This document shows, piece after piece, positions 1 to 64,000 of a stretch of DNA of 64,000 nt (positions are counted from its first letter, which is position 1; every line of letters starts with the position of its first letter). The position numbers were made by a program, and so were the translations under genes. The notes below the pieces were generated by a model. It was not told the origin of the DNA, made no database searches, and saw only the letters and a list, made by a program, of their open reading frames with translations. This stretch comes from a virus. Lineage: Duplodnaviria > Caudoviricetes. The stretch covers positions 23,904-87,903 of the IMG/VR virus record IMGVR_UViG_2563366756_000009; one strand, given 5' to 3'.

Positions 1-255
1 CGCGCCGATGCGTTTTCCGTCTATGCGCTGGAGTTTCGCACCGCCTGGATGGAGTCGTCGTTGTTTCTCGGCACGTTCCCCGCAGAGGATTCGACGGCCC
101 CGATCGATGACCTGTTCGCCCGGTACGGGGGGCAGATGGACCCGCCTAGCCCGGACTGGCAAGCGACGCTCATGCGCTACTACCTGCACCCCGACCAGAA
201 GGGACCGCCCAATGCGTCGGATCGAGTACTGATGAGAGACAAGGAAAAATCATGA
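1..255 (+). CDS. Mu gp37-like (DUF1834) tail terminator, C-terminal part, 5' truncated by window
   Basis: Frame 1 open from base 1 (..FSVYALEFRTAW..); position just before DUF2635 and sheath. Confidence 0.55.
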   Translation, partial: RADAFSVYALEFRTAWMESSLFLGTFPAEDSTAPIDDLFARYGGQMDPPSPDWQATLMRYYLHPDQKGPPNASDRVLMRDKEKS

Positions 256-464
256 AAGTGATTGCACGAGACGGGCTCCGAGTGCCCAGGGAATTTGCCG
301 CACGTGAGTACATCACCGACGCCCAGGCGCAGGACGTGCCCGATACGGCGTACTACCAGCGCCGCGTTGCGGAGGGCGATCTCATCGTCCGTGACGCAGT
401 GCCTGCCGCGCCGGTAGATCCGAGCGCCGCACAGATTTCCAGTAAGCCTGCGAAAGGAGCCTGA
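252..464 (+). CDS. DUF2635 / Mu gp38-like small tail protein
   Basis: GLRVPRE..YIT..VPDTAYYQRRVAEGDL motif; precedes sheath. Confidence 0.8.
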   Translation: MKVIARDGLRVPREFAAREYITDAQAQDVPDTAYYQRRVAEGDLIVRDAVPAAPVDPSAAQISSKPAKGA

Positions 465-466
465 GC

Positions 467-1891
467 ATGGCAAGCGAACACATTGCGTTTGACACGATCC
501 CGTCCGGGATCCGTAAGCCGGGCAAGCACTTCGAGTACAACACCAAGCTCGCGGTGCGCACACTGCCCACCAATGAGCAATCGGTGCTGATTGTCGGTCA
601 GCGCACGGCCGATGGCACAGTCCCCAAGCTCACGCCGGTCGACGTGTTCTCCGGTGACCAAGCGGCAACGTGCTTTGGCGCAGGCTCACTCGCACACATC
701 GCAGCGGTCGCGGCCATGACGGCCAACCGCTACGTGGCACTGACCGTCATCGCGCTCGACGACGATGCAGCAGGACAGCCCGCCCAGGCCACCGTGGAAT
801 TTACCGGGACGGCGACGACGCCCGGCGCATTTGCGCTCTATATCGGCAACACTCGCGTGAATGTTGCGGTCAATACCAGTGATACGCCTGCACAGGTCGC
901 GGCGCGATTCGAGGCGCAACTCAAGCAGTTGCCAGCGTTGCCGGTCACGGCCAAAGCGACCGAGGCGAAGCTGGCGCTCACGGCCAAGAACAAGGGCGCA
1001 GCGGGTAACGGCATCGTGTTGTCGCAATTGGCGCAGGTCGCCGGGGTGACGGCCAAGATCACGGCGTTTGCCGGTGGCCTGAACGATCCGGATATCGCCC
1101 CGGCGCTCGCGGCAGTCTTCGGGGCCAAGTACAACCTGTACGTCACCTGCTGGCCGACTGAGACGTCGCTCACCAAACTGCGCACGCACCTGGATAGCAT
1201 TTCCCACGCTATGGAGCAGCGTCCTGCTGTGGGTGTGGCGGGTACGCCCGGCACGCTGGCGGTGTCCACCACGCTCGCCGGAGCACTTAACGCTGGGCGT
1301 ATCACCTTGGGCTGGTATTGCGGTTCGGTGAGCCTGCCCGCAGAGATTGCAGCAGCCTATGCGGCGACTATCGCAAGCGAAACGGATCCTGCGCGCCCAC
1401 TCAATACGCTGCCGCTTGAGGGATTGGATGTCACGCCGGTGACGGCGCACCCAGGCCGCACCGAGCAGGAAAACGCTTTGCACAACGGAGTGACGCCCTT
1501 CGAAGTCGGCCCTGGCAACAAGGTGCAGATCGTGCGCTCGATCATGATGTACACCAAGGATGCGCAGGGCATGGATGATCCGTCATTGCTCGACATCACC
1601 ACGATCCGTTCGCTCGACTTCGCCCGTAAGGCGTGGCTACAGCGCGTGTCGTTGCGCTTTCCGCGCGAGAAGCTGGTGGCGAAGAAGACGCCGGACAAGG
1701 TGCGTAGCGAATTGCTCGATGTGGCCTACAAACTCGAAGAGCTGGAGATTCTGCAAAACGTGGACGAACACAAGAACCAGCTCATTTGCGAGTTGGATGG
1801 GCAAAGCGTGGGGCAACTCAATGCGGCCTTGCCTGCGAACGTCGTGGCCGGACTTCACGTAATCGCCGGTCGCATCGACCTGATCCTGTAA
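467..1891 (+). CDS. Tail sheath protein (Mu gpL-like)
   Basis: 474 aa; IAFDTIPSGIRKPGKHFEYNT N-terminus, ENALHNGVTP, C-terminal VVAGLHVIAGRIDLIL. Confidence 0.92.
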   Translation: MASEHIAFDTIPSGIRKPGKHFEYNTKLAVRTLPTNEQSVLIVGQRTADGTVPKLTPVDVFSGDQAATCFGAGSLAHIAAVAAMTANRYVALTVIALDDDAAGQPAQATVEFTGTATTPGAFALYIGNTRVNVAVNTSDTPAQVAARFEAQLKQLPALPVTAKATEAKLALTAKNKGAAGNGIVLSQLAQVAGVTAKITAFAGGLNDPDIAPALAAVFGAKYNLYVTCWPTETSLTKLRTHLDSISHAMEQRPAVGVAGTPGTLAVSTTLAGALNAGRITLGWYCGSVSLPAEIAAAYAATIASETDPARPLNTLPLEGLDVTPVTAHPGRTEQENALHNGVTPFEVGPGNKVQIVRSIMMYTKDAQGMDDPSLLDITTIRSLDFARKAWLQRVSLRFPREKLVAKKTPDKVRSELLDVAYKLEELEILQNVDEHKNQLICELDGQSVGQLNAALPANVVAGLHVIAGRIDLIL

Positions 1892-1916
1892 CGCGCGCAC
1901 TCGATAGGAGCCAAAC

Positions 1917-2294
1917 ATGGCATTGGAAGAATACGTCGGCGCGATCGTGATCGAGGTCGACGGCAAAGAGGCCGAGGTGGTGAGCTTCTCGCCCACCTCG
2001 AAGACTGGCAAGAAGCCGGTCAAGACGATGAACCGCACGGGCCGCGTCAAGGGCTTTGCGCGTGGTATCGAAGAACACGAGCTGAAGGTGACGGTGGTGA
2101 TCCCACTCTCGGCCGATGAGGTCGACTGGTGGCGCATGGAGGGCGGCAAGCTCACGCAATTCCCGGTATCCCAGGGCGGCAAGCGTGTGAGCTATTACGA
2201 CTGCGTGACGCTTGACTTGGGCGAGCAGTACAACGTGGATAACGAAGCGCGTCGAGACTTGACGCTGTTTTCGACCCGACGGGTGGAGGAATGA
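1917..2294 (+). CDS. Tail tube protein
   Basis: 125 aa directly after sheath, AGGAG RBS, EYVGAIVIEVDG start. Confidence 0.85.
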   Translation: MALEEYVGAIVIEVDGKEAEVVSFSPTSKTGKKPVKTMNRTGRVKGFARGIEEHELKVTVVIPLSADEVDWWRMEGGKLTQFPVSQGGKRVSYYDCVTLDLGEQYNVDNEARRDLTLFSTRRVEE

Positions 2295-2296
2295 AC

Positions 2297-2686
2297 ATGA
2301 CTGAAAGCGATTCGCTGGACTACGGCATTGAATATCCGGCTGGCAGCGGCCAGTTGCACTATGACTTCACGATTCGTCTGGCGACCGTAGAGGACAACAT
2401 CAACGCTTACGAGCATCCGTCGATCATCGGCGGTGGCGTGTCCAATATGCGCGTGAACGCGGCGCTCGTGGCGTCGTGCCTGGTGTCGCTGGGCACGATT
2501 CCGAAAGAGGCAATCACGCCCGAGCTGATCGGCACGGCCGTCGACGGCGATTTTGACCGACTGTGGGCGGCGCAGGAGGTGCTCAAAAAAAAGCGCAAGC
2601 GCGTGAGCGCCACCTCGGCAACTTCCGGCGCGCCGTCCTCATCCTCGGCCCCTGCGGCTTCACCGAAGCCAGAATCCGCGAACTGA
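2297..2686 (+). CDS. Tail assembly chaperone (G-like)
   Basis: Between tube and tape measure; GGAGG 7 nt before ATG 2297; contains A8G slippery run. Confidence 0.8.
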   Translation: MTESDSLDYGIEYPAGSGQLHYDFTIRLATVEDNINAYEHPSIIGGGVSNMRVNAALVASCLVSLGTIPKEAITPELIGTAVDGDFDRLWAAQEVLKKKRKRVSATSATSGAPSSSSAPAASPKPESAN

Positions 2687-2811
2687 GCGAGCCCGAACTG
2701 GATGCTTACCTGGGCGCCTATCTCGAGCTGCGCGGTGTCAGGGTGAATGAGAAGTCGGGCACCGGCCCCACCGTCAAGAGCTTGCGGCGCAAACCACCCA
2801 AGCGGAAATAG
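2587..2811 (+). other. -1 programmed frameshift site (A AAA AAG, 2587-2593) and T-like extension to stop at 2811
   Basis: Canonical X XXY YYZ heptamer in chaperone frame; -1 frame open to TAG just before tape measure. Confidence 0.8.
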
Positions 2812-2820
2812 GAAAGAGGC

Positions 2821-5037
2821 ATGTCACGGGATCTCGAAGTTGGCCTGACACTGCGCATGCGCGACGCCGCATCAGGCCCCACGCAGCAGGCCGAGCGCAA
2901 TGTCCAGCGCAGCATCAAGGCGACCGAGCGCACCTACACCGATGCGTCTCGCGTCGAGATCACGTCCAGCCGTGCGCTATACACCCTGCGTGCGGGTGAA
3001 TCGACCCGCAGCGAGCAGCAGATCCAGCGCAACGTCGTCCAGACCGAGGCGGCCTATGTGCGCTCAAACCGCAATGTGCTGATGGGCTCGCAGCGCCTGG
3101 CCGAGGCGCGCTCGGTGCTCGATGTGCGCTCCGAGCAGACGGTGCAACGTGAAATCAATCAGACCATCGCCGCTTACAACCGGCTCCAGCGCGCCGGGTT
3201 TGCTTCGGCCAATGAGCAGGCGCGCGCGTTTGTCGCGTTGCAGAAGAAGGTCGCCGACCTCAACAAAGAGCTGGGCAAGACGGTGGAGAAACAAGGTCTC
3301 CTCTCGCGGGGAGTGAGCGGCGTTCACCACATTGGCGAGGGTATTGCGGGAGCCTACGCTGGCTCTCGCGTTATTGCGGGGCCGGTGGACCGCACGATGC
3401 AGTTCGATATGCGCATGGCCTTGATGGCGAACACGGCCTATCGCAACCTGACACCGAAAGAGCGCGTCAAGAAGACGGAGGAGCTGCGCCACGCGATTTA
3501 CCGGGCCGTGGGCGAAGGCGGAGGCACGTTGGAGCAAGCGGAAGAAGCGTTGGAAAAGCTGCTCTCTCACGACGTTTTCGGACATAAGGCGGCGTTTGAA
3601 TTGCTGCCGCGTCTTCAGAAAGGCGCGATGGCCGAAGGCGCCGATTCTGTTGAGCTGGGCAACATTGCTGCGAGATCGGTGCAGAGTATGCGCATTCCTG
3701 AAAAGGATGCCGGGATCGTGACGGATATGGCCGCAGCGGGCGGTCACACGGGAGAGTTCAAGATCCGCGATTTGGCTCGCTACCTACCCGAGCAAATGGC
3801 AGCAGCCGCCAACGCAGGCTTTTCCGGTCCGAAAGGGATCGCGACCATCATTGCCATGAACGAGGCCGCCATGACGACGGCGGGCACGACGGGACAGGCG
3901 GGCACCAACGTTCAGGACTTACTTCACCACCTGTCGAGCACGGATTTGGCGCACCGCGCCAAGCGTGCCGGGATCGCCAACTTCGACGAGGTCAAGATCA
4001 AGACGCAGGAGCGAGGCGGCAACATGCTCGATGCGGTCGAGGCGATGACGCAGACGATTCTCGGGAAGAACCCAAAGTATCAAGAGGTCCAGCGCAAGTT
4101 GAAAACGGCCTCGCCCGGCGAGCGCAAGGAACTGCTCACCGATATGTCAAACCTGATCCAGGGCTCGGCCATCGGGAAGCTGTTCGGCAATCAACAGGCA
4201 GTGATGGCCTTGACCGCCTACATGACGCAAAAGGATAAGTACCGGGAAGCCTACAACGCTTCAATGAAGGAGTGGGACCGTGGCGGGGGCATGATTGCCA
4301 GCGACTTCGAGGTGGTCAAAGGCATGGACGGGTTCAAAGCGCAGCAGCTTAAGAATGAGGCGGAGATTGCCGAGATGGAAGCGCTTCGTGGCCTCAACGA
4401 AAAGCTGGGCGACGCGGCGGGAAAGCTGGCGGACTACGCGAAGGAATACCCGGGTCTCGCGAAAGCGATCGCGGGCACGACACTGGCGTTCGAGGGGCTC
4501 ACCGGTGTATTGACTGGCATCGGTCTGATGCGATTGGTGACGGGGGGCGGTGCCGCAGCAGCGGGCGCAGGCGCTGGAGTCGCTGCCGAGGCGGGGTTGT
4601 TTGCGCGCGGAGCAGGTCTTGCCCGGTGGGCCGGCCCTGTCGGGGCAATCGTGGCGGGCGTGGCAGAGGCGGCATCGGTCTATAACGACCCGTCAAAGAC
4701 CGCTGACGAGAAGAAAGCGGGTTATGTAGGCGCGGCGGGGGCTGGACTGGGGACCTGGGCAGGTATTTCGGCGGGGGCGGCCGCAGGCGCGGCAATCGGA
4801 TCCATTGTGCCTGGCATTGGCACTGCCGTCGGAGGCGTTGTCGGCGGGTTCGCCGGGGGTTATCTCGGTGGTGATTGGGGCGACAAGCTTGGCAAAACCA
4901 TCGGCGAAGCCATCTTTGCTCAGAAGAAGGACGAAAAGCCACCGGTCATCGAGAATCACGTTGTGTTCCACGTCGACGCGCACAACTTTCAGGAATTCAT
5001 TGCCATGAGTTCTCAGCGCACGGCATTTAGGTATTGA
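2821..5037 (+). CDS. Tail tape measure protein
   Basis: 738 aa, helical Ala/Gly-rich, follows chaperone. Confidence 0.9.
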   Translation: MSRDLEVGLTLRMRDAASGPTQQAERNVQRSIKATERTYTDASRVEITSSRALYTLRAGESTRSEQQIQRNVVQTEAAYVRSNRNVLMGSQRLAEARSVLDVRSEQTVQREINQTIAAYNRLQRAGFASANEQARAFVALQKKVADLNKELGKTVEKQGLLSRGVSGVHHIGEGIAGAYAGSRVIAGPVDRTMQFDMRMALMANTAYRNLTPKERVKKTEELRHAIYRAVGEGGGTLEQAEEALEKLLSHDVFGHKAAFELLPRLQKGAMAEGADSVELGNIAARSVQSMRIPEKDAGIVTDMAAAGGHTGEFKIRDLARYLPEQMAAAANAGFSGPKGIATIIAMNEAAMTTAGTTGQAGTNVQDLLHHLSSTDLAHRAKRAGIANFDEVKIKTQERGGNMLDAVEAMTQTILGKNPKYQEVQRKLKTASPGERKELLTDMSNLIQGSAIGKLFGNQQAVMALTAYMTQKDKYREAYNASMKEWDRGGGMIASDFEVVKGMDGFKAQQLKNEAEIAEMEALRGLNEKLGDAAGKLADYAKEYPGLAKAIAGTTLAFEGLTGVLTGIGLMRLVTGGGAAAAGAGAGVAAEAGLFARGAGLARWAGPVGAIVAGVAEAASVYNDPSKTADEKKAGYVGAAGAGLGTWAGISAGAAAGAAIGSIVPGIGTAVGGVVGGFAGGYLGGDWGDKLGKTIGEAIFAQKKDEKPPVIENHVVFHVDAHNFQEFIAMSSQRTAFRY

Positions 5038-5038
5038 T

Positions 5039-6487
5039 ATGGCCTGGAAAGATACCTTGCTTGATGCGTCATTCCGGGGCGTCGCATTTGACGTGCAACG
5101 CACCTCGGACGGGATCGAAAAGGACACGGCACACTACGCGTCGCCCTACGTCGACGGCGAGGACATCCGTGACCTGGGCCTCAAAGCCCACGACGTGAGC
5201 CTCACGGCCATTATCTTCGGCGACGACTACGAGCGGCGTATGAAGGCACTGCTCGACGCACTCACCGTCAAGGGCGCGGGCGAGCTGATCCACCCGGTAT
5301 TCGGCTCACTGCCGAACATGCAGTTCATGACGGCGCACGTCTCACACGACGCTGAAAACGTCGATGCGTGCCAGATCGAAATGCACTTCAAACGGGCGAC
5401 CCCAGGCAATCCGTTTTTCATCGATCGTCAGGCGAGTCAGATCGCGGACGCGGCGACGAGCAAGGCTGCTGCGGCTCAGCAGGCGGGCGCTTCGATGTTC
5501 GATAAGGCGGTGGGCGCACTCAAGATGGCGAAGGCAGGGTTGCGCCGCTTGAACGCATTTCGCAACGTGATGAATAAAACGCTCGGGGCGATCAAATCGT
5601 TTGTTGCCGATGTGAAACAGACGGCCCTCGATTTTCTGACGTTTCCTGGCGCTTTTGCCTCAGACCTGATGGGCATGGTCACGAGCGTGTGTGACTTCCG
5701 CATGTTCGATCCGGGCCTCATCATGTCCGACTGGACGGATCTGAAACACCAGATGCACGACATAATCAAATTGCCTGCTGGTGTGGCATCCGGTCACGTG
5801 GAGTCCTTGTCGAATGGAGCGGCAACACCGCTCACGCACGCGCTCCGCCCGTCGCCCGAGTCCGTATCGAGCTTCGATCCGCGTGCCCCTTACGCTGCGA
5901 AGAAATCCAGTGTCATCGCTGCGGCCGCATCGGATGTGGCGCTTGTGCGGGCCGTCACGGCCACGACCGTGTCTACCGCGATGGCCTCTGTGGCGGCAAC
6001 GCTGCTCGCGCGCGAAGCGGAGCGGATCACGACCGTGCGTTCCCCGGCACCGCTGCCGGAGACGGGCTCAGCGCAGGTCGCGTCTACGCCGCAGGCGTCC
6101 CGTGACCAACCCGTCAATGCTCAGACGACACCCGCTGGCCCAGCCCTGACACCCGCCCAGGTCGAGCAAATCGCAGGCGACACACGCGAATTGCTCCAGA
6201 TTGCCATCGACGCCGTGCGTGCGGCCGTGCCGGTCGAGGAGTCCCACCCGGTAGTCGAGCGGTTGAAGGACACAGCGCAAGCCATCCAGCAACTGGCCAT
6301 CAAGGTGATTGATGTGTTGCCCCCGATTGTCACGCGCACCGTGCACGCCCCGGCCAATCTCACATTGATCGCCCACCTCTGGTACGGCGATTACCGTCGC
6401 GCGTCCGAGTTGCAGCGCCTGAACCCGCAACTGCGCAATCCCAACTTTATCGAACGTGGGGAGGTACTCAGTGGATTCGCCCAATGA
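5039..6487 (+). CDS. DNA circularization / tail protein (Mu gpN-like)
   Basis: WKDTLLDASFRGVAF N-terminus, LIHPVFG, C-terminal LIAHLWYGDYRRASEL..LNPQLRNPNFI. Confidence 0.9.
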   Translation: MAWKDTLLDASFRGVAFDVQRTSDGIEKDTAHYASPYVDGEDIRDLGLKAHDVSLTAIIFGDDYERRMKALLDALTVKGAGELIHPVFGSLPNMQFMTAHVSHDAENVDACQIEMHFKRATPGNPFFIDRQASQIADAATSKAAAAQQAGASMFDKAVGALKMAKAGLRRLNAFRNVMNKTLGAIKSFVADVKQTALDFLTFPGAFASDLMGMVTSVCDFRMFDPGLIMSDWTDLKHQMHDIIKLPAGVASGHVESLSNGAATPLTHALRPSPESVSSFDPRAPYAAKKSSVIAAAASDVALVRAVTATTVSTAMASVAATLLAREAERITTVRSPAPLPETGSAQVASTPQASRDQPVNAQTTPAGPALTPAQVEQIAGDTRELLQIAIDAVRAAVPVEESHPVVERLKDTAQAIQQLAIKVIDVLPPIVTRTVHAPANLTLIAHLWYGDYRRASELQRLNPQLRNPNFIERGEVLSGFAQ

Positions 6488-7601
6488 CGGCGTCACGCTG
6501 CTGATCGACGGCCATTCGCACGCCTATTGGTCGGCCTACTCGATTGACTCTGATCTGCTGATCCCGGCAGACGCGTGGCAAGTCACGCTCACGCAGCCTG
6601 AGGGGAAGCTGCCCGGACAAGCCCGGGCCGGGGCGCATGTCGAAGTGCGGATGGGACGTGACACGGTACTGATGGGCTATGTCGACAGCGTGCAGCGCAA
6701 GACGAGCAAGCGAGAGAAGTCGCTTGCGCTGCACGGGCGTGACTACGCGGCCATCCTGCGTGACTGCTCGGCCCCGATCTTTACCGCCAGACAGGTGACG
6801 CTTGCCGAGGTGGCGTCGAGCATCGTCAAGCCGCTGGGCATCTCGACGGTACGCATTGACGCAAAAAGCACCGGCTACACCTGGGACAAAATCACCGTCG
6901 ATCCGGGCGACACGGCGTGGGACGTGCTCAGGCACGCCGCCGAGGGTGAGGGACTTTGGCCGTGGTTCGAACCCGACGGTACATTGATCGTTGGAGGTCC
7001 GGACTACAACGCACCGCCCGTGGCGAGCCTCATCCTGCGCGAGAGCGGCAAGGGCAATAACGTTGAATGGTTCGAGGAATCCCGCTCGGTGGCCGAGCGT
7101 CACTCCGAGGTAACGGTCCTCGGCCAGACGCACGGCACGCACAGCGAGCCCGGCAAGCACGCGATCAAAGTCACGGTGAAGGATCCCACCGTGCCTGTCT
7201 ATCGTCCGAAGATCCATGTCGATCACGACGCACCGAATCTCGCGGCCGCCGAGGCGCGTGCCAAAAAGATCATCTCGGACTCAGCGCTGGCGGCTCACAC
7301 GCTGCGCGCGTCCGTGCAGGGCCATCGCACGAGCGACGGCGTGCTGTGGAAGCCCGGCCAGCGGGTACACGTTATCTGGGACGAGTGGGAGATAGATGCC
7401 GTCTATTTCCTGATGGGGCGACGTTTTTCGGGCGGCCGTCCGGGCGGCGAGCACACGCTGCTCAAACTCAAAGAGGATGGCGTGTGGGGGCCGGAGGCGC
7501 ATCCGCACTCGGGGCGTCATCGCCATAGGCAAGAGGGACCATCGCTCCACGTGACCGACGCCACCATTGATGCGACCATCGCAGCGAGCCACGGAAAATG
7601 A
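6471..7601 (+). CDS. Baseplate hub (Mu gpP/gp44-like)
   Basis: GTG start after GGGGAGG; W..YSIDSDLLIPADAW, GRDYAAILRDCSAP. Confidence 0.88.
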   Translation: MDSPNDGVTLLIDGHSHAYWSAYSIDSDLLIPADAWQVTLTQPEGKLPGQARAGAHVEVRMGRDTVLMGYVDSVQRKTSKREKSLALHGRDYAAILRDCSAPIFTARQVTLAEVASSIVKPLGISTVRIDAKSTGYTWDKITVDPGDTAWDVLRHAAEGEGLWPWFEPDGTLIVGGPDYNAPPVASLILRESGKGNNVEWFEESRSVAERHSEVTVLGQTHGTHSEPGKHAIKVTVKDPTVPVYRPKIHVDHDAPNLAAAEARAKKIISDSALAAHTLRASVQGHRTSDGVLWKPGQRVHVIWDEWEIDAVYFLMGRRFSGGRPGGEHTLLKLKEDGVWGPEAHPHSGRHRHRQEGPSLHVTDATIDATIAASHGK

Positions 7602-8200
7602 TTGAGGAAATCGACAAGCGCATTCGGCGCGCACTGGCGAGTTTTCGCCACGCGTTTCGCGGGCTGATTGGCCTTGCCAAAACCGATGGCCCGGTCGTTA
7701 TCATCCAGGGCGAGGGGCTCGCAGGTGAGCCGGTGGTCGATGCGGAACTCTTCCAGCACTACGGCTATACCAGCGCGCCGCCGTCCGGCACGATGATGAT
7801 TGTGGTGCCCATTGGTGGCAGGACAAGCCACAGCATTGTGATTGCCACCGAGCATGGACAGTACCGGCTCAAGGCCCTGAAACCCGGCGAAGTCGCGCTG
7901 TATTCCGACGAGGGAGATTCTGTGCATTTGGCCCGAGGTCGGGTGATGAACATCACCACGAAAACGCTTAATATCACGGCCGAAGAAGCGGTCAACATCG
8001 ATAGCCCGAAGGTCAACGTCAAACATCTGCTCAACGTCGCAGAACAGATCACCGGCCAAGGTGGTTTGAGCGTGTCCGGTGGAGAAGGCGTTGTCGTGGA
8101 TGGCAGCATGAAGGTGAAGGGCGACGTCGAGATCGGCGGCAAGAGCTTCCTTGGTCACAAACATCCGGTGCCGGGTAACGTCACAGACGTTCCGTCTTGA
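7598..8200 (+). CDS. Baseplate spike (Mu gp45 / gpV-like)
   Basis: QHYGYTSAPP, GEVALYSDEG, C-terminal HKH metal motif. Confidence 0.9.
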   Translation: MIEEIDKRIRRALASFRHAFRGLIGLAKTDGPVVIIQGEGLAGEPVVDAELFQHYGYTSAPPSGTMMIVVPIGGRTSHSIVIATEHGQYRLKALKPGEVALYSDEGDSVHLARGRVMNITTKTLNITAEEAVNIDSPKVNVKHLLNVAEQITGQGGLSVSGGEGVVVDGSMKVKGDVEIGGKSFLGHKHPVPGNVTDVPS

Positions 8201-8269
8201 TGGAATACGAGCGCGACCAATGACAGCCGTTGCATTTCTCAGGTCGCGCGTGCCGAGCAAAATCGGCAC

Positions 8270-8620
8270 ATGGACGCTCTGCTCAATCCCCGCACTGGTG
8301 GCTACGCTGGCTCGCAAACGGATTCGTTGGCGAACGCGATCTATATTCGCCTCGAAACACCGCTTGGTTCTTGGTGGGCGGCCCCCAATGTCGGCTCGTT
8401 GCTCCATACGCTGGCCCGAGAAAAGGACACGCCGCGCGTGCGACGCCTGGTCGAGCAATACGCCGAGCAGGCCCTCGCCCCCATCGTTAAGGACGGACGG
8501 GCGACCAAGATCATCCTCAAGGCCGACGCGTGCAATCCCGGCTGGGTCTTGCTACATATCGACGTGCACCAGGCGGCGGGCAAATCGCAGTACTTTCAAT
8601 ACCAGGTCAAGGTGTCGTAA
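8270..8620 (+). CDS. Baseplate wedge protein (Mu gp46-like)
   Basis: LANAIYIRLETPLGSWWAAPNVGSLLH motif. Confidence 0.88.
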   Translation: MDALLNPRTGGYAGSQTDSLANAIYIRLETPLGSWWAAPNVGSLLHTLAREKDTPRVRRLVEQYAEQALAPIVKDGRATKIILKADACNPGWVLLHIDVHQAAGKSQYFQYQVKVS

Positions 8621-9687
8621 TGCCGGGTACGATCCTGACACTCGACCAGGTCCGCGCGAACATGTTGCGCGAGATCCGCAATCAACGCGTGGACGCGCAC
8701 ATCGGAGAAGACTCCGATTATTTCGTGCGTGCGAGCAGCGTTGCCAGTGCCGTCGAAGGACTGTACGCGCACCAGGCGTGGCTTGAGCGGCAAATTTTCC
8801 CTGACACGGCCGACGAGCGAAACCTCATCCTGCACGCGAGGCTGCGCGGCATCGAGCGAAAGACGGCGGTCATCGCTAGCGGCCAAGCGCGCATCGACGG
8901 CAAGCCGCAGAGCGCCGTCGCCAGCGGCTTGAGAGCCAAATACCGAGACGGCACGGCATACATCACGACCTCGGGCGGCACGACCGACGCCACGGGGCAT
9001 CTCCTGGTCGACGTAGAGGCCATCGTCGCCGGGAAGCTCGGCAACCGCGAGGATGGCCAGACGCTCACGCTCACCGTGCCGCCCGCTGGATTCGACGCCA
9101 CGCTTACGATCACCCATCTGCGCGGCGGCACCGAGATCGAATCGCTCGACAGCCTGCTCGCCCGGCTACTCCAACGGATTCGCCGCCCGCCTGCTGGAGG
9201 CAACAAATACGACTATTGGCAGTGGGCCATGGAAGTGCCGGGCGTGTCGGCCGCCTATGTCTACCCGCTGCGTCGAGGGCTGGGCACGGTCGATGTGGTC
9301 ATTGTGACGCACGACGGTCTGCCCTCGGACAAGGTGCTCAAGGCCGTCCAGGCGCGTATCGACGAGATGCGTCCGGTGCGCGCAAAAGACGTGCGCGTGA
9401 TGATGCCGACGATCAAGACGTATGACGTGACGGCGGCCCTCAAGCTTGACGGCCTGACGCTGGACGTGGCGCGCGAGGTAATCACGAGCAGCCTCAAGGC
9501 CTATAGCGCCACGCTCTCGCCTGGCGAAACCGCGATCCGCAATCGCATCGGCGGTGTGATCAACGACACGACCGGTGTCATCGACTACACGCTCGACAGC
9601 CCGGCCGCCAACGTCGTCGCACTCGTTAATGAACACGTGGTCGAGTGGTGCCAACTCGGGAAGGTCGAGTTGCGGGTGATGGCATGA
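8620..9687 (+). CDS. Baseplate J-like protein (Mu gp47)
   Basis: ATG overlaps gp46 TAA; GEDSDYFVRA, PPAGGNKYDYWQWA, YPLRRGLGTVDV. Confidence 0.9.
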   Translation: MPGTILTLDQVRANMLREIRNQRVDAHIGEDSDYFVRASSVASAVEGLYAHQAWLERQIFPDTADERNLILHARLRGIERKTAVIASGQARIDGKPQSAVASGLRAKYRDGTAYITTSGGTTDATGHLLVDVEAIVAGKLGNREDGQTLTLTVPPAGFDATLTITHLRGGTEIESLDSLLARLLQRIRRPPAGGNKYDYWQWAMEVPGVSAAYVYPLRRGLGTVDVVIVTHDGLPSDKVLKAVQARIDEMRPVRAKDVRVMMPTIKTYDVTAALKLDGLTLDVAREVITSSLKAYSATLSPGETAIRNRIGGVINDTTGVIDYTLDSPAANVVALVNEHVVEWCQLGKVELRVMA

Positions 9688-10253
9688 GTCACGCCGAGCT
9701 GCTCAGCCAGTTGCTCCCACCGGTGTCGTATGCGCCGGGCGAGCCGAATCTGGCGCTGGGACTCATGGTTGAGGGCATGGCGCTCGATCGTGCGCTGGCC
9801 GACGCTGAGGCGATCGAGGATGCAATCACCCCGTACTACGCCCATCAATATTTGCCGGACTGGGAGCGCGTGTGCGGCCTCGCGCCGAAGCCAGATGCGA
9901 CGCTTCAGCAACGTGTCTCGACTGTTGTAGCAAAGCTCAATGAAACCGGTGGCTTGTCGATCCCGTATTTCATGCGGCTGGCCGCTGCGCTGGGCTATCG
10001 GATCGAGATCGTCGAGCCGGAACCGTTTCGCGTGGACGAGGCGTGCGTTGGGGACGCGCTATGGAACGAGAACATTGTGGACCAGTGGGGCGTGATCGTG
10101 CACGGCGCACCGGAGCTGACGTACGACTTTCGCGTTGACGAGAGCACCGTTGGTGAGCCGTTGATGGCCTTCTCCGATCCCATCCTCGAAGCCATGTTTC
10201 GTGATCTCAAACCGGCAGACACCTTCGTCTACTTTCAATATCTGGACAAATAA
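9684..10253 (+). CDS. YmfQ/DUF2313 baseplate protein (Mu gp48-like)
   Basis: LPDWERVCGL, GGLSIPYFMRLAAALGY, LKPADT. Confidence 0.88.
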   Translation: MSHAELLSQLLPPVSYAPGEPNLALGLMVEGMALDRALADAEAIEDAITPYYAHQYLPDWERVCGLAPKPDATLQQRVSTVVAKLNETGGLSIPYFMRLAAALGYRIEIVEPEPFRVDEACVGDALWNENIVDQWGVIVHGAPELTYDFRVDESTVGEPLMAFSDPILEAMFRDLKPADTFVYFQYLDK

Positions 10254-10255
10254 CC

Positions 10256-11272
10256 ATGCAACGTATTGATACGCCTGACGGCCATTTCCATGCGGGCGAT
10301 CCGTCGGCAGGCGTCAAAGGCAGCGTCGTCACACGGGACTACATGGAGGCCGTGCAGGAAGAACTTGCCGCCATCCCTGAGAGTGTCGGCATCAAGCTGG
10401 ACAAGGGGGACAACAAGCAGATCCTGAAGGCAATTCAGAAGATGCTCGCTAGTGCGGTGGGTGGTCACGCGACGTCGGACGATGTCCAGAAGCTGATCGC
10501 CAAGGCCGTAGAGCCATACCTCCCCAAATCCGAGGCCGACTTCGCCAAAAAAGCGGGCGACGCCGCACAGACGTTTCAGGTAGCCGATGCGACCGAAGAT
10601 GGGCATGCGTTAAACCGCCGATCGGCGAATGGCCTGTATGCCAAGAAGGGCGAGGCAGGCGCTTCCACCTGGGATGGTGTCACAGGCAAGCCTACCACGC
10701 TCGATGGCTACGGCATCAAGGGCGAAGCCGATGGCCGCTATCTCGCCAAAGACTCGATGGCGATCACGCGCTTACAGACGTCGAATGTGACCTCCAGCGT
10801 GTCATCGATCGATTTCTCGAATCTGTCCGACGACTATGCGCAGTACATCGTAGAAATCTGCGACTTGTCCACGGACACGATGGGGGCGGAGCTGTGGCTA
10901 CGCTTATCTGAAGGGGGAAGCTGGCGCTCCTCATCCTACATAAGCACCTGGGCCTACAACAACCAGGCGCGCACGGGGGCCGCGCCGGGCAATGCTGGAG
11001 GTGACCACATCCAAATCCTGAACGGTATGCATGCCGGTAACGGACTCGGTGTGGCCGGGCGCATCGTGATCTACAGCCCGCATAGCGGCTCTGCGTTCAA
11101 GCGCCTCACCTGGGATATGCAGAACCACAACGCGGACTCGGGCGTGGGAACTGTCGCGCGCTACTACGGCGCAGGAGCGCTTGAGAGCCAACGGTCCATC
11201 GACGGCATCCGTCTGCAACTCTCAAGCGGCAGCATCGTCAACGCGACCGTCAAGCTTTATGGAGTGAATTGA
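10256..11272 (+). CDS. Tail fibre protein
   Basis: Mu gpS-type N-terminus (MQRIDT..VQEEL..LDKGDNKQILKAI), KPTTLDGYGI fibre repeat, beta-rich tip. Confidence 0.85.
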   Translation: MQRIDTPDGHFHAGDPSAGVKGSVVTRDYMEAVQEELAAIPESVGIKLDKGDNKQILKAIQKMLASAVGGHATSDDVQKLIAKAVEPYLPKSEADFAKKAGDAAQTFQVADATEDGHALNRRSANGLYAKKGEAGASTWDGVTGKPTTLDGYGIKGEADGRYLAKDSMAITRLQTSNVTSSVSSIDFSNLSDDYAQYIVEICDLSTDTMGAELWLRLSEGGSWRSSSYISTWAYNNQARTGAAPGNAGGDHIQILNGMHAGNGLGVAGRIVIYSPHSGSAFKRLTWDMQNHNADSGVGTVARYYGAGALESQRSIDGIRLQLSSGSIVNATVKLYGVN

Positions 11273-11273
11273 T

Positions 11274-11729
11274 ATGAAACGTCTTGTAAATGGTGTCGAG
11301 ATCGACATTCCTGCCGACGAACTCGCGGCGTTGGCCGCCGAGCAACTGGCGGGGGCGAAATCCGCTCGTATCGCCTGGCTGAACAGTGACTGCGCGCAAG
11401 CCATTGTTTCGGGTTTTCAGTCGAGCGCGCTGGGCGAGCCGCATACCTATCCGTCGCACCCTACCGACCAGCAGAACCTGAGCGCGGCCGTGACCGCTTC
11501 GCAGTTGCCAGTGTTCAGTGCCAACAAAGACTGGCGCGTGCCATTCCCGTGCGCGGATGCCCAGCACGTCTGGGCACGTCGAGAGCACACGGCCGCGCAG
11601 ATTCAGCAGGTGGGCATGGATGCTTTTGCGGCGGTCGCGGCGCGGTTGCAGCAAAAAGACGCGCTTGTGTTGAAAGTCCAGGTCGCGAAGACGGAAAAGG
11701 AAGTCGCGGCGATTGTGTGGCCTGCGTGA
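11274..11729 (+). CDS. Tail fibre assembly protein, DUF4376-like
   Basis: GFQSSALGEPHTYPSHPTDQQNL..HTAAQIQQVG..VAAIVW. Confidence 0.8.
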   Translation: MKRLVNGVEIDIPADELAALAAEQLAGAKSARIAWLNSDCAQAIVSGFQSSALGEPHTYPSHPTDQQNLSAAVTASQLPVFSANKDWRVPFPCADAQHVWARREHTAAQIQQVGMDAFAAVAARLQQKDALVLKVQVAKTEKEVAAIVWPA

Positions 11730-11812
11730 TGCGCGGGCCGCAGGCACAGCCGCCTCGCTTGCGCCCCCCGTCGCAGATCACCGATATCTCGTGTCCCGCT
11801 AGAAATAGAAAT

Positions 11813-12184
11813 ATGTTGACAACTTCTACCGTTGCATTTGTTGCCGCTGGTGCGGCCAGCGGCGCAACACTCGCGGCCATTTGGCCGCAAGCCGATCTGG
11901 TAGTGCTCAGCGGTGTGCTGTGTGGCGCGCTGATTTTTGCACTACGCAGCCAGGAAACGTCGCGCCTCAAAAAGATCTTGTACTTCTGCGTCTCGCTGGT
12001 GGGCGGCTACGCCGTGACGCCGAGTCTTGAAGTGGCTGCACCGTGGCTGCCTGCGTGGCCGGCCGCATTCTTTTCGTCCGCGTTGGTGGTAACGCTGGCT
12101 ATGGTTCTACTCAGTTGGGTGGAGACGGCATTGCCGCAAGCCCTGACCCAACTGCTTAACAAGATGATTGGAGGTGGTAAATGA
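11813..12184 (+). CDS. Putative holin (multi-TM)
   Basis: 123 aa with 3-4 hydrophobic segments upstream of endolysin. Confidence 0.65.
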   Translation: MLTTSTVAFVAAGAASGATLAAIWPQADLVVLSGVLCGALIFALRSQETSRLKKILYFCVSLVGGYAVTPSLEVAAPWLPAWPAAFFSSALVVTLAMVLLSWVETALPQALTQLLNKMIGGGK

Positions 12185-12510
12185 CGAGGCTCGTTGCGCA
12201 TTTTCATGCGGCCGGGGTGCTGGACTTCTGGATGCTGGTGGCGACAGGCGTGATGGCTACGGCCATTTTCCTGCTGGTGGTGTTTGGCCCGCCAGCGGGC
12301 AAGCAGACGCCCGCGCTCTCGCACCGGCTCGCCCGTTACGTGCTGGCGAGTTCCTTCGGGGTATTGGCGCTGCGTGTCTGGGTGGGCTGGTTCAACACCC
12401 CGGTGGAGCCTGCCAACGTGGTGATTCTTGTGCTGGCGCTGTGGGTGATCTGGCGTTGCCGAGGGGATGTGTCCGTGCTGCTGACGGCGGTGCGGCAGGC
12501 GGGACGATAA
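12181..12510 (+). CDS. Lysis-cassette membrane protein (holin or antiholin)
   Basis: 109 aa, about 3 TM, coupled between putative holin and endolysin. Confidence 0.55.
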   Translation: MTRLVAHFHAAGVLDFWMLVATGVMATAIFLLVVFGPPAGKQTPALSHRLARYVLASSFGVLALRVWVGWFNTPVEPANVVILVLALWVIWRCRGDVSVLLTAVRQAGR

Positions 12511-12520
12511 GGGACAAACG

Positions 12521-12940
12521 ATGAGCAACTACGACGCATCAGCACTGAAAGCCGAGTTGACCTGCGACGAAGGCTATCGGCTGCGCTTGTATGTCGATAC
12601 GGTGGGAAAGGTTTCTGGCGGGATCGGGCGCAACCTGACCGACAAGGGCCTTCGCCCTGACGAGGTCGATCTGATGTATGCGAACGATATTTCGGAAGCC
12701 GAGGCGTGGCTCGATCACAACCTGCCATGGTGGCAGTCGCTTGATCCGGTGCGTCAGCGCGTGCTGATGAACATGGCGTTCAACCTGCAGGGCAGGCTGT
12801 TGGAGTTCCGAAATTTCCTGGCGTCCGTGGAGCGTCACGACTGGCCGGTGGCGAAGCGGGAAATGCTGGATAGCCGGTGGGCGCAAGAGGTAGGCGCACG
12901 CGCCACACGCCTGGCGTCGATGATGGAGACGGGCGTATGA
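12521..12940 (+). CDS. Endolysin, T4-lysozyme-like fold
   Basis: DEGYRLRLYVDTVGK.SGGIGRNL, MAFNL, EMLDSRWA.EVGARATRL. Confidence 0.9.
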   Translation: MSNYDASALKAELTCDEGYRLRLYVDTVGKVSGGIGRNLTDKGLRPDEVDLMYANDISEAEAWLDHNLPWWQSLDPVRQRVLMNMAFNLQGRLLEFRNFLASVERHDWPVAKREMLDSRWAQEVGARATRLASMMETGV

Positions 12941-13416
12941 CTTGGCTCAGTCCCCGTGTGTGGGGCGTATGTCTCCTGGCCGTCTCGCTCGGCATTGCCG
13001 GTGGTTACTGGAAGGGGCACCGGGACGCCGATCAATCGGCCAAGGTGGCGATGCTTGAGAAGACCGCCAAGGAACTCGCCGCAGAGCGAGACGAATACCG
13101 TGAACGTGTACAAACCCAAGCAGGAATTACCAATGACGCGAAACAATCCGCTGACAAAGCGCGCGACGACGCTCGCGCTGCTACTGCCGCTTCTGACCAG
13201 TTGCGCCGCCGAGTTGCCGAACTCGTCACCGTCGCGCGCCATTCCACCGCTGCCGACGGAAGCGCGCCAGCCGCAGACCCCATCGGAGTGCTTGCCGACG
13301 TGCTCGGCCGCGCTGATGAACGAGCGGGGAAACTGGCGGAATTCGCTGACGCTGCCCACATCGCAGGGCTTGCCTGTGAGCGAAGCTATGACGCGCTAAA
13401 TGCCGGGATGCGTTGA
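12937..13416 (+). CDS. i-spanin (Rz-like, DUF2514)
   Basis: N-terminal TM, coiled coil, VLADVLGRAD..AEFADAAHIAGLACERSYDAL. Confidence 0.85.
   Translation: MTWLSPRVWGVCLLAVSLGIAGGYWKGHRDADQSAKVAMLEKTAKELAAERDEYRERVQTQAGITNDAKQSADKARDDARAATAASDQLRRRVAELVTVARHSTAADGSAPAADPIGVLADVLGRADERAGKLAEFADAAHIAGLACERSYDALNAGMR
13133..13399 (+). CDS. o-spanin lipoprotein (Rz1-like) embedded in +1 frame of Rz
   Basis: MTRNNPLTKRATTLALLLPLLTSC lipobox, Pro-rich mature part with two further Cys. Confidence 0.8.
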   Translation: MTRNNPLTKRATTLALLLPLLTSCAAELPNSSPSRAIPPLPTEARQPQTPSECLPTCSAALMNERGNWRNSLTLPTSQGLPVSEAMTR

Positions 13417-13619
13417 CGCCAGGGCGTCGTAACTGCGGGGCGCTGTGAGAAAAGACCCATCCGGACCAAACGTGATCCGGATGGAGGGCGTTGAGCATCC
13501 CCCCAGACACTCGCGGCCAATACGCCGGGAGGCAAGGCGTGGTACGTTGGGCATTGCGATCCATATCCCACGAAAGAATCGCCCCAAATTCTCGTTTTTT
13601 TGGGACGGGTCTTCTCACG

Positions 13620-13648
13620 AAAAAAAGCCCGTACCGGGGGGTACGGGC
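13620..13648 (-). terminator. Rho-independent terminator, minus strand
   Basis: 9-bp stem GCCCGTACC/GGTACGGGC with A7 run on the plus strand. Confidence 0.65.
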
Positions 13649-13971
13649 CCCGAAATTCTCCCCCGTCGGGGGTGGCGAGGGGAGAAGACCCAGCGCGAGT
13701 ATCAGACGTCCCGAACAAAAATTGAATGGGGCTTGGCCCATCTGTCGGCATTGCTGCGAGGGGGCGTCGCCGAAATCTGTAGAGGGTCTTTGGTAAGGCA
13801 AGTGTTGATAGCGGCCGCTGCCGTGGTGGTGACAATTTTCGGATCACGCCCATATGCTTCCTTTGCGTCCAAGTGGCAGTCTGCGTTGAGGTGGTGAGCC
13901 TAATAGGTGAGATTGCGTGGCTTTGCTACCGGACATGTGGGATTGACTCTTATTGGATTGAAGGAGTGTTT

Positions 13972-14379
13972 ATGTCTGATCGTCCGGACGCTGCGCTCGG
14001 CGTGGCGTTGGTGGGGGCTTTAATCGTTGCAGCCTATTTGTATTCCGTCTCCAAGCTCCTTGGAGCTGATTTCAAGACGACCGCCAACGCGGTTGGATAT
14101 TCGGCCATAGTCCTGGGGCTGACTGGCGGCTGCCTGTATTTTCTAGGATTCGAATGGCTGGGGCCTTGTTCTGTCGCTGGTCTCGCATTCCTCTGGCCTG
14201 GGTGGTGGCCTGTTTTGCGGAGCATCGCGGCGGGAGGCCGGTCACCGGATGAATATCCGTGGTCAATGTCTGAGGCTTGGTACACAAATGACCTATTTCT
14301 GAAGGGGAGCGAGGCGGTGATAGTTATCGTCTTGGCATGGTTGCTGTACCGAGTATGGAATCTGCGCTTCCGATATTGA
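13972..14379 (+). CDS. Moron-like membrane protein (3-4 TM)
   Basis: AAGGAG RBS, 135 aa, strongly hydrophobic, lower GC. Confidence 0.7.
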   Translation: MSDRPDAALGVALVGALIVAAYLYSVSKLLGADFKTTANAVGYSAIVLGLTGGCLYFLGFEWLGPCSVAGLAFLWPGWWPVLRSIAAGGRSPDEYPWSMSEAWYTNDLFLKGSEAVIVIVLAWLLYRVWNLRFRY

Positions 14380-14549
14380 GGAGTTCGCTCCGTTTTTGTT
14401 ATTTTTCTTTTGAGGGCTTGCGATGAGGAGGCCCTCATCAACTGTTCCTGGTGGATGTGCGGTCGAGTGGCCTAGGATGTCGACGTGTAAAATTGGCGTC
14501 GGGCTGCCGTCCATGAAGTGAATTCATCCCTACACGTATCCACCAATCC

Positions 14550-14625
14550 GGGACGTTAGCTCAGTGGATAGAGCAACAGCCTTCTAAGCTGTCGGTCGCT
14601 GGTTCGATTCCAGCACGTCTCGCCA
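14550..14625 (+). tRNA. tRNA-Arg(UCU)
   Basis: Full cloverleaf: GGGACGT/ACGTCTC acceptor, ACAGC-CTTCTAA-GCTGT anticodon arm, TTCGA loop, CCA. Confidence 0.95.
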
Positions 14626-14626
14626 C

Positions 14627-14705
14627 GGGCCTCTAGCTCATGCTTGGTTAGAGCAGCGAACTCATAATTCGTTGGTGCCGCGTTCGACTCGCGGGAGGCC
14701 CACCA
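14627..14705 (+). tRNA. tRNA(CAU), most likely Ile2 (lysidine, reads AUA)
   Basis: Full cloverleaf, anticodon CAT, C4:G69 and C5:G68 TilS determinants, G1:C72 pair so not initiator. Confidence 0.85.
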
Positions 14706-14706
14706 A

Positions 14707-14797
14707 ACCCGAGTGGTAAAATTGGTAGACACAGCAGACTTAAAATCTGCTGCGCCTTTCTCGGCGCGTGCCGTTTCGAGCCCGGTCTCGGGTACCA
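14707..14797 (+). tRNA. tRNA-Leu(UAA), type II, with two stem mismatches (possibly degenerate)
   Basis: ACCCGAG/CTCGGGT acceptor, GCAGA-CTTAAAA-TCTGC, long variable arm; A12-C23 and T53-C61 mismatches. Confidence 0.8.
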
Positions 14798-15183
14798 ATT
14801 CAAGCATTGAACATGCGAATAGGACGATTTCGCGCAGTGTCAAAACTCGTGCGAATCGGTGTCAAATCGCGCGCCACGCTACAGTTGATGGCTGAGTGAA
14901 CTCCATTCAGCATTACACCACGTTGCGCAGTACCTCTTGACACGCGTCAAGGAAGCGCCGAAGGGAGCACATTTACAGTGTCGGGATTGAATGGACAGCG
15001 TGCCGAAAGGGCTCGGATCTCTGCCCGGAAGCGGGCACCGACAAAGCCGATAGGAGGGGGTATTCGTGCCGCGCAGCTACAACTCGGTCACAAGTCTTTG
15101 CCGATGACTGCGGATTGCGTGCGTGCGGGAAGGAAAGGGCGATCGCGTTGCCCCGGCAAACTAAGTTTTTGCGGAGCGAAAGG

Positions 15184-15210
15184 AAAAGGGCCTGCATCTC
15201 TGCAAGCCCC
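15184..15210 (-). terminator. Terminator downstream of tRNA-Lys 3' fragment
   Basis: GGGCTTGCA-GAGA-TGCAGGCCC followed by T run on the minus strand. Confidence 0.65.
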
Positions 15211-15221
15211 TTGAATTCGTT

Positions 15222-15268
15222 TGGTAGGCCGTGCGGGATTCGAACCTGCGACCAACGGATTAAAAGTC
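15222..15268 (-). other. att core: 3' portion of tRNA-Lys(UUU), anticodon loop to CCA
   Basis: Minus strand GACTTTTAATCCGTTGGTCGCAGGTTCGAATCCCGCACGGCCTACCA; D arm and 5' acceptor strand absent; adjacent to integrase. Confidence 0.9.
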
Positions 15269-15315
15269 ACCTGCACGTGTATGTAAACACAGTTAATTTT
15301 CATGCGCTTACGTAA

Positions 15316-15328
15316 AATCAATGACTTA
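15316..15328 (+). promoter_or_regulatory. IHF-binding site in att arm
   Basis: AATCAATGACTTA matches WATCAAN4TTR, flanked by TTTCATGC/GCATGAAA inverted repeat. Confidence 0.6.
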
Positions 15329-15394
15329 GCGAAGCATGAAATACTGTGTATACCGACAGTAAAGTGTCTCGGAAGGCAGAAAAACCCACACCTT

Positions 15395-16384
15395 TTACCG
15401 CTTGCCGATCTTGTCCACGGCGGCGCTAAGTCGATCCGTTACGAGGTGGCTATAGCGCTTCGTGGAGACCATCGACTTGTGTCCTAGAACTGCGCCCACA
15501 GTGTACAGGTCCACCCCTGCATTAATCATCTCCGACGCAGCTCCGTGCCGAAGGTCGTGAAATCGGACGTTCGGCAGTCCGGCGGCTATGCGCGCACGAT
15601 CCCACACGTCGGAGAAGTGCACGTCGCTGATTGTGAACTTCACGCGCCGGGCCCAGACGGCTACCTTGCGATGGATGGGAACAATGCGAGGCGTGCCGTT
15701 CTTTGTGTCTGCCAGGGAGAAGCCTTTCTTCGTGACTTTTGCGCGTAGGATCTCCGATCGTCTCATTCCTGAATAGAAGGCGATCAGGATGGCGGCGCGA
15801 ACTTCTCGGTTCTTGCACGCGCGCGCTATCCGCAGCATTTCTGCCCGCTGAGGATAAGCATGCCGCTCATTGTTGACGGCCGGGAATACCATCCGCTTCG
15901 TGTTGTCGTGCTCGATCTTCCCGATCTTGTGCATGTACTTCACTGCCGCGCGGATATAGGCAAGGATGTTCCGGATCGACGCGTCGGTGAGGGGGCGCTT
16001 CGGATCTCCGTCATGATCGCGACTCGCGCGCAGGTACCCGACGAATTTCACCGACCACTCGTGCAGGTCATCGGCTGGCGAGTCGTCGTACTCGGCGCGC
16101 CATTTCTCCAAGATCCGCACGCGGGCCTCGGCGTCCTTCCATTCGCCTTGCTTGTCGGTAATGTGCTTTCGAACACATTCACCGATCGTCACGACGGGCT
16201 TACGCGCGCCGGTGGCTATGGCGTAGACTTCTGCCTCCCACTCGCGCGCTATTTTGTCCGCTTCGGCCGCAGTAACTCCAGCAGGGAGGAGTTTTGTTTT
16301 GCGGATACGCTCGCCCTCGATGACGCGCTCGAACGTCCAGCGGAAACGCTTCTTACCGGATTTTGCAATGGTTTCGATCGGCAT
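15395..16384 (-). CDS. int: Tyrosine integrase
   Basis: Catalytic R (SGMRRSE), K (TKNG), HxxR (FHDLRH), LGH, Y (TKRYSH); start MPIETIAK. Confidence 0.95.
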   Translation of the reverse strand: MPIETIAKSGKKRFRWTFERVIEGERIRKTKLLPAGVTAAEADKIAREWEAEVYAIATGARKPVVTIGECVRKHITDKQGEWKDAEARVRILEKWRAEYDDSPADDLHEWSVKFVGYLRASRDHDGDPKRPLTDASIRNILAYIRAAVKYMHKIGKIEHDNTKRMVFPAVNNERHAYPQRAEMLRIARACKNREVRAAILIAFYSGMRRSEILRAKVTKKGFSLADTKNGTPRIVPIHRKVAVWARRVKFTISDVHFSDVWDRARIAAGLPNVRFHDLRHGAASEMINAGVDLYTVGAVLGHKSMVSTKRYSHLVTDRLSAAVDKIGKR

Positions 16385-16545
16385 GATTCGAGATATCTGT
16401 ACAGTGAGTCGATGTCGTATACGTGTGTTTTGCGGGTCAGTTTGAACCGCTGAATCGTGCGGCCCTCGGTGTCCAGCCGGCAGACGAAAGCTACCGGTAC
16501 CCCTAGGATTGCCGCGGCTTCGGCCACAGGAACGAGTTTTCCCAT
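16249..16545 (-). CDS. Excisionase-like HTH protein overlapping int 5' end
   Basis: LVPVAEAAAILGVP winged-helix start, GGAGG RBS, position upstream of int. Confidence 0.75.
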   Translation of the reverse strand: MGKLVPVAEAAAILGVPVAFVCRLDTEGRTIQRFKLTRKTHVYDIDSLYRYLESCRSKPLQNPVRSVSAGRSSASSRASVSAKQNSSLLELLRPKRTK

Positions 16546-16806
16546 GTTCCAATCCTCCAATCTCTCGCGGTCGCCCGCAAAGTCTGCCTCAGAATGCAAA
16601 CGGGGACGCGCTAACAAGGGCGTCCCCGCTTTCCAGTCATCAAATCAAGCACCAACGGCGGCGCTCACGTCTAAATTCCCCAATCTCTCGCGGTGACCCG
16701 CAGAATCTCTTTCAGTGCTTCGGCCGTGTCGGCCAAAAATTCTCTGCCGTTCTTGGGGCATAAAGCGAAGTCGTGACACGACACTAGGCATTCACCAGTA
16801 GCCTTT

Positions 16807-17010
16807 GTGGAGAAGCCTGATATGTCGTATTTGGCCCCGATTTTCGTCAATGCAAAGTTGTTCAAATTTGAGTCAATCGAAAAGAAGGTGGAGGCAGAAG
16901 CTTGGGTCCGTGCCCGGCCACGTCCTATCGACTTAGCGGAATTCCTACGCGAGTTTCCTGACGCCTCTCCCAAAGGCGAGTTGAGGCCCGGCGGCGGAAT
17001 CTCGGCGTAG
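16807..17010 (+). CDS. Small counter-oriented hypothetical protein
   Basis: 67 aa ORF whose TAG abuts the methyltransferase stop; start uncertain. Confidence 0.35.
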   Translation: MEKPDMSYLAPIFVNAKLFKFESIEKKVEAEAWVRARPRPIDLAEFLREFPDASPKGELRPGGGISA

Positions 17011-17011
17011 G

Positions 17012-18682
17012 TCATGCTGCTGCAATCTCACGTTGCTCGCGTGCGCTGAAGGCTGCCATTTCCGGCACGTTTGCGCGCACCAGCGCTGCAGCCATCGGTG
17101 GGCTGACGCTGTTGCCACACATGCGAACCTGCGCATGCTTTGCGAGGCGCTTGCCGTTGAACACCGGCGCGATGACGTAGCTCGCGGGAAAGCCCTGCGC
17201 CGCGTATAGCTCATGCGGCTCGAGCATGCGCATGCCGATGTCGGCGATCTGGTACGTCTGGCCGGCGACCGTGACGAGGCCCATGCGATCGGTGCACGGG
17301 ATCGTGTGCATCGGGTCACGGCAGTCCTGATCCTGGCCGCCTTCGCTGTAGTACTTCACCAGGAAGGCGCGAACCTCGCCGGTGTGGTTGCCCTGTGCCG
17401 AGATCGTAGGCGCGGGCTCCGCGGTAGCGCTTCCCGTGCATTCGCCGCGGAGCTTGACCATGTGCGACGACACCAGCGCATGATGGTCGGCCGTCGTGAT
17501 CGTGCTGGCCGGCTCTTTCAGTCCGACGCCGGACCCGTCGTAATTCCCGCCGTAGTGCTTCGCGAGAAAGGCCGCTGCGAGAGCGAAGTGCCCACCCTTG
17601 ACCTCGGCGCATTGGGTGCGCAGCGGCTCGTCTGCCGACCAAGAGCGTTGCGTCGAAGCATTCGCGCACTCAGTCAGCACCGGCGCGACAAGGCCAAACC
17701 CGTGTTTGCCGGTCAGCGTCTGAATTGGTTCGCCGAGCGGCTGACCCCGGAAGTATTCGTACCCGTGGTTCACCTTCACGATGAACGGATCGGCCGAGTT
17801 GATGACGTACCGGCGCATGCCCCGCGCGATTCGGCGCTGCGTTGTCTCAGCCAATTCCTTCTTGCGCTCGAAGATGGACGGGCAGGGGATCGACCAGTCG
17901 ATGCACTCGGCGGCTGTGCGCCACGGTTTGCGTTGGCCTGCGATCACGGCGGCACTGCCCGGCGCGCCGTGAGTCGGCTCGGGCCACACGATCGGCTTTC
18001 CGTCGCAACGTGCGATCAGGAACAGGCGTTTGCGGATCGTTGGCGCGCCATAGTCGCAGGCGCGTAGTTCGCGCCATTCCACAGTGTATCCGAGGCCATT
18101 CAACAGGCGGTCGGCGTGATCCTTCCCGGGCTCGATGTTCAGGAACTCGCACGCTTCCGAAAACGCCGGGTGGAGTGCGGAAATTCCGTCGGAAAGCATC
18201 GCGACGAACCCCTTGAACGTTTCACCCTTTCGGGCCGGGTCCGGTCGGTACTCCCCGGAGTCAATCTCGATCAGCGGTCCCCAGGTCACGAATTCCTCGA
18301 CGTTTTCGACCGGAACGACTCGCGGGCGTACCAACAGCATCCAACGCAGGATGATCCACGCAAGCCCACGAATTTCCTTCTTTACCGGCGCGCCACCCTT
18401 GGCCTTGCTGAAGTGCTTGCAGTCCGGTGAGAACCAAGCGAGGCCCACAGGACGACCCTGTGTCAGCGCGAGCGGGTCTACGTCCCACACCGATTCGCAG
18501 TGGTGCTCGGTCTGCGGGTGGTTCATCGCGTGCATTGCGACGGCCTCGGGATCGTGGTTGATTGCGTGATCGACGTGGCGCCCGAGAGCCAGCTCGATAC
18601 CGCAGCTCGCGCCGCCGCCGCCGGCGAAGTTATCGATGATCAACTCGTCGGAAATGTCGAGAAGGAACTGATCTCTGATCAT
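17012..18682 (-). CDS. C5-cytosine DNA methyltransferase (orphan)
   Basis: Motif I DNFAGGGG, catalytic SPDC, motif VI ENV, DYGAPT.RKR, C-terminal GNSV; start MIRDQFLL. Confidence 0.92.
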   Translation of the reverse strand: MIRDQFLLDISDELIIDNFAGGGGASCGIELALGRHVDHAINHDPEAVAMHAMNHPQTEHHCESVWDVDPLALTQGRPVGLAWFSPDCKHFSKAKGGAPVKKEIRGLAWIILRWMLLVRPRVVPVENVEEFVTWGPLIEIDSGEYRPDPARKGETFKGFVAMLSDGISALHPAFSEACEFLNIEPGKDHADRLLNGLGYTVEWRELRACDYGAPTIRKRLFLIARCDGKPIVWPEPTHGAPGSAAVIAGQRKPWRTAAECIDWSIPCPSIFERKKELAETTQRRIARGMRRYVINSADPFIVKVNHGYEYFRGQPLGEPIQTLTGKHGFGLVAPVLTECANASTQRSWSADEPLRTQCAEVKGGHFALAAAFLAKHYGGNYDGSGVGLKEPASTITTADHHALVSSHMVKLRGECTGSATAEPAPTISAQGNHTGEVRAFLVKYYSEGGQDQDCRDPMHTIPCTDRMGLVTVAGQTYQIADIGMRMLEPHELYAAQGFPASYVIAPVFNGKRLAKHAQVRMCGNSVSPPMAAALVRANVPEMAAFSAREQREIAAA

Positions 18683-18715
18683 GCTAGGATTCCTGAAAAA
18701 AAACGGGGGTAACGC

Positions 18716-19291
18716 ATGTGGCGATACGCAGCCAGCTTGATTGGCGGAATGGTGGGTGGATACTTTGTGGCGAAGTTCTGGCAGTACCCGCCGAGCAGTA
18801 GTCAGGATGCTGCCGCGTGGGTGCAGGCTGTGGGATCGATCATGGCCATTGCCGGAGCCGTCTGGATCTTTCGGGCTCAACGGCGCGGCGACAGACGTGA
18901 CAAATGGGATGGGATGCTCGCGATCGTCACCGTGGTCAAAGCCGACATCCAAAGCATCTATGCGTTCTGCGATACGACGAATGCTTCGCGATTTGATCCC
19001 GACCTCTATTTCGACGAAATATATCGCCCAGAGAATTTTGCACACGTTGACGATTTGCTCTCAGCCATACCTGTTCACGAAATTCCGTATGCGTGGGCCG
19101 CTTGGAATTTGATCGCCCTTCGGAGAGAACTTCGCCGCCTGGCTGATCTTCTCGCCGGGATGAACCAATCGCACTTGCGTCTTGGGAAGGAGGGTGTGAT
19201 CGACGAGTGTGTGATAGCGATGGAGCACGCGCGAGCGATCAAGAACCTTGCCGACGGGGTTAGAGATAGGCAATCGGTACACCATATGTAG
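18716..19291 (+). CDS. Accessory 2-TM protein with helical C-terminal domain
   Basis: 191 aa; two N-terminal hydrophobic segments (AAAWVQAVGSIMAIAGAVWI); cassette-flanked. Confidence 0.8.
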   Translation: MWRYAASLIGGMVGGYFVAKFWQYPPSSSQDAAAWVQAVGSIMAIAGAVWIFRAQRRGDRRDKWDGMLAIVTVVKADIQSIYAFCDTTNASRFDPDLYFDEIYRPENFAHVDDLLSAIPVHEIPYAWAAWNLIALRRELRRLADLLAGMNQSHLRLGKEGVIDECVIAMEHARAIKNLADGVRDRQSVHHM

Positions 19292-19356
19292 CGTCACGCC
19301 CCCTTAGCGCCGTCGACGCGTCATACTAGACGTCCTCGAAAGTTAAGGAGATCGGT

Positions 19357-19587
19357 ATGTATGCAGTTGACTATGAAGGGTATGCAATCAGTGTTTTGAT
19401 TGAGCGAGCGAAGCAATCCGAGCACCCCAACGGATTTGCCGTTTCCATCGTCATTAAGGCGGACGGCGAAGTTGTAGACCGGCAGCGGCGCACTGTGGAA
19501 TTCGAGACCCCGAAGGAGTCTGCTGTGGCGCTTGATTGGGGACTAAAGCTGGCCCGCCGTCGTATCGATACGGGGAGCTGGGACTAG
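19357..19587 (+). CDS. Small accessory protein (76 aa)
   Basis: TAAGGAG RBS; cassette-flanked. Confidence 0.75.
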   Translation: MYAVDYEGYAISVLIERAKQSEHPNGFAVSIVIKADGEVVDRQRRTVEFETPKESAVALDWGLKLARRRIDTGSWD

Positions 19588-19650
19588 CACCACGGCCCTC
19601 ACGCTGTCGGCGCGTGGTGCTAGGATTCCTCGAAACGAAAGGAGGCTGAG

Positions 19651-19890
19651 ATGGCCAAACCAGTCCTGTCGCCCGAACAATTCATCAACGAGGTTAATCG
19701 CCGACTTCCCAACATGTTCGGCTACAAGCCCGGCATGAAAGCGTTTCTGGTTCCTGACGGAGCCGATGGCGCGCATGCGACTGGCTACGACTGTGAGCCA
19801 GATGATCTGGCCACGATTGGCGCCGTGAAGGCAGCGTCCGACGCGGTGCTGCGGGAATTTGACGTGAATCCGTACATTTCTCGCGTCTAG
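19651..19890 (+). CDS. Small accessory protein (79 aa)
   Basis: AAAGGAGG RBS; cassette-flanked. Confidence 0.75.
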   Translation: MAKPVLSPEQFINEVNRRLPNMFGYKPGMKAFLVPDGADGAHATGYDCEPDDLATIGAVKAASDAVLREFDVNPYISRV

Positions 19891-19892
19891 CA

Positions 19893-20642
19893 TCACGCCC
19901 CCTTAGCGCCGTCGACGCGCTTGAACTCGACCACCCACACCCACGGGTTGGCGTCCCAAGAGCCGGGGCCGCTGATCGAATTCCACAATTGGCGAAAGTG
20001 GGCACGCGGCAGGCTTTCGAGTAGATCGCCGGACGACAAGACGCCCTCGGCACCACCGGTCAATCCGATTCCTTCAGCGATGCAATCCTGGTCGCTGATA
20101 CTGTTCAGGCGCTCAATACGCACGCCGGTCACGTCGAGCAGCGTCCGAGCAGCTTTGCGCGGCATATGGATCGAAGGACGCCACTGTCGATATTTCCCTT
20201 CCGGCGACTTCTCGCCATCAGGCCCATGCGGGTCATCTAGGTAATCGGCGCGATAGAAGACGAGGCAGCCGTCATCGTACGGCCCGAGGGGGTGGTTGCT
20301 GTGCTGCCACGTCTCGCGCACCCACAAGCGGTCACCCGCAACTCCGTATGGCGAGTGCTTCTCTGCGAACGTCGTCTGTCCCATGCAGTGGTACGTCCCG
20401 CGCGATGTGCACTCAGCAATTACGCTGAGTCGGTCGGTGCCAGTTGGCAACATGTCGGGGCAGACGAACAGATCTCCGATCTCGATATCGCTGAAGGTCG
20501 GTGGGTTCGTCCGGCTGACATACGGTTGCTTCTTCATCACGCGCCGCGTCTGCGTCTTCGAGCCGTCGAGGATGGCGCGCACCATCGGCGCGCTGAAAAG
20601 GATAGGGCGCTCGCGCACCGGCATTGGAGTGCTTTGGCTCAT
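19893..20642 (-). CDS. Conserved phage early protein (ASCH/PUA-like)
   Basis: RERPILFSAPMVRAILDGSKTQTRR, GDRLWVRETW, WRPSIHMPR, NPWVWVVEF. Confidence 0.8.
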   Translation of the reverse strand: MSQSTPMPVRERPILFSAPMVRAILDGSKTQTRRVMKKQPYVSRTNPPTFSDIEIGDLFVCPDMLPTGTDRLSVIAECTSRGTYHCMGQTTFAEKHSPYGVAGDRLWVRETWQHSNHPLGPYDDGCLVFYRADYLDDPHGPDGEKSPEGKYRQWRPSIHMPRKAARTLLDVTGVRIERLNSISDQDCIAEGIGLTGGAEGVLSSGDLLESLPRAHFRQLWNSISGPGSWDANPWVWVVEFKRVDGAKGA

Positions 20643-20674
20643 GCTAGGATTCCTCAAAAGATCCGGGGCGCTAA

Positions 20675-21304
20675 ATGAACAAGGTTGATAGATCGGTCAT
20701 CGACGATGGACGTGCGGTGTTGCTTGTCGCGTTCGGCATGCTGCTCGGAGTCGTTTTCGCTTACATCTGGCCGTGGAAGACATTGATCGTTGGTCAAACA
20801 AAAGACTGGGTCGATATCGCAACTGCGATCGGGACTGTTGGCGCGGTGGTGGCAGCAGTCGGAATCGCGTTGCGAGACGCGCGCTGGCGTCGTGAGACCA
20901 AGGAGTCGGAAGCCGTAATGGCCTGGGGTTTGGTCAGCGACGAGTTGCGCGCCAAAGGTGACGAGTTGAAGGAGATGTTGTCCGTCTTTTTCGCCGAGCC
21001 CGACCGCCTGCGACGGTCTGCCGAAAGCCTCTACGCCGCAAAGCGCGTCTCAGCCAATTTGGCGCTGACGATCCCACACGACATGCTAATCAAGCTCGCG
21101 AGCCTTCCTGGCGGAAGGGGCGGTCGCATCGCGCACGCTGTAGGCCTTTTCCCATCGATTCGACGTCTGCTTGAGCAGTACATCAGCGCAGGGGACTCGC
21201 ATGAGGTTTACTCGACAAGGAGTCTGGCGATACCGAAAATTGAGCAGGCTCTGGAAGATATCGAGATCGCTTTTCGAGACAAGGACGATAGGAGAATGAA
21301 GTAG
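20675..21304 (+). CDS. Accessory 2-TM protein with cytoplasmic helical domain
   Basis: 209 aa; two hydrophobic segments (DWVDIATAIGTVGAVVAAVGIAL); cassette-flanked. Confidence 0.8.
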   Translation: MNKVDRSVIDDGRAVLLVAFGMLLGVVFAYIWPWKTLIVGQTKDWVDIATAIGTVGAVVAAVGIALRDARWRRETKESEAVMAWGLVSDELRAKGDELKEMLSVFFAEPDRLRRSAESLYAAKRVSANLALTIPHDMLIKLASLPGGRGGRIAHAVGLFPSIRRLLEQYISAGDSHEVYSTRSLAIPKIEQALEDIEIAFRDKDDRRMK

Positions 21305-21306
21305 CA

Positions 21307-21717
21307 TCACTCCCCCTTAGCGCCGTCGACACGCTCGAAATAGAACACCACGGGCGCGCCGGTTTCCTGAACCAGTCCGTACGCTCTCGCCAGCCGGTAA
21401 ATCGGGTGGTAGCTGTTCAACGACGTCACATGCCCAGCGAGCCAAGTGCGCCAGTATTCGAGGCCCATCGATCCCTTGCTGATGTTGCAGGGCGGGCACG
21501 CAGGCATCATGTTTTCGATCACGTCGCGCTCTGGCCGTAGTGGCGTAGTCGTCGCTAGGCGCACGCCGCCGTTAGGGGCGTCCACACGCTTCAGATCGCG
21601 AATGCACGGCTCGAAGTGATCGGCATGCCAGTGCGCGGGCAATTCGCAGCCGCAATAGGCGCAACGGCCGTCGTATTTCTGGCGCACCTGCTCGCGTTGA
21701 GCTTTCGTCAGTTTCAC
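21307..21717 (-). CDS. HNH endonuclease-family protein
   Basis: YDGRCAYCGC..WHADH..MPACPPCNISKG. Confidence 0.85.
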   Translation of the reverse strand: MKLTKAQREQVRQKYDGRCAYCGCELPAHWHADHFEPCIRDLKRVDAPNGGVRLATTTPLRPERDVIENMMPACPPCNISKGSMGLEYWRTWLAGHVTSLNSYHPIYRLARAYGLVQETGAPVVFYFERVDGAKGE

Positions 21718-22043
21718 GATTTCCGCTCCTCCGCTGCCTGAGAGGCGGCGCGCACTATGGCTCTACGAGTTGCAGCGTATTCGTCGCGGTTGAACTGTTC
21801 GCGCACAAGCGGTTCATCCTCGCGCGCTGGGCATACCCATACTTCGGTATCCTGGCGCCGAATCTGGATTTCGAGTCCCAGCTTCACCGCCAGCCGTAGC
21901 GCGTCGCCGTCGTCGGTGAGAGGACGCCACGGCACCGGTATGTTCAGATTGCCGTTATACGCGTAGCAAAAGTCTTGGCCCCACCAGGAACCCTCAATCC
22001 CCGCCGCCTTAGCGGCCAGTTCCAGCAATTCGCGATCAGTCAC
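21714..22043 (-). CDS. Phage early hypothetical protein
   Basis: GTG start, TDRELLELAAKAAGI..WRPLTDDGDALRLAVKL..ATRRAIVRAA. Confidence 0.7.
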   Translation of the reverse strand: MTDRELLELAAKAAGIEGSWWGQDFCYAYNGNLNIPVPWRPLTDDGDALRLAVKLGLEIQIRRQDTEVWVCPAREDEPLVREQFNRDEYAATRRAIVRAASQAAEERKS

Positions 22044-22653
22044 GGGCTTCCCCCTTCGCCTTGGCGGCAATGGCGTCGACAACTGCGTCCAATTCTGCGC
22101 CGGCATCTGGCGCTACATAGGTAGGCCGGAGATTGATGATGTGAAATGCATCTCCGACGATGCACACTTTGTGGCGGACGATCCTATACCTTTCCGCATC
22201 CCGCTTGTCCTCCCCGCCATCCGCCGACAGCGCGGCGCAGGCGTAGTCCAGCGCAGCAAGCCAGACATGACGAGCTTTCTGAGATTCCCAATGCCCGTAC
22301 TCGTTGAGACTGCCTTTCTCGGCCTTGTCAAAGCGCTGGCAATCCTTGATGAACGTTTGACCGCGTGCGAATCGCTCAAACGCCTCCCGCTCATCCCCGC
22401 CCACCTGCGCGGTGGGCGAGATCGGCGTTAGGAACGTGCCGGTCGACTCAAGGTCGTATGAGCCCGCCGGACATTTGCCTACGGCCTGGCGCACAACGTC
22501 CCAGTCCACTTCCTTCGCGGGAGACGTGAGGGCGGCACTCCACGGAGACTCAAGCAACCGGCGAATGACTTCTGTTACGATTTCCGGATGGTGAGTCGGC
22601 ATGCGCCTCAGTTCTTGCGCGAGGCCGTAATTGGTATAGTCCGTTGGTTTCAT
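22036..22653 (-). CDS. Modular phage early protein (Ead/Ea22-like C-terminal RDAERY module)
   Basis: ATGA coupling with upstream ORF; EREAFE and KRDAERY modules. Confidence 0.55.
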   Translation of the reverse strand: MKPTDYTNYGLAQELRRMPTHHPEIVTEVIRRLLESPWSAALTSPAKEVDWDVVRQAVGKCPAGSYDLESTGTFLTPISPTAQVGGDEREAFERFARGQTFIKDCQRFDKAEKGSLNEYGHWESQKARHVWLAALDYACAALSADGGEDKRDAERYRIVRHKVCIVGDAFHIINLRPTYVAPDAGAELDAVVDAIAAKAKGEARD

Positions 22654-22835
22654 TTGCATTCGCCTTTTACGATTTTCCACGACGCTTCGCCCCATGCCAT
22701 GCGGCAGTATTGGCACATCCGACATAGTCCGAACTGCGTTGGCTTCCATTGCGAAACGCCTTTCTTCCCGCATTCCGGACACCGCAGGCGTTTGGGTTTG
22801 GGCACGCCGTAGCCCTGTCCAGCGCGGATTCCCAT
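22650..22835 (-). CDS. Small Zn-ribbon protein
   Basis: CPEC..CQYC, coupled at both ends. Confidence 0.65.
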   Translation of the reverse strand: MGIRAGQGYGVPKPKRLRCPECGKKGVSQWKPTQFGLCRMCQYCRMAWGEASWKIVKGECK

Positions 22836-23236
22836 TACTCATCCCCGCCCACCTGCTGCGCATCTGCGGCGCGTTTGTGTTCATCAGCATCCAAAGCCTG
22901 TTCAACGTCGGCAGTGTGTGGCGTCAATAGCTCGCCGCCATTCACGGGCGCGACGTAGACGATGCGAGTGCGGTAGCCTTCGGCCGCCAAGAAGCCGAAA
23001 TCGTGTCTAGTGACATCCCGCCATGAGGCACCTAATCCCACTTGATAGATCGCCTCTTGCCCTGCGCTCTGTGCGGCTGGCGTGGGGGCGGCAGGCTCAA
23101 ATAGCGGAACGATGATTTCTGCAATACGCGCCCGCAGTTGTTGGGCATCGCGGAACTCGATGGCAGTGTCGCGCAAGAGATTCACGAGCATGGCAACTTC
23201 GTGCGCATCAAACGTCACGGTCTTGAGGTCAGGCAT
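22835..23236 (-). CDS. Phage early hypothetical protein
   Basis: MPDLKTVTF start, coupled operon position. Confidence 0.55.
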   Translation of the reverse strand: MPDLKTVTFDAHEVAMLVNLLRDTAIEFRDAQQLRARIAEIIVPLFEPAAPTPAAQSAGQEAIYQVGLGASWRDVTRHDFGFLAAEGYRTRIVYVAPVNGGELLTPHTADVEQALDADEHKRAADAQQVGGDE

Positions 23237-23897
23237 TTGCGATCTCCGAGGTTTCGGTAGCCGCTTTCTTCGCGGCGTCGTACTCGCGAATCGCCCATGC
23301 GATTGCGTACAGGTTCCAGACGAAATGGAAGGTGTATTCCTTGCAGTTCCATTCCCAGCAGTCGGTGAAGAGGTCCGGGAAGTCACGAGCGTGGAAATCG
23401 CGCATACGCCTGAACGCGTCACCCTCGTCCCGGTGGTCGAGCACGGGCGACAGGATATCTTCCTGAATCTCTGCCATCAGTTCAGCGCGGCGCTCATCGG
23501 AAATTTCGGCGTCTTCCAGATGGCTCTCGATGCGCTCTTTCAAGCGCTTCTCGAACTGTTCGACCGAAAACTCTTCCGCACGCCCACGCCCATATCCATC
23601 GCTGGCTACCGCCTGAAGCTTCTCGCACCAGTAACCCTTATTGATGTACAGCTTGGCCGGGTCGCCCCGATCGTCAGTGCGGAAGAACTCGAACATGTCG
23701 GTCAGCCGCGAGAAGACGTAAGTGCCCATATCACCACGGATGCACAGTGCGCCGGGCCACGTCAGGATCTCGAACCAGTACGATGAGCCGCCCTCTGCAC
23801 GCCGAAGCGCGATATGGCGATTGACACCGTCGTCACGAATCACCGTCATTTGGTGCGTGGCAACGTCTTGCAGGAATCTCTCTTGGGTGCAGGTCAT
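23229..23897 (-). CDS. Conserved phage early protein
   Basis: YWFEILTWPGALCIRGDMGTYVFSRLTDMFEFFR..YWCEKL. Confidence 0.75.
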   Translation of the reverse strand: MTCTQERFLQDVATHQMTVIRDDGVNRHIALRRAEGGSSYWFEILTWPGALCIRGDMGTYVFSRLTDMFEFFRTDDRGDPAKLYINKGYWCEKLQAVASDGYGRGRAEEFSVEQFEKRLKERIESHLEDAEISDERRAELMAEIQEDILSPVLDHRDEGDAFRRMRDFHARDFPDLFTDCWEWNCKEYTFHFVWNLYAIAWAIREYDAAKKAATETSEIANA

Positions 23898-24220
23898 GCT
23901 TCCACCTCTCTTGCGGCTGCTGCGTGGCCCATGCAGCCATGCTCTTTGTGATCGAAGTTGTCGCACTTGCCGAACGGGATGAAGTTGTGGCCGCGCGACA
24001 GTTCATCAAGCAGTTCGGCCTTCGCCTCGTCGGGCGTCATCGTGCGACCGTCGTCGTGCTTGAACATCCCGCGAAAGTCACGGGGCTTCCAGTTCATAAG
24101 TGCGCCGCGCACATCGAGGCACAAATGAAAACTCTTGCGCTGATGCGTTAGCGTCTGCACCACAGAAGGCGGCGCAGGATCGGTATTCAGCCCTTCGGGG
24201 CGTGGGTCGTAGGGGCTCAT
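23894..24220 (-). CDS. Conserved phage early protein
   Basis: LCLDVRGAL..DEAKAELLDEL..CDNFD..GCMGH; start at cassette motif. Confidence 0.7.
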   Translation of the reverse strand: MSPYDPRPEGLNTDPAPPSVVQTLTHQRKSFHLCLDVRGALMNWKPRDFRGMFKHDDGRTMTPDEAKAELLDELSRGHNFIPFGKCDNFDHKEHGCMGHAAAAREVEA

Positions 24221-24257
24221 GCTAGGATTGCCCTCCTAAACAAAAAGGAGAAATCGC

Positions 24258-24644
24258 TTGGATAAGTGGTCAAGAAGAATCGGGGGATTGACCGTTGCAC
24301 TGACATGCCTTTCGGGACATGCGGCAGATTGGGCAGGCTGGGTTCGTGTGCCGTTTCCGCCATCGAAGGACGGGCCAGAAGCGTCCATCTGGTGTCAGAG
24401 GCCTAAGCCGTATTACCCTGCCGAATGGGCTGATGCGGGAGAGGTAGGGGTGGTAAAAATTCGCGTGGTCGTTGCCCCGTCCGAGCGCGTGGTCTCAGCA
24501 TCGGTTGTGCAATCGTCTGGATTCGTGCGTTTGGACGACGCTGCTCTTGCTGCAGCGAAAGCTGTCCGATGCCGGGCCGTTACTGGCGATATTCCGTCCC
24601 CTGGATTTTCCGCCATCATGCCTATTTCGTTCGAGGCACATTAG
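24258..24644 (+). CDS. Exported TonB C-terminal domain protein
   Basis: TTG start 7 nt after AAGGAG; signal peptide ending GHA; YPAEWADAGEVGVVKIRVVV..VVQSSGFVRLDDAALAAAK matches TonB_C pattern. Confidence 0.75.
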   Translation: MDKWSRRIGGLTVALTCLSGHAADWAGWVRVPFPPSKDGPEASIWCQRPKPYYPAEWADAGEVGVVKIRVVVAPSERVVSASVVQSSGFVRLDDAALAAAKAVRCRAVTGDIPSPGFSAIMPISFEAH

Positions 24645-24792
24645 AGGGCTCAAACGAGCACCCCCCAGCGTCTGCCGTCCACGCCGGCGGTATACGTCGT
24701 TCTTCGCTGCGAAGAGTTCTAGCGCTTTCACCACTGACGCGCTAAGGGTGACGGTAACTTTGCTCATGCTAGGATTCCTGAAAATTTCGGGG

Positions 24793-25401
24793 ATGGCGAT
24801 GGACAAGGAACAAAATGGAGATCAGGTGAGCATCAGCCTGAATCGGACCATCAACACATATGCGGAGCTATGGCATGGAGCAAAATCGTTGGCGGCGAAA
24901 GGTCGTGCCGACGTCGATGGCTCGTTTTGGACGCTCATGGGGGCTCAGATTCTCTTTGCGTTCAGCATCGAGGCGTACTGCAACTACGCTCTTCCGTATG
25001 TGTTTTCTAACCTAACGGAGAACCGCCGGCGGGATGTTGCCCAGCGCCCTCCTGTGTGCAGGATTGCACTGATCTGCGCGTCGCTGGACGTATCGTTCAA
25101 TGAAGGTGGCGACGAGTTGAACGCGCTCCAAGAACTATTCAGATTGAGAAACTCATTGGCGCATGGACGACAGCTGGATCTCGCCGAAAGCAAGATGTAC
25201 GCGGCGGAGGACGTCAACGATCCAGCGAATTTTTGGCTTTCCGCACCTTGGGAGGCGATGTGTACAGTGGACGCTGTAGACAGGACTCAGGATGTCGCTT
25301 ATCGGATCATCACGGGAATTCACGGAAGATTGCCAACACATCTCGGGCGTCCGTTTAAATTCGGCGTCGGTTCTGGATTGGCTCAACTGGTGCGGTCGTA
25401 G
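24793..25401 (+). CDS. HEPN-motif (RxxxxH) accessory protein
   Basis: 202 aa helical; AFSIEAYCN and ELFRLRNSLAHG. Confidence 0.7.
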   Translation: MAMDKEQNGDQVSISLNRTINTYAELWHGAKSLAAKGRADVDGSFWTLMGAQILFAFSIEAYCNYALPYVFSNLTENRRRDVAQRPPVCRIALICASLDVSFNEGGDELNALQELFRLRNSLAHGRQLDLAESKMYAAEDVNDPANFWLSAPWEAMCTVDAVDRTQDVAYRIITGIHGRLPTHLGRPFKFGVGSGLAQLVRS

Positions 25402-25535
25402 TTACAAATCTGCGGGTCGTTCAAGTACTCCCGCCAATGCACCCATCGCGTTGGCGTGTGAAACCCCCAGTTGCGCTGCCACGGCCCCAGGATGAAAGGG
25501 GGGGCGCGTAGACAGATCGACCAGCACGATGGCGG

Positions 25536-27137
25536 TTACGCCGCTTGTTTTTGCAGTGCCGATTGAATGTGGTCAATCAAAGCCGCACAAATCACCTCAA
25601 AGTCGCCTTCGTGGTACAGCTTCGCGGCCTTGTCGGTCGCGGCGTGAGTGATGCCAAGGCTGGCAAGACCGTCGGCGGTCAGGCTAATCGGCGAGAGGCG
25701 CTCATTGATCTGCCCGAGGCGAAGCGTGGGTGCGCCCTTTGAGGCAGCGCGCACAGTCGTATTCCAAGGCGGCGCATCCGGTTTCTGTTGGGTCGGCCCG
25801 GAAGGGCTGACTGCCGCAGTAGGTATTGCCGGAGCGCCCGGCGTGACCTTCTGCGCTTCCGCTCGCTTGTGCTGCTCGATCCGCGTCGTGACGGCCAACT
25901 GAAAATCCTCGGCCGGTTTCTGGATTAAGGATTGCAGGTCACGGAACAGGAACACGTGGCTTTCGTGCTGGGCGAACCAAGCCAACTTCTCGCGCAAATC
26001 CCGCGCGGCGGCGTCAGCGGCGATCTTGCCCGCGGCGACGGCCGTGTCGACGGCGTCGTGGAGGCTCGCGAGCGTGCGCTTGTTCTTTGCCGCTGCCACG
26101 AGGTCCGGTGCGGGGATCACGATTTGGACCGGCTTCAGTTCGGCGTTCAGCGCGGCCACGTGATCCGTGTAGGCCTTGCGTCCGCCGACAATGATTTCGC
26201 CCTTGATCTCTTCTTTGCGCTTCGTGACGAGTTTGTCGAGGCCCAGCCGCTTTTCGCGGAGTTGGGACTTGATGTAGTCGACCGTGCGCATCAGCTCGTC
26301 GATGCTGGCCGTCTGAGCGAGTGCTGCGTTCTTCGCGACTTCGAGTTCCTTTTCGGCGGTTTCGCAGAACTTGACCGTCGCTTCGGCGTTCGCGAAGTCT
26401 TCGTCGCTCTTCAGGTCGGTCTTGATGCCCTCGATGAAGCGCTCAGCAGCCGCTCGGAACGTCGGCAGGTTGCTCGCAAGCACCTCGCCGCAGATCTGCA
26501 CGGCGAGCGCCGGCAACGCCATGATTGCGTCGGCCTGCGGCTTCTCGACAATCTCGACCGGCGCGTAGCTCACTAGGTCGCTCGCGAACTGTTCCCAGCC
26601 GGCCTGCAGTCGCTCGAACCATTGCGCATCAGGTTCGATCTCGATGCGCTCCATGTTGTCGGGCGTGCCGTCCGAGACAACGAAAATCACCTTCTTTGCA
26701 CCCGTCACTAGCATGACCTGCTGGCATTGCGGCCAGTACTCTTCGGGCAACTCGCCAGCGCGCACAGCTTCAGCCAGTCCCGCGTTCCATTGCTTGTGCT
26801 CGAACGCGATGTCTTCGGCCATCGTCAGACCATCGCACGAAGCGGACAGGCGCCCCAGTGAACAGGTAACCGGGTACAGATCGTCTCCGATGATGCCCTC
26901 GACGATCGGGCGTGCCAGCGCTTCAACCTCGTGGCCGTAATCCAGAATGTTCTTCTGAACCCAGTCCGAGAACTCGCGCGGCGTGCCGACATACTTCATG
27001 TGCAGTAACTCGTTGCGCTTTACCTTGGACGAGAGGCCAAGCATTGCGGCGGCTTCGCTTGCGCCGAAGTGCTCCAGGCGGAACTGCGCCCATTCGTCAG
27101 ATCCCTGCACCAAGTTGTGAATGATGCGTTCAGTCAT
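25536..27137 (-). CDS. YqaJ-like viral recombinase/exonuclease with helical C-terminal domain
   Basis: LVQGSDEW, FGASEAAAMLGLS, GHEVE, LSASCDGLT, FEHK, YWPQCQQ. Confidence 0.9.
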   Translation of the reverse strand: MTERIIHNLVQGSDEWAQFRLEHFGASEAAAMLGLSSKVKRNELLHMKYVGTPREFSDWVQKNILDYGHEVEALARPIVEGIIGDDLYPVTCSLGRLSASCDGLTMAEDIAFEHKQWNAGLAEAVRAGELPEEYWPQCQQVMLVTGAKKVIFVVSDGTPDNMERIEIEPDAQWFERLQAGWEQFASDLVSYAPVEIVEKPQADAIMALPALAVQICGEVLASNLPTFRAAAERFIEGIKTDLKSDEDFANAEATVKFCETAEKELEVAKNAALAQTASIDELMRTVDYIKSQLREKRLGLDKLVTKRKEEIKGEIIVGGRKAYTDHVAALNAELKPVQIVIPAPDLVAAAKNKRTLASLHDAVDTAVAAGKIAADAAARDLREKLAWFAQHESHVFLFRDLQSLIQKPAEDFQLAVTTRIEQHKRAEAQKVTPGAPAIPTAAVSPSGPTQQKPDAPPWNTTVRAASKGAPTLRLGQINERLSPISLTADGLASLGITHAATDKAAKLYHEGDFEVICAALIDHIQSALQKQAA

Positions 27138-28194
27138 TTTCGTGGCTCCATGCGTCGATCGTCAGCTTCTGGTCTTCGGTGAGGCGTAGCCGCGTCTCGA
27201 TCATCGCGATCAGGTCAGCGGGAGTTTTGGCCTTCTCGATGATTTGCTTCCGCCACCCGTCCTTCTTTTTTGCGAAATCCTCGGCCGTGCAGGTGGGGAT
27301 AGTCTTGGTTTCGCTCTGCGTCGCCGCGCCGGCTGCATCGCCGCCTTGCTGCTCGGCGCGGTTTTCCATCACCGACTTCCAAGTGGCTTCGCCATCCTTG
27401 ATGGCGCCATAGATGCCGCGCAGATCGACCAGTTCAGTAGGCGAGCAGGTGTCGAGTGAATGGCCGAGGTACTTCGTCAATTCCTCGACTTTCACGCCGA
27501 TTTCGTGGAACGCGTCAGCGATCCGCTTACGCTCTGCTGCTGGGTCACGCGCGGCCTCATCCATACGAACAGATTTGATGATTCCCTCGGCTTCGTCCTG
27601 CAAATCGCCGGGGATAATGCGCAGGCCCAGCGTCCGTATCGCTTTCGAGATCAGTGCCGCCCGCTTGTTGAGCAGGTCGTCATCGTTGGCCGTTACCGTG
27701 TACGTCATCTTCCCGTAGCTGTTCTTGCGAACCGAGATATACGTACCGTCGTCCATCGGCTTCGAGCGCTCGACCGTCTTCGAGACCCGCACGTCGAGCG
27801 GATACGTGAGGTTCGATTCGAGGTCGGTCACGCTGACGCGGTGCACTTCTTTGGCGTCGTCCTCGAAGATCATCGTCGTCTCGACAAGGACGTTCGACAT
27901 ACAGCGCAGCGCGACTTCGACGAAGCGAATGCCGAGCCCCTCGACACCGTTGCCGATAGGCTTTCGGTAGTAGGCGCTCTTGTTTTTGGCGAACGTGGGT
28001 CGGCGGCACTCGTTGATGAGATCCTGGCGAACTCGATCCCAGTTGCGGGGCCGCTGCATCGCCATGATGTAGCGAGCCTCAACCATCGCTTTGGACTGGG
28101 CGGCGACTGCTGTCGATGCGGTCTCGACGACGGCCATCGTTTGGTGCTGTGCGCCGAATTCGTTGCGTGTGGTCAGTGCGTTGGTCATGGTCAC
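27130..28194 (-). CDS. Putative recombination partner / single-strand annealing protein
   Basis: Coupled to YqaJ exonuclease; AYYRKPIGNGVEGLGIRFVE; family uncertain. Confidence 0.55.
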   Translation of the reverse strand: MTMTNALTTRNEFGAQHQTMAVVETASTAVAAQSKAMVEARYIMAMQRPRNWDRVRQDLINECRRPTFAKNKSAYYRKPIGNGVEGLGIRFVEVALRCMSNVLVETTMIFEDDAKEVHRVSVTDLESNLTYPLDVRVSKTVERSKPMDDGTYISVRKNSYGKMTYTVTANDDDLLNKRAALISKAIRTLGLRIIPGDLQDEAEGIIKSVRMDEAARDPAAERKRIADAFHEIGVKVEELTKYLGHSLDTCSPTELVDLRGIYGAIKDGEATWKSVMENRAEQQGGDAAGAATQSETKTIPTCTAEDFAKKKDGWRKQIIEKAKTPADLIAMIETRLRLTEDQKLTIDAWSHEND

Positions 28195-28490
28195 TCCTGC
28201 GGGACGGCCGGCGCCGGTTCGATCTTCATGTAGGGATACTTCTCGGCGAACGGCTTGATGGCCTTGTAGAAGTGCGAGCCGATAGACTCGGCGGTATCGA
28301 ACGCGATGAAGTCAGTGGCCGACACGTTCGAGTAGTGATAGAGCGAAGAGGGCGCGCCATCCTTCGTCTTGAAGCGAACTGCCAACGTGTTCGACGCCGG
28401 GTCGTGGCCGATGCTGTGGATCTGCGACGACTGGACTTCCTTCATCTCGATTTGCACGGCGCTTGCGTGCTGGGCTTGGTTCTCGATCAT
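28191..28490 (-). CDS. KTSC-domain protein
   Basis: VQSSQIHSIGHDPASNTLAVRFK..YHYSNV..AESIGSHF. Confidence 0.85.
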   Translation of the reverse strand: MIENQAQHASAVQIEMKEVQSSQIHSIGHDPASNTLAVRFKTKDGAPSSLYHYSNVSATDFIAFDTAESIGSHFYKAIKPFAEKYPYMKIEPAPAVPQE

Positions 28491-28606
28491 GGTGTTCTCA
28501 GGGGATACGGACGAAAACAAGGTCGGTGCCTGTCCAAACACCGCGAAGAACCCAGCCCTTCGCGCGCATCTCGATCAGGAAGTCGTACATAAGCGGGTCT
28601 GACATT

Positions 28607-28750
28607 TCAGTTCTCCCAGGTGGTCAGGCAGTACGTCGTGTCGTGCGCGACGCGGCAGGCATGCCAACTCGTGACTTCGCGCCACGCCATGAAGGCGAGG
28701 GCGGCAACAATCAGCACGACGGTGAGCGCCAAGCGGGCGGGGGTGTTCAT
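28607..28750 (-). CDS. Small membrane protein
   Basis: MNTPARLALTVVLIVAALAFMAW, single TM. Confidence 0.5.
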   Translation of the reverse strand: MNTPARLALTVVLIVAALAFMAWREVTSWHACRVAHDTTYCLTTWEN

Positions 28751-28893
28751 TACGCGGCACGCCCGTAGACGGGTATTTCGCTGGCGTCGGCGTCGACGCA
28801 GTATTTCGCGCCACCGACGAGTAGAAAGAAGACGATCAGGATGAAGAGGACGCGGCCGCAGAATGCGCCGAAGTCGCGGGCGAGGCGGATCAT
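28750..28893 (-). CDS. Small membrane protein (not in ORF track)
   Basis: MIRLARDFGAFCGRVLFILIVFFLLVGG, coupled at both ends. Confidence 0.5.
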   Translation of the reverse strand: MIRLARDFGAFCGRVLFILIVFFLLVGGAKYCVDADASEIPVYGRAA

Positions 28894-29150
28894 GTTTCAC
28901 CTCGCGCGCGAATCATGGCGTCGGCCATCTTGTAAGCGTCTTCCGCGATCTGTTCGCACGAGGACGTCCAGTCTTTGTTCGGCTCGGGGTTTTGATCCCC
29001 CTTGCGCCACTCGTCCCAACCCTTGATGGCTTCCGGCAAAGCCTTCGCCGCGAAGTAGTCGCGCACGGTCATGCCGAACGCTGTGCCGTGGCCGCCGTAC
29101 TCGCTCGCTGCGACCGGAAACGCTGCACCGCCGTTCTTGATATCGCTCAT
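28890..29150 (-). CDS. Conserved phage early protein
   Basis: NGGAAFP..GMTVRDYFAAKAL..AYKMADAMIRAR. Confidence 0.8.
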   Translation of the reverse strand: MSDIKNGGAAFPVAASEYGGHGTAFGMTVRDYFAAKALPEAIKGWDEWRKGDQNPEPNKDWTSSCEQIAEDAYKMADAMIRARGET

Positions 29151-29422
29151 ACACGCACCTCGCCCTCGGCAAAGACGTTGATCTCAACCTCGAACGCGAC
29201 CTGCAGGATTTCGCCGGCGCGCTTCGTGTCCTGCTTGATGAGCGCATCCTGCAATGCGCAGTAGCCGTCGTAATCGGTGTCGATCAGGCGCTGCACCGCG
29301 TTCTGGACGTCGGCTGATTCGGCGGCACGCTCGCGGGCCGCACGCTTCAACTCGTCGAGCGTTTGCTGACGAACGTGTGCGCCGGTGTCTCGCGACACCG
29401 CGCATTCGAGTTGTGTGTACAT
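29147..29422 (-). CDS. Phage early hypothetical protein
   Basis: MYTQLEC start; GTGA coupling. Confidence 0.55.
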   Translation of the reverse strand: MYTQLECAVSRDTGAHVRQQTLDELKRAARERAAESADVQNAVQRLIDTDYDGYCALQDALIKQDTKRAGEILQVAFEVEINVFAEGEVRV

Positions 29423-29622
29423 GGGGATTCCTTCTGACGTGCGGGGGGCGCCCCGGCAGAACACCGGGGCGATGCGGCTTTAACCATGTCCGCCATGGGC
29501 CTCTGAGCGTTCAGGCTTGCTTCAAACTAGAAAGGGAGGGAAGTCTGATATGCTGTTTTCGGCTTGGCTGCAGTGCCCGGCTGACCCGAAACGACCCCCG
29601 AATATTCCATCTGAGGAAGCCA

Positions 29623-30306
29623 ATGAAGAAGCTTCTCGTAATTTTCGTCGCCGCGTTGTCGGGCGCAGCAAGCGCCCAGGGAAATAACTGCGATTGCCAA
29701 CAAATTGTCGGATCGTGCACCGCTTCCATCAGCGTGGTTCCGACTCAAGTAACCAAGGGCAGCTACGGCGCGGACTTGAAGATCACGTCGACTGCACCTC
29801 AGTGCTCAAAGGTTGACTACTACGTTGACGGAACGCCGTACTTCACTGTACTAAGCCAGGGTAATCAGGGCGAAGACCGTGTGTTTGGCCAGAAGCCAAT
29901 CTCACGGTCAAATATCTCCGGGGTCGCGTGCCACGTCTGCAAAGTTCAATCTTCGGCAAGTGGTTCTACCGCTAACCAGCAGGGCGGCGCGGGCTCAGGC
30001 GCAAGTGGGTCGCCGAAGGACCGTGCACAGGCGTTCCTGCAGGGAACGTGGTGCTCGGATACGGGAAGTGTCCATACCGTCATCAAAGTCGCCGGCAGTA
30101 ACGTAACTTTCGCGGCGAGCTACGAAGGCGGGCCCCCAAGCTACAATTCCGGCGCATTGGTTTTGCTCGATAAGGACGAGTTTGAATTCCGCAGAGGTAA
30201 CGGTACCGATCTGTTTCGTATCGAAGGTCAGGGGTTCCGATGGACTGGGCGTAATGGGGGAGCATCACCTTATCCCGACAATTTGGCATATCGGTGCGCT
30301 GGATAA
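29623..30306 (+). CDS. Secreted Cys-containing accessory protein
   Basis: GAGGA RBS, signal peptide MKKLLVIFVAALSGAASA, two domains joined by Gly/Ser linker. Confidence 0.8.
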   Translation: MKKLLVIFVAALSGAASAQGNNCDCQQIVGSCTASISVVPTQVTKGSYGADLKITSTAPQCSKVDYYVDGTPYFTVLSQGNQGEDRVFGQKPISRSNISGVACHVCKVQSSASGSTANQQGGAGSGASGSPKDRAQAFLQGTWCSDTGSVHTVIKVAGSNVTFAASYEGGPPSYNSGALVLLDKDEFEFRRGNGTDLFRIEGQGFRWTGRNGGASPYPDNLAYRCAG

Positions 30307-30571
30307 TCAGCGCTCACCCTCAAGAGAGCAGACCCGAGATCCTGATCAGATCGGGGAAGGGGGATACGGGCTATTTAACGTCGCCGCGCCGACGCGGGTC
30401 TGCATCACTTGAGGATGCTCAGGAGTTTTTCATCATCAATATGGATGATTCAGTGCGAATTTCGCTGGAATAGCATTGTGGTGCGGCGCATCACTTAGGG
30501 TTTGCCTCGCTCTATGCCCAAAGGTCTCGTCCGCGTGAAGAAGATGAGAAATGTGCTTTTCAGGGGACTTC

Positions 30572-31231
30572 ATGAAATCCAAACTCTTTTTATTCGCTAC
30601 CGCTTTTCTCGCACTGCTGGCAGGTAGTCAGGCTGCAAATGCAGCAGAGCCGTGTTGGGATGAAATGGTGGCGGCTAACCGCGCGAATGGCCCCGGAGGA
30701 CGAGCCGGTGCTGATGCGCAATGGGATAGCCTCTCAGACGAGCAGCTTAGAGCGGACTTGAACGATTACAAGGGCTTCCGACAGTCTTTTCGTGCACAAG
30801 GTCTTCAGGGGACGCCTGACTACAAATGGGTTGAGTGCACAATAAAAGCAATGGAATCTCGCTTGAAGCCAAACAGTAACGAGGCCAGCGCCAAGGTGTC
30901 GGAGGGGAGCAAGTCGCTGTACGACAAGCAAGTCAGCAAGTACCGAGACGGCACTCAATGCCTGAAGCTGATCCAAAGTCACGACAGCCTGAACAACATG
31001 TTCTGGTACAACGGTTGCAAGTTCCTCATCTCTGTTAGCTGGATCGACTATGGAGAGAAGAACGGCGCTGGCTTAAGCGCGGCGGGTCCCATTTCCCCGG
31101 GGAAAAAGGAGGTCATCACTCCCGTGAAAGGGCGCTATACGGCAGCCGCTTGCGAATATCCCGGAACGGTACGAGCACCAAACGGTGAGCGTTGGAACCC
31201 TCAATCAATGGATCGGCACAGCTGCCGCTAG
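30572..31231 (+). CDS. Secreted Cys-containing accessory protein
   Basis: Signal peptide MKSKLFLFATAFLALLAGSQAANA; six Cys in mature part. Confidence 0.8.
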   Translation: MKSKLFLFATAFLALLAGSQAANAAEPCWDEMVAANRANGPGGRAGADAQWDSLSDEQLRADLNDYKGFRQSFRAQGLQGTPDYKWVECTIKAMESRLKPNSNEASAKVSEGSKSLYDKQVSKYRDGTQCLKLIQSHDSLNNMFWYNGCKFLISVSWIDYGEKNGAGLSAAGPISPGKKEVITPVKGRYTAAACEYPGTVRAPNGERWNPQSMDRHSCR

Positions 31232-31290
31232 CGCAAAATCTTCTAGGGGCAAAACTTTTCCGGGGGGGGGGCGCCTTCCCCGGGGAGGTG

Positions 31291-31566
31291 TTAGGCGTTT
31301 CGCATAGCCTGGCGGGCAGCGCGATAGGCGCGCAGCCACGCTGCTCGGGGCGTTTTCGTTGTGCCGCTGCCGCGATAGCCGTTGCGGATGGCTCGATAGA
31401 TCGCGGGGGCCACGTACAAGCACGCGCAGTCAGACTCACGGACGGCAGTTTCCTCGCGGATCATCCAAGCGGCGTCGTTGCTCTTCGTGACAACGTGGTG
31501 TGCCTCGACGGCTGCATATCCGAAGGCGCGCAGCTTCGTATAGCTGTTGCGGTGAGATTTGGTCAC
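31291..31566 (-). CDS. Phage early hypothetical protein
   Basis: 91 aa ORF near start of early-left operon. Confidence 0.5.
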   Translation of the reverse strand: MTKSHRNSYTKLRAFGYAAVEAHHVVTKSNDAAWMIREETAVRESDCACLYVAPAIYRAIRNGYRGSGTTKTPRAAWLRAYRAARQAMRNA

Positions 31567-31914
31567 TTCGATATCTCCTGCATCGTGTATATGGCGCGGC
31601 TCTCGGAAGAAAGCCGCTTCATGTACAGCTCACGCAGTGCCCCGGCTACACCCGGCCAAGCCGGCTCCGGGGTCTCCTGCGTTTTGTGCCGATTACCTCG
31701 CCATCGACACGATGTGTGGGCGCCGCGATGAACTGCGGAAGCCAGTCGGGCCAGCCGACCAACCATTTCCGCGTTTCCAACCGACTCATCCACGCGTGTG
31801 GGAGATGTGTGCGCATGGCGGCGCTATGGCCGCGTGACACCTTTTATCCGTCGAATTTTTAGAGAGCACCCGAGAGGTCGGGCGGGCAGCGATGTGTGCT
31901 GCGTTGGAGTGAAT

Positions 31915-31954
31915 AATAGAACTGCTATTAAATATGCACAATAGTAATTCTAGT
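31915..31954. promoter_or_regulatory. Left operator sites (OL): 31915-31929 and 31940-31954
   Basis: AATAGAACTGCTATT and AATAGTAATTCTAGT, 25-bp spacing, same consensus as cI/cro sites. Confidence 0.7.
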
Positions 31955-32017
31955 ATTTAAGGAGAAATAATAGCTATCGACATTCTTGTATTGATAGGAA
32001 TTGTCGGGCGTGGACGC

Positions 32018-32073
32018 AAAAATGCCCGCTCGCGGCGGGCAGCAGGCAACAAAAAACCCGCCGAAGCGGGTTT
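32018..32073 (-). terminator. Tandem terminators ending the cI-lipoprotein transcript
   Basis: A5-TGCCCGC..GCGGGC and A6-CCCGC-CGAA-GCGGG hairpins. Confidence 0.7.
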
Positions 32074-32309
32074 GTATGGTGGCACTTGTCTGAGAGATTA
32101 AAACCAGTGGAATCCTTTGGCCATCATCCCGGCTAGCCCTATGGCGACGGCAATAATGGCGCCAAAGGTCAGACGAAAATCTGTGGTGCGAATGCCGGAA
32201 ATATCGTTGCTGCGAATCGGCGCTGGTGAAATCTCAACGATCTCAACGCGTCACGGGCTTTGCCACCTACGAGAACGTCCAGATGCTCATTGTCGGTGCG
32301 TCTCGTCCG

Positions 32310-32978
32310 TTACCTCCTGATGACGCACGTTAGACCGTGCGACGCGAGGAAATCATTTCGTTGCAGCACGCTCGACGAAAAGAACGGGCTCCGGGCCTCG
32401 ATCTTGTCCCCGCGTCGCTCAAACAGGATTTGCATTTCGAGATCTTTCCCGGTTTCCTGTCGTCGCAGCACCGGGAAATATTGCATAGATATGAATGACG
32501 TGCCTGTCTTCAAATCTCGATCAACCTGGGCAAAATCAGTCGTTGAAAATCCGCGGCTGCAATTTTTGATGAAGTCGAAGAGAGATTGACCATCTGCCAG
32601 GCGGATCTGTTTGGCAAAGTACAGGGCACGGTGAAAGTCCTGGTGCATCCACCGTGCAGTCTCGGGGTCGGCATCCAGCTCGCGCGGGATGCGGTACCGG
32701 ATGCTACTGATGTCTGGGTATTCTTTGAGAATTTGACGGTCGAACTTGTCGAAGGTTAGGCACTCTTTATCGTCATAACAACCAACATCACTTAGAAGCT
32801 TCTTTTCTGCCGGCGACTGTGGAAGTTCGATTGATGCAGCCGGCAATTTACGCTCACTGGACTGCATCGCCGCAGAAGCTGGAGCATCCGTCTTGCGTTG
32901 CTCATCGGAATCATTGTCGCAGGCCGACAAAACCGAAATCACTGCTGCGGCCCAAGCTGCCATTAGGATTTTGCTCAC
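32310..32978 (-). CDS. Lipoprotein in immunity region
   Basis: MSKILMAAWAAAVISVLSAC lipobox. Confidence 0.75.
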   Translation of the reverse strand: MSKILMAAWAAAVISVLSACDNDSDEQRKTDAPASAAMQSSERKLPAASIELPQSPAEKKLLSDVGCYDDKECLTFDKFDRQILKEYPDISSIRYRIPRELDADPETARWMHQDFHRALYFAKQIRLADGQSLFDFIKNCSRGFSTTDFAQVDRDLKTGTSFISMQYFPVLRRQETGKDLEMQILFERRGDKIEARSPFFSSSVLQRNDFLASHGLTCVIRR

Positions 32979-33124
32979 TCAAGATCCCCGAATTTTGGTG
33001 GCTATTTGCTGTTTCTTATAGCTGCTTGGTGCCGGTTCAGATTGGCGCAATGACGCACTACCGCAGCATGTTCTCTCTACGTTCGATGCATACACCGATT
33101 ACGTGAAGGTGATTGCGCTCGTTT

Positions 33125-33595
33125 CTAGCTCTTTGGCTTCTGATAGACCTCAAGTTCACCGTTCATGGCATCTTGAAGAATGGCCCAAATGAGGGAGCCT
33201 TCGGCTGCGGCCACCGTATCTGTCCGAGCTTTATATCCATCGAGGTACGTCTCTGATTTCACGAACTTGCAGGGGGATTCGCAGGACACCTTGTTGGTCA
33301 CACCATTGTCGATGAGATCTACACGGTATTTTTTCCCGGTCTTGCCCTGATATCGCACCATCAGCAACGCCTTCGTTGCGGTCCCGGCTTTTCGGTCATC
33401 ATCGCTTAGTGCTGGTTGATAACCATATTCGCCATCTTGAGCGATGGAGTAGTAGTGAGTTGGCTGAGGCGGTGTTGGGGGCGCTGGCACTTCTGTCGGC
33501 CGGGATGCGCTCTTCGGCTTCTCCTCTGAATCGCCACATCCGGTCAGCAACGCCGCCATGGCGAAGGCCGCGATAATTCCCGATTTGGTCATCAT
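33125..33595 (-). CDS. Lipoprotein in immunity region
   Basis: MMTKSGIIAAFAMAALLTGC lipobox, Pro-rich linker. Confidence 0.78.
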   Translation of the reverse strand: MMTKSGIIAAFAMAALLTGCGDSEEKPKSASRPTEVPAPPTPPQPTHYYSIAQDGEYGYQPALSDDDRKAGTATKALLMVRYQGKTGKKYRVDLIDNGVTNKVSCESPCKFVKSETYLDGYKARTDTVAAAEGSLIWAILQDAMNGELEVYQKPKS

Positions 33596-33673
33596 ATTTT
33601 TCTCGTTTTCACTGGTGAAAGTTGGTTTTTCCGGCGCCTGAAGCGCAACGTCCAACAAATATGTCCCTTGGGG

Positions 33674-34510
33674 TCAAAGCTTGGTCCCGCGCCACGCATA
33701 GACCACTCTGCCAAGGATCTTGAATTTCTCGCGCTCGCCATTCTGGATCAGGTACGGCTCGTACTTCTTGTTGTCTGAGATCATGAGAATTGATCCGTCC
33801 GGACGACGCTGCAGCCGTTTCACGTACAACTCATCGCGCAGAGCAAGAACATAAATCGCATCAACTTTCACGTCGACCACGCCACGGTCAACCCATAGCA
33901 AGTCACCGTCGTTGAAGGTACCTTCCATCGAGTCTCCGAACGCTGGCAAAAGCGCAAGATTCCTTGGGCTGGACACATTTGGCAGGGTGTCCCGGACCCA
34001 TGTCCGGGTGACTCTGATCTGTTCCACGACATTGTCATAGTCGGGCATCGGGAAGCCATTCCCCATGGACGCGCGTACGTCGAAGCGCGGGATCTCAATC
34101 TCGTCCGCCAAAGCCTTTGCAAAATCGAATCTGGTCAGATGGGCCGCGGCGCTGGTCGGATCGTCAAAGTCAGCATCCGTCAACTCGCTCACATCAGGGA
34201 GAACGTCAGAGGGGGGCGGACCTTCATAGTTACGCAGTGCAGGCGAAATATGTAACGCAACGCTCATGGCCTGTTTGGCGAGCGTCGGGCTGAAATCGGC
34301 AATAGAAACGCCTAGACCGCGCGCGAAGCCGGCGGCGGCCTTCGCATTCAGCGGGCTTCGCGCATTGAGGTACTGCCAAACCATCCCCTGCGAGCCGATC
34401 TCGAACTTCGCGCCGAACGCCTCTTGCGATAGATCGGATTTGACTTTGAATAGGGCCTTCAGACGCGCCGCGTCTTCGATCTGCCAGGGAAGAAGGGTTG
34501 TTTTTGCCAT
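33674..34510 (-). CDS. cI: CI-like repressor with S24 autopeptidase
   Basis: N-terminal HTH (LSQEAFG..SQGMVWQYLN), GDSMEGT Ser and YVKRL Lys. Confidence 0.93.
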   Translation of the reverse strand: MAKTTLLPWQIEDAARLKALFKVKSDLSQEAFGAKFEIGSQGMVWQYLNARSPLNAKAAAGFARGLGVSIADFSPTLAKQAMSVALHISPALRNYEGPPPSDVLPDVSELTDADFDDPTSAAAHLTRFDFAKALADEIEIPRFDVRASMGNGFPMPDYDNVVEQIRVTRTWVRDTLPNVSSPRNLALLPAFGDSMEGTFNDGDLLWVDRGVVDVKVDAIYVLALRDELYVKRLQRRPDGSILMISDNKKYEPYLIQNGEREKFKILGRVVYAWRGTKL

Positions 34511-34518
34511 AGGGCGAA

Positions 34519-34583
34519 TATAGCGATTCTATTAATGAGTTCAACAAGGATTCCTATTGACCAAAACAAATAGTGATACTAGT
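34519..34583. promoter_or_regulatory. Right operator sites (OR): 34519, 34544, 34569
   Basis: Three 15-mers near AATAG-N5-CTATT with exact 25-bp period between divergent cI and cro. Confidence 0.75.
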
Positions 34584-34591
34584 ATTTGGGC

Positions 34592-34906
34592 ATGGACATC
34601 AATACCTATCTTCACGAGAACCGGCTGACGCAGACTTGGCTGGCGGGAAAACTTGGCGTAACGCCCGGGGCAGTGTGGCAATGGATTCGCTCTGGCCGAT
34701 TTCCGCCTGAGCACTGCCCGACGATTGAGCGCCTCACTGACGGCAGCGTCAGATGTGAGGATCTGAACGATCGTGTGGATTGGGCATACATCCGATCCCA
34801 CCCGGAAGCCGAGGATCCACCCCGAAGCCCTCGAAGTCGCCCTCCCGCCCAAAGAGGCGGTGAGGGCGCAACGGCTGACGGGGACACTGCGGGGGCGATC
34901 GCATGA
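34592..34906 (+). CDS. cro: Cro-like (YdaS family) regulator
   Basis: TQTWLAGKLGVTPGAVWQW..PPEHCPTIERLTDGSVRCEDL. Confidence 0.88.
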   Translation: MDINTYLHENRLTQTWLAGKLGVTPGAVWQWIRSGRFPPEHCPTIERLTDGSVRCEDLNDRVDWAYIRSHPEAEDPPRSPRSRPPAQRGGEGATADGDTAGAIA

Positions 34907-35057
34907 CGAAGATCACCCCGATTCGCCGCCGCTTCGGTTTGCTCGGTGCCGTCGCCTCGCTTTTTAGCGCGTGGCGGCTGCATCGCGCTGATCGGAAGCT
35001 GGCCAGTCCCTATTACGACCCGAAACAGTTCCGGGGGCGTCGATGATGCGATTTCAG

Positions 35058-35567
35058 CTAGTACAGCCTCGGCATCTTGATCTGGTACGTCTTTCCGGTG
35101 AGGAAGTTCGCTTTGCATGCGTTGCAGTGAAGAAAAATCTTCCCATTCCCTTTGTGCGTCTGGAGTACTTCCTTCTTCGACGCGTTGTCCATGCAGGACT
35201 GGCAAAGGTAGTGCGCGGGATCGGTTATTTCATCCGGCGTACTTCCGCCGTTGTAGGCGAGGACGAAAACACCTTCCGACAGTTCATGAAGGCGGTACTT
35301 CGCTCGCTCCGACTGCCCTTGTTCAAGCTCAGCGACGCGTGCACTGATCTTTCGCTTGTCGTCTTTGAGCGCATCAATCTCGTCGCGTGCCGCCGACAGC
35401 TTCTCTTGCAATTGAAGCGCGGCGTTTGTGACATCGAAGATCCGTTCATCCAGTACTTGCTTCGCCTCGGCGAGCTTCGATTGATCCCGTGCTGCGACGG
35501 CTGTCTTCGTCAACTCGAATGCACTTTTCAGGCCACTCAATGCGGCACTGATGGATGCAATGTCCAT
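35058..35567 (-). CDS. Counter-oriented coiled-coil plus Zn-ribbon protein
   Basis: MDIASISAALSGLKSA, heptads, YLCQSC..CNAC. Confidence 0.75.
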   Translation of the reverse strand: MDIASISAALSGLKSAFELTKTAVAARDQSKLAEAKQVLDERIFDVTNAALQLQEKLSAARDEIDALKDDKRKISARVAELEQGQSERAKYRLHELSEGVFVLAYNGGSTPDEITDPAHYLCQSCMDNASKKEVLQTHKGNGKIFLHCNACKANFLTGKTYQIKMPRLY

Positions 35568-35721
35568 GGGGTTTCCCCTTGTTTTGGTTTCAACGGTGTA
35601 GGAACCAACGATTCTAAGGCAGGTGGGAATCCTCACCATTTCAATCCGGCGCAATCGCGCCGCCTCGTTTGCTTTGTTGGAACCAATCGTATGGATCACG
35701 AACCGCACGTGGGAGCAACAC

Positions 35722-36036
35722 ATGAAGGTTGCTGAGAGAAACGAAAATGTGGTAGTGGGCCTGATCGCGAAACGGACTCAGATAGCCGTCGCGAACGCTC
35801 TCGGCATTGACCGAACGAACTTCAATCGCTTCCACAACAGCCGCGGTCACGGGCTGTCCCTCAAGAAGTTCTGCGAAATGCTTGAGCTGCTCGGGTTGGA
35901 TCTGTCTCGGCTCGACGGTGCGCCGGAAATCCCAGAAGACGTCGACACGGTCACGATGCCCCGCGCTGAGTACGAGGCCATGCTCGAGCGACAGGACGCG
36001 ATGCGCACGCTTCTCAAGCACTCCCTGGGGGACTGA
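35722..36036 (+). CDS. CII-like regulator
   Basis: HTH TQIAVANALGIDRTNFNR, position between cro and replication genes. Confidence 0.65.
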   Translation: MKVAERNENVVVGLIAKRTQIAVANALGIDRTNFNRFHNSRGHGLSLKKFCEMLELLGLDLSRLDGAPEIPEDVDTVTMPRAEYEAMLERQDAMRTLLKHSLGD

Positions 36037-36038
36037 CC

Positions 36039-36620
36039 ATGTCAGGGAACAAGCGCATGCCATGGTCGCCGGAAGACAGCGCTCGGCTGACGGATCTGTG
36101 GGACTCGGCGCTCCCCATCAAATGCATCGCCGAACATTTCCCCGGGCGCACGACAAACGCGGTGCGCAAACACGGCCGCTACGGTTTGGGGTTGCCAGAT
36201 CGCAATGGGAAGCGGGGGCGGGCTACATCGATCGCCTGGGGCGCGATTCAGCGAGAGCTGCGGAAGGTGCCGATGGGCGATTCGAAGTATCTCGCGATGG
36301 TCACAGGCTACTCGCGGCGCCAGATCCTGCTGCTTCTGAGCGAGCACCACGAAGCAGGCGACTTGCATATCGCAGGCTGGGTACGTTACGCGCCGGCTGG
36401 CGCTTGGGCGGCACGCTTTTCTCTCGGGAACGGCGTCGACGCTCAGAAGCCAGAGCCGCTGACGCGCAAAGAGATCGACCGACGTCGCACTCTCAGACTG
36501 AGCAAGGATGCCGAATATCAGGCCGCCCGCTGCGCGCGTGCGCGCGTCCGCTATGCGATCAAGACAGGCAGTCTCGTTCGACGAGACCCCTTGATCGCGG
36601 CTCTTTACGGTACCGCGTAG
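36039..36620 (+). CDS. Phage hypothetical protein, possible DNA binding
   Basis: 193 aa, WSPEDSARL..FPGRTTNAVRKH Myb/HTH-like start. Confidence 0.6.
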   Translation: MSGNKRMPWSPEDSARLTDLWDSALPIKCIAEHFPGRTTNAVRKHGRYGLGLPDRNGKRGRATSIAWGAIQRELRKVPMGDSKYLAMVTGYSRRQILLLLSEHHEAGDLHIAGWVRYAPAGAWAARFSLGNGVDAQKPEPLTRKEIDRRRTLRLSKDAEYQAARCARARVRYAIKTGSLVRRDPLIAALYGTA

Positions 36621-36631
36621 GCGGGGAATCA

Positions 36632-37594
36632 ATGGCACGAATTCGTTCAGTCAAACCCGAGTTTTGGACGTCCGAGCAAGTGATGGACGTCTCTCGTGAC
36701 GCTCGTATCCTTTTCATCGGGATGTGGAATTTCTGCGATGACGCTGGGATTCACTCGGCCAACGAGAAGCGGTTGAAGGCTGAGGTGTTCCCGGCCGACG
36801 ACCTGACTTCGGCGGATGTTCGGCGAATGGTCGACGAACTGCTTCGCGTCGGATTGCTCGACGAGTATGAAGTCGCCGGACAGCGCTTCTGGATCGTTAC
36901 CGGCTGGCATCACCAGAAGATCGATCAGCCGACGTTCAAGCATCCTCGCCCGGACGGCACTGTTCCGTCCGGTGCGCCGAAGCGCCGTCAAACCCGCATG
37001 AAATCGAAAGATTCGGCGAGTGATCGCCAATCGGACGGCGAACATTCGTCTAATGATCGCGGAATGTTCGGCGAACACTCGTCGAACGAACGGGGAGCGG
37101 ACGGTGAACGTTCACCCCCGGAGAGGAGTGGAGTGGAAGGGAGTGGAGTATCAAAAGGTAGTGGTACTTCAATCGTCGTAGGCGACGACGATGAAAATCG
37201 CAGCCTTTCCGATGCTAGCGACTTCACGGACCCCCGCGTGCCGGCCAACCCCGCCGAGTGGGCCACGTACTTCGGCGACGAGCACGGCATCGATATCGAC
37301 CCAACGAGCATCCACGAGCGCAAGCGATTCGTGCCTCTCGCGACGGCATGGTGCAACGCCCGGGTGTCGGTCGGGCGCATGCGCAAGGCTATCGAGAAGG
37401 CTCAGGACGAAGCCACCGAGCCAATCGTGTTTCTCCCGGCCTACGTCGACCGTGTGCTGGCGAACCAGGCCGCGCCGCGCGCGTCGCCGCGACAGGCCGA
37501 GAACGCAGCAATCCTCGCCGGCCTCGCCGGTAACCCAATCGGACACGACTATGACCACGACACCATCGACGTTGAAGCGCGGCACGTCAGTTGA
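36632..37594 (+). CDS. Replication initiator (O-like)
   Basis: MARIRSVKPEFW..ARILFIGMWNFCDDAG N-terminus; internal iteron-like repeats. Confidence 0.85.
   Translation: MARIRSVKPEFWTSEQVMDVSRDARILFIGMWNFCDDAGIHSANEKRLKAEVFPADDLTSADVRRMVDELLRVGLLDEYEVAGQRFWIVTGWHHQKIDQPTFKHPRPDGTVPSGAPKRRQTRMKSKDSASDRQSDGEHSSNDRGMFGEHSSNERGADGERSPPERSGVEGSGVSKGSGTSIVVGDDDENRSLSDASDFTDPRVPANPAEWATYFGDEHGIDIDPTSIHERKRFVPLATAWCNARVSVGRMRKAIEKAQDEATEPIVFLPAYVDRVLANQAAPRASPRQAENAAILAGLAGNPIGHDYDHDTIDVEARHVS
37037..37115 (+). repeat. Candidate origin iterons inside initiator gene
   Basis: GGCGAACATTCGTC (37037) and GGCGAACACTCGTC (37070) plus a degenerate third copy. Confidence 0.5.
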
Positions 37595-38321
37595 CTGGCC
37601 GCAAGACGCGGCACCGCAGCGGCTTATCGAGCGCCTGTTCACCGTGCTTGGCCAGCGCTACGGCGCCCGGCTGGCGGACATGTGGCGCGGCGGGGATCCG
37701 TCGAAGCCCGAGACAGTGCGGCAACACCTCGAAGGCGTGAAGCGGCAGTGGGCGCTCGATCTTGCCGATCTGACCGCAGCCGAGTGGCAGCGCGGCATCG
37801 CCGCATTGCGCGATCGCCCTTACGTGCCGACCTGCCCGGAATTCCGGCTGCTCTGCCGCCCGCGTCAGCACGTCAACGAACTGCTCGAGTACGCCGTCGC
37901 GCAGTTGCATCGACGGGACACCGACGGCAGCGACGTCTGGCCCGATCCGGCACTGTTCTGGGCGGCCAAGCGCGTCGGCGGGTACGAGATGCGCACGCTT
38001 GGTCGGGACGTCCTCGTGAAGCGATTCGCCGCAGCACTCGATGCGGTGCGTGACGAGGGAAACCTGCAGCCCGTTCCGGCCGCCATGGCCGCCTTGCCTG
38101 CACCCGGCAAAGCCACGACGGACAAGGCGACAGGCCGTGCGCACCTCGCCGCGATTCTGGCAGGACGCCCGGGCCGCTCGGAACGCTCGCTCTCGCGTAC
38201 GCGCGAGGCGTTGCTCCCGATTGCAGATCGCCCCGACGCCGTGGCGAAGTTGCTCCCGGACTCGGTCCTCGCGTACGCGCGAGAGGCAGAGAAGGGCGCG
38301 GCACGAGCCCCGCAGGCGTGA
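37551..38321 (+). CDS. Replication protein P-like helicase loader
   Basis: IERLF..YG..W..L..WQRGI..PTCPEFRLLCRP; follows initiator. Confidence 0.7.
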   Translation: MTTTPSTLKRGTSVDWPQDAAPQRLIERLFTVLGQRYGARLADMWRGGDPSKPETVRQHLEGVKRQWALDLADLTAAEWQRGIAALRDRPYVPTCPEFRLLCRPRQHVNELLEYAVAQLHRRDTDGSDVWPDPALFWAAKRVGGYEMRTLGRDVLVKRFAAALDAVRDEGNLQPVPAAMAALPAPGKATTDKATGRAHLAAILAGRPGRSERSLSRTREALLPIADRPDAVAKLLPDSVLAYAREAEKGAARAPQA

Positions 38322-38324
38322 CGC

Positions 38325-38528
38325 ATGGATCTGTGCCCACTCTGCCAGGCAAACGCCGGTCGGCTCGACTTCACGAAGCCGTGCTGTCGGGTTCGTCACC
38401 TGATGGCGTTGCCCAAGGTCGAGATGCGGCGGGCGACCCTCGACCGGTGGCGCAGGCAGTTGGGCGATACCGCAGTGAATCGGATTGAGAACGAAGTGAA
38501 GGCCCGGTGGGCAGCGAGGAAAGCATGA
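38325..38528 (+). CDS. Small Cys-rich phage protein
   Basis: CPLC..PCCRVR. Confidence 0.6.
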   Translation: MDLCPLCQANAGRLDFTKPCCRVRHLMALPKVEMRRATLDRWRRQLGDTAVNRIENEVKARWAARKA

Positions 38529-38899
38529 GTACGTTCAATTTCAGAAGTTCGGCGAAGACGCGCATGCAGGCGCTCGGTCGCTTGAAAGCAGGGCAGCGGA
38601 ACAAGACGGAGACGGCCTACGAGGCGTTGCTTGAAGCCCGTCGACAGGCTGGAACCGTCGCCTGGTACAAGTTCGAAGGCCTGAAACTGCGACTGGCCGA
38701 CAACACGTTTTATTCGCCGGATTTCTTCGTGATGCTCGCAGACGGAACGCTCGAGGCTCACGAGGTGAAAGGGCATTGGCAGGATGATGCGCGGGTCAAG
38801 ATCAAGGTTGCGGCTGAACTGTACCCATTCAGATTCATCGCCGTGCGCCCCAAGCCGAAGCGAGAAGGCGGCGGCTGGCAGCAAGAGATTTTTGAGTAA
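38525..38899 (+). CDS. DUF1064-like PD-(D/E)xK endonuclease
   Basis: NKTE..YKFEGLKLRLADNTFYSPDF..HEVKG. Confidence 0.8.
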   Translation: MSTFNFRSSAKTRMQALGRLKAGQRNKTETAYEALLEARRQAGTVAWYKFEGLKLRLADNTFYSPDFFVMLADGTLEAHEVKGHWQDDARVKIKVAAELYPFRFIAVRPKPKREGGGWQQEIFE

Positions 38900-38930
38900 T
38901 GGATTGGCACTTTTGACGGGGATCAGGCCA

Positions 38931-39557
38931 ATGAACGAAGCATTTCAAGACACTCGACAGGCGCTCCACGTGGCGTACCTCGTTCTGTCGCTGCCGCCTC
39001 GGCAGAAGGCACCGTTTCGCAACATGCTGATTCGGATCATCGAGTCGATTGACAAGCCGACGAAGGCGCAGGAAGCATGGCTGAACGAGTTGCGCGGGCC
39101 GCAGGGCGAGTTTGACTCCGAGCGGCTGACGCTCGAGGAATTCCGCGCGCAGTGCGCCATGATCACGGACGCGGCGCGCACACGGCTGCCGTCACCAGAG
39201 TATGCGGCGGTGCTCGCGCGCTTCGCGCATGGAGACGAGAAGGTGGCGGGCATCAATACGTTGGCCGTCTGGTCGCGCAAGTCGAGCGGCATCACGGCCG
39301 TGGCGCTGCTGCGCGACCTGACCGCGTGGAACTACCTGCCGCGTACGAAGCGGGAAGGAGTGTCGATCCGGGATCTGGCCGAGCGCCACAAGATAGCAAA
39401 GAGCACGGCGTTTCGCGCGGCCAAGTGGATGGCGGCACGCTTCACGGAACTGGAAAATCTGGCAGTGGCGAGGCTCGAAGCGGGCTTCGTCTCGCATGGC
39501 GTCGTCCCATCTTCAACCCATCCCGCGTGCGATTATGCGCAGCCCGTTGCAGCGTAA
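38931..39557 (+). CDS. Putative late-gene regulator (Q-like)
   Basis: Last early-right gene, C-terminal HTH (SIRDLAERHKIAKSTAFR), followed by terminator. Confidence 0.55.
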   Translation: MNEAFQDTRQALHVAYLVLSLPPRQKAPFRNMLIRIIESIDKPTKAQEAWLNELRGPQGEFDSERLTLEEFRAQCAMITDAARTRLPSPEYAAVLARFAHGDEKVAGINTLAVWSRKSSGITAVALLRDLTAWNYLPRTKREGVSIRDLAERHKIAKSTAFRAAKWMAARFTELENLAVARLEAGFVSHGVVPSSTHPACDYAQPVAA

Positions 39558-39634
39558 GGACTTCGAAGGAAAAAGCTCTTGCAGTTTTGGGACAAAGCAC
39601 CTAAGATTTCGCCATACTCAGCAAAAGTACGTTC

Positions 39635-39660
39635 AAAGCCCGCCTAGTGCGGGCTTTTTT
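39635..39660 (+). terminator. Terminator after putative late promoter
   Basis: AAAGCCCGC-CTAGT-GCGGGCTTT plus T run. Confidence 0.75.
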
Positions 39661-39911
39661 CATTGTTTCGGCGCTATTGCAGATCCGATCGCCGAATCGA
39701 TGAGTGCGCGTGTTTTCTCGAAGGCCTCGATTTGTGTGTCGGACCAACCGGCACCGAGCGATGTTGAGAGCAGCGTTTCCATCCAGTGATTCATGGCCCG
39801 CTCGAGTTGTGGGGTTCGCTCCACAGTACTCAGAAGTGCAATCATCGCAGCGAGAATGGCATGCGTATTCCCCGCAGTCGTCATTGTGGCTTCGACCAGT
39901 GACTTTTCCAT
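39660..39911 (-). CDS. Small hypothetical moron protein
   Basis: 83 aa downstream of hicB. Confidence 0.45.
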   Translation of the reverse strand: MEKSLVEATMTTAGNTHAILAAMIALLSTVERTPQLERAMNHWMETLLSTSLGAGWSDTQIEAFEKTRALIDSAIGSAIAPKQ

Positions 39912-39933
39912 TGTGGATCCCTAGGCTGATGAA

Positions 39934-40329
39934 TTAAGCGTGTTCCATCTCGCGCTGTGCCGCGAGTGCCAGAAACGCCGAGCGCGACATATGGCGCTTC
40001 TCGGCCACCGCATCGATCTGGTGAACTAGCCTCTCTGGCAGGCTGATGTTCAGCCGAATAGCCTTGCTGCTGACCTTCGACAGATCGATGTCAACGAACA
40101 TCCAGCAGCCGGTACCGTCATCCACCTCGTGCGCATGCAGTTTGTGGATGTCGTAGGTCGGTGCCGGGATAGCATCGGCGCTGTCTTCGTACATGAGTTC
40201 GACGGCTTCCTGCGCCATACGCTCGAGTTCGTCGAGTGTATCGGCGGCCGTGTGTACGCCCGGAAGATCCGGAAAGGCGGCACCGAAGGCGCTTTCGCCT
40301 TCCTGCCACACGTAGATCGGATATTTCAT
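39934..40329 (-). CDS. hicB: HicB antitoxin
   Basis: YPIYV..FGAAFPDLPG..C-terminal RHH RLNISLPERLVHQID..SRSAFL. Confidence 0.92.
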   Translation of the reverse strand: MKYPIYVWQEGESAFGAAFPDLPGVHTAADTLDELERMAQEAVELMYEDSADAIPAPTYDIHKLHAHEVDDGTGCWMFVDIDLSKVSSKAIRLNISLPERLVHQIDAVAEKRHMSRSAFLALAAQREMEHA

Positions 40330-40517
40330 TCGCTTCTCCAGTCAATGCCCGCTTGCTTGAAGATTGAGCGGGCGGTGCCAATCGGCATGTCCTTTTTCGG
40401 GTGCGGGACGATCACCACTCGACCGTTCTCATGCCGAAACTTGTGATGGCTGCCGCGCACCGACACTTCGGTGAATCCGGCGGCTTTCAGTCGTTTGATG
40501 ATGTCTGCGCTTGTCAT
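40326..40517 (-). CDS. hicA: HicA toxin (mRNA interferase)
   Basis: RGSHHKFRH..VIVPHPKKDMPIGTARSIFKQAG. Confidence 0.93.
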   Translation of the reverse strand: MTSADIIKRLKAAGFTEVSVRGSHHKFRHENGRVVIVPHPKKDMPIGTARSIFKQAGIDWRSE

Positions 40518-40535
40518 GTGTGTAACTTTACGCAA

Positions 40536-40551
40536 TACACAACGTTGTGTA
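40536..40551. promoter_or_regulatory. Candidate HicB operator
   Basis: Perfect palindrome TACACAACGTTGTGTA about 20 bp upstream of hicA. Confidence 0.6.
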
Positions 40552-40766
40552 AAGAAATTATGCGCAGCGTGACGCGTATCGGTTGATTCGCCCGGCAGGG
40601 CAAAGACCATAACGCCGCGTCGCTGCCCGGGCCAGCCGGCCAGTGTCCGATCCTTCTCAGAAATAACCCCGGCAGCGCGCCACATGTCGCCACCCGTACC
40701 TCCTGCGGGGAAACGAGCGGTGGGGGCGCGTGCAGCAAAAAAGCCCGCTTTCGCGGGCCTCGATTT

Positions 40767-40955
40767 TTACTTGCCTTCGAGCTTATCGGCGAGAGTTTGA
40801 ATCAGCGTCGCCAAGTACACCGCATCCTGCTTCCCCGCATCGGCTACAGTCGCTGCAGAGTTAAAGCCGCCAAGAGGTATCGACTTGCTCTCCAACGCGA
40901 TCTTAACGAGTGCGAGAGCGTTGGAGCGAGCATCGATTTGGTCGTAGTTCAGCAT
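40767..40955 (-). CDS. Small hypothetical moron protein
   Basis: GGAG RBS, own downstream hairpin and A run at 40735-40760. Confidence 0.55.
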   Translation of the reverse strand: MLNYDQIDARSNALALVKIALESKSIPLGGFNSAATVADAGKQDAVYLATLIQTLADKLEGK

Positions 40956-41041
40956 CTTGTGTTTCTCCGTAGTGTGGAGTGCTAAGTTTGCCATATCCCC
41001 CCGCGCGGCTCCGCGACTCCGCGCCAGATTCCCTGTCGTCT

Positions 41042-42415
41042 ATGAAAAGGCCCGGCCAACTCTCGATCGTCTACCGATCGACCGATGAGCTGGCCGCTTA
41101 CGAGAACAATGCGCGCACTCACAGCGCAGCGCAGATCGAGCAGATCCGCGAATCGCTGCGACAGTTCGGCTGGACCAATCCGGTTCTCATCGCAGACGGC
41201 GGGATTGTCGCCGGGCATGGCCGCATTGAGGCGGCGATCGGGATGTGGGAATCGGGCGAGAACGTCGCCATGTGCCCCAAGCCGTTCGAGGTGCCGACGG
41301 TCGACCTGTCGCACCTGGACGCCACCCAGCGACGTGCCTACATCCTCACGGATAACCAACTTGCGTTGAACGCGGGATGGGACGAAGACTTGTTGGCGGC
41401 TGAACTGGCCGAGCTGAAGGAAGACGGCTTTGACCTATCTGTGATCGGCTTCAGCGACGCTGAGCTGCGCGACCTGCTAGCAGAGCCGGGTGAACCCGGG
41501 CCGGACGGCGCTGGCTCGTTGGCTGAGCGTTTCATGGTGCCGCCGTTCAGTACGCTCGACGCACGCGCGACGGCGTGGCAAGACCGGAAGGACGCCTGGC
41601 TGGCGCTGGGCATCGAATCGGAAGTAGGGCGCGACGCACCGTCGTACGGAAACGCCAGTGAGACGCAGAAGGCTGCCCGCGGTGCCACGGCGCAGCACCG
41701 CACCAGCGTGTTCGACCCGGTGCTGTGTGAATTGGCGTATCGCTGGTTTTGCCCTGATGGCGGGACGGTGATTGACCCCTTCGCCGGCGGTAGCGTGCGC
41801 GGCATCGTTGCGGCGCGCCTCGGCCGCCAGTATGTCGGCATGGAACTGCGCGACGAGCAGGTGGCCGCCAACCGCGAGCAGCTTCACCTGATTGCGCCGG
41901 ACGATCCGGCACCAGCGTGGCAGGTGGGCGACAGTCGCCACATCGGCAAAGCCCTGAAGGGCATCGCGGCGGACTTCCTGTTCTCGTGCCCGCCGTATGC
42001 GGACCTCGAACGCTATTCGGACACGCCGGAAGACCTGTCCACGATGAAGTACCCCGAATTCCTTGCTGCATATCGCGACGTCATCGCGGGCGCGGCGGCG
42101 CTGCTGAAGCCTGACCGCTTCGCCTGCTTTGTCGTGGGCGACGTTCGGGCGCGCAGCGGCGCGTATCGCAATTTCGTGTCCGACACTATCACCGCCTTCC
42201 TCGACGCCGGGCTGACGCTCTACAACGAGGCGATCTTGCTGACGGCATTGGGCAGCGCGCCCATCCGCGCAGGCAAGCAGTTCGCCGCCAGCCGCAAGCT
42301 CGGGAAGGTGCACCAGAACGTGCTGGTGTTCGTGAAGGGCGACTGGAAAAAGGCCGTCGCGGCGTGCGGCGATGTGGACATGACAGATGTTCAATTTCCC
42401 GATCCGGATGAGTAA
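41042..42415 (+). CDS. ParB-like domain fused to amino (N4/N6) DNA methyltransferase
   Basis: YENNARTH..FGWTNPVLI..AGHGR; DPFAGGS; FSCPPY. Confidence 0.85.
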   Translation: MKRPGQLSIVYRSTDELAAYENNARTHSAAQIEQIRESLRQFGWTNPVLIADGGIVAGHGRIEAAIGMWESGENVAMCPKPFEVPTVDLSHLDATQRRAYILTDNQLALNAGWDEDLLAAELAELKEDGFDLSVIGFSDAELRDLLAEPGEPGPDGAGSLAERFMVPPFSTLDARATAWQDRKDAWLALGIESEVGRDAPSYGNASETQKAARGATAQHRTSVFDPVLCELAYRWFCPDGGTVIDPFAGGSVRGIVAARLGRQYVGMELRDEQVAANREQLHLIAPDDPAPAWQVGDSRHIGKALKGIAADFLFSCPPYADLERYSDTPEDLSTMKYPEFLAAYRDVIAGAAALLKPDRFACFVVGDVRARSGAYRNFVSDTITAFLDAGLTLYNEAILLTALGSAPIRAGKQFAASRKLGKVHQNVLVFVKGDWKKAVAACGDVDMTDVQFPDPDE

Positions 42416-42471
42416 CCAATCCAGTCGATTTCAGGGATTTGCGAAAACTCCCCCATGAATGAGGTCCGAGC

Positions 42472-43062
42472 ATGGCCCTGTGCGGAGCCAAAGGCCGCAA
42501 CGGTCAGCCGTGCAAACGACACGCCTCAGTGGGGGCGAAGCGTTGCAAATTGCACGGCGGGAACAACAAGCCGGCCGCCAAGGGGAACACCCATGCGGCG
42601 AAGCCCGGTTCGTTGTACAGCAAGTACCTGACGCCCGAAGAGCAGGCCGATTTCGACCGTATCGAACTGGGCCGCATCGACGATGAGTTGCGCCTGACGC
42701 GCATCCGTCTGGCCCGCGCGCTGGCGCAGGAACAAGAGAAGGGCAGCACGCTTGAGGTCGAGTCAGCCGTCAAACGGTCAGCCGTCAAACGAAAAGGCGG
42801 CGGCCCGCAGGTGGCGACTGCAGAGGTGCACACGAAGCGTCGCGACTACGTGGGCATCATCGACCGCCTGACAGCGCGCATCGCTTCCCTTGAAGCACAG
42901 CGTGCTGCGATGCTGAACATGTCGCTCGACGCTGAACTGAAGCGATTGGAACTGAAGGAACGCGGCGACGAACAGAACCCCGAGCCGCCCGCATCGCGCT
43001 CGTTCACCTTCGTGGTGAAGGACGCAAGGCGCCGCACCGATGACGCCGATGACGACGCCTAG
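42472..43062 (+). CDS. terS: Terminase small subunit
   Basis: CGAKGRNGQPC..RCKLHGG motif, directly before terL. Confidence 0.75.
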   Translation: MALCGAKGRNGQPCKRHASVGAKRCKLHGGNNKPAAKGNTHAAKPGSLYSKYLTPEEQADFDRIELGRIDDELRLTRIRLARALAQEQEKGSTLEVESAVKRSAVKRKGGGPQVATAEVHTKRRDYVGIIDRLTARIASLEAQRAAMLNMSLDAELKRLELKERGDEQNPEPPASRSFTFVVKDARRRTDDADDDA

Positions 43063-44335
43063 TCCAACCCTTAATGTTCCGCAGGCCCAGTTCCTGCAGA
43101 TGCCGCACAAGTTCCGGGCGTACGTCGCCGGGTTCGGTTCGGGCAAGACGTGGGTGGGCTGCACGAGCATCTGCCAGCACTTCTGGCAGTGGCCGCGCAT
43201 CAATCAGGGCTACTTTGCCCCGACGTACCCGCAGATTCGGGACATCTTCTATCCGACGATGGAAGAGGTGGCGGCTGTGATGGGCTTGGCCGTCAAGATC
43301 AACCAGACGAACCACGAGGTTCACGTCTACGAGGGACGGAAGTATCGCGGCACTGTCATCTGCCGCTCGATGGAAAAGCCGGAAACGATCGTTGGTTTCA
43401 AGATCGGGCACGCGTTGATCGACGAGCTGGACGTGATGCCGCTGAAGAAAGCACAGACGGCGTGGCGCAAGATCATTGCACGGATGCGCTACAACGTACC
43501 CGGGCTGCTGAACGGGATCGACGTCACCACGACGCCCGAGGGCTTCAAGTTCGTCTACCAGCAGTTCGTCAAAGCCGTGCGCGAGAAGCCCGCGCTGGCA
43601 GAGATGTACGGGCTTATCCAGGCCAGCACGTATGACAATGAGCTGAACCTGCCAGACGACTACATCCCGTCGTTATTCGAGTCCTACCCGGCTCAACTGA
43701 TTGCCGCCTACCTGCGCGGCCAGTTCGTGAACCTTGCCAGCGGTAGCATCTACGCCGATTTCGACCGGGTGAAGAACCACACGGACGCGGTGATCGCGCC
43801 GAAGGAAACGCTACACGTCGGGATGGACTTCAACGTGTTGAACATGACGGCTACGATCAACGTCGTGCGCGATGGACTTCCGATGACCCTGCTAGAACGC
43901 ACCAAGGTGCGCGACACGCCCGCGATGGCGCGCATCCTGAAAGAGGACTTCGCCGATCTTGGGCATGGCATCGTCATTTATCCGGACGCGTCAGGCGGCA
44001 ACACGTCAACCAAGAATGCCAGCGAGTCGGATCTGTCGATTCTCAAGCAAGCCGGCTTTAAGGTCGAAGTGAATTCGGCGAACCCGGCCGTAAAGGATCG
44101 GGTGAATGCCTACAACGCTCTGATCCTGAACGCAGCCGGTGAACGCCGCTTCCGAATCAATACTCATGCGTGCCCGGTGACCACCGAGGCGCTCGAGCAG
44201 CAGGTTTGGGGTGAGGACGGCCAGCCCGACAAGAAAACCGGCCACGACCACCCCAACGACGCGAACGGGTACTTCCTCGTGAAGAAGTGGCCCATCGTCA
44301 AGCGCACGGCCACGGTCAGCACGCTGGCCGCATAA
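43046..44335 (+). CDS. terL: Terminase large subunit
   Basis: Walker A AGFGSGKT, Walker B ALIDE, nuclease GMDFN and DHPNDA. Confidence 0.93.
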   Translation, partial: PMTTPSPTLNVPQAQFLQMPHKFRAYVAGFGSGKTWVGCTSICQHFWQWPRINQGYFAPTYPQIRDIFYPTMEEVAAVMGLAVKINQTNHEVHVYEGRKYRGTVICRSMEKPETIVGFKIGHALIDELDVMPLKKAQTAWRKIIARMRYNVPGLLNGIDVTTTPEGFKFVYQQFVKAVREKPALAEMYGLIQASTYDNELNLPDDYIPSLFESYPAQLIAAYLRGQFVNLASGSIYADFDRVKNHTDAVIAPKETLHVGMDFNVLNMTATINVVRDGLPMTLLERTKVRDTPAMARILKEDFADLGHGIVIYPDASGGNTSTKNASESDLSILKQAGFKVEVNSANPAVKDRVNAYNALILNAAGERRFRINTHACPVTTEALEQQVWGEDGQPDKKTGHDHPNDANGYFLVKKWPIVKRTATVSTLAA

Positions 44336-44348
44336 CGAGAATCCAGGC

Positions 44349-45737
44349 ATGTCCAACGTTCGAACCCCGACCGCCGCCGTAGCCGAAGCGGCCGAGGATC
44401 TCGCCTTGATCGCCGCTCTGATGGGCGGCACGCGTGCGATGCGTGTTGCTGGTAAGACCTATCTGCCGCAGTGGCCGAACGAGGCGGATGACGCCTACAC
44501 GGCGCGCTTGAACACAGCTACGCTGTTCCCCGCTTTTCCGCGAACGGTCGAAGTGCTGGCAGCAAAGCCGTTTTCCCGGCCGATCACGCTTGACGACGAC
44601 GTTCCGACGCGGATTAAGGAATGGTCAGAAGACATCGACCTTCAGGGTCGAAGCCTCCACACCTACGCGGCGGCGCTTGCTGACACGGTGCTCGCCGAAG
44701 GCATGGCCGGCATCCTGGTCGATTACCCGACGAAGGAAAAAGGGGTGACGACTGTGGCGGACGAGCGCCGGGCAGGTTTGCGTCCGTACTTCGTGCATAT
44801 CCGCAAGGGCGACATCCTCGGATGGCGTTCGATGAGGATCAATGGTGTTGAGACATTGACGCAACTGCGGCTGCTCGAACGCGTGGCTGTCAATGACGGC
44901 CAATTCGGCGAGAAACAGATAGAGCAGGTGCGAGTTCTGTATATCGGGAAGTGGGAAACCTGGCGCGAGACTGAGAAGGTCGACGCGGACGGGAAGAAGG
45001 TCTGGGTGATTCATCAGTCAGGCACCACGACAATGAAGCGCATCCCGTTTGTGCCGGTGTACGGCAAGCGCACGGGCTTTATGACCGCCGTTCCGCCGCT
45101 GATGGAACTGGCGCATGCGAACGTCGAACACTGGCAGTCGAAGAGCGACCAGCAGACCATCCTGCACGTCGCGCGCGTGCCCATACTGTTCGCAAAGAAC
45201 CTCGGCGAAGCGCAGATCGTGGTCGGCGCATCCACGGCGATCAAGGCTGACGGTCCCGACGCTGACATGAAGTTCGTTGAGCACACCGGCAAAGCCATCG
45301 AAGCCGGGCGTCTGTCGCTACTGGATCTCGAAGACCGGATGCGCCAAGCGGGCGCAGAACTGTTGGTCATCAAACCCGGCAACATCACTGAGTCCCAGAC
45401 GCTCGCGGACAACGAGCAAGGCATGTGTGCGCTGCAGCGCATCGCGCACGACGAGGAAGACGCGATCGACGCGGCGCTGCAACTCATGGCCGACTGGGTC
45501 GGTGAGAAGCAGGGCGGCCACGTCACGATCTACAAGGAATTCGGCGCGGCCACGCTCGCGCAGGCGTCTCTCGAGCTTCTGCGCGACATGAACATTGACG
45601 GCACGCTGTCCGATGAGTCGCTTTTCCGCGAGGCCCAGCGGCGCGGTGTGATCAGTCCCGAATTGAACTGGGAAGCAGAGAAGAGCCGCATCGCGGCGAA
45701 CCTCAAGCGCCCTGCAGCGCCCGTGCTCCAAGACTGA
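44349..45737 (+). CDS. Portal protein (DUF4055-like)
   Basis: MGGTRAMR.AG..YLP..Y.ARL, position after terL. Confidence 0.85.
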   Translation: MSNVRTPTAAVAEAAEDLALIAALMGGTRAMRVAGKTYLPQWPNEADDAYTARLNTATLFPAFPRTVEVLAAKPFSRPITLDDDVPTRIKEWSEDIDLQGRSLHTYAAALADTVLAEGMAGILVDYPTKEKGVTTVADERRAGLRPYFVHIRKGDILGWRSMRINGVETLTQLRLLERVAVNDGQFGEKQIEQVRVLYIGKWETWRETEKVDADGKKVWVIHQSGTTTMKRIPFVPVYGKRTGFMTAVPPLMELAHANVEHWQSKSDQQTILHVARVPILFAKNLGEAQIVVGASTAIKADGPDADMKFVEHTGKAIEAGRLSLLDLEDRMRQAGAELLVIKPGNITESQTLADNEQGMCALQRIAHDEEDAIDAALQLMADWVGEKQGGHVTIYKEFGAATLAQASLELLRDMNIDGTLSDESLFREAQRRGVISPELNWEAEKSRIAANLKRPAAPVLQD

Positions 45738-45764
45738 GCGGCCGAGCGTCGAACGATTTACCGA

Positions 45765-45799
45765 AGGCCCCTGGCAACGCGCCCGGGGCCTTTTTCTTT
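45765..45799 (+). terminator. Terminator after portal
   Basis: AGGCCCC..GGGGCCT followed by T runs. Confidence 0.7.
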
Positions 45800-45806
45800 G
45801 CCTGTC

Positions 45807-45864
45807 CGGCGGATGCCGAGGGCGCAACGCGGCGGATGCCGCACGGAATCAAGGGCGGATGCCC
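45807..45864 (+). repeat. Three GGCGGATGCC mini-hairpins with 23-nt period upstream of scaffold gene
   Basis: Copies at 45808, 45831, 45854. Confidence 0.85.
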
Positions 45865-45877
45865 GAGGAAAGCCACC

Positions 45878-46651
45878 ATGCCATTCAAGTACGACGCCGA
45901 AGGGAACATCGTCACGCAGGACGTCAACGGTCAGAAGTTGCCGGTATTCATCAGCGCCGGCGGCGGCGAAGCCCCGTTCGACGCCGATGCCACCGTCGGC
46001 AACATTTCCCGGCTCAACGGCGAGGCCAAGAGTCACCGCGAGCGAGCCGAGAAGGCGGAAGGCACCCTGAAGGCGTTTGAAGGTATCGGTGACCCCGCTG
46101 CCGCTATCGCCGCGCTGGAAACGGTCAAGAACCTGAACGACAAGAAGCTGGTGGATGCCGGCGAAGTCCAGAAGGTGAAGGACCAGGCGATCGCGTCCGT
46201 TCGCGCTGAGTTCGATCCGATCGTCAAAGAACGGGACTCGCTGAAGACGGCACTTTTCGACGAGAAGATCGGCGGCGCTTTCGCCCGCTCGAAATTCATC
46301 GGAGAGAAGGTCGCAATCCCGGCGGACTTCGTCCAAGCGACGTTCGGCAAGCACTTCTCGATCGAGGACGGAAAGATCGTGGCGAAGGACGCGAGCGGCA
46401 ACCAGCTTTTCAGCCGCACGCGCCACGGCGAACCGGCCGACTTCGAGGAGTCGCTGTCGATTCTGATCGACGGCCATCCCCAGCGCGACAGCATCCTGAA
46501 GGGCTCGGGTGCCAGTGGCGGCGGCGCGAGCGGGGGCGGGAACGGCGGCGGTGGTGGCAAGCGCACGATGTCACGTTCCCAGTTCGACGCGTTGGGGCCC
46601 GCAGAAAAGGCGGCCGCAGCGCGTGATACGAATACGACGATCACGGACTGA
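45878..46651 (+). CDS. Capsid scaffold protein (DUF6651-like)
   Basis: GAGGA RBS; LNGEAKSHRE, IGGAFARSKFI, Gly-rich tail; between portal and capsid. Confidence 0.8.
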   Translation: MPFKYDAEGNIVTQDVNGQKLPVFISAGGGEAPFDADATVGNISRLNGEAKSHRERAEKAEGTLKAFEGIGDPAAAIAALETVKNLNDKKLVDAGEVQKVKDQAIASVRAEFDPIVKERDSLKTALFDEKIGGAFARSKFIGEKVAIPADFVQATFGKHFSIEDGKIVAKDASGNQLFSRTRHGEPADFEESLSILIDGHPQRDSILKGSGASGGGASGGGNGGGGGKRTMSRSQFDALGPAEKAAAARDTNTTITD

Positions 46652-46715
46652 TCAGTCCAATACCCAACTGAAGGCCGCCGCGTGCGGCCATTTTTGTTTA
46701 AAGAGGCTCATCCAG

Positions 46716-48038
46716 ATGAAGCGTTTCCTTTCCAATCTGCGCCGTATGGCGCTGGTCGCTATCGCGTTCGCGGTCGTGGCCTATCCGGCTGCGACCATGA
46801 CAAAGGTCGCTTCGAAAGCCATGGAATGGTTCCATGCAATGGCACTGCGGCCGGTCGGCGGCGTGGTCCTCGGCGCTAATACTCTGACCGGCCTCATTCC
46901 CACCATCTACGAGGCGCTCGACGTCGTCTCGCGCGAATTGGTCGGAATGATCCCGGCAGTATCGCGCAACAGCAGCGGCGCGCGCGCTGCGCTCAATGAG
47001 CTGATCACCATTCCGATCGCGCCGCCGGGCACCATGGCCGACAACACGCCGGCCGTTACGGCCCCGAATACGGGTGATTCGAATATCGGCAATGTGTCGA
47101 TGACCATCAGCAAATCGAAGCACGTGCCGATTCGCTGGAACGGCGAAGAGCAAAAGGGCATGAACAACGCCGGGACGTACGGTGGCGTGCTGATGAATCA
47201 GTTCGCGCAAGCGTTCCGTACCCTGGGCAACGCCATCGAGGTCGATTTGGCCACCACGGCCTATCAAAATGCGTCGCGCGCCTACGGTACGCCGGGCACG
47301 GCCCCGTTCGGCACCCCAGGTGACCTGTCGGATATCGCGCAGGTGCGCAAGATCCTCGACGACAACGGCGCGCCGCAGATCGACCTGCAATTGGCGCTTG
47401 GATCGTCCGCAATCGCCAACCTGCGCGGCAAGCAGAACGTCCTGTTCAAGGTGAATGAAGCGGGAACCGACGAGCTGCTGCGCCGGGGCATGATCGGCGA
47501 ACTTGAAGGCATGGCTATCCGCAACTCGGCCGCCATCAAGCCGATCGCGAAGGGCAGCGGCGCAAGCTATACCACGGATACCGCCGGATATGCGATCGGC
47601 GCCACGCAGATAGGTCTGATCACTGGCACGGGTACCGTGCTGGCAGGCGACACGGTCACGTTCGCGGGCGACGCGAACAAATACGTGGTGGCAAGCGGTG
47701 TGACCGCGCCCGGCGTGGTCACGATCGCTGCCCCGGGCCTGCTGCAAGCCATCCCGTCTTCGGCTACGGCTGTCTCAGTGGGTGCCACGGCAACGTCGAA
47801 CCTCGCGTTCAGCCGCTCTGCAATCCAACTGATTACCCGCGCACCGGCAATGCCGATCGGCCCGGATGGCAAGGCGATGGACATGGCCGACGACGTGATC
47901 CAAGTGACTGACCCTGTCACCGGCATCACGTTCGACGTCGCTGTGTACCGCCAATTCATGCAGTTGGTCTACCACGTGCGTCTGGCGTGGGGCACGCAGG
48001 CCATCAAGTCGAACCACATCGCCACGCTGCTCGGCTAA
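46716..48038 (+). CDS. Major capsid protein (P22 coat-like) with hydrophobic N-terminal leader
   Basis: AAGAGG RBS; NTLTGLIPTIYEALDVVSRELVG, YHVRLAWG. Confidence 0.88.
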   Translation: MKRFLSNLRRMALVAIAFAVVAYPAATMTKVASKAMEWFHAMALRPVGGVVLGANTLTGLIPTIYEALDVVSRELVGMIPAVSRNSSGARAALNELITIPIAPPGTMADNTPAVTAPNTGDSNIGNVSMTISKSKHVPIRWNGEEQKGMNNAGTYGGVLMNQFAQAFRTLGNAIEVDLATTAYQNASRAYGTPGTAPFGTPGDLSDIAQVRKILDDNGAPQIDLQLALGSSAIANLRGKQNVLFKVNEAGTDELLRRGMIGELEGMAIRNSAAIKPIAKGSGASYTTDTAGYAIGATQIGLITGTGTVLAGDTVTFAGDANKYVVASGVTAPGVVTIAAPGLLQAIPSSATAVSVGATATSNLAFSRSAIQLITRAPAMPIGPDGKAMDMADDVIQVTDPVTGITFDVAVYRQFMQLVYHVRLAWGTQAIKSNHIATLLG

Positions 48039-48112
48039 TCCGGCACGAGGCTTTCCGTAACTTATCGGGGCGGCGGATTTACGTTGTCGCCCCGGATCGC
48101 ATTGGAGTGACC

Positions 48113-48367
48113 ATGCAACTCGAAACGGTCAAAGTCGTTTCGCCGGTGTCGGACGACAACCCGCTCGGCTACATCGTGATCAACAAGACGGACCTCACCG
48201 ACGAGCACGAGCTTTTCGATGAAGACGGCGCGAAGAAGGAACCAGCCGCAAAGGCGCTCACCGTCGAGCAACTGAAGGCGGCGCTCGCCGATAAGGGCAT
48301 CGCTATTCCGGATGGCGCGAAGAAGGCGGACCTGCAGGCACTTCTCGACAAGGCCAACGAAGGCTAA
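48113..48367 (+). CDS. Small head protein with HeH/LEM-like C-terminus
   Basis: LTVEQLKAALADKGIAIPDGAKKADLQALL. Confidence 0.7.
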   Translation: MQLETVKVVSPVSDDNPLGYIVINKTDLTDEHELFDEDGAKKEPAAKALTVEQLKAALADKGIAIPDGAKKADLQALLDKANEG

Positions 48368-48370
48368 ACC

Positions 48371-48769
48371 ATGCTCACCGACGCGCAACTGACCGATGTT
48401 CGGCGGTTTATGGGGTACCCGCTCGCGGGCACGACCATGCCGATCACGAACGATCAGGACATCGTCTACGGGCGCTTCGGGATGGTGGTCATGTCCCTGT
48501 ATCAGCGGCTGACGACGCTGTCTGCGAGCGAGGAAGCGGTGATGGTCACCTATCTGGCGACCCTCACTGAACTGGAATCGGCTGTGCCTGCAACCGGCGA
48601 CAACCTCGACACCCAACAGGCGGCAGTCTGGAAGCACAACCCGTATGAAATGCGCGACCGTCTGGCGCTATTCGATGAGTGGCGGCGCCGCCTTTGCGCG
48701 TTCATCGGCTTTGCGCCAGGTCCGATGCTTGGCCCCGGCGGCGCGACGATTGCCCTTAGCCGGGCCTGA
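48371..48769 (+). CDS. Head-tail adaptor
   Basis: Synteny after capsid; LTDAQ.TDVRRFMGY. Confidence 0.65.
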   Translation: MLTDAQLTDVRRFMGYPLAGTTMPITNDQDIVYGRFGMVVMSLYQRLTTLSASEEAVMVTYLATLTELESAVPATGDNLDTQQAAVWKHNPYEMRDRLALFDEWRRRLCAFIGFAPGPMLGPGGATIALSRA

Positions 48770-48778
48770 TATACCACG

Positions 48779-49450
48779 ATGGACGCGATTACTCTTCAGA
48801 ACCGCATCTACGCGGGCTACGCGCAGGCGGCGAAGCGGCTCGGGCTGAGCTACGTGAAGTTCCGTCCGGCCAGCGCGGCGAATCCACTTGCCACGCAGAC
48901 CGGTAGCCTGCTCGCGGCGTTCAATGCCGAGGATATGAGCTACGGGAAGCCGAATCGCTACGGTGATCCGGTCTGGTACGGCCTGTTCGACGGGCGGAAG
49001 ACGCAGGCCGGTGACTATCTCGTCGGGCCGGGCGGCACATTCTTCATCGCAAGCCAGCAGTTACACCTGCCGATTCAATGCGTCGAGTGCAACGTCACCG
49101 TACGCGCGACCCGCGTCGCACCGGCCACCGGCGTTGGGGCCGTCGGTTACGGCGGCCCATGCGGCGAGCCCGGCGCGGGCGGCGACGACTATCTGATCGG
49201 CGACGCGACGGGCGCAGGCTGGCCGGCGTCGATCCTGTTGTTCGGGCAGCGCGAGAAGTCCATCAGTGGCCTGCCGTCCTCTTCGCAGCAGATCGGCTGG
49301 CGGATATTGCTGCCGAGGTCGGTGCCGGCGTCGGTCGTCTTCCAAGCATCTGACACTCTCTCCTGCAACCTTGGTCGGCGGTACGTCGTTCAGGGCGCGG
49401 AACTGACCGATATGGGCTGGCGCCTGACCACCACGGAACTGCACGCGTAA
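48779..49450 (+). CDS. Head closure / neck protein
   Basis: Synteny, beta-rich. Confidence 0.6.
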   Translation: MDAITLQNRIYAGYAQAAKRLGLSYVKFRPASAANPLATQTGSLLAAFNAEDMSYGKPNRYGDPVWYGLFDGRKTQAGDYLVGPGGTFFIASQQLHLPIQCVECNVTVRATRVAPATGVGAVGYGGPCGEPGAGGDDYLIGDATGAGWPASILLFGQREKSISGLPSSSQQIGWRILLPRSVPASVVFQASDTLSCNLGRRYVVQGAELTDMGWRLTTTELHA

Positions 49451-50280
49451 TGGCCGACCTTTCAGACGTCAGCAACCTGATCGTGGCTCAGGTTGCCGCT
49501 TACCTGTACCCGAACGGCACGGCGAACCCGATCTCGCCCATCGTTGGGTGCGCCGTCAAGGTGTTTCCAGGCTGGCCGCAGCCCGAAGCGATGCGCGAAG
49601 ACTTCGCCAGCAACATCGGGTACGTATCGGTCTACCCGTTGCCGACTGAGACAGTGCTTCGCTCCACGGTTCGCGAGTGGGAATTGCAATCGATCGCGGC
49701 CCCGACCGTGACGGTCACCGTGAGCGACGCCACCGTAACGCTCGGCGGCGCTGTGGCTGCGCCCCAGAACGTCGCGGCGATCGTTGACGGCAAGCCGTAC
49801 GTCTACGGTGTACAGGCGACTGACTCGCTCGCAGGAATCGCAACGGCACTGGCCACCGCAATCAGTGCGGATCGCCCGGCGACATCGGCTGGCCCCGCTT
49901 TCACCGTTCCCGGGGCGCACTCGCTCGAGGCTCGCGTAGGTACAACCGGCAGGATCATTCGAGAACTGCGGCGGCAGCGCAAAGGCTTTCAGATCACGGC
50001 TTGGGGCAACTGCTTTGATGTCCGGGATCGGCTGGGCATGGCAATCGACCAGGCGATAGGCCCGCTCGTGCGGGCGACGCTGCCGGATGGCTCGATGGCG
50101 ATCTTTCATTACCAGAGCAGCCGCCAGGACGACGCGCAGCAGAAGCAGCAGATCTACCGCCGGGACGTGATCTACGGCGTCGACTATTCCACCACCCAGA
50201 TCGACAACGCTTTCGGCGTTGTTGCGCCGCAGGCTTTCATCACCGGCGGTGTTGATGCGCTGGACATTCACATTTCGTGA
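49450..50280 (+). CDS. Tail terminator / neck protein
   Basis: Synteny before sheath; GWPQPE, FQITAW. Confidence 0.6.
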   Translation: MADLSDVSNLIVAQVAAYLYPNGTANPISPIVGCAVKVFPGWPQPEAMREDFASNIGYVSVYPLPTETVLRSTVREWELQSIAAPTVTVTVSDATVTLGGAVAAPQNVAAIVDGKPYVYGVQATDSLAGIATALATAISADRPATSAGPAFTVPGAHSLEARVGTTGRIIRELRRQRKGFQITAWGNCFDVRDRLGMAIDQAIGPLVRATLPDGSMAIFHYQSSRQDDAQQKQQIYRRDVIYGVDYSTTQIDNAFGVVAPQAFITGGVDALDIHIS

Positions 50281-50287
50281 GGCACTC

Positions 50288-50452
50288 ATGAATCTCGTTG
50301 TTTTGCACGCCTTTGGCAGCTACCAGAAGGGTGACCAGATCACCGATGCCGACAAGGTCGCGGCCATTCTCGAATCGGAACAGGCAGCCTATGTGGTGAA
50401 GGTCGCCACGCCGGACGATTCGGGCGGCACCAAGCCGAAATCCGGCAAGTAA
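50288..50452 (+). CDS. Small virion protein before sheath
   Basis: GAGG RBS, MNLVVLHAFGSYQKGDQITD. Confidence 0.65.
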   Translation: MNLVVLHAFGSYQKGDQITDADKVAAILESEQAAYVVKVATPDDSGGTKPKSGK

Positions 50453-50515
50453 GTCGCTCAACAAACAGCATTTGCAGACCGCCTCCGGGCGGTTTTTTCG
50501 TTTCCGGAGGCACAA

Positions 50516-52057
50516 ATGCCGGTTTCTCAAGAAGGCGCGCTGAATACCACCGCGCTGATCGTCCCGGACGTCTACGTCCAGATCCTCTCGCCGCGCAACA
50601 CGCTCATCAACGGCCTGCCGACCAACATCCTCGGTATCGTAGGCACTGCTCAGTGGGGCCCGGTGAACTCGCCCACGATCGTTGGCGACATGGCGGGTTA
50701 CGCCCAGAACTTCGGTGCCGTGATGCCCCGAAAGTACGACATGGGCACGCAGGTGGCCGTGGCCGCGCTTCAGGGGGCCAACAACTTCCGATGTGTGCGA
50801 GTCACGGACGGCACCGACGTCGCGGCCAGCGCGGTAATAGGAGCGTCGCCGACGAACATCACGTTCACGGCGAAGTACACCGGGACGTTGGGCAATAGCC
50901 TAGTCGTGACACTGGGCACCGGCTCGGCCGCGAACTCATGGCGTGCCGTCGTAGCAATGCCCGGACAGGTTCCCGAGGTGTTTGACAACATCACTGGCAC
51001 CGGTGCGGCGTTGTGGGCCAACATCGCGGCGGCCCTCAATCTGGGGCAGTCGGGCCTGCGCGGGCCGTCCCAGTTCATCGTCGCAACGGCTGGCACCGGA
51101 ACCACGGCGCCGACAGCAGGCAGCACTACGCTCTCGGGCGGCACGGACGGCGCGACCACCATCACGAGCGCTACCCTTCTTGGCGTCGATACAGTGCCGC
51201 GCAAGGGCATGTATGCGCTTCGCAACACGTTCACAAGCGTTGCAATGCTGGCAGATTGCGACGACTCGACGAGTTGGACAACTCAGGTGGCGTTCGGGCT
51301 GTCCGAGGGGATTTATATGATCGCCGTCGGCCCCGTTGGTGACACGATCACGAACGCGTCGGCTACGAAAGCCAGTGCTGGCATCGACACATACACTCTG
51401 AAGCTTCTTTTTGGGGACTGGGTCTACTGGCAAGACACGGTGAACAACGTGATCCGCCTCGTCTCGCCGCAGGGCTTCGTGGCAGGTCGCTTGGCAAATC
51501 TGTCGCCCGAGCAATCGAGCCTGAACAAGCCCCTCTACGGCATTGTCGGCACGCAGAAGTCGATGCAGAACCAGTTGTACTCGAGCGCTGAGCTGCAAGC
51601 ACTCGCTCAAGCTGGCATCGACATCGTCACGAACCCCATCCCGGCGGGCAACTCGTTCGGCGTGCGTATCGGACACAACGCGAGCAGCAACCCGGTCATC
51701 AACGGCGACAACTACACGCGGATGACAAACTACCTTGCATACACGCTCAACAGCGCGATGGGTAAGTTCGTCGGGAAGCTTCAGTCGACGCAAAAGAACG
51801 ATCCTCTTCGTCGTCAGGCGGGATCGACCATAAGTTCGTGGCTCGAAACCATGAAGGGGGATGGTGACAATGTCGGCATGATCGACGACTTCTCCAACCA
51901 ATGCGACGATCGCAATAACCCTCCGAATCGCGTCGCGCTTGGCTACTTGCAGGATGACTGCAAGGTGCGTTACCTCGGCGTCGTCGAGAAATTCATCATC
52001 AACCTGGAAGGTGGCCAGTCGGTCACCGTCACGCGCCAGAGCACGCAGCCGGCGTAA
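50516..52057 (+). CDS. Tail sheath protein
   Basis: PDVYVQI, GTAQWGPVN, LSGGTDG, NYTRMTNYLA. Confidence 0.92.
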   Translation: MPVSQEGALNTTALIVPDVYVQILSPRNTLINGLPTNILGIVGTAQWGPVNSPTIVGDMAGYAQNFGAVMPRKYDMGTQVAVAALQGANNFRCVRVTDGTDVAASAVIGASPTNITFTAKYTGTLGNSLVVTLGTGSAANSWRAVVAMPGQVPEVFDNITGTGAALWANIAAALNLGQSGLRGPSQFIVATAGTGTTAPTAGSTTLSGGTDGATTITSATLLGVDTVPRKGMYALRNTFTSVAMLADCDDSTSWTTQVAFGLSEGIYMIAVGPVGDTITNASATKASAGIDTYTLKLLFGDWVYWQDTVNNVIRLVSPQGFVAGRLANLSPEQSSLNKPLYGIVGTQKSMQNQLYSSAELQALAQAGIDIVTNPIPAGNSFGVRIGHNASSNPVINGDNYTRMTNYLAYTLNSAMGKFVGKLQSTQKNDPLRRQAGSTISSWLETMKGDGDNVGMIDDFSNQCDDRNNPPNRVALGYLQDDCKVRYLGVVEKFIINLEGGQSVTVTRQSTQPA

Positions 52058-52115
52058 CCCTCGCTGAAACATCTTGGCCCGCCGAGCGCGGGCTGTTCTC
52101 ATTTCGGAGTTCGCC

Positions 52116-52547
52116 ATGCCAGTGAATGGCTTTAACGTCGGCCGCGACGTGTCGGTCGACATCAACACGTCGACCGGCCCATTGAATTTCGGCCTAATCA
52201 CCAAATTCACCGCCAAGCAGGACATCACCGACAAGAAGGTGAAGGGCCTCGACGGCATCACGCGCCACGTGCGTTTCCCGGACGGCTGGTCAGGAACCTT
52301 CGACGTCGAGCGTCAGGGGCCGGAACTCGATAACTTCTTCGCCCAGGCAGAAGACAATTATTACGCCGGTGTGGATGAGCAGGGTGGCACGATCACCGAA
52401 ACCATCACCGAAGTGTCGGGCGCCGTGTCGCAATTTCGCTTCCTCGGCGTGCTGTTGAAGTACGACGACGCGGGCGACTGGTCGGGTGACGACACGGTTA
52501 AGCAGAAGGTCTCATTTGTGGCCTCGCGCCGCGTAAAGGTGTCTTGA
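52116..52547 (+). CDS. Tail tube protein
   Basis: GFNVGRDVSVDI..PDGWSGTF, after sheath. Confidence 0.85.
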   Translation: MPVNGFNVGRDVSVDINTSTGPLNFGLITKFTAKQDITDKKVKGLDGITRHVRFPDGWSGTFDVERQGPELDNFFAQAEDNYYAGVDEQGGTITETITEVSGAVSQFRFLGVLLKYDDAGDWSGDDTVKQKVSFVASRRVKVS

Positions 52548-52548
52548 T

Positions 52549-52920
52549 ATGACGAAGCTCATTGTGAACACGGGGACGCCGAGCGACGAAATTGTGAAGG
52601 CGGCGATGGCTGAACACTCCGTGCAGGACGCCACCGGTCGCACGCTACTACTGCGCAAGCCGGGCATTCTGGCGCAGTACCGCCTCATTGAGGCGCTGGG
52701 CGACTCGGCCAAGAACGAGGCCTATATGGGCATGGTCATGCCGTTGCTGTTCGTCGGCGCGATCAACGGCGATGCCGTGCCACCCCTGCGCACCAAGTCC
52801 GAGGTGGAGGCGCTTATCCAACGCTTGGACGACGCTGGCGTCGAGGCGGTCATGCTCGGGGTTCAGGCCCACTTCGCTCGCCAAGATCCGGAGGCGGACC
52901 GGGACGCGCTAAAAAAATAG
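52549..52920 (+). CDS. Tail assembly chaperone (G-like)
   Basis: After tube; ends CTA AAA AAA TAG. Confidence 0.8.
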   Translation: MTKLIVNTGTPSDEIVKAAMAEHSVQDATGRTLLLRKPGILAQYRLIEALGDSAKNEAYMGMVMPLLFVGAINGDAVPPLRTKSEVEALIQRLDDAGVEAVMLGVQAHFARQDPEADRDALKK

Positions 52921-53096
52921 TCAGGGCCACGCCGATCCGCGAGGCGCTTTGGCTCGTGAAGAATGGCGTGCCCTTTGATGTTGCATTCAGCGTCAACGAC
53001 GCCACGCGTGCGGGCTGGGCCATCATCTTCAGCGAGATGGAAGGGCACGTATTCAACTTCCGGACGATGGAGTTCGAAAAGGCGGGGGCGAGATGA
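52911..53096 (+). other. -1 frameshift extension (T-like) of chaperone, no own start codon
   Basis: A AAA AAA heptamer; -1 frame reads KKIVRATPIREALWLVKNGVPFDVAFS..EKAGAR*. Confidence 0.8.
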
Positions 53097-53581
53097 AGGA
53101 ATTCGGTGATCTGGCATCGTTTGCAGCACATCTTGGGACGATGGCGGCGGCAACCGACCGTAGTCTGCACCACGGGTTGAAGAAGGTCGCGGTCGTCATC
53201 GAGAAGCGGGCGGAAACGAAGTTCGGGCATTACCAGACGAGCGTCGGGCCGTTCTCGGCGTGGGCGCCGCTTGCTGAGGCGACGAAAGCGGACCGAGTCG
53301 CCAGCGGGTTCACGCCGGACGACCCACTGCTTCGTACTGGCAGCCTGCGAGACTCGATCGGGCACCAGGTTTCCCATCTGGAAGCGATCATTGGTTCACC
53401 CGATGACCGGATGGTTTGGCAGGAACTGGGGACTGACAAGATTCCGCCCCGCCCCGTGCTCGGGCCTGCGGCGGTCGAATCGAAGAAGGAAATCGAAAGA
53501 ATCGTCGCGGGGGCTGCGGTCAGCGGCCTGCTGGGCGGCGATGTAATGGCGGGTGCGTTGGCGAAGACCTACGAGGGCTGA
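53093..53581 (+). CDS. Virion morphogenesis protein (HK97 gp10-like)
   Basis: WAPLAEATK..LLRTGSLRDSI..ELGTDKIPPRPVLGPA. Confidence 0.8.
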   Translation: MKEFGDLASFAAHLGTMAAATDRSLHHGLKKVAVVIEKRAETKFGHYQTSVGPFSAWAPLAEATKADRVASGFTPDDPLLRTGSLRDSIGHQVSHLEAIIGSPDDRMVWQELGTDKIPPRPVLGPAAVESKKEIERIVAGAAVSGLLGGDVMAGALAKTYEG

Positions 53582-53793
53582 CTGCCGAAGCTCGCGAGCA
53601 CGAAGAACCCCACGATCAGCACTACGGGTGCCCACAGCCACCACATCAGGATCACGAAGACGAGCCACTTCAGCAGCGGCCCGGCCCACGAGCCTGATAC
53701 CCGCTCGACCTTTGTTCGGCGGATCCTCGGGTACTGGACGAAGCTGAATCGTTCGGCCGCCCATTCATGCATCCGATAGAGAAACTTTCCCAT
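53569..53793 (-). CDS. Small counter-oriented membrane protein
   Basis: 74 aa with long C-terminal hydrophobic stretch; start overlaps tape measure ATG. Confidence 0.5.
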   Translation of the reverse strand: MGKFLYRMHEWAAERFSFVQYPRIRRTKVERVSGSWAGPLLKWLVFVILMWWLWAPVVLIVGFFVLASFGSQPS

Positions 53794-55717
53794 GTTTGAA
53801 GCCTATTCGATTGGCATCCGCGTGCGGCTGGTCAACCTGGCAACGCAGGGGCTGGCGTTGCTCGGCAAGGACATCCTCAAGACGCATGGTCAAGCGGTCC
53901 AACTCGAGAAGCAACTCAACGCCCTGAAGCTTGCAGGCGCGGGCTTTGCGGCGCTGAAGATCGGCGACGGCATGCTGGGCTCGCTTGGAAAAACTCTTGA
54001 GGTGTCCAAGGAGTATACGCGACAGCTTTCGCTTATGGGAGCGTCAGGGATGTCGCAAAAGGACATCGCCGAAGCGACCGGCGCCGCGTGGAAGACCTCG
54101 AAGGACGTCCTCACAAGCAGCGCAGCGGAAAACCTTGCAGCCATTCGCGAGCTGCGCTCGGTCTTTGGCACCGAACACATGCCCGAGGCCTACGGCATCC
54201 TGCCGACGGTGCAGCGCACGCGCGCGGTCATGGAAGCGCTGAGCGGCAAGCCACAAGAGCACGTGGCATTCGATATGGTGAAGGCCATCGAGCTGCGCAA
54301 CACCGGCGCGATGAGCATGGAAACCATGCAGCGCAACGCCGACATGATGGCTCGGACGATGATGGCGTTCGGTGGCACGTTGAACGTGCACGACTATCAC
54401 ATGGCCCTCAAGACGGCGAAGACATCCGGCATGCGGCTGGACGACGATTTTGTCTACAAGTACCTGCCGACCCTGATGCAAGAGGTGAAGACGGGGAGTG
54501 GTGGTGCGCAGTCAGCCGGCACCATCCTTGAGACCATGCGGCGGGCGGTTGCCGGCGGCCGCATCCCGGAAAAGATGATCGGCAACTGGCTGGACGCAGG
54601 CCTGATCAACGCGAACGGGGTCGGGCGGGGTGGTTCGGGAAATCGTCACATCAAGCCCGGCGCTGTGATGGGGACAGAATTGTTCCTGTCGAACCCGTTC
54701 GAGTGGGCAAACACAATTGCCCGCCCGGCAATCGAAAAATTGATGAAAACGCGGAATGTCGGCTTCGACACCGCGACTGCCATGCTCTTCGGCGATCGCA
54801 ACGCCGAATTCGGAGTTTCGACTCTCATTAAGAAGGCTGCCCAGTTTGAGCGCGACCGGAAGCTTGTCGAGTCCGAAGGCAACAGCATCGACACGTATCA
54901 GAAGCTGCTGAAGACGAATCCGCAGCTCGCATCGGACGCGATGCACAAGCAGTGGGAAAACGTGCAGGCACGCCTTGGCTATGAGGTACTTCCGCGCCTG
55001 ATTCCGTACATGATCAAGTTCGCCGACTCACTCGACGGCATCTCGCAATGGATGCAGCGCAACGGCGGCGCGACCAAGGCCATCGCTTTCGGCTTCGTCG
55101 GCTTGGCGGTTGGCCTCTCGGTGCTCGGGCGAGTACTCATGACGGCCGGCATCATCAAGTTTCTCGGACTCGGCCCGGTGATTGGCCGGTTCTTCGGCGT
55201 GATCGGCACCGGCCTTCTCTGGCTGGGCAGGGCGGTGCTCTTCATTGGGCGCGCGCTGTTACTTAACCCCGTCGGGCTGGTGATCACGGCGATTGCGGCG
55301 GCGGCGTACCTGCTCTGGCGAAATTGGGATGAGGTGGGGCCAAAGCTGACGGCCGCGTGGGAAACCGTAAAAGCGGCTCTCGGTGCGGTGGCCGATTGGA
55401 TCGTCTCCAAATGGAAATGGGTGAAATCGCTGCTGCCGTTCGGAGACGACGACAAGGAAACGACTTCGCCGGCATCGCCAGGTGTACCCAGTGCGCCGAC
55501 GGCAGTGCCGGCTCGGTACGAGAGCCGTTACGTCGCGACGCGAGATCAGGGGGAGCGCCCGTTGCAAGCGAAGCTGTTCCTGACCGAGAGCGGTCGCCGA
55601 GAGATCGCGTCTAGCACATCGGCCATCCAAGCTCGGGAGGTATCTCGTCCGCTCGGATCCGGCATGTATGACGTTGGCCTCGGCCTTCCGCCTGTTGGCA
55701 TGAACTACGCAAAATGA
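53792..55717 (+). CDS. Tail tape measure protein
   Basis: 641 aa, MFEAYSIGIRVRL start, TM region, Trp-spaced helical repeats. Confidence 0.88.
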   Translation: MFEAYSIGIRVRLVNLATQGLALLGKDILKTHGQAVQLEKQLNALKLAGAGFAALKIGDGMLGSLGKTLEVSKEYTRQLSLMGASGMSQKDIAEATGAAWKTSKDVLTSSAAENLAAIRELRSVFGTEHMPEAYGILPTVQRTRAVMEALSGKPQEHVAFDMVKAIELRNTGAMSMETMQRNADMMARTMMAFGGTLNVHDYHMALKTAKTSGMRLDDDFVYKYLPTLMQEVKTGSGGAQSAGTILETMRRAVAGGRIPEKMIGNWLDAGLINANGVGRGGSGNRHIKPGAVMGTELFLSNPFEWANTIARPAIEKLMKTRNVGFDTATAMLFGDRNAEFGVSTLIKKAAQFERDRKLVESEGNSIDTYQKLLKTNPQLASDAMHKQWENVQARLGYEVLPRLIPYMIKFADSLDGISQWMQRNGGATKAIAFGFVGLAVGLSVLGRVLMTAGIIKFLGLGPVIGRFFGVIGTGLLWLGRAVLFIGRALLLNPVGLVITAIAAAAYLLWRNWDEVGPKLTAAWETVKAALGAVADWIVSKWKWVKSLLPFGDDDKETTSPASPGVPSAPTAVPARYESRYVATRDQGERPLQAKLFLTESGRREIASSTSAIQAREVSRPLGSGMYDVGLGLPPVGMNYAK

Positions 55718-56673
55718 CCCCTGACACCGTTCTCACGCTCGGCGACTTCTCGTTCACGCGCACCGAAGTTCCCGAGCAGATTCCGTTTGGCGGGCAGCAG
55801 GCGCTTGTCGTGCACAAAATGGTTGGCGGCGTGCGTCATGTGCAGGCGATGGGGGACGACCCTATGCCGCTGGCGTGGTCGGGACTGCTTTTCGGCTCGA
55901 CAGCACTTGAGCGCGCGCTGTACCTGAAGACGCTGAAGGAGTCAGGGCAGGAACTTGAGCTGATCTGGTCCGAGCTGTACTACCTCATCGTCATTCGCGA
56001 GTTCGTCGCGGACTTCGAGCGCCAGTATCAACTGCCGTACCGCATCAGTTGCGAGGTCGTCGAGGATCTGACGCGCGCGGTACGCGACGTGCCTGACGCA
56101 GGCATCGACGACCTGGTGAACGATGACATGCTGACGATCAACGGACTTAGTGACCTGATCGGTGACGGGCCACTCTCGTCTCTCGTCGGCGGTTTGAATT
56201 CGGCGATCAGCGCCGTTTCGAGCACTGCGAAGGCAGCTCAGAGCACGATCAACGGCGTGTTGCAGCCGCTCAACGCGGTGCGCTCGCGGGTACAGACGCT
56301 GATCGCCTCGGCGAACAACACGCTGCTGAATGTCACCACGCTGGGGGGCATCCTGCCGAATAACCCAGTGTCGCAGAACATCATGCGTATGACGCGCCAA
56401 GTGACCGCCGCCACTCAGTTGCCGGTGCTTGTGCAGCTCAATACGGTGGCGGGGCGGCTCGGAAAGAATCTCGGCACCGTCAACGCCGGGACGAAAAGCG
56501 TGGCGCTCGGCGGCGGCAATCTCTACCGGGTGGCGGCCAACGAGTATGGCGATGCGATGGGGTGGACGACAATCGCGGCGGCGAACGGCATCACAGACCC
56601 GACGCTCATGGGCGTGAACTCGGTAAAGATCCCGCCGTATAACGTTCCTACGGGGGGCGTATTCAATGCGTAG
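55714..56673 (+). CDS. Tail tube initiator with C-terminal LysM-like domain
   Basis: EVPEQIPFGGQQAL; GGNLYRVAANEYGDAMGWTTIAAANGI.DP. Confidence 0.8.
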   Translation: MTPDTVLTLGDFSFTRTEVPEQIPFGGQQALVVHKMVGGVRHVQAMGDDPMPLAWSGLLFGSTALERALYLKTLKESGQELELIWSELYYLIVIREFVADFERQYQLPYRISCEVVEDLTRAVRDVPDAGIDDLVNDDMLTINGLSDLIGDGPLSSLVGGLNSAISAVSSTAKAAQSTINGVLQPLNAVRSRVQTLIASANNTLLNVTTLGGILPNNPVSQNIMRMTRQVTAATQLPVLVQLNTVAGRLGKNLGTVNAGTKSVALGGGNLYRVAANEYGDAMGWTTIAAANGITDPTLMGVNSVKIPPYNVPTGGVFNA

Positions 56674-57796
56674 CCTCAACCCGGTGCCATTGGGACCGAT
56701 GGCGACGTGGCCGCGCGGTGCTGTGAAGCTGAATGACACGCTGATTTCAGGCTGGGTGAGTTGGGAAGCCGAATCGAACAGCTTCTACTCGGCGGACACG
56801 TTCCGTGTGACGTTCGTAGCCGACAAGTTGCCGCCCGACCGCGACAAGCGTTGGTTTTCCGAGCAGGAAGACATGTTCGTCGAGTTGTTCGGCGGATATG
56901 TGGAAGATCCTGAGCGATGCAGCCTCACGGATCTGACCAGTGAACTGTACGGTCGCGTTGACGATATCGATTTCGACATAGTTGCTGGCACATTCGAACT
57001 GGTGGGGCGCGACCTGACGTCCGCCTTCATCGACGCAAAAACGACCGAGAAGTGGCCGAATCTGACCGCATCGGCAATCGCCACCCAGTTGGCCGAGCGC
57101 CATGGCCTGACGCCGGTGGTTACGCCCACCACGGCCAAGGTCGGGAAGTACTACGAGATCGACCACGTCAACATGTCGGACCAGCGCAGCGAGTGGGACG
57201 TCCTAACCTACCTCGCGCATCTCGAGGGATTCGTCGTGTACGTGTCCGGTCGCGAGCTGCACTTCGAACCCAAGACGGACCCGAACGCGACGCCTTACGT
57301 CATCCAGTGGGTGCCACCCGACGAGTCGAGGGGGTATCCGACATCCAACGTGATCGACATGAAGTTCACGCGTTCGCTGACCGTCTCGCGCGGCATTCAG
57401 GTCGTTGTGCGCACGTGGAATGCCAAACAGAAAAAAGGGCTCACGGTGTCGTACCCCAATAAGGCGAAGACAACGCAGGCGGGCAAAGCGAAGCCGTTTG
57501 GCGGCGCGCAAATCTACAGCTACACCATCCCCGGCCTCACGCAGGAACAAGCGCTGCAGCGGGCTCAGACGATCTACGCCGAACTCGTCGCGCACGAGAT
57601 GAAGCTAACGGTGCCCCGTATGCCGGCCGATTCAGCCCTCGACATCAAGGTGATAGTCGAGGTGGCTGGGACCGGGACCGCGTGGGATCAGCGCTACATC
57701 CCCGACAGCATCGTGCGCCGCATGAGCATGTCCGACGGCTATGCCATGTCACTGAACGCGAAGAACCATGCACCCGACTCGACGGTGACGCTATGA
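56666..57796 (+). CDS. Baseplate hub (gpD / late control-like)
   Basis: FYSADTF, GRDLTSAFID, SEWDVLTYLA. Confidence 0.82.
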   Translation: MRSLNPVPLGPMATWPRGAVKLNDTLISGWVSWEAESNSFYSADTFRVTFVADKLPPDRDKRWFSEQEDMFVELFGGYVEDPERCSLTDLTSELYGRVDDIDFDIVAGTFELVGRDLTSAFIDAKTTEKWPNLTASAIATQLAERHGLTPVVTPTTAKVGKYYEIDHVNMSDQRSEWDVLTYLAHLEGFVVYVSGRELHFEPKTDPNATPYVIQWVPPDESRGYPTSNVIDMKFTRSLTVSRGIQVVVRTWNAKQKKGLTVSYPNKAKTTQAGKAKPFGGAQIYSYTIPGLTQEQALQRAQTIYAELVAHEMKLTVPRMPADSALDIKVIVEVAGTGTAWDQRYIPDSIVRRMSMSDGYAMSLNAKNHAPDSTVTL

Positions 57797-58308
57797 ATCC
57801 GCACGCGCTTGCGAATGCCATGCGTGGCCTGGCTCAGTTGAACGCGGGGACGCGGTCTGAGTCGCGCGACGGAACGATCAGCAGTTATGACCCCAACGCG
57901 CACGCGGTAAAGGTGCTGTTGCAGCCGGAAGAGACGGAAACCGGCTGGATCCAGCTTGCGGCGGCGGCCGTTGGCGCCGGGTGGGGTGTTGTCTTCGCCC
58001 CTTCCATCGGCGACGCCGTCCAGGTGGATTTCATCCTCGGGAACGCCGAGACGCCGAAGATCGTTGCGCGATTCTTCAATGACGTCGACAACGCGATTGG
58101 CGTGCCGGCCGGCGAGTACTGGATGGTGCACCGGAGCGGAAGTTTCATAAAGCTGGTGTCGAACGGCGATATCGATGTGAACTCGGTCGGAAACTTGAAC
58201 GCCACGGTGACGGGTAAGACCACGGTACGTGGGACGGGTGACATTTCCCTTGTCAGTGACACGAAGGTCTCTGTCAACGCGCCAATGGTCAGTATCAACG
58301 GTGCATAG
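57793..58308 (+). CDS. Baseplate spike (gpV-like)
   Basis: ISSYDP..VKV..ETGWI..PSIGDAV, GEYWMVHRSGS. Confidence 0.85.
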   Translation: MNPHALANAMRGLAQLNAGTRSESRDGTISSYDPNAHAVKVLLQPEETETGWIQLAAAAVGAGWGVVFAPSIGDAVQVDFILGNAETPKIVARFFNDVDNAIGVPAGEYWMVHRSGSFIKLVSNGDIDVNSVGNLNATVTGKTTVRGTGDISLVSDTKVSVNAPMVSINGA

Positions 58309-58310
58309 CC

Positions 58311-59186
58311 ATGCGAATCTGCGCAACCACGCCGATCCCTGATTTCAATGGGCTGTACGAGGCGGCCCGCGCATCGATGACCTTCCCGCCGCAAGGGATC
58401 ACGGTACCCGCGCTGCCCAGTTTGCGGAACCCGATCTACCCGGGGCTCTCGCGAACCAACGACGAGATCGTGCAACTGGTGCAGGAATTGCAGTCATACC
58501 AGATGCTCACGACCTTCAGCAGCTTCTTGAATCCGTTGACTTCGTTTCTGGGGCTGTCACCGGCGTCGATATTGCCGAAGATCCCCGGTACCGCGCTGAA
58601 CCTTATCGATCTGCTGGCGATGTCACCGGGGGCGATCTATGACGGCGTCGCGGCTGCGCTGGCCGAGTACGGAAGTGGCATCTTCCCCTTCGTGAAGACA
58701 CCGATCTTTCAGGGACTGTCGATTCCGTCGATCGAGATCGTCACCACGGTGAAGATGGCCATCAAAGGCTACATGAACACGTTGTTGGGCACGGTGTCCG
58801 GCCTGATCGATCAGGTGACCGGAAAGCTGAAGCTTCCGGGCATGCCTGCGCTTCCCACGCTGCCGTCGTTCGAGGCCATCTCAGCGCAGATCATGGGCGC
58901 GTTTCCGGGGTTCCCTGACCTTTCTGCGCTGATCAGGTCGGGAAGTGTGTCGCTGAATGCGCTTCTGGCATCAGTGGGCGCTCTCGTCCCGGCCTTCCCG
59001 GCGTTGCCCGCGCTACCCGAGCCGCTCATCCCCAACCTGAGCAGCTTCGAACACGAGTTCAACGAGGGGCTCAACGTCCTCTACTCGTCGCTCGTTGCCT
59101 ACCCGATGACGCTGATCATGAATTTCGTGACCAGCACGCTTTCGATGCTGGGATTCAGCTTTCCGGCGATGTGCATCACATTCTGA
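58311..59186 (+). CDS. Pro/Leu-rich internally repeated baseplate-region protein
   Basis: 291 aa, few charges, three P.LP.PI.PGLS..E-like repeats. Confidence 0.7.
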   Translation: MRICATTPIPDFNGLYEAARASMTFPPQGITVPALPSLRNPIYPGLSRTNDEIVQLVQELQSYQMLTTFSSFLNPLTSFLGLSPASILPKIPGTALNLIDLLAMSPGAIYDGVAAALAEYGSGIFPFVKTPIFQGLSIPSIEIVTTVKMAIKGYMNTLLGTVSGLIDQVTGKLKLPGMPALPTLPSFEAISAQIMGAFPGFPDLSALIRSGSVSLNALLASVGALVPAFPALPALPEPLIPNLSSFEHEFNEGLNVLYSSLVAYPMTLIMNFVTSTLSMLGFSFPAMCITF

Positions 59187-59193
59187 GGGACCC

Positions 59194-59595
59194 ATGCCGG
59201 ACTTGAACCATATCTGGGGCTCGGACCTGGCGGTCTCGGCTTCCGGTGACTTGCTGATGGTGGGGGGCGCCGATCAAACACAGCAACGTATCCTGCGGCG
59301 CCTGATGACCAACCCGCGCGGGCCTGCGGTGGGCGGCGTGCCGCCTGAGCCGGGCGACTACATCTTCCATCTGGACTACGGTGCCGGCCTGCCGCGAGAG
59401 GTCGGGCGCACCATCGATATCGGCCGGATCCGCGCCAAGATCAGGGGGCAGATCCTGCGTGAGGCGACGGTGGCCCGTCAGCCGGCCCCTGTCATCACCG
59501 TCCAGGCCATCCCGCAGGGTGTCAGCGTATCGATCCGCTATACCGACAATCAGACCGGCCAGCCAGCCACACTCAGCTTCAACGTGAATCAATGA
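59194..59595 (+). CDS. Baseplate wedge (gp25/gpW-like)
   Basis: QRILRRLMTNP.GDYIFHLDYGAGLP. Confidence 0.82.
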   Translation: MPDLNHIWGSDLAVSASGDLLMVGGADQTQQRILRRLMTNPRGPAVGGVPPEPGDYIFHLDYGAGLPREVGRTIDIGRIRAKIRGQILREATVARQPAPVITVQAIPQGVSVSIRYTDNQTGQPATLSFNVNQ

Positions 59596-60716
59596 CCATT
59601 TCCACGAAAGACTTCGTGACGCTGGTGCGCGAGCAGGTGACCGCGATTCAGGGGGGCGCGACCGCGCTCGTTGATCTGACGATCGGCTCGACGCTGCGTG
59701 CCGTTGTCGAAGCGACGGCCTCGGTGGCACTTTGGCTGCAATCGCTCATCTTGCAGTTGCTCGTCATCACCCGGGCCTCAACTTCGAGTGGGCCAGACCT
59801 CGACTCGTGGATGGCCGATTTTGGTCTGACGAGAATCCCGGCGGTCGCCGCGAGCGGCCTCGTGACGTTCTCACGTTTCACGCCGACCCAGGGCACTACC
59901 GTCGCAGTTGGGGCGCTCGCGCAAACGCGCGACGGCACGCAGACGTTCGCTGTGACGCTGGATGCGACGAACAGTGCCTACGATCCGACGCAGAACGCAT
60001 ACGTCCTGGCACCGGGTACCTCGTCGGTCACGGTGCCTGTGCTCGCGCAGACACCGGGAACAGGCGGCAACATAGTCGCGGGAGCGGTGAATACCATCGT
60101 GCAGGCAATGCCGGGCATCGACACGGTTAGCAACTCGGTTGCTTTCATCAACGGTGCGGACGCGGAAACCGACCCTGCTTTGCGTACGCGCTTCATCGCC
60201 TACATCAACAGTCTGTCGAAGGCGACGAAGGCGGCCGTGCTGTATGCGGTGCTGTCCTTGCAGCAGAACGTGAGCGCGTCGATCACCGAGAACTACCAGC
60301 GAAGCGGTCTGTGGCAGCCGGGCTTCTTCTACGTGATCGTCGACGACGGCACTGGAAACCCGTCTGACACGCTGGTTGCTTCCGCGGCGAATGCGATCGA
60401 GAGTGTTCGACCGCTGAGCGTGACATACGGGGTGTTCAAGCCCAATACGCTGACCGCCAATGTGGCAATGATCGTCGCTACTGCCGTTGGGTACGATCAC
60501 GCGGCCACCGCCGCGCTTGTGACCACGGCGATCCAAAACTACATCAACGGATTGGGGCTTGGCGTGTCGCTGAGCTACACGCGTTTAGCGCAAACCGCGT
60601 ACGCAGCGTCTGATGGCGTGACGAACGTCACCGGGGTGACACTGAACGGTGGAACGTCCGACTTGGTCGCGAGCCCGCAGCAGACGATCAAGTCGGGCAC
60701 GGTGCAGGTGACCTGA
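59592..60716 (+). CDS. Baseplate J-like protein
   Basis: DLTIGSTLRAVVEA, GADAETDPALRTRF. Confidence 0.9.
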   Translation: MTISTKDFVTLVREQVTAIQGGATALVDLTIGSTLRAVVEATASVALWLQSLILQLLVITRASTSSGPDLDSWMADFGLTRIPAVAASGLVTFSRFTPTQGTTVAVGALAQTRDGTQTFAVTLDATNSAYDPTQNAYVLAPGTSSVTVPVLAQTPGTGGNIVAGAVNTIVQAMPGIDTVSNSVAFINGADAETDPALRTRFIAYINSLSKATKAAVLYAVLSLQQNVSASITENYQRSGLWQPGFFYVIVDDGTGNPSDTLVASAANAIESVRPLSVTYGVFKPNTLTANVAMIVATAVGYDHAATAALVTTAIQNYINGLGLGVSLSYTRLAQTAYAASDGVTNVTGVTLNGGTSDLVASPQQTIKSGTVQVT

Positions 60717-61387
60717 TGACTGGTGATCAACAAGATATGTTTCAGCGCCTTCGCGCGCTGCTGCCGACGACCTGGTTTCCCGGTGTTGCGCTCATTCTCG
60801 ATGCGCTGCTGAACGGCGTCGCGTACGCGATGAGCTTCGCGCATTCGCTTTGGGCCTACGCCAAGTTGCAGACGCGCATCGTGACAGCGACCGACGGCTG
60901 GCTCGACATGATCGCGTGGGACTTCTTCGGGACGTCGCTGCTTCGCGCGCCGGGACAATCTGACGATTCGTTCCGCATCCGGATTGTCATCAACCTGTTG
61001 CGAGGGAAGGGCACTCGGCCGGCGATGGTGCAGGTGCTCAAGGATGTCACCGGGCAGGTGCCGGTCATCTTCGAGCCAAACCGGCCGATGGATATCGGCG
61101 CGCTTAATTCGCCCACATCGGCAGGCTATTGCGGCGTCGCGCGCATGGGCTCGATGGCAGTTCCCTACACGGCCATGATCACGGCGTTTCGACCGGTGGC
61201 CGCCGGTGGCAGTGCTGGTGCCGCGTACTGCAGGGCGCCGAGCCGCTCGGCATTGAATACGCCGCTCGCTTCCTCGTACACGAACTCGTCTAGCTATACG
61301 CGCGCTTCGGCAACCGATGCCGACATTTACGCCGCCGTCGATGCGGTAAAGCCCGTTGGGACTGTCATGTGGGTCGCAATCCGCTAA
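60716..61387 (+). CDS. Baseplate wedge (gpI-like)
   Basis: RIVTATDGWLDMIAWDFFG.SLLRAPGQSDDSFR. Confidence 0.82.
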   Translation: MTGDQQDMFQRLRALLPTTWFPGVALILDALLNGVAYAMSFAHSLWAYAKLQTRIVTATDGWLDMIAWDFFGTSLLRAPGQSDDSFRIRIVINLLRGKGTRPAMVQVLKDVTGQVPVIFEPNRPMDIGALNSPTSAGYCGVARMGSMAVPYTAMITAFRPVAAGGSAGAAYCRAPSRSALNTPLASSYTNSSSYTRASATDADIYAAVDAVKPVGTVMWVAIR

Positions 61388-61451
61388 GACCGACACACCT
61401 TCATTTACCAGGGCCGCCATGTGCGGCCCTTCTTCATTTCGGGGGCCATCC

Positions 61452-63017
61452 TTGAATCGTCTCATCACCCAAATCGGCCAGTCCATCTACGAGTGGTTTT
61501 TCACCAAACCCGCGCAGGACAACATGGTGGCGTTGGGTAAGCTCTCCGCAGCCGTACTGGGCACTGCACCGATCGCGAACGGGCTCGCGTGCACGCCAAC
61601 GTCGCCAGCCACGCTGCAGGTGACAATCGGTGCGGGCGAATTGTATGCGCTGGCACCGCTTGAGGCGTCGGTTTATGGCACGTTGCCGGCCGACACCACG
61701 CACCTGGTGGTCAAACAGGGGATTTCGCTTGATCCGGTGTTGGTGTCATGTGCGCCACCACCGACGGGGGGGCAGGCGATTAACTACCTGGTTCAGGTCC
61801 AGTATCAGGATCTGGATGTGAGTCTCGACCCGACGACCGGCAACCCCACGCCGGTCGTGCTGCAGTTCTACAACTCGTCGAACCCCTCGCAGCCATGGCA
61901 AGGCCCTAACAACAGTGGGCAGACGAGCAACACGATTCGGAAGGGAATTGTGGCGGTTCAGACGAAGGCGGGTATCGCTGCGCCGACTGGATCGCAGGTG
62001 ACGCCGGCGCCGGATGGCGGGTGGACAGGGTTGTGGGTTGTCACTGTCGCGAACGGCCAGACGACGATCACGGCGGGAAACATCACGCAGTACAGTGGTG
62101 CGCCAATCTTGTCCGAGACGCTCACTCAGAAGATCAGCCAAGCTACGGGGGACGCGCGCTACGCGGCGCTTGCAGGATCCACCGCGCAATTGTTTTCCGT
62201 GGCCCCAGCTACCCAGCCGCAGCACGCGGCGCAACTTGGGCAGATCGCGGCAGTGCAGGGCGTTTTTAAGAATCTGAAGGTCGCAGCGCTCGGCGTCAAC
62301 AACAGTTCGGCTGTGGTGACGGTAGATGAGCTTGTGCTCGAAAATGGCAGCAATCTTTATGCGTCGGTGCGTGGCGTGAACGTCACGATCAACGCTGCTG
62401 GCGCGGTGGGGCAACCTAACAGTCTGAGCACGGGAGCGCTCGCGGCGAGCACCTGGTACTACGTCTGGGTTTGGTACAACGGGACGACCGTTTGCGGCAC
62501 GTTGGACCCGAGCGCCACGGCGCCGACGGCGCCTTCGGGCTACACGGCGGCCTATCGCGCCCGTGTCGGAGCTGTTCGCACCGATTCCAGTGGAAATAAG
62601 TACTTGCTGCAGACGCTGCAGTACGGACGAAAAGCGCAGTACGTCGTCAACGCTACCGCCGGTTCGAACGTGGTGAATTTGCCCGCACTCGCGAGTGCAG
62701 TCGTGGGAAATCCGGATGCCCCCACCTATTCAGCCATCGCCACTGGGGCTTTCGTGCCATCTACCGCAAGTGAAATCGATTTGGTGATGAAAGCCGGATC
62801 GGCTAGCGGTCATTCGATTTGCGCGCCTAATAGCTCTTACTCAAACGCGACTTCGACAATTGGGACGCCTCCGATGGTGATTTGTATTTCTGCGTATGGC
62901 CCCGCGCCGATTGTTACGCGGGCTTTGATTACGTTGGAAAGTACGAATATCTATTACGCGAGCAATGATTCGTCGTATGGGGTTCTTCTGTGCTGTGGAT
63001 GGGTCGACAATATTTAA
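61452..63017 (+). CDS. Tail fibre protein
   Basis: TTG start; N-terminal baseplate-attachment domain, beta-rich C-terminus; follows gpI-like gene. Confidence 0.8.
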   Translation: MNRLITQIGQSIYEWFFTKPAQDNMVALGKLSAAVLGTAPIANGLACTPTSPATLQVTIGAGELYALAPLEASVYGTLPADTTHLVVKQGISLDPVLVSCAPPPTGGQAINYLVQVQYQDLDVSLDPTTGNPTPVVLQFYNSSNPSQPWQGPNNSGQTSNTIRKGIVAVQTKAGIAAPTGSQVTPAPDGGWTGLWVVTVANGQTTITAGNITQYSGAPILSETLTQKISQATGDARYAALAGSTAQLFSVAPATQPQHAAQLGQIAAVQGVFKNLKVAALGVNNSSAVVTVDELVLENGSNLYASVRGVNVTINAAGAVGQPNSLSTGALAASTWYYVWVWYNGTTVCGTLDPSATAPTAPSGYTAAYRARVGAVRTDSSGNKYLLQTLQYGRKAQYVVNATAGSNVVNLPALASAVVGNPDAPTYSAIATGAFVPSTASEIDLVMKAGSASGHSICAPNSSYSNATSTIGTPPMVICISAYGPAPIVTRALITLESTNIYYASNDSSYGVLLCCGWVDNI

Positions 63018-63029
63018 AGGGAAACAACA

Positions 63030-63527
63030 ATGGGCTACGCGATTAACCAATCGAATGGGTTCCGTGCCGTCGACGCTGCCTCCGACTGCAATTCTGGCGA
63101 AACCTATTATGCCGAACTGCCAAGTCCTTGGCCTCCGGCGCCGACACTTAGCGAAGCGCGGAAGTCGCAAAGCGCAGTGATCGATTCGGCCTACGCGGCG
63201 GCGGCACAGATGGACGTCTCTTACACGACCACCGCTGGCGCGACCAAAACGTATCAGGCCGACTGCAGCGGATCGACCGGCTTGGACAGCCAGAGCGTGC
63301 TGCTGAAGGCCGTCACCGGTTATGGGGTTGTCGGCGCGGTCCCGAGCGGCTTCACATGGAAGTCTGCAGACAACACGCTGGTCTCGTTCACGCTCGACGA
63401 CCTGAAAGGGCTGTACGCCGCAATGCTCGCTCAAGGAAGCGCGGCGTTCACGAAGCGCGCCGCGCTGAAGGAAGAAATCGCGGCCGCCACGACGATCGAA
63501 GCCGTTCAGGCCATCACCTGGGGCTGA
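63030..63527 (+). CDS. Tail fibre assembly protein, DUF4376-like
   Basis: TWKSADNTLVSFTLDDL..AATTIEAVQAITW. Confidence 0.78.
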   Translation: MGYAINQSNGFRAVDAASDCNSGETYYAELPSPWPPAPTLSEARKSQSAVIDSAYAAAAQMDVSYTTTAGATKTYQADCSGSTGLDSQSVLLKAVTGYGVVGAVPSGFTWKSADNTLVSFTLDDLKGLYAAMLAQGSAAFTKRAALKEEIAAATTIEAVQAITWG

Positions 63528-63550
63528 TGCCCCAACTCTGAGATTCCAAG

Positions 63551-64000
63551 ATGCCACGAATCGATGCTGCCACAGCCGGCGGCAGGAACGCGCTCGCCTT
63601 TCTGGACATGCTTCCGGTGAGCGAGCTGGGTCGGCTGGCGATGGCTAACTCCGATGACGGCTACAACGTCATTGTCGGGGGCAGCCAGGCCAAACCGACG
63701 CTATTCACCAACTACCAGGATCATCCGCGCACCAAGGTGACGCTTCTCGACAAGAACGGGAGGCCCAAGATCGACCCGAGGACGGGAAAGCCGCTGCTGT
63801 CGACTGCGGCGGGGCGGTACCAGATCCTGTCATGGATCTACGACGGGTATCGCCTGCAATTGCGCCTTCCCGACTTCTCGCCGCGAAGCCAGGACTTGAT
63901 TGCGCTTCGTCTCATCCGCGAGTGCGGTGCGATGCCGGACATCGCTGCCGGGCGCATCTCGGCCGCGATCACGAAGTGCGCAAGCCGATGGGCGAGCCTG
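63551..64000 (+). CDS. Endolysin, lambda R-like lytic transglycosylase (3' truncated by window)
   Basis: AFLDMLPVSE, GYNVIVGG, STAAGRYQIL, DFSPRSQD, WASL. Confidence 0.9.
   Translation, partial: MPRIDAATAGGRNALAFLDMLPVSELGRLAMANSDDGYNVIVGGSQAKPTLFTNYQDHPRTKVTLLDKNGRPKIDPRTGKPLLSTAAGRYQILSWIYDGYRLQLRLPDFSPRSQDLIALRLIRECGAMPDIAAGRISAAITKCASRWASL

Follow-up and report, generated by a model that had tools for sequence, protein, structure and literature searches.

How can accessory genes lie backwards within a phage early operon, and be exchanged there for others? The window, by which we mean the whole 64,000-nt stretch of viral DNA analysed here, raises this question because an earlier note, made from the letters alone, had described a minus-strand early operon broken by six plus-strand genes, each preceded by CATGCTAGGATTCCT or a variant of it. 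We confirmed this layout (Table 1). A scan of the window returned three exact copies of the 15-mer and two copies with two mismatches, one with GGTG in place of CATG (19616) and one ending in TTGCC (24218); this total of five sites was reached by none of 100 shuffles. The sixth copy, read from the sequence, matches the motif at 11 of 15 positions. A start codon lies 19–25 nt past each window motif. As had also been claimed, all six cargo ORFs stop at TAG, and four of them end at a shared 3' module of 30–32 nt. We consider it probable that the 15-mer unites two overlapping expression signals with a recombination joint, that is, a compact two-way promoter/RBS (ribosome-binding site) adaptor for morons. 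Most likely, this adaptor lets backwards-facing accessory genes plug into the early operon and be swapped within it.

Table 1. Early genes, cargo genes and boundary motifs, with window coordinates.
Feature	Position	Strand	Remarks
Prophage integrase, tyrosine recombinase	15395–16552		Prophage end; family scan
C5 cytosine DNA methyltransferase, early-operon gene	17012–18682	-	Pfam DNA_methylase 1e-19; ATG within motif A
5' motif A, exact 15-mer	18680–18694	+	Plus strand, putative extended -10; minus strand, SD and ATG of methyltransferase
Cargo A, 191 aa	18716–19291	+	N-terminal membrane segment; family A1
3' module, orphan copy	19289–19320	+	31/32; adjoins next 5' motif, no early gene between
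5' motif B, degenerate	19322–19336	+	11/15; -10 without TG and last T
Cargo B, 76 aa	19357–19587	+	Weak DUF6566 / CV_2116 similarity only
Cassette B/C junction	19581–19630	+	Diverged 3' module (19585–19614), then 5' motif without CAT (19616–19630)
Cargo C, 79 aa	19651–19890	+	Relatives at other junctions
3' module, reference copy	19888–19919	+	32/32; includes ASCH-like gene end
ASCH-like early gene, 249 aa	19893–20642	-	phrog_874; commonest early-gene partner of motif
5' motif D, exact	20640–20654	+	Motif scan
Cargo D, 209 aa	20675–21304	+	Membrane segment; family A1, clustered with cargo A by sequence
3' module copy	21302–21333	+	30/32; forms last codons of HNH gene
HNH endonuclease gene	21307–21717	-	Pfam HNH
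Early gene, 108 aa	23894–24220	-	ATG within motif E
5' motif E, TTGCC-end variant	24218–24232	+	Motif scan
Cargo E, 128 aa	24258–24644	+	TTG start; TonB C-terminal domain (Pfam TonB_C 1e-11, TIGR01352)
Early-gene remnant (of 203-aa gene)	24495–24767	-	Homology in first 25 codons only; remaining frame antisense into cargo E
5' motif F, exact	24765–24779	+	Motif scan
Cargo F, 200–202 aa	24793–25401	+	Start possibly 24799; weak HEPN (RiboL-PSP) lead
RecE-like recombination exonuclease	25536–27137	-	YqaJ domain; domain/family match
354-aa neighbour of exonuclease	27130–28194		PHROGs phrog_3657, family of no known function

Two overlapping halves of the 5' motif

The motif had been proposed to be read twice, as an extended -10 element on one strand and as a Shine-Dalgarno sequence (SD) plus ATG on the other. 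This dual reading was supported by a motif-independent sample of 25 loci, fetched by cargo protein family and not by motif, in which each half is conserved along with a partner of its own. In 17 of these loci TGNTASGAT lies 21–27 nt ahead of the cargo start codon, and in 13 of the 17 it is the sole such site in ~3.5 kb. CAT and then (T/G)CCN are found in ten of the 17, and the seven loci without CAT also lack the TCCT complement of the SD after the -10. The -10 half moves with the cargo; CAT and the SD complement persist only beside a divergent early-gene start. Among 80 unselected ASCH-like homologues, 78 have a plain SD–ATG start without the motif.

Alignment of 133 non-redundant junctions revealed a T before CAT, A-rich positions 18–21 and the G residues of an SD at positions 29–30, the cargo start codon lying mostly 17–26 nt past the motif. 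Variants of the motif are changed at positions 8, 12, 13 and 15, while T3, G4 and T11 are invariant and T6, A7 and A10 are changed at most twice. No conserved -35 was found upstream of the motif across the 133 junctions, and a sigma-70 consensus scan that requires a -35 called no promoter at any window motif. The motif might be a strong RBS and nothing else, spread by descent and recombination, the cargo being transcribed from elsewhere or within other transcripts. The unconserved -35 agrees with this. So does the finding that sequences close to the SD half (AGGAATCC with ATG a few bases on) turn up elsewhere in host genomes at about control level; the window has one further such sequence, lacking the CTAG part, at ~29420–29436. 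However, even at those loci of the motif-independent sample that lack an early-gene start and have lost the SD half, the -10 half keeps its fixed spacing to the cargo start, TG is kept at tandem junctions despite the absence of a start codon, and the divergent start codons are only ~35–40 nt apart, which leaves no room for another promoter. We regard this explanation as improbable.

For the two-way adaptor, we infer promoter activity and expression of the cargo in the lysogen. On the plus strand, TGCTAGGAT would serve as a putative extended -10 promoter without a -35, with transcription predicted to start in the A-rich run ~7 nt beyond the -10 and a leader of ~20 nt that would bear the SD of the cargo. 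On the minus strand, the same bases would be read as AGGA, an 8-nt spacer and ATG, and would give the next early gene a translation start of its own, because the inserted backwards gene broke its coupling to the preceding gene. During lytic growth, opposing early transcription would silence the cargo.

In cluster A mycobacteriophages, stoperators with the sequence of the early promoter's operator are placed at gene boundaries, all facing one way, where they stop early transcription in the lysogen. Several same-orientation copies at the gene boundaries of one operon, and a near-palindromic motif centre (AGGATTCCT) that contains GANTC, could point to a repressor- or regulator-binding site of this kind. 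Yet outside 18680–24779 the 64 kb, the repressor/cro region included, gave no copy with up to three mismatches, and a fixed spacing to the divergent start codon is unexpected for a roadblock site; such a role is very improbable.

Spread of the motif and exchange of cargo

The motif is not restricted to one genome with a fixed cargo: we found ~170 distinct junctions (more than 160) in Burkholderiales proviruses and genomes. The exact 15-mer is present in 85 IMG/VR stretches, ~65 of which are proviruses of roughly 60% GC with the same layout. Species-representative genomes contain a 16-mer at 102 loci: 55 lie in Burkholderiales and one in Azonexus, also a member of the Betaproteobacteria, and the remainder are scattered at chance level. 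The hosts of motif-bearing prophages are Pandoraea, Paraburkholderia and relatives. A TACGAT variant lies at a gene start of the cultured Burkholderia phage vB_RY3; Megablast against cultured phages matched only the methyltransferase and small pieces. The earlier note knew of no description of these motifs, and a full-text literature search with the motif strings returned unrelated primers only; a search at the level of the concept found moron hotspots of Burkholderia phages and no motif.

As had been predicted, cargo is swappable at constant junctions. In 107 junctions, 46 early-gene families are joined to 50 cargo families; the ASCH-like family takes part in 24 junctions with 18 cargo families, and cargo family A1 in 18 junctions with 15 neighbour families. 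Compared pairwise, 167 junctions gave 186 pairs alike on the early-gene side only, 14 alike on the cargo side only and 7 alike on both, and homology to close relatives stops at the last base of the motif. Different cargo lies next to the methyltransferase start in five other loci (L031, L034, L072, L075 and L187). Cargo D with its leader follows another early gene in L066, and cargo E with its leader is found at another junction in L187 behind the same TTGCC end of the motif; judged from these sequences, this variant end travels with cargo E, whose homologues in relatives start with GTG or TTG at the same place. Relatives of cargo C occupy other junctions, for example the ASCH-like gene start in L139; a search for related loci with cargo C alone returned no relative.

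Cassette-free alleles, another expectation of the earlier note, exist for three junctions of the window (L056 and L062; L094; L010 and L148). In L056 and L062 the corresponding junction has neither cassette D nor the HNH gene, and L010 and L148 carry the cassette-free allele of the 108-aa early gene junction (motif E). The supposition that insertion is always clean and leaves the operon intact found no support: cassette E, which has no 3' module, sits on a truncated early gene and left 25 codons of it.

Cargo genes of the window thus lie between genes that are adjacent in related phages, as morons do, a concept of Hendrix and Juhala for lambdoid phages (reviewed in PMC3594210). Also as in morons, they are present or absent among relatives, and different genes share a hotspot. 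A promoter of their own is probable, a conserved extended -10 lying at a fixed distance from the cargo start codon. Their base composition differs in the manner of morons, by a small margin, the G+C of the cargo being slightly lower (0.56–0.58, GC3 0.62–0.67) than that of neighbouring early genes (0.57–0.62, GC3 0.64–0.75). Unlike morons, which have no defining common sequence, at least 50 cargo families are marked at their 5' edge by one 15-mer, which overlaps the start of the neighbouring gene, and no terminator is found. For Burkholderia phages, morons and insertion hotspots have been reported, with no motif (PMC2920897). The moron concept is here tied to a sequence-defined, searchable joint, and the 15-mer or its 9-nt core directly finds accessory genes of Burkholderiales prophages.

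Nearly all of the 50 cargo families have no known function. The commonest, A1, is present in 52 of 300 Burkholderiaceae genomes (17%). In cargo E the TonB C-terminal domain stands behind a signal or lipoprotein-like N-terminus. PADLOC recognised no defence family among the six cargoes, NCBIfam and PHROGs found little in them, a protein atlas returned unnamed clusters only, and Rfam had no family between 15 and 37 kb. In Pandoraea, Paraburkholderia, Cupriavidus and Burkholderia, the cargo families are candidates for a part in lysogenic conversion and in defence against phages.

Cassette ends and the route of exchange

The claim that two unrelated proteins share a tail was confirmed: likeness between the 249-aa and 136-aa proteins is confined to their last 12 residues. 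On the minus strand the reference 3' module supplies the final eight codons of the ASCH-like gene and its stop, along with a G-rich SD and an orphan ATG. The module, taken earlier for a designed cassette end, looks instead like the end of the ASCH-like gene with its stop/start junction, that is, like the remnant of a gene end. The proposed inverted ends (ATGCTAG...CTAGCAT) are present, over 7 nt, in the window but belong to a minority elsewhere, TAGCAT being found at the stop of 12 of 129 cassettes. A transposon reading was rejected on these grounds, there being no inverted ends beyond those 7 nt. CTAG as an obligatory 3' edge was also rejected, as the base ahead of the TAG stop varies.

An integron- or transposon-type system, in which a site-specific enzyme cuts out units with defined ends and puts them in at stop/start overlaps, possibly via circles, would account for the sharp module edges: at least four unrelated sequences adjoin the end of the 3' module at one and the same base, the 5' motif starts with T-CAT in every case, and the two abut without a gap at the two tandem junctions of the window. 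About ten different cargoes are flanked by both modules, the same cargo with its leader is found at different junctions in close relatives, and there are the short inverted ends and one junction hairpin, an 11-bp inverted repeat at the cassette B/C junction (single-strand DNA fold z = -3.1). This hairpin is the only strong one; the five other window junctions showed no attC-like folding, and 15 tandem junctions in relatives folded no better than shuffles. Against such a system also stand the scarcity of TAGCAT ends, a distance from cargo stop to 3' module that ranges from 0 to ~25 nt, the occurrence of the 3' module without any cassette in L094 and its resemblance to a native gene end, and the truncation of an early gene by cassette E. 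The ordinary prophage integrase is the only recombinase recognised by Pfam or PHROGs scans of the main ORFs of 15.4–36 kb. The integron-like mechanism of the earlier note is accordingly unlikely. There is a likeness to integron cassettes, in that single-gene units form arrays, can be exchanged and are bounded by recurring sequences. The differences are that no attC-like site is present at any junction except B/C, that there is no intI, that each unit has a promoter-like element, and that the boundaries double as expression signals of the host operon.

In the preferred reading the 15 nt also serve as a joint: present unchanged at many junctions of one phage and of different phages, they offer a short homology for re-assorting early-gene and cargo modules. 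The exchange would probably be catalysed by the RecE-like exonuclease and an annealing partner, and a second crossover could take place where gene ends are conserved, as in the 3' module. We take the 354-aa neighbour of the exonuclease, from its position, to be the putative partner; it had no Pfam, NCBIfam or PDB sequence match. Recombinases of the RecE-like type have been reported to recombine short or diverged homology (PMC3945230). Temperate phage mosaicism likewise involves short conserved boundary sequences and relaxed homologous recombination (PMC3945230); here too joints coincide with short stretches in common and the phage encodes a recombination system, but the common stretch recurs several times within one genome and is itself a probable two-way expression element. 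The PeSL of virulent T4-type myoviruses, a full sigma-70-like promoter with a stem-loop terminator (PMC2839356), shuffles, deletes and replaces genes by recombination between copies (PMC2839356, PMC4122927). Like the PeSL, which flanks variable small genes of plastic regions, the 15-mer is a conserved and putatively promoter-bearing motif that recurs next to variable genes and at which mosaic joints fall. In contrast to the PeSL, we found an extended -10 by itself, joined to an RBS and ATG of the divergent gene and without a stem-loop, in temperate Burkholderiales phages whose cargo faces against the operon. The motif is a concrete case of short functional sequences guiding modular exchange, a temperate-phage counterpart of T4-type PeSLs; if it works as proposed, the divergent unit of 35–40 nt is a very compact two-way expression part.

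Homologous recombination cannot explain the first arrival of the module exactly at the ATG of 46 unrelated genes, which implies at least one non-homologous founding event per family. There is some small chance that the units are genuinely mobile cassettes whose ends are set by sequence, on one side T-CAT with the next 12 bases and on the other the stop/start junction module. Through a dedicated or recombineering-like mechanism they would insert at the start codons of operons with translational coupling, bringing a portable stop for the upstream gene and a portable SD–ATG for the downstream gene, with TAG in the end signal. If so, they would provide phage operons with a natural plug-in system for antisense cargo.

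An adaptor that is also a joint leaves two features of the cargo ends unaccounted for. Firstly, cargo shows an about threefold enrichment of TAG stops (61/129 versus 79/535, Fisher 3.5e-14; 22/49 by family), and 5 of the 37 long ORFs of the window end in TAG. Secondly, the preferred arrangement is the cargo stop, two bases and the stop of the neighbour. No intrinsic terminator was detected after any of the six cargo genes; one hairpin without a T-run follows cargo B.

Other short conserved islands of the same kind occur in the early operon, for example at 23051–23092.

Motif copies and cargo genes

The window comes from an 87.9-kb provirus in IMG/VR with a lambdoid layout; its host is probably Pandoraea. 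The methyltransferase protein shares 99% identity with a P. bronchicola locus and the integrase protein 96% with a P. anapnoica locus. Six plus-strand accessory genes (cargo A to F) interrupt the minus-strand early operon, each preceded by a copy of the 15-mer CATGCTAGGATTCCT, the 5' motif. None of 100 shuffles of the sequence yielded five sites. A plus-strand ORF starts 19–25 nt after every one of the six copies, and all six cargo ORFs stop at TAG. A 32-nt 3' motif is present in three copies with 0–2 mismatches, besides a diverged fourth, and on the minus strand it encodes the final residues of two otherwise unlike proteins (ASCH-like and HNH). Since the motif copies, ORF starts and spacing, TAG stops and shared tail were all confirmed, the description of motifs and ORFs in the earlier note is accurate, apart from small corrections.

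The plus-strand cargo ORFs are genes. Sequence clustering places cargo A and cargo D with 15 other cargoes in a single family, members of which were found by profile search in 52 of the 300 Burkholderiaceae genomes sampled. Cargo A and cargo F each fall into a sizeable cluster of unnamed proteins, cargo F with a weak HEPN lead; cargo E carries a TonB C-terminal domain. Exclusion or defence roles are proposed for cargo A, D, E and F.

Features of the window and their positions
Feature	Position	Remarks
Integrase	15395-16552	
Early operon		minus strand; C5 methyltransferase, ASCH-like gene, HNH gene, small genes without known function
5' motif, exact copies	18680, 20640, 24765	
5' motif, two mismatches	19616, 24218	
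5' motif, degenerate sixth copy	19322-19336	11 of 15 positions match
3' motif, diverged fourth copy	19585-19614	
Early-gene remnant	24495-24767	first 25 residues shared with the 203-aa protein of related loci L010 and L148
RecE-like exonuclease with YqaJ domain	25536-27137	
S24-peptidase repressor	33674-34510	rightward genes beyond

Spread of the 15-mer and its two predicted functions

Exact copies of the 15-mer were found in 85 IMG/VR stretches, a count that chance could approach in a collection of this size. About 20 of these matches look like chance (low G+C, or no gene after the motif); the other ~65 are proviruses with a G+C of about 60%, where the CAT of the motif opens a minus-strand gene and is followed by a Shine–Dalgarno sequence (SD) and a plus-strand start codon. 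A search with the 15-mer plus its preceding T, limited to one genome per species, returned 102 loci: 55 in Burkholderiales (Paraburkholderia, Pandoraea, Cupriavidus, Caballeronia, Herbaspirillum and others), one in the betaproteobacterium Azonexus, and the remainder dispersed across unrelated phyla. The cultured Burkholderia phage vB_RY3 carries a TACGAT variant where the gene preceding its integrase starts. Junctions extend well beyond this genome, and we found no description of the motif in the literature searched. About 170 distinct junctions were collected from fetched DNA with two mismatches allowed; their profile consists of the T before CAT, the 15 motif positions, an A-rich run at 18–21 and the SD guanines at 29–30, with no conserved -35. 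Among minor observations, the cargo after the variant in vB_RY3 (10380-10735) looks disrupted, and another TGCTACGAT lies ahead of the next counter-oriented gene of that phage; in many related proviruses the gene starting at the motif is an SPPY-type amino-methyltransferase; and motif positions 9–13 (18688-18692 in the window, for instance) read GATTC, a GANTC site overlapping the -10.

Because these loci had all been found through the motif, its internal conservation could not be judged from them, and we therefore took a motif-independent sample of loci fetched by cargo protein family alone, 25 of them evaluable. TGNTASGAT lies 21–27 nt before the cargo start codon in 17 of the 25, and in 13 of these 17 it is the sole such site on both strands of ~3.5 kb. 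Of the 17 loci, 10 have CAT in front of this site and (T/G)CCN behind it; the 7 without CAT also lack the TCCT complement of an SD after the -10. This separate conservation of the two halves suggests that the extended -10 belongs to the cargo, that the ATG and SD serve the divergent early gene, and that the 15-mer is the overlap of the two, in keeping with the dual use proposed in the earlier note. The sample, a sequence comparison, is the strongest evidence here for a putative cargo promoter. The tandem junction at 19616 retains the TG although no gene starts there.

Elsewhere in the window, the stretch 29420-29560 holds the start (29551) of a further counter-oriented gene, of 251 aa and no family; ahead of this gene lies a 117-nt spacer that contains a G+C-rich palindrome. 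The minus-strand gene divergent to it has the motif's SD half (AGGAATCC, four bases, ATG) and not the CTAG part, and in several relatives the spacer is conserved over 29419-29521. An island of ~80 nt (25413-25501), located between cargo F and the exonuclease gene, is 80–96% conserved in many relatives and may hold a 41-codon minus-strand ORF (25402-25527).

Cassette-free alleles and re-assortment at the junctions

Three window junctions have cassette-free alleles in relatives, which bears out the presence/absence variation expected of them. At related loci L056 and L062, a GTGA overlap joins the ASCH-like gene straight to the gene standing before HNH in the window, HNH and cassette D (cargo D with its boundary motifs) both being absent. 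At L094, the HNH gene with its 3' module leads straight into a methyltransferase start. At L010 and L148, an ATGA overlap couples a 203-aa gene to the 108-aa gene's homologue; the window retains just the first 25 codons of that 203-aa gene, and the frame of this remnant continues antisense into cargo E, so cassette E came with a deletion. Among ASCH-like homologues fetched irrespective of the motif, 78 of 80 start at an ordinary SD-ATG.

The 5' motif is a mosaic joint. Both partners could be read at 107 junctions, which combine 50 families of cargo with 46 of early genes. The ASCH-like family by itself is paired with 18 cargo families, in support of different cargo occupying the same junctions, and the most frequent cargo family lies beside 15 different neighbour families. 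Pairs of junctions are alike on the early-gene side only in 186 cases, on the cargo side only in 14 and on both sides in 7. The window is homologous to its closest relatives up to the final base of the motif and not beyond. The same TonB-type cargo with its leader and a variant motif end lies at the 108-aa gene in the window and at the ASCH-like gene in P. bronchicola, locating the crossover within the left and central part of the 15-mer.

The constant part of the 3' motif starts at a CAT that is an orphan ATG on the minus strand, and the motif ends at one fixed base next to at least four unrelated gene bodies. Native ASCH-like proteins have the same few terminal residues as the beginning of the tail and then two to a few more, their genes overlapping the next one by ATGA after these last residues; the HNH and ASCH-like proteins have only the last 12 residues in common. 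We read the 3' module as an ASCH-like gene end plus intercistronic junction that moved along with cassettes and served again as a second site for crossovers. The module is not cassette-specific, since L094 has it without a cassette. HNH seems to have taken the place of the main part of another ASCH-like copy. The HNH gene (21307-21717, considered with cassette D at 20640-21333) begins GTG AAA, like the ASCH-like gene of the cassette-free allele, and its end is the ASCH-like tail.

Exchange mechanism and known relatives

The integron-like system put forward earlier found no support: the folding of 15 tandem junctions from relatives is no stronger than that of shuffled sequences, only one of the six window junctions has a strong hairpin (19581-19630), and no recombinase other than the prophage integrase appeared among the genes scanned. 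A stoperator-like role is also unlikely, no further motif copy lying near the repressor gene or elsewhere in the window. Recombination at the motif would account for cassette exchange; it does not explain how the module was founded at 46 unrelated gene starts. With an ATG supplied by the module itself, an in-frame fusion anywhere close to the start of a gene would suffice, and the varied N-termini of ASCH-like genes fit such founding. Also unexplained by recombination are the enrichment of TAG stops, which in the window and about 100 loci is about threefold in cargo genes (61 of 129) over other genes of the same loci (79 of 535) and maintained when counted by family (22 of 49), and the preferred arrangement of cargo stop, two bases and the convergent neighbour's stop.

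By position the cassettes qualify as morons but are without terminators, and published accounts of Burkholderia phage morons give hotspots and no shared sequence. By mechanism the nearest analogue is the PeSL found in T4-type phages, a conserved motif of promoter and terminator where small genes shuffle, from which the 15-mer joint differs in anatomy, orientation and phage type. From sequence comparison, the 15-mer is best described as a real, widespread and apparently undescribed motif that probably acts as a two-way adaptor and as a recombination joint for antisense morons. Within the 133-aa early gene, a 42-nt stretch (23051-23092) encoding an Ala/Pro/Gln-rich linker has 0–3 mismatches in at least 12 loci, with unrelated sequence for 40 nt on each side, and is probably another short recombination joint.

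Follow-up and report, generated by a model that had tools for sequence, protein, structure and literature searches.

A predicted exported TonB C-terminal domain carried as a prophage cassette in a probable Pandoraea host, a candidate competitor of TonB-dependent entry

Introduction

For phages, bacteriocins, and siderophore-antibiotic conjugates alike, TonB-dependent receptors are a major way into the cell. In E. coli, periplasmic TonB fragments spanning residues 33-239, 103-239, or 122-239 and exported by means of a signal sequence inhibit TonB-dependent transport, abolishing that of ferrichrome, and the 33-239 fragment blocks the PMF-dependent contact between ExbD and TonB (10.1101/2020.01.05.895219). 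This work bears out the dominant-negative effect stated in the initial annotation of the locus described here. Since the 33-239 fragment interferes with the ExbD-TonB contact, the target of such fragments may be ExbD, not TonB boxes. Phages also encode lipoproteins that exclude superinfecting phages at FhuA, namely Cor of phi80, N15, and T1-like phages and Llp of T5, as described in a review (PMC11436027).

A phage-borne protein with a TonB C-terminal domain has already been annotated in phage 21 ("TonB C-terminal domain protein," UMO75484.1; OL657228.1, 41842..42168). It is a 108-aa lipoprotein (LAVGC) of the enterobacterial TonB type that is encoded after the lysis genes near cos. Relatives of this type are found in 15 phage records, i.e., E. 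coli lambdoid and Stx1a phages and one Klebsiella phage, under labels such as "TonB family protein," "TonB fragment," and "partial tonB-like membrane protein of prophage CP-933N," and the protein is present in 1225 of 5426 complete E. coli genomes ("TonB family protein"). Our literature search found no functional study of the phage 21-type proteins or of the protein described here. The latter is encoded in a stretch of phage DNA of 64,000 nt (the window), which is part of the IMG/VR provirus record IMGVR_UViG_2563366756_000009 (positions 23,904 to 87,903) and is found as identical DNA on a 227-kb contig of assembly GCA_000389825.1. The host is probably Pandoraea, as close relatives occur only in this genus.

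Results

A TTG-initiated gene encodes a TonB C-terminal domain

The gene and its product comprise the following features.

24258..24644, plus strand: gene of the predicted exported TonB_C protein, 128 aa, TTG start, stop codon included (read from the ORF list and the sequence)
24246..24250, plus strand: Shine-Dalgarno (SD) sequence AGGAG, 7 nt upstream of the TTG start (direct reading)
24258..24323, plus strand: predicted Sec (type I) signal peptide, residues 1 to 22, cleavage after G-H-A
24324..24392, plus strand: short linker ADWAGWVRVPFPPSKDGPEASIW, residues 23 to 45
24393..24641, plus strand: TonB C-terminal domain, residues 46 to 128

The reading frame put forward in the initial annotation is real and has exactly the coordinates given there; it is on the plus strand and encodes 128 aa. 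Its assignment to the TonB_C type was upheld by the Pfam comparison that had been suggested there: PF03544 (TonB_C) matched with 45.1 bits (cut-off, 24.6; E value, 1.4e-11). TIGR01352 (tonB_Cterm) matched as well (47.5 bits versus a cut-off of 27.1), with residues 51 to 126 covering 74 of the 76 profile positions. Residues Y53, P54, G64, D93, and A96 are invariant in a 46-sequence alignment, and E62, S86, S87, G88, L92, and F125 are nearly so. Y53 and P54 make up the YP motif of the domain, SSGF-RLD-AAL spans residues 86 to 97, and the last strand reads AIMPISF; the family motifs (YP, E-G-V, SSG-x-RLD-x-A-A, and the final strand) are thus all retained.

The nearest cellular sequence tested is a 232-aa TonB of Pandoraea eparura, whose C-terminal domain is 39% identical over 83 residues, aligns without gaps, and shares both cysteines, C46 (24393-24395) and C105 (24570-24572). 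Judged by sequence, the domain is of the TonB type of the host genus. Helix 1 is the point at which the two proteins part, reading YPAEWADAGE in the window's protein and YPTQSRRLGE in P. eparura TonB, with loss of the two Arg of SRR-GE. Part of the TonB surface is therefore altered, and the partner may differ. We asked whether the cysteine pair might mark an exported subfamily distinct from TonB and rejected this, as the pair is also present in both canonical P. eparura TonB proteins and in 14 of 27 TonB-like matches with long N termini.

Public gene calls begin at a GTG (V31, 24348) and so drop the signal peptide from a 98-aa product, and the call for the homologue in the P. eparura prophage (locus L010, about 8088; 95-aa product) is likewise some 30 codons late. 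Such late starts mean that automated annotation hides the predicted export of these proteins. Loci L002, L006, and L010 retain the string GGAGAAATC(A/G)C ahead of TTG or GTG; start codon, SD sequence, and N-terminal peptide are conserved in three lineages besides that of the window. In a comparison with an 84%-identical metagenome homologue, dN/dS was 0.22 for the whole gene, 0.18 in the TonB_C domain, and 0.31 for codons 1 to 45, indicating purifying selection on the N-terminal stretch. The conserved SD sequence and start, together with the values for these codons and for the whole gene, favor the longer form initiated at TTG.

The N terminus resembles an export signal, not an anchor

The cleavable-looking signal peptide pointed out in the initial annotation is predicted to consist of an n-region (MDKWSRR; net charge, +2), a 13-residue apolar core (IGGLTVALTCLSG), and the sequence G-H-A/A-D, whose small residues at -3 and -1 fit the -3/-1 rule. 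Export through Sec, with processing after Ala22, is predicted. The absence of an anchor for ExbB/ExbD coupling and of a Pro-rich spacer, also claimed there, stood up to scrutiny. The best 19-residue Kyte-Doolittle mean of the N terminus (0.99) is too low for a membrane span, the apolar core comprises only 13 residues, and the stretch from the predicted cleavage site to the domain is just 23 residues long and holds four Pro. P. eparura TonB, in contrast, has a transmembrane helix with His and a Pro-rich spacer of roughly 100 residues. Lacking both anchor and spacer, the window's protein would be an exported TonB head that cannot couple to ExbB/ExbD, and the lack of conservation of His21 further argues against an anchor of the TonB type.

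Two other modes of export were considered. A lipobox was sought in the window's protein and not found; Cys17 is preceded by Thr and is replaced by Tyr in the 84%-identical homologue (P0001), so that a lipoprotein form was rejected. Tat export was also rejected, since the twin Arg is KK in P0001 and RG in a chromosomal Pandoraea relative (P0082), which makes Sec the more likely route. The homologue of the P. eparura prophage (54% identical) has a lipobox, LGGC, at the corresponding place. Export is thus kept while its mode differs between a type I signal and a lipobox, which singles out the periplasmic location as the conserved feature.

The modeled fold is that of TonB C-terminal domains

An AF2 model of the protein, built on 46 homologues, has a mean pLDDT of 83.9, with block means of 82 to 98 across residues 41 to 128; the linker is modeled at about 73 to 75 and includes a short predicted strand at residues 28 to 31. 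The TonB_C fold (a three-stranded sheet packed against two helices), on which the initial annotation had made its reading depend, was recovered, and every one of the strongest hits among solved structures is a TonB C-terminal domain. Solved domains of this kind include those of N. meningitidis (9ddz; 9dc4 chain T, with TbpA), E. coli (1u07, 1xx3, 2gsk with BtuB, and 2grx with FhuA), and P. aeruginosa (6i97, TonB1 with FoxA). The top match was N. meningitidis TonB, either TbpA bound (9dc4_T) or free (9ddz), with a Foldseek probability of 1.00 and TM scores of 0.82 to 0.85; VIA gave for the same match a Z score of 11.9 and an rmsd of 2.6 over 86 residues. The TonB domains of H. pylori, P. aeruginosa (FoxA bound), and E. 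coli (BtuB bound) scored Z values of 8.1 to 8.6. All of the top 10 solved matches were of the TonB type (Z from 11.9 down to 7.8), and TolA domain III came next (Z of at most 7.5). A BFVD structure search with the protein gave no match.

The gene lies in a discrete cassette of a lambdoid-type prophage

The surroundings of the gene comprise these further features.

24221..24695, plus strand: 475-bp cassette made up of leader, gene, and 51-nt tail, apparently missing from related phages
24215..24229, plus strand: motif L, GCTCATGCTAGGATT, in which TG-C-TAGGAT (24220-24228) resembles a TGn extended -10 element about 30 nt before the start codon
24793..25401, plus strand: cassette of a HEPN-fold protein, 202 aa, preceded by a separate motif L copy (24762-24776)
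18716-19291, plus strand: cargo protein of 191 aa, starting with one or two membrane-like helices ahead of a soluble helical portion
20675-21304, plus strand: cargo protein of 209 aa, starting with one or two membrane-like helices ahead of a soluble helical portion

The prophage setting is as first described and is of the lambdoid type, the gene being located between an integrase (15395-16552) and an S24 repressor (33674-34510). It is antisense to the repressed leftward early operon, whose other genes include those for a C5 methylase and a RecE/YqaJ-like exonuclease. Three tRNA genes, for Arg (TCT), a Met type (CAT), and Leu (TAA), lie 1 nt apart at 14550-14797, immediately upstream of the prophage at its integrase end. 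The placement of the gene in a motif-bounded cassette was likewise correct, with motif L at 24215 and the next copy at 24762. A sludge-metagenome contig joins position 24220 to 24696 and position 24787 to 25425, at joins that may contain other letters; related phages therefore appear to lack both the TonB_C and the HEPN cassettes. On such comparisons, the TonB_C gene behaves as a 475-bp moron.

Motif L occurs in the window at 18677-18691 (with one mismatch), 20637-20651, 24215-24229, and 24762-24776, versus 1.1 copies expected by chance. Every copy lies 17 to 29 nt upstream of a plus-strand cargo gene. On the minus strand, the 24215 copy supplies the ATG (24220) of a 108-aa gene at 23894-24220. 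More generally, motif L is found wherever a minus-strand early gene meets a plus-strand cargo gene, and the CAT within it is the start codon of the former. The homologues of the P. eparura prophage and of a chromosomal Pandoraea locus are likewise preceded by the motif and leader, and the P. eparura prophage has five copies of the motif. We infer that motif L is the promoter of the cassette and is active in the lysogen. A scan with the sigma-70 consensus revealed no canonical promoter near the TonB_C gene, and a terminator scan revealed none directly after it, the only terminator-like sites being at 25530-25545, after the HEPN gene. As for transcription, none of the sequencing runs contained more than 17% of the sampled words, and the sole RNA run covers only 25425-25600, with no reads over the TonB_C gene.

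The homology block that the window shares with loci L002 to L004 spans positions 24150-24719. The breakpoint at 24150 recurs, since homology with L002 to L004, with the P. eparura prophage (twice), and with several metagenome contigs starts or ends there; it falls 24 codons into the 108-aa minus-strand gene (N terminus, MSPYDPRPEGLNT..PAPPSVV) and looks like a recombination junction of mosaic phages. A further minus-strand ORF (24498-24767) begins at the ATG in the 24762 motif copy (MSKVTVTLSASVVKALELFAAKND...) and overlaps the 3' end of the TonB_C gene by 150 nt in antisense orientation. In L002, a longer minus-strand gene encodes a similar peptide close to its C terminus, and codon 24 of this ORF abuts the ATG of the 108-aa gene in the sludge contig. 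The ORF is probably a remnant left by cassette insertion.

The HEPN fold is typical of abortive-infection nucleases. The top VIA matches of the neighboring HEPN cargo are all HEPN proteins, with Z scores of 8.6 to 9.9 that are middling for a helical bundle, and the Pfam profile HEPN_RiboL-PSP reaches only an E value of 0.062. FRNSLAHG and EAYxN are invariant between this protein and a 33%-identical homologue; an index of 5.8 billion proteins yielded only three homologues. We regard it as a candidate abortive-infection RNase. It appears to be solitary, with no antitoxin-like gene seen adjoining. For the 191-aa and 209-aa cargo proteins, a family search gave no match, Saf_2TM at an E value of 0.12 being a hint only. 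An 81%-identical copy of the 209-aa protein is encoded in the P. eparura prophage.

Phage-linked relatives are few and exported TonB_C proteins are common

Closest to the protein is a relative (84% identity) carried by three short metagenome contigs. A locus search of IMG/VR by narrow alignment gave a single other match, the P. eparura prophage copy; these are the only two phage-linked relatives. A locus search of IMG/VR with the single protein found nothing, and tblastn against 50,697 phage records gave no match at an E value of 1e-3 or of 10. None of the PHROG and PADLOC profiles matched the protein at E values up to 1; phrog_34172 (TonB-like, 251 positions) matched 12 cellular homologues and not the window's protein. 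An exhaustive profile-free search returned 894 matches at E values up to 1e-3. For a survey of architectures, 154 proteins were classed, i.e., the matches of a representative search plus the proteins of the window and of phage 21. The majority (105) have at least two TonB_C matches. In 27, which are TonB-like, a single match lies over 90 residues away from the N terminus, and 22 are short single-domain forms, several of which bear signal peptides or lipoboxes.

A domain tree (61 rows, 89 columns) groups the three prophage sequences in a single clade (SH-aLRT, 92), to which it gives no firm position or origin, and puts the phage 21 protein far away on a long branch. The domain of the chromosomal relative P0082 (36% identity) falls outside the prophage clade despite having motif L, leader, and signal peptide in common with the phage gene. 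P0082 belongs to a cluster of three consecutive exported TonB_C genes amid ordinary, non-phage metabolic genes. The genes of this cluster (locus L006 of a Pandoraea genome, CABPSK010000001.1, 8001-9838) encode products of 124, 121, and 327 aa, the last with three repeats; the first gene combines the phage-type motif, leader, and signal peptide with a divergent domain. This pattern suggests that a 5' module may have been exchanged between phage cargo and chromosome.

A BLASTP comparison of the window's protein with that of phage 21 (UMO75484.1) gave an E value of 1.0, with 20% identity over 49 residues. Since there is no BLAST-detectable similarity between them, the two types look like independent captures, each from the TonB type of the respective host group. 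Independent capture by phages of E. coli and Pandoraea would argue for a selected function in lysogens.

Discussion

The initial annotation had cast the protein as a decoy for superinfection exclusion, a role reached from structure by inference. Our own reading, held tentatively and at a little less than even confidence, is that the protein may be an unenergised competitor of TonB that dampens the TonB-dependent entry of phages or bacteriocins. Transcription in the lysogen would start from a TGn extended -10 promoter belonging to the cassette itself, and Sec export with cleavage after Ala22 would follow. Folding in the periplasm, probably with a C46-C105 disulfide, would yield a soluble TonB head that could not be energised. 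This head would compete with host TonB for its partners, be they the TonB boxes of transporters, those of bacteriocins or phage proteins, or the periplasmic domain of ExbD. TonB-dependent import would be weakened, which would protect the lysogen against phages and bacteriocins that depend on TonB. As a membrane-tethered lipoprotein, the P. eparura homologue would act in the same way.

Several lines of evidence favor the competitor reading. The protein has the TonB_C domain and fold and is missing anchor and spacer; the gene is a real coding gene, signal peptide included, as indicated by its dN/dS (0.22) and its conserved start and SD sequence; and a periplasmic location is kept across differing modes of export. 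In addition, the gene lies in the early region of a prophage, on the opposite strand, in the interval between integrase and S24 repressor, shares motif L with all located plus-strand cargo genes, adjoins the HEPN cargo, and has been gained or lost as a discrete unit relative to related phages. Finally, periplasmic TonB fragments do inhibit transport in E. coli. Other observations weaken the case. The E. coli inhibition came from overexpression and possibly acts via ExbD, helix 1 departs from the genus TonB, and the promoter and terminator scans found neither a canonical sigma-70 promoter nor a terminator after the gene. A general brake on iron and B12 uptake would also cost the lysogen. The gene is rare (one other IMG/VR record, three short metagenome contigs, and 0 of 50,697 phage records), and it has a non-phage chromosomal relative, small exported and multi-repeat TonB_C proteins being common in bacteria.

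The same chromosomal relative makes a housekeeping periplasmic role a real rival, and it is the main one. The protein would then be a host-type periplasmic accessory protein from a widespread family of exported TonB_C proteins, carried by the prophage as a fitness factor and not as an exclusion device; it could tune or stabilise particular transporters or bind peptidoglycan or another periplasmic partner. We consider this explanation somewhat unlikely, although P0082 matches the phage gene in promoter-like motif, leader, and signal peptide and lies within a three-gene cluster of exported TonB_C genes, the survey was rich in multi-match proteins (105 of 154) and held 22 short single-domain ones, several with a signal peptide or lipobox, and helix 1 is unlike that of the genus TonB. 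Both the antisense cargo position beside a HEPN gene and the independent capture of TonB_C by E. coli phages point instead to conflict functions.

Action during the lytic cycle is improbable. The protein would stop TonB-dependent irreversible adsorption on infected or lysing cells and thereby spare progeny, a purpose like that of T5 Llp, and the location of the gene in the early region would suit this role, as would the precedent of early-acting exclusion proteins such as T5 Llp (10.64898/2026.03.26.714494). However, the gene is antisense to the early operon, so that the strong leftward transcription that follows induction should collide with its own, and this layout would be the usual one for cargo expressed in the lysogen. 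It is equally hard to credit that the gene is a functionless passenger, i.e., a captured gene fragment retained by linkage. Its rarity, its absence from related phages, and the disagreement of public gene calls on the start would fit such a history, but dN/dS (0.22, and 0.18 in the domain) speaks against it, as do the intact frame, start, and SD sequence in three prophage-type lineages that are only 54 to 84% identical and the retention of all family motifs. Least credible of all, and very improbable, is a membrane-anchored mini-TonB whose signal anchor would stay uncleaved, engage ExbB/ExbD, and transduce energy. H21 is close to where the hydrophobic stretch ends, and RR precedes that stretch, as in TonB, but the short apolar core is followed by Asp24 and the 19-residue hydrophobicity is low, His21 is missing in P0082 and in the lipobox-bearing P. 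eparura homologue, and a 23-residue linker cannot span the periplasm, the genus TonB spacer being roughly 100 residues long.

If the competitor reading is true, phage-borne TonB heads that are not energised would represent a new class of superinfection-exclusion or bacteriocin-immunity factor. By acting at the coupling step, they could protect many receptors at once, and they would alter the iron and vitamin B12 uptake of lysogens as well. The effect could be widespread, as the E. coli type is found in about a fifth of complete genomes. The Pandoraea lineage would add the same solution, reached in another bacterial order and with another TonB type as its source, which is in itself an argument for function, and would offer a second, sequence-independent test system. 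It is conceivable, if rather doubtful, that prophages of Enterobacterales and Burkholderiales have independently captured the TonB head of their hosts and export it without its energy source as a general exclusion or immunity mechanism; this would operate at the energy-coupling step by mimicry of the coupler, not at a single receptor, with the switch between soluble and lipid-anchored forms tuning its site.

Among known systems, the TonB energy transducer itself shares with the window's protein the same Pfam and TIGRFAM domain along its whole length and the same fold (Z of 8.1 to the BtuB-bound E. coli domain). The engineered E. coli TonB fragments are, like the window's protein, exported and anchorless; they differ in being overexpressed laboratory constructs that contain more of TonB than the globular domain and whose target, TonB boxes or ExbD, is disputed. 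Cor and Llp are also phage encoded and exported, act at a TonB-dependent receptor, and would serve the purpose proposed here. However, they bind one receptor, FhuA, and are not TonB-like, whereas a TonB mimic would hit the energy-coupling step and could affect many receptors. A further counterpart is the phage 21 protein, which is likewise small and phage borne, combines an export signal with a single TonB_C domain, and is encoded by a cargo-type gene. The window's protein is set apart from it by a type I signal peptide, a domain of the SSG-RLD type, and a gene placed antisense in the early-left operon. From these sequence comparisons, it belongs to a kind of protein already annotated in phage 21, of which it is a separate lineage.
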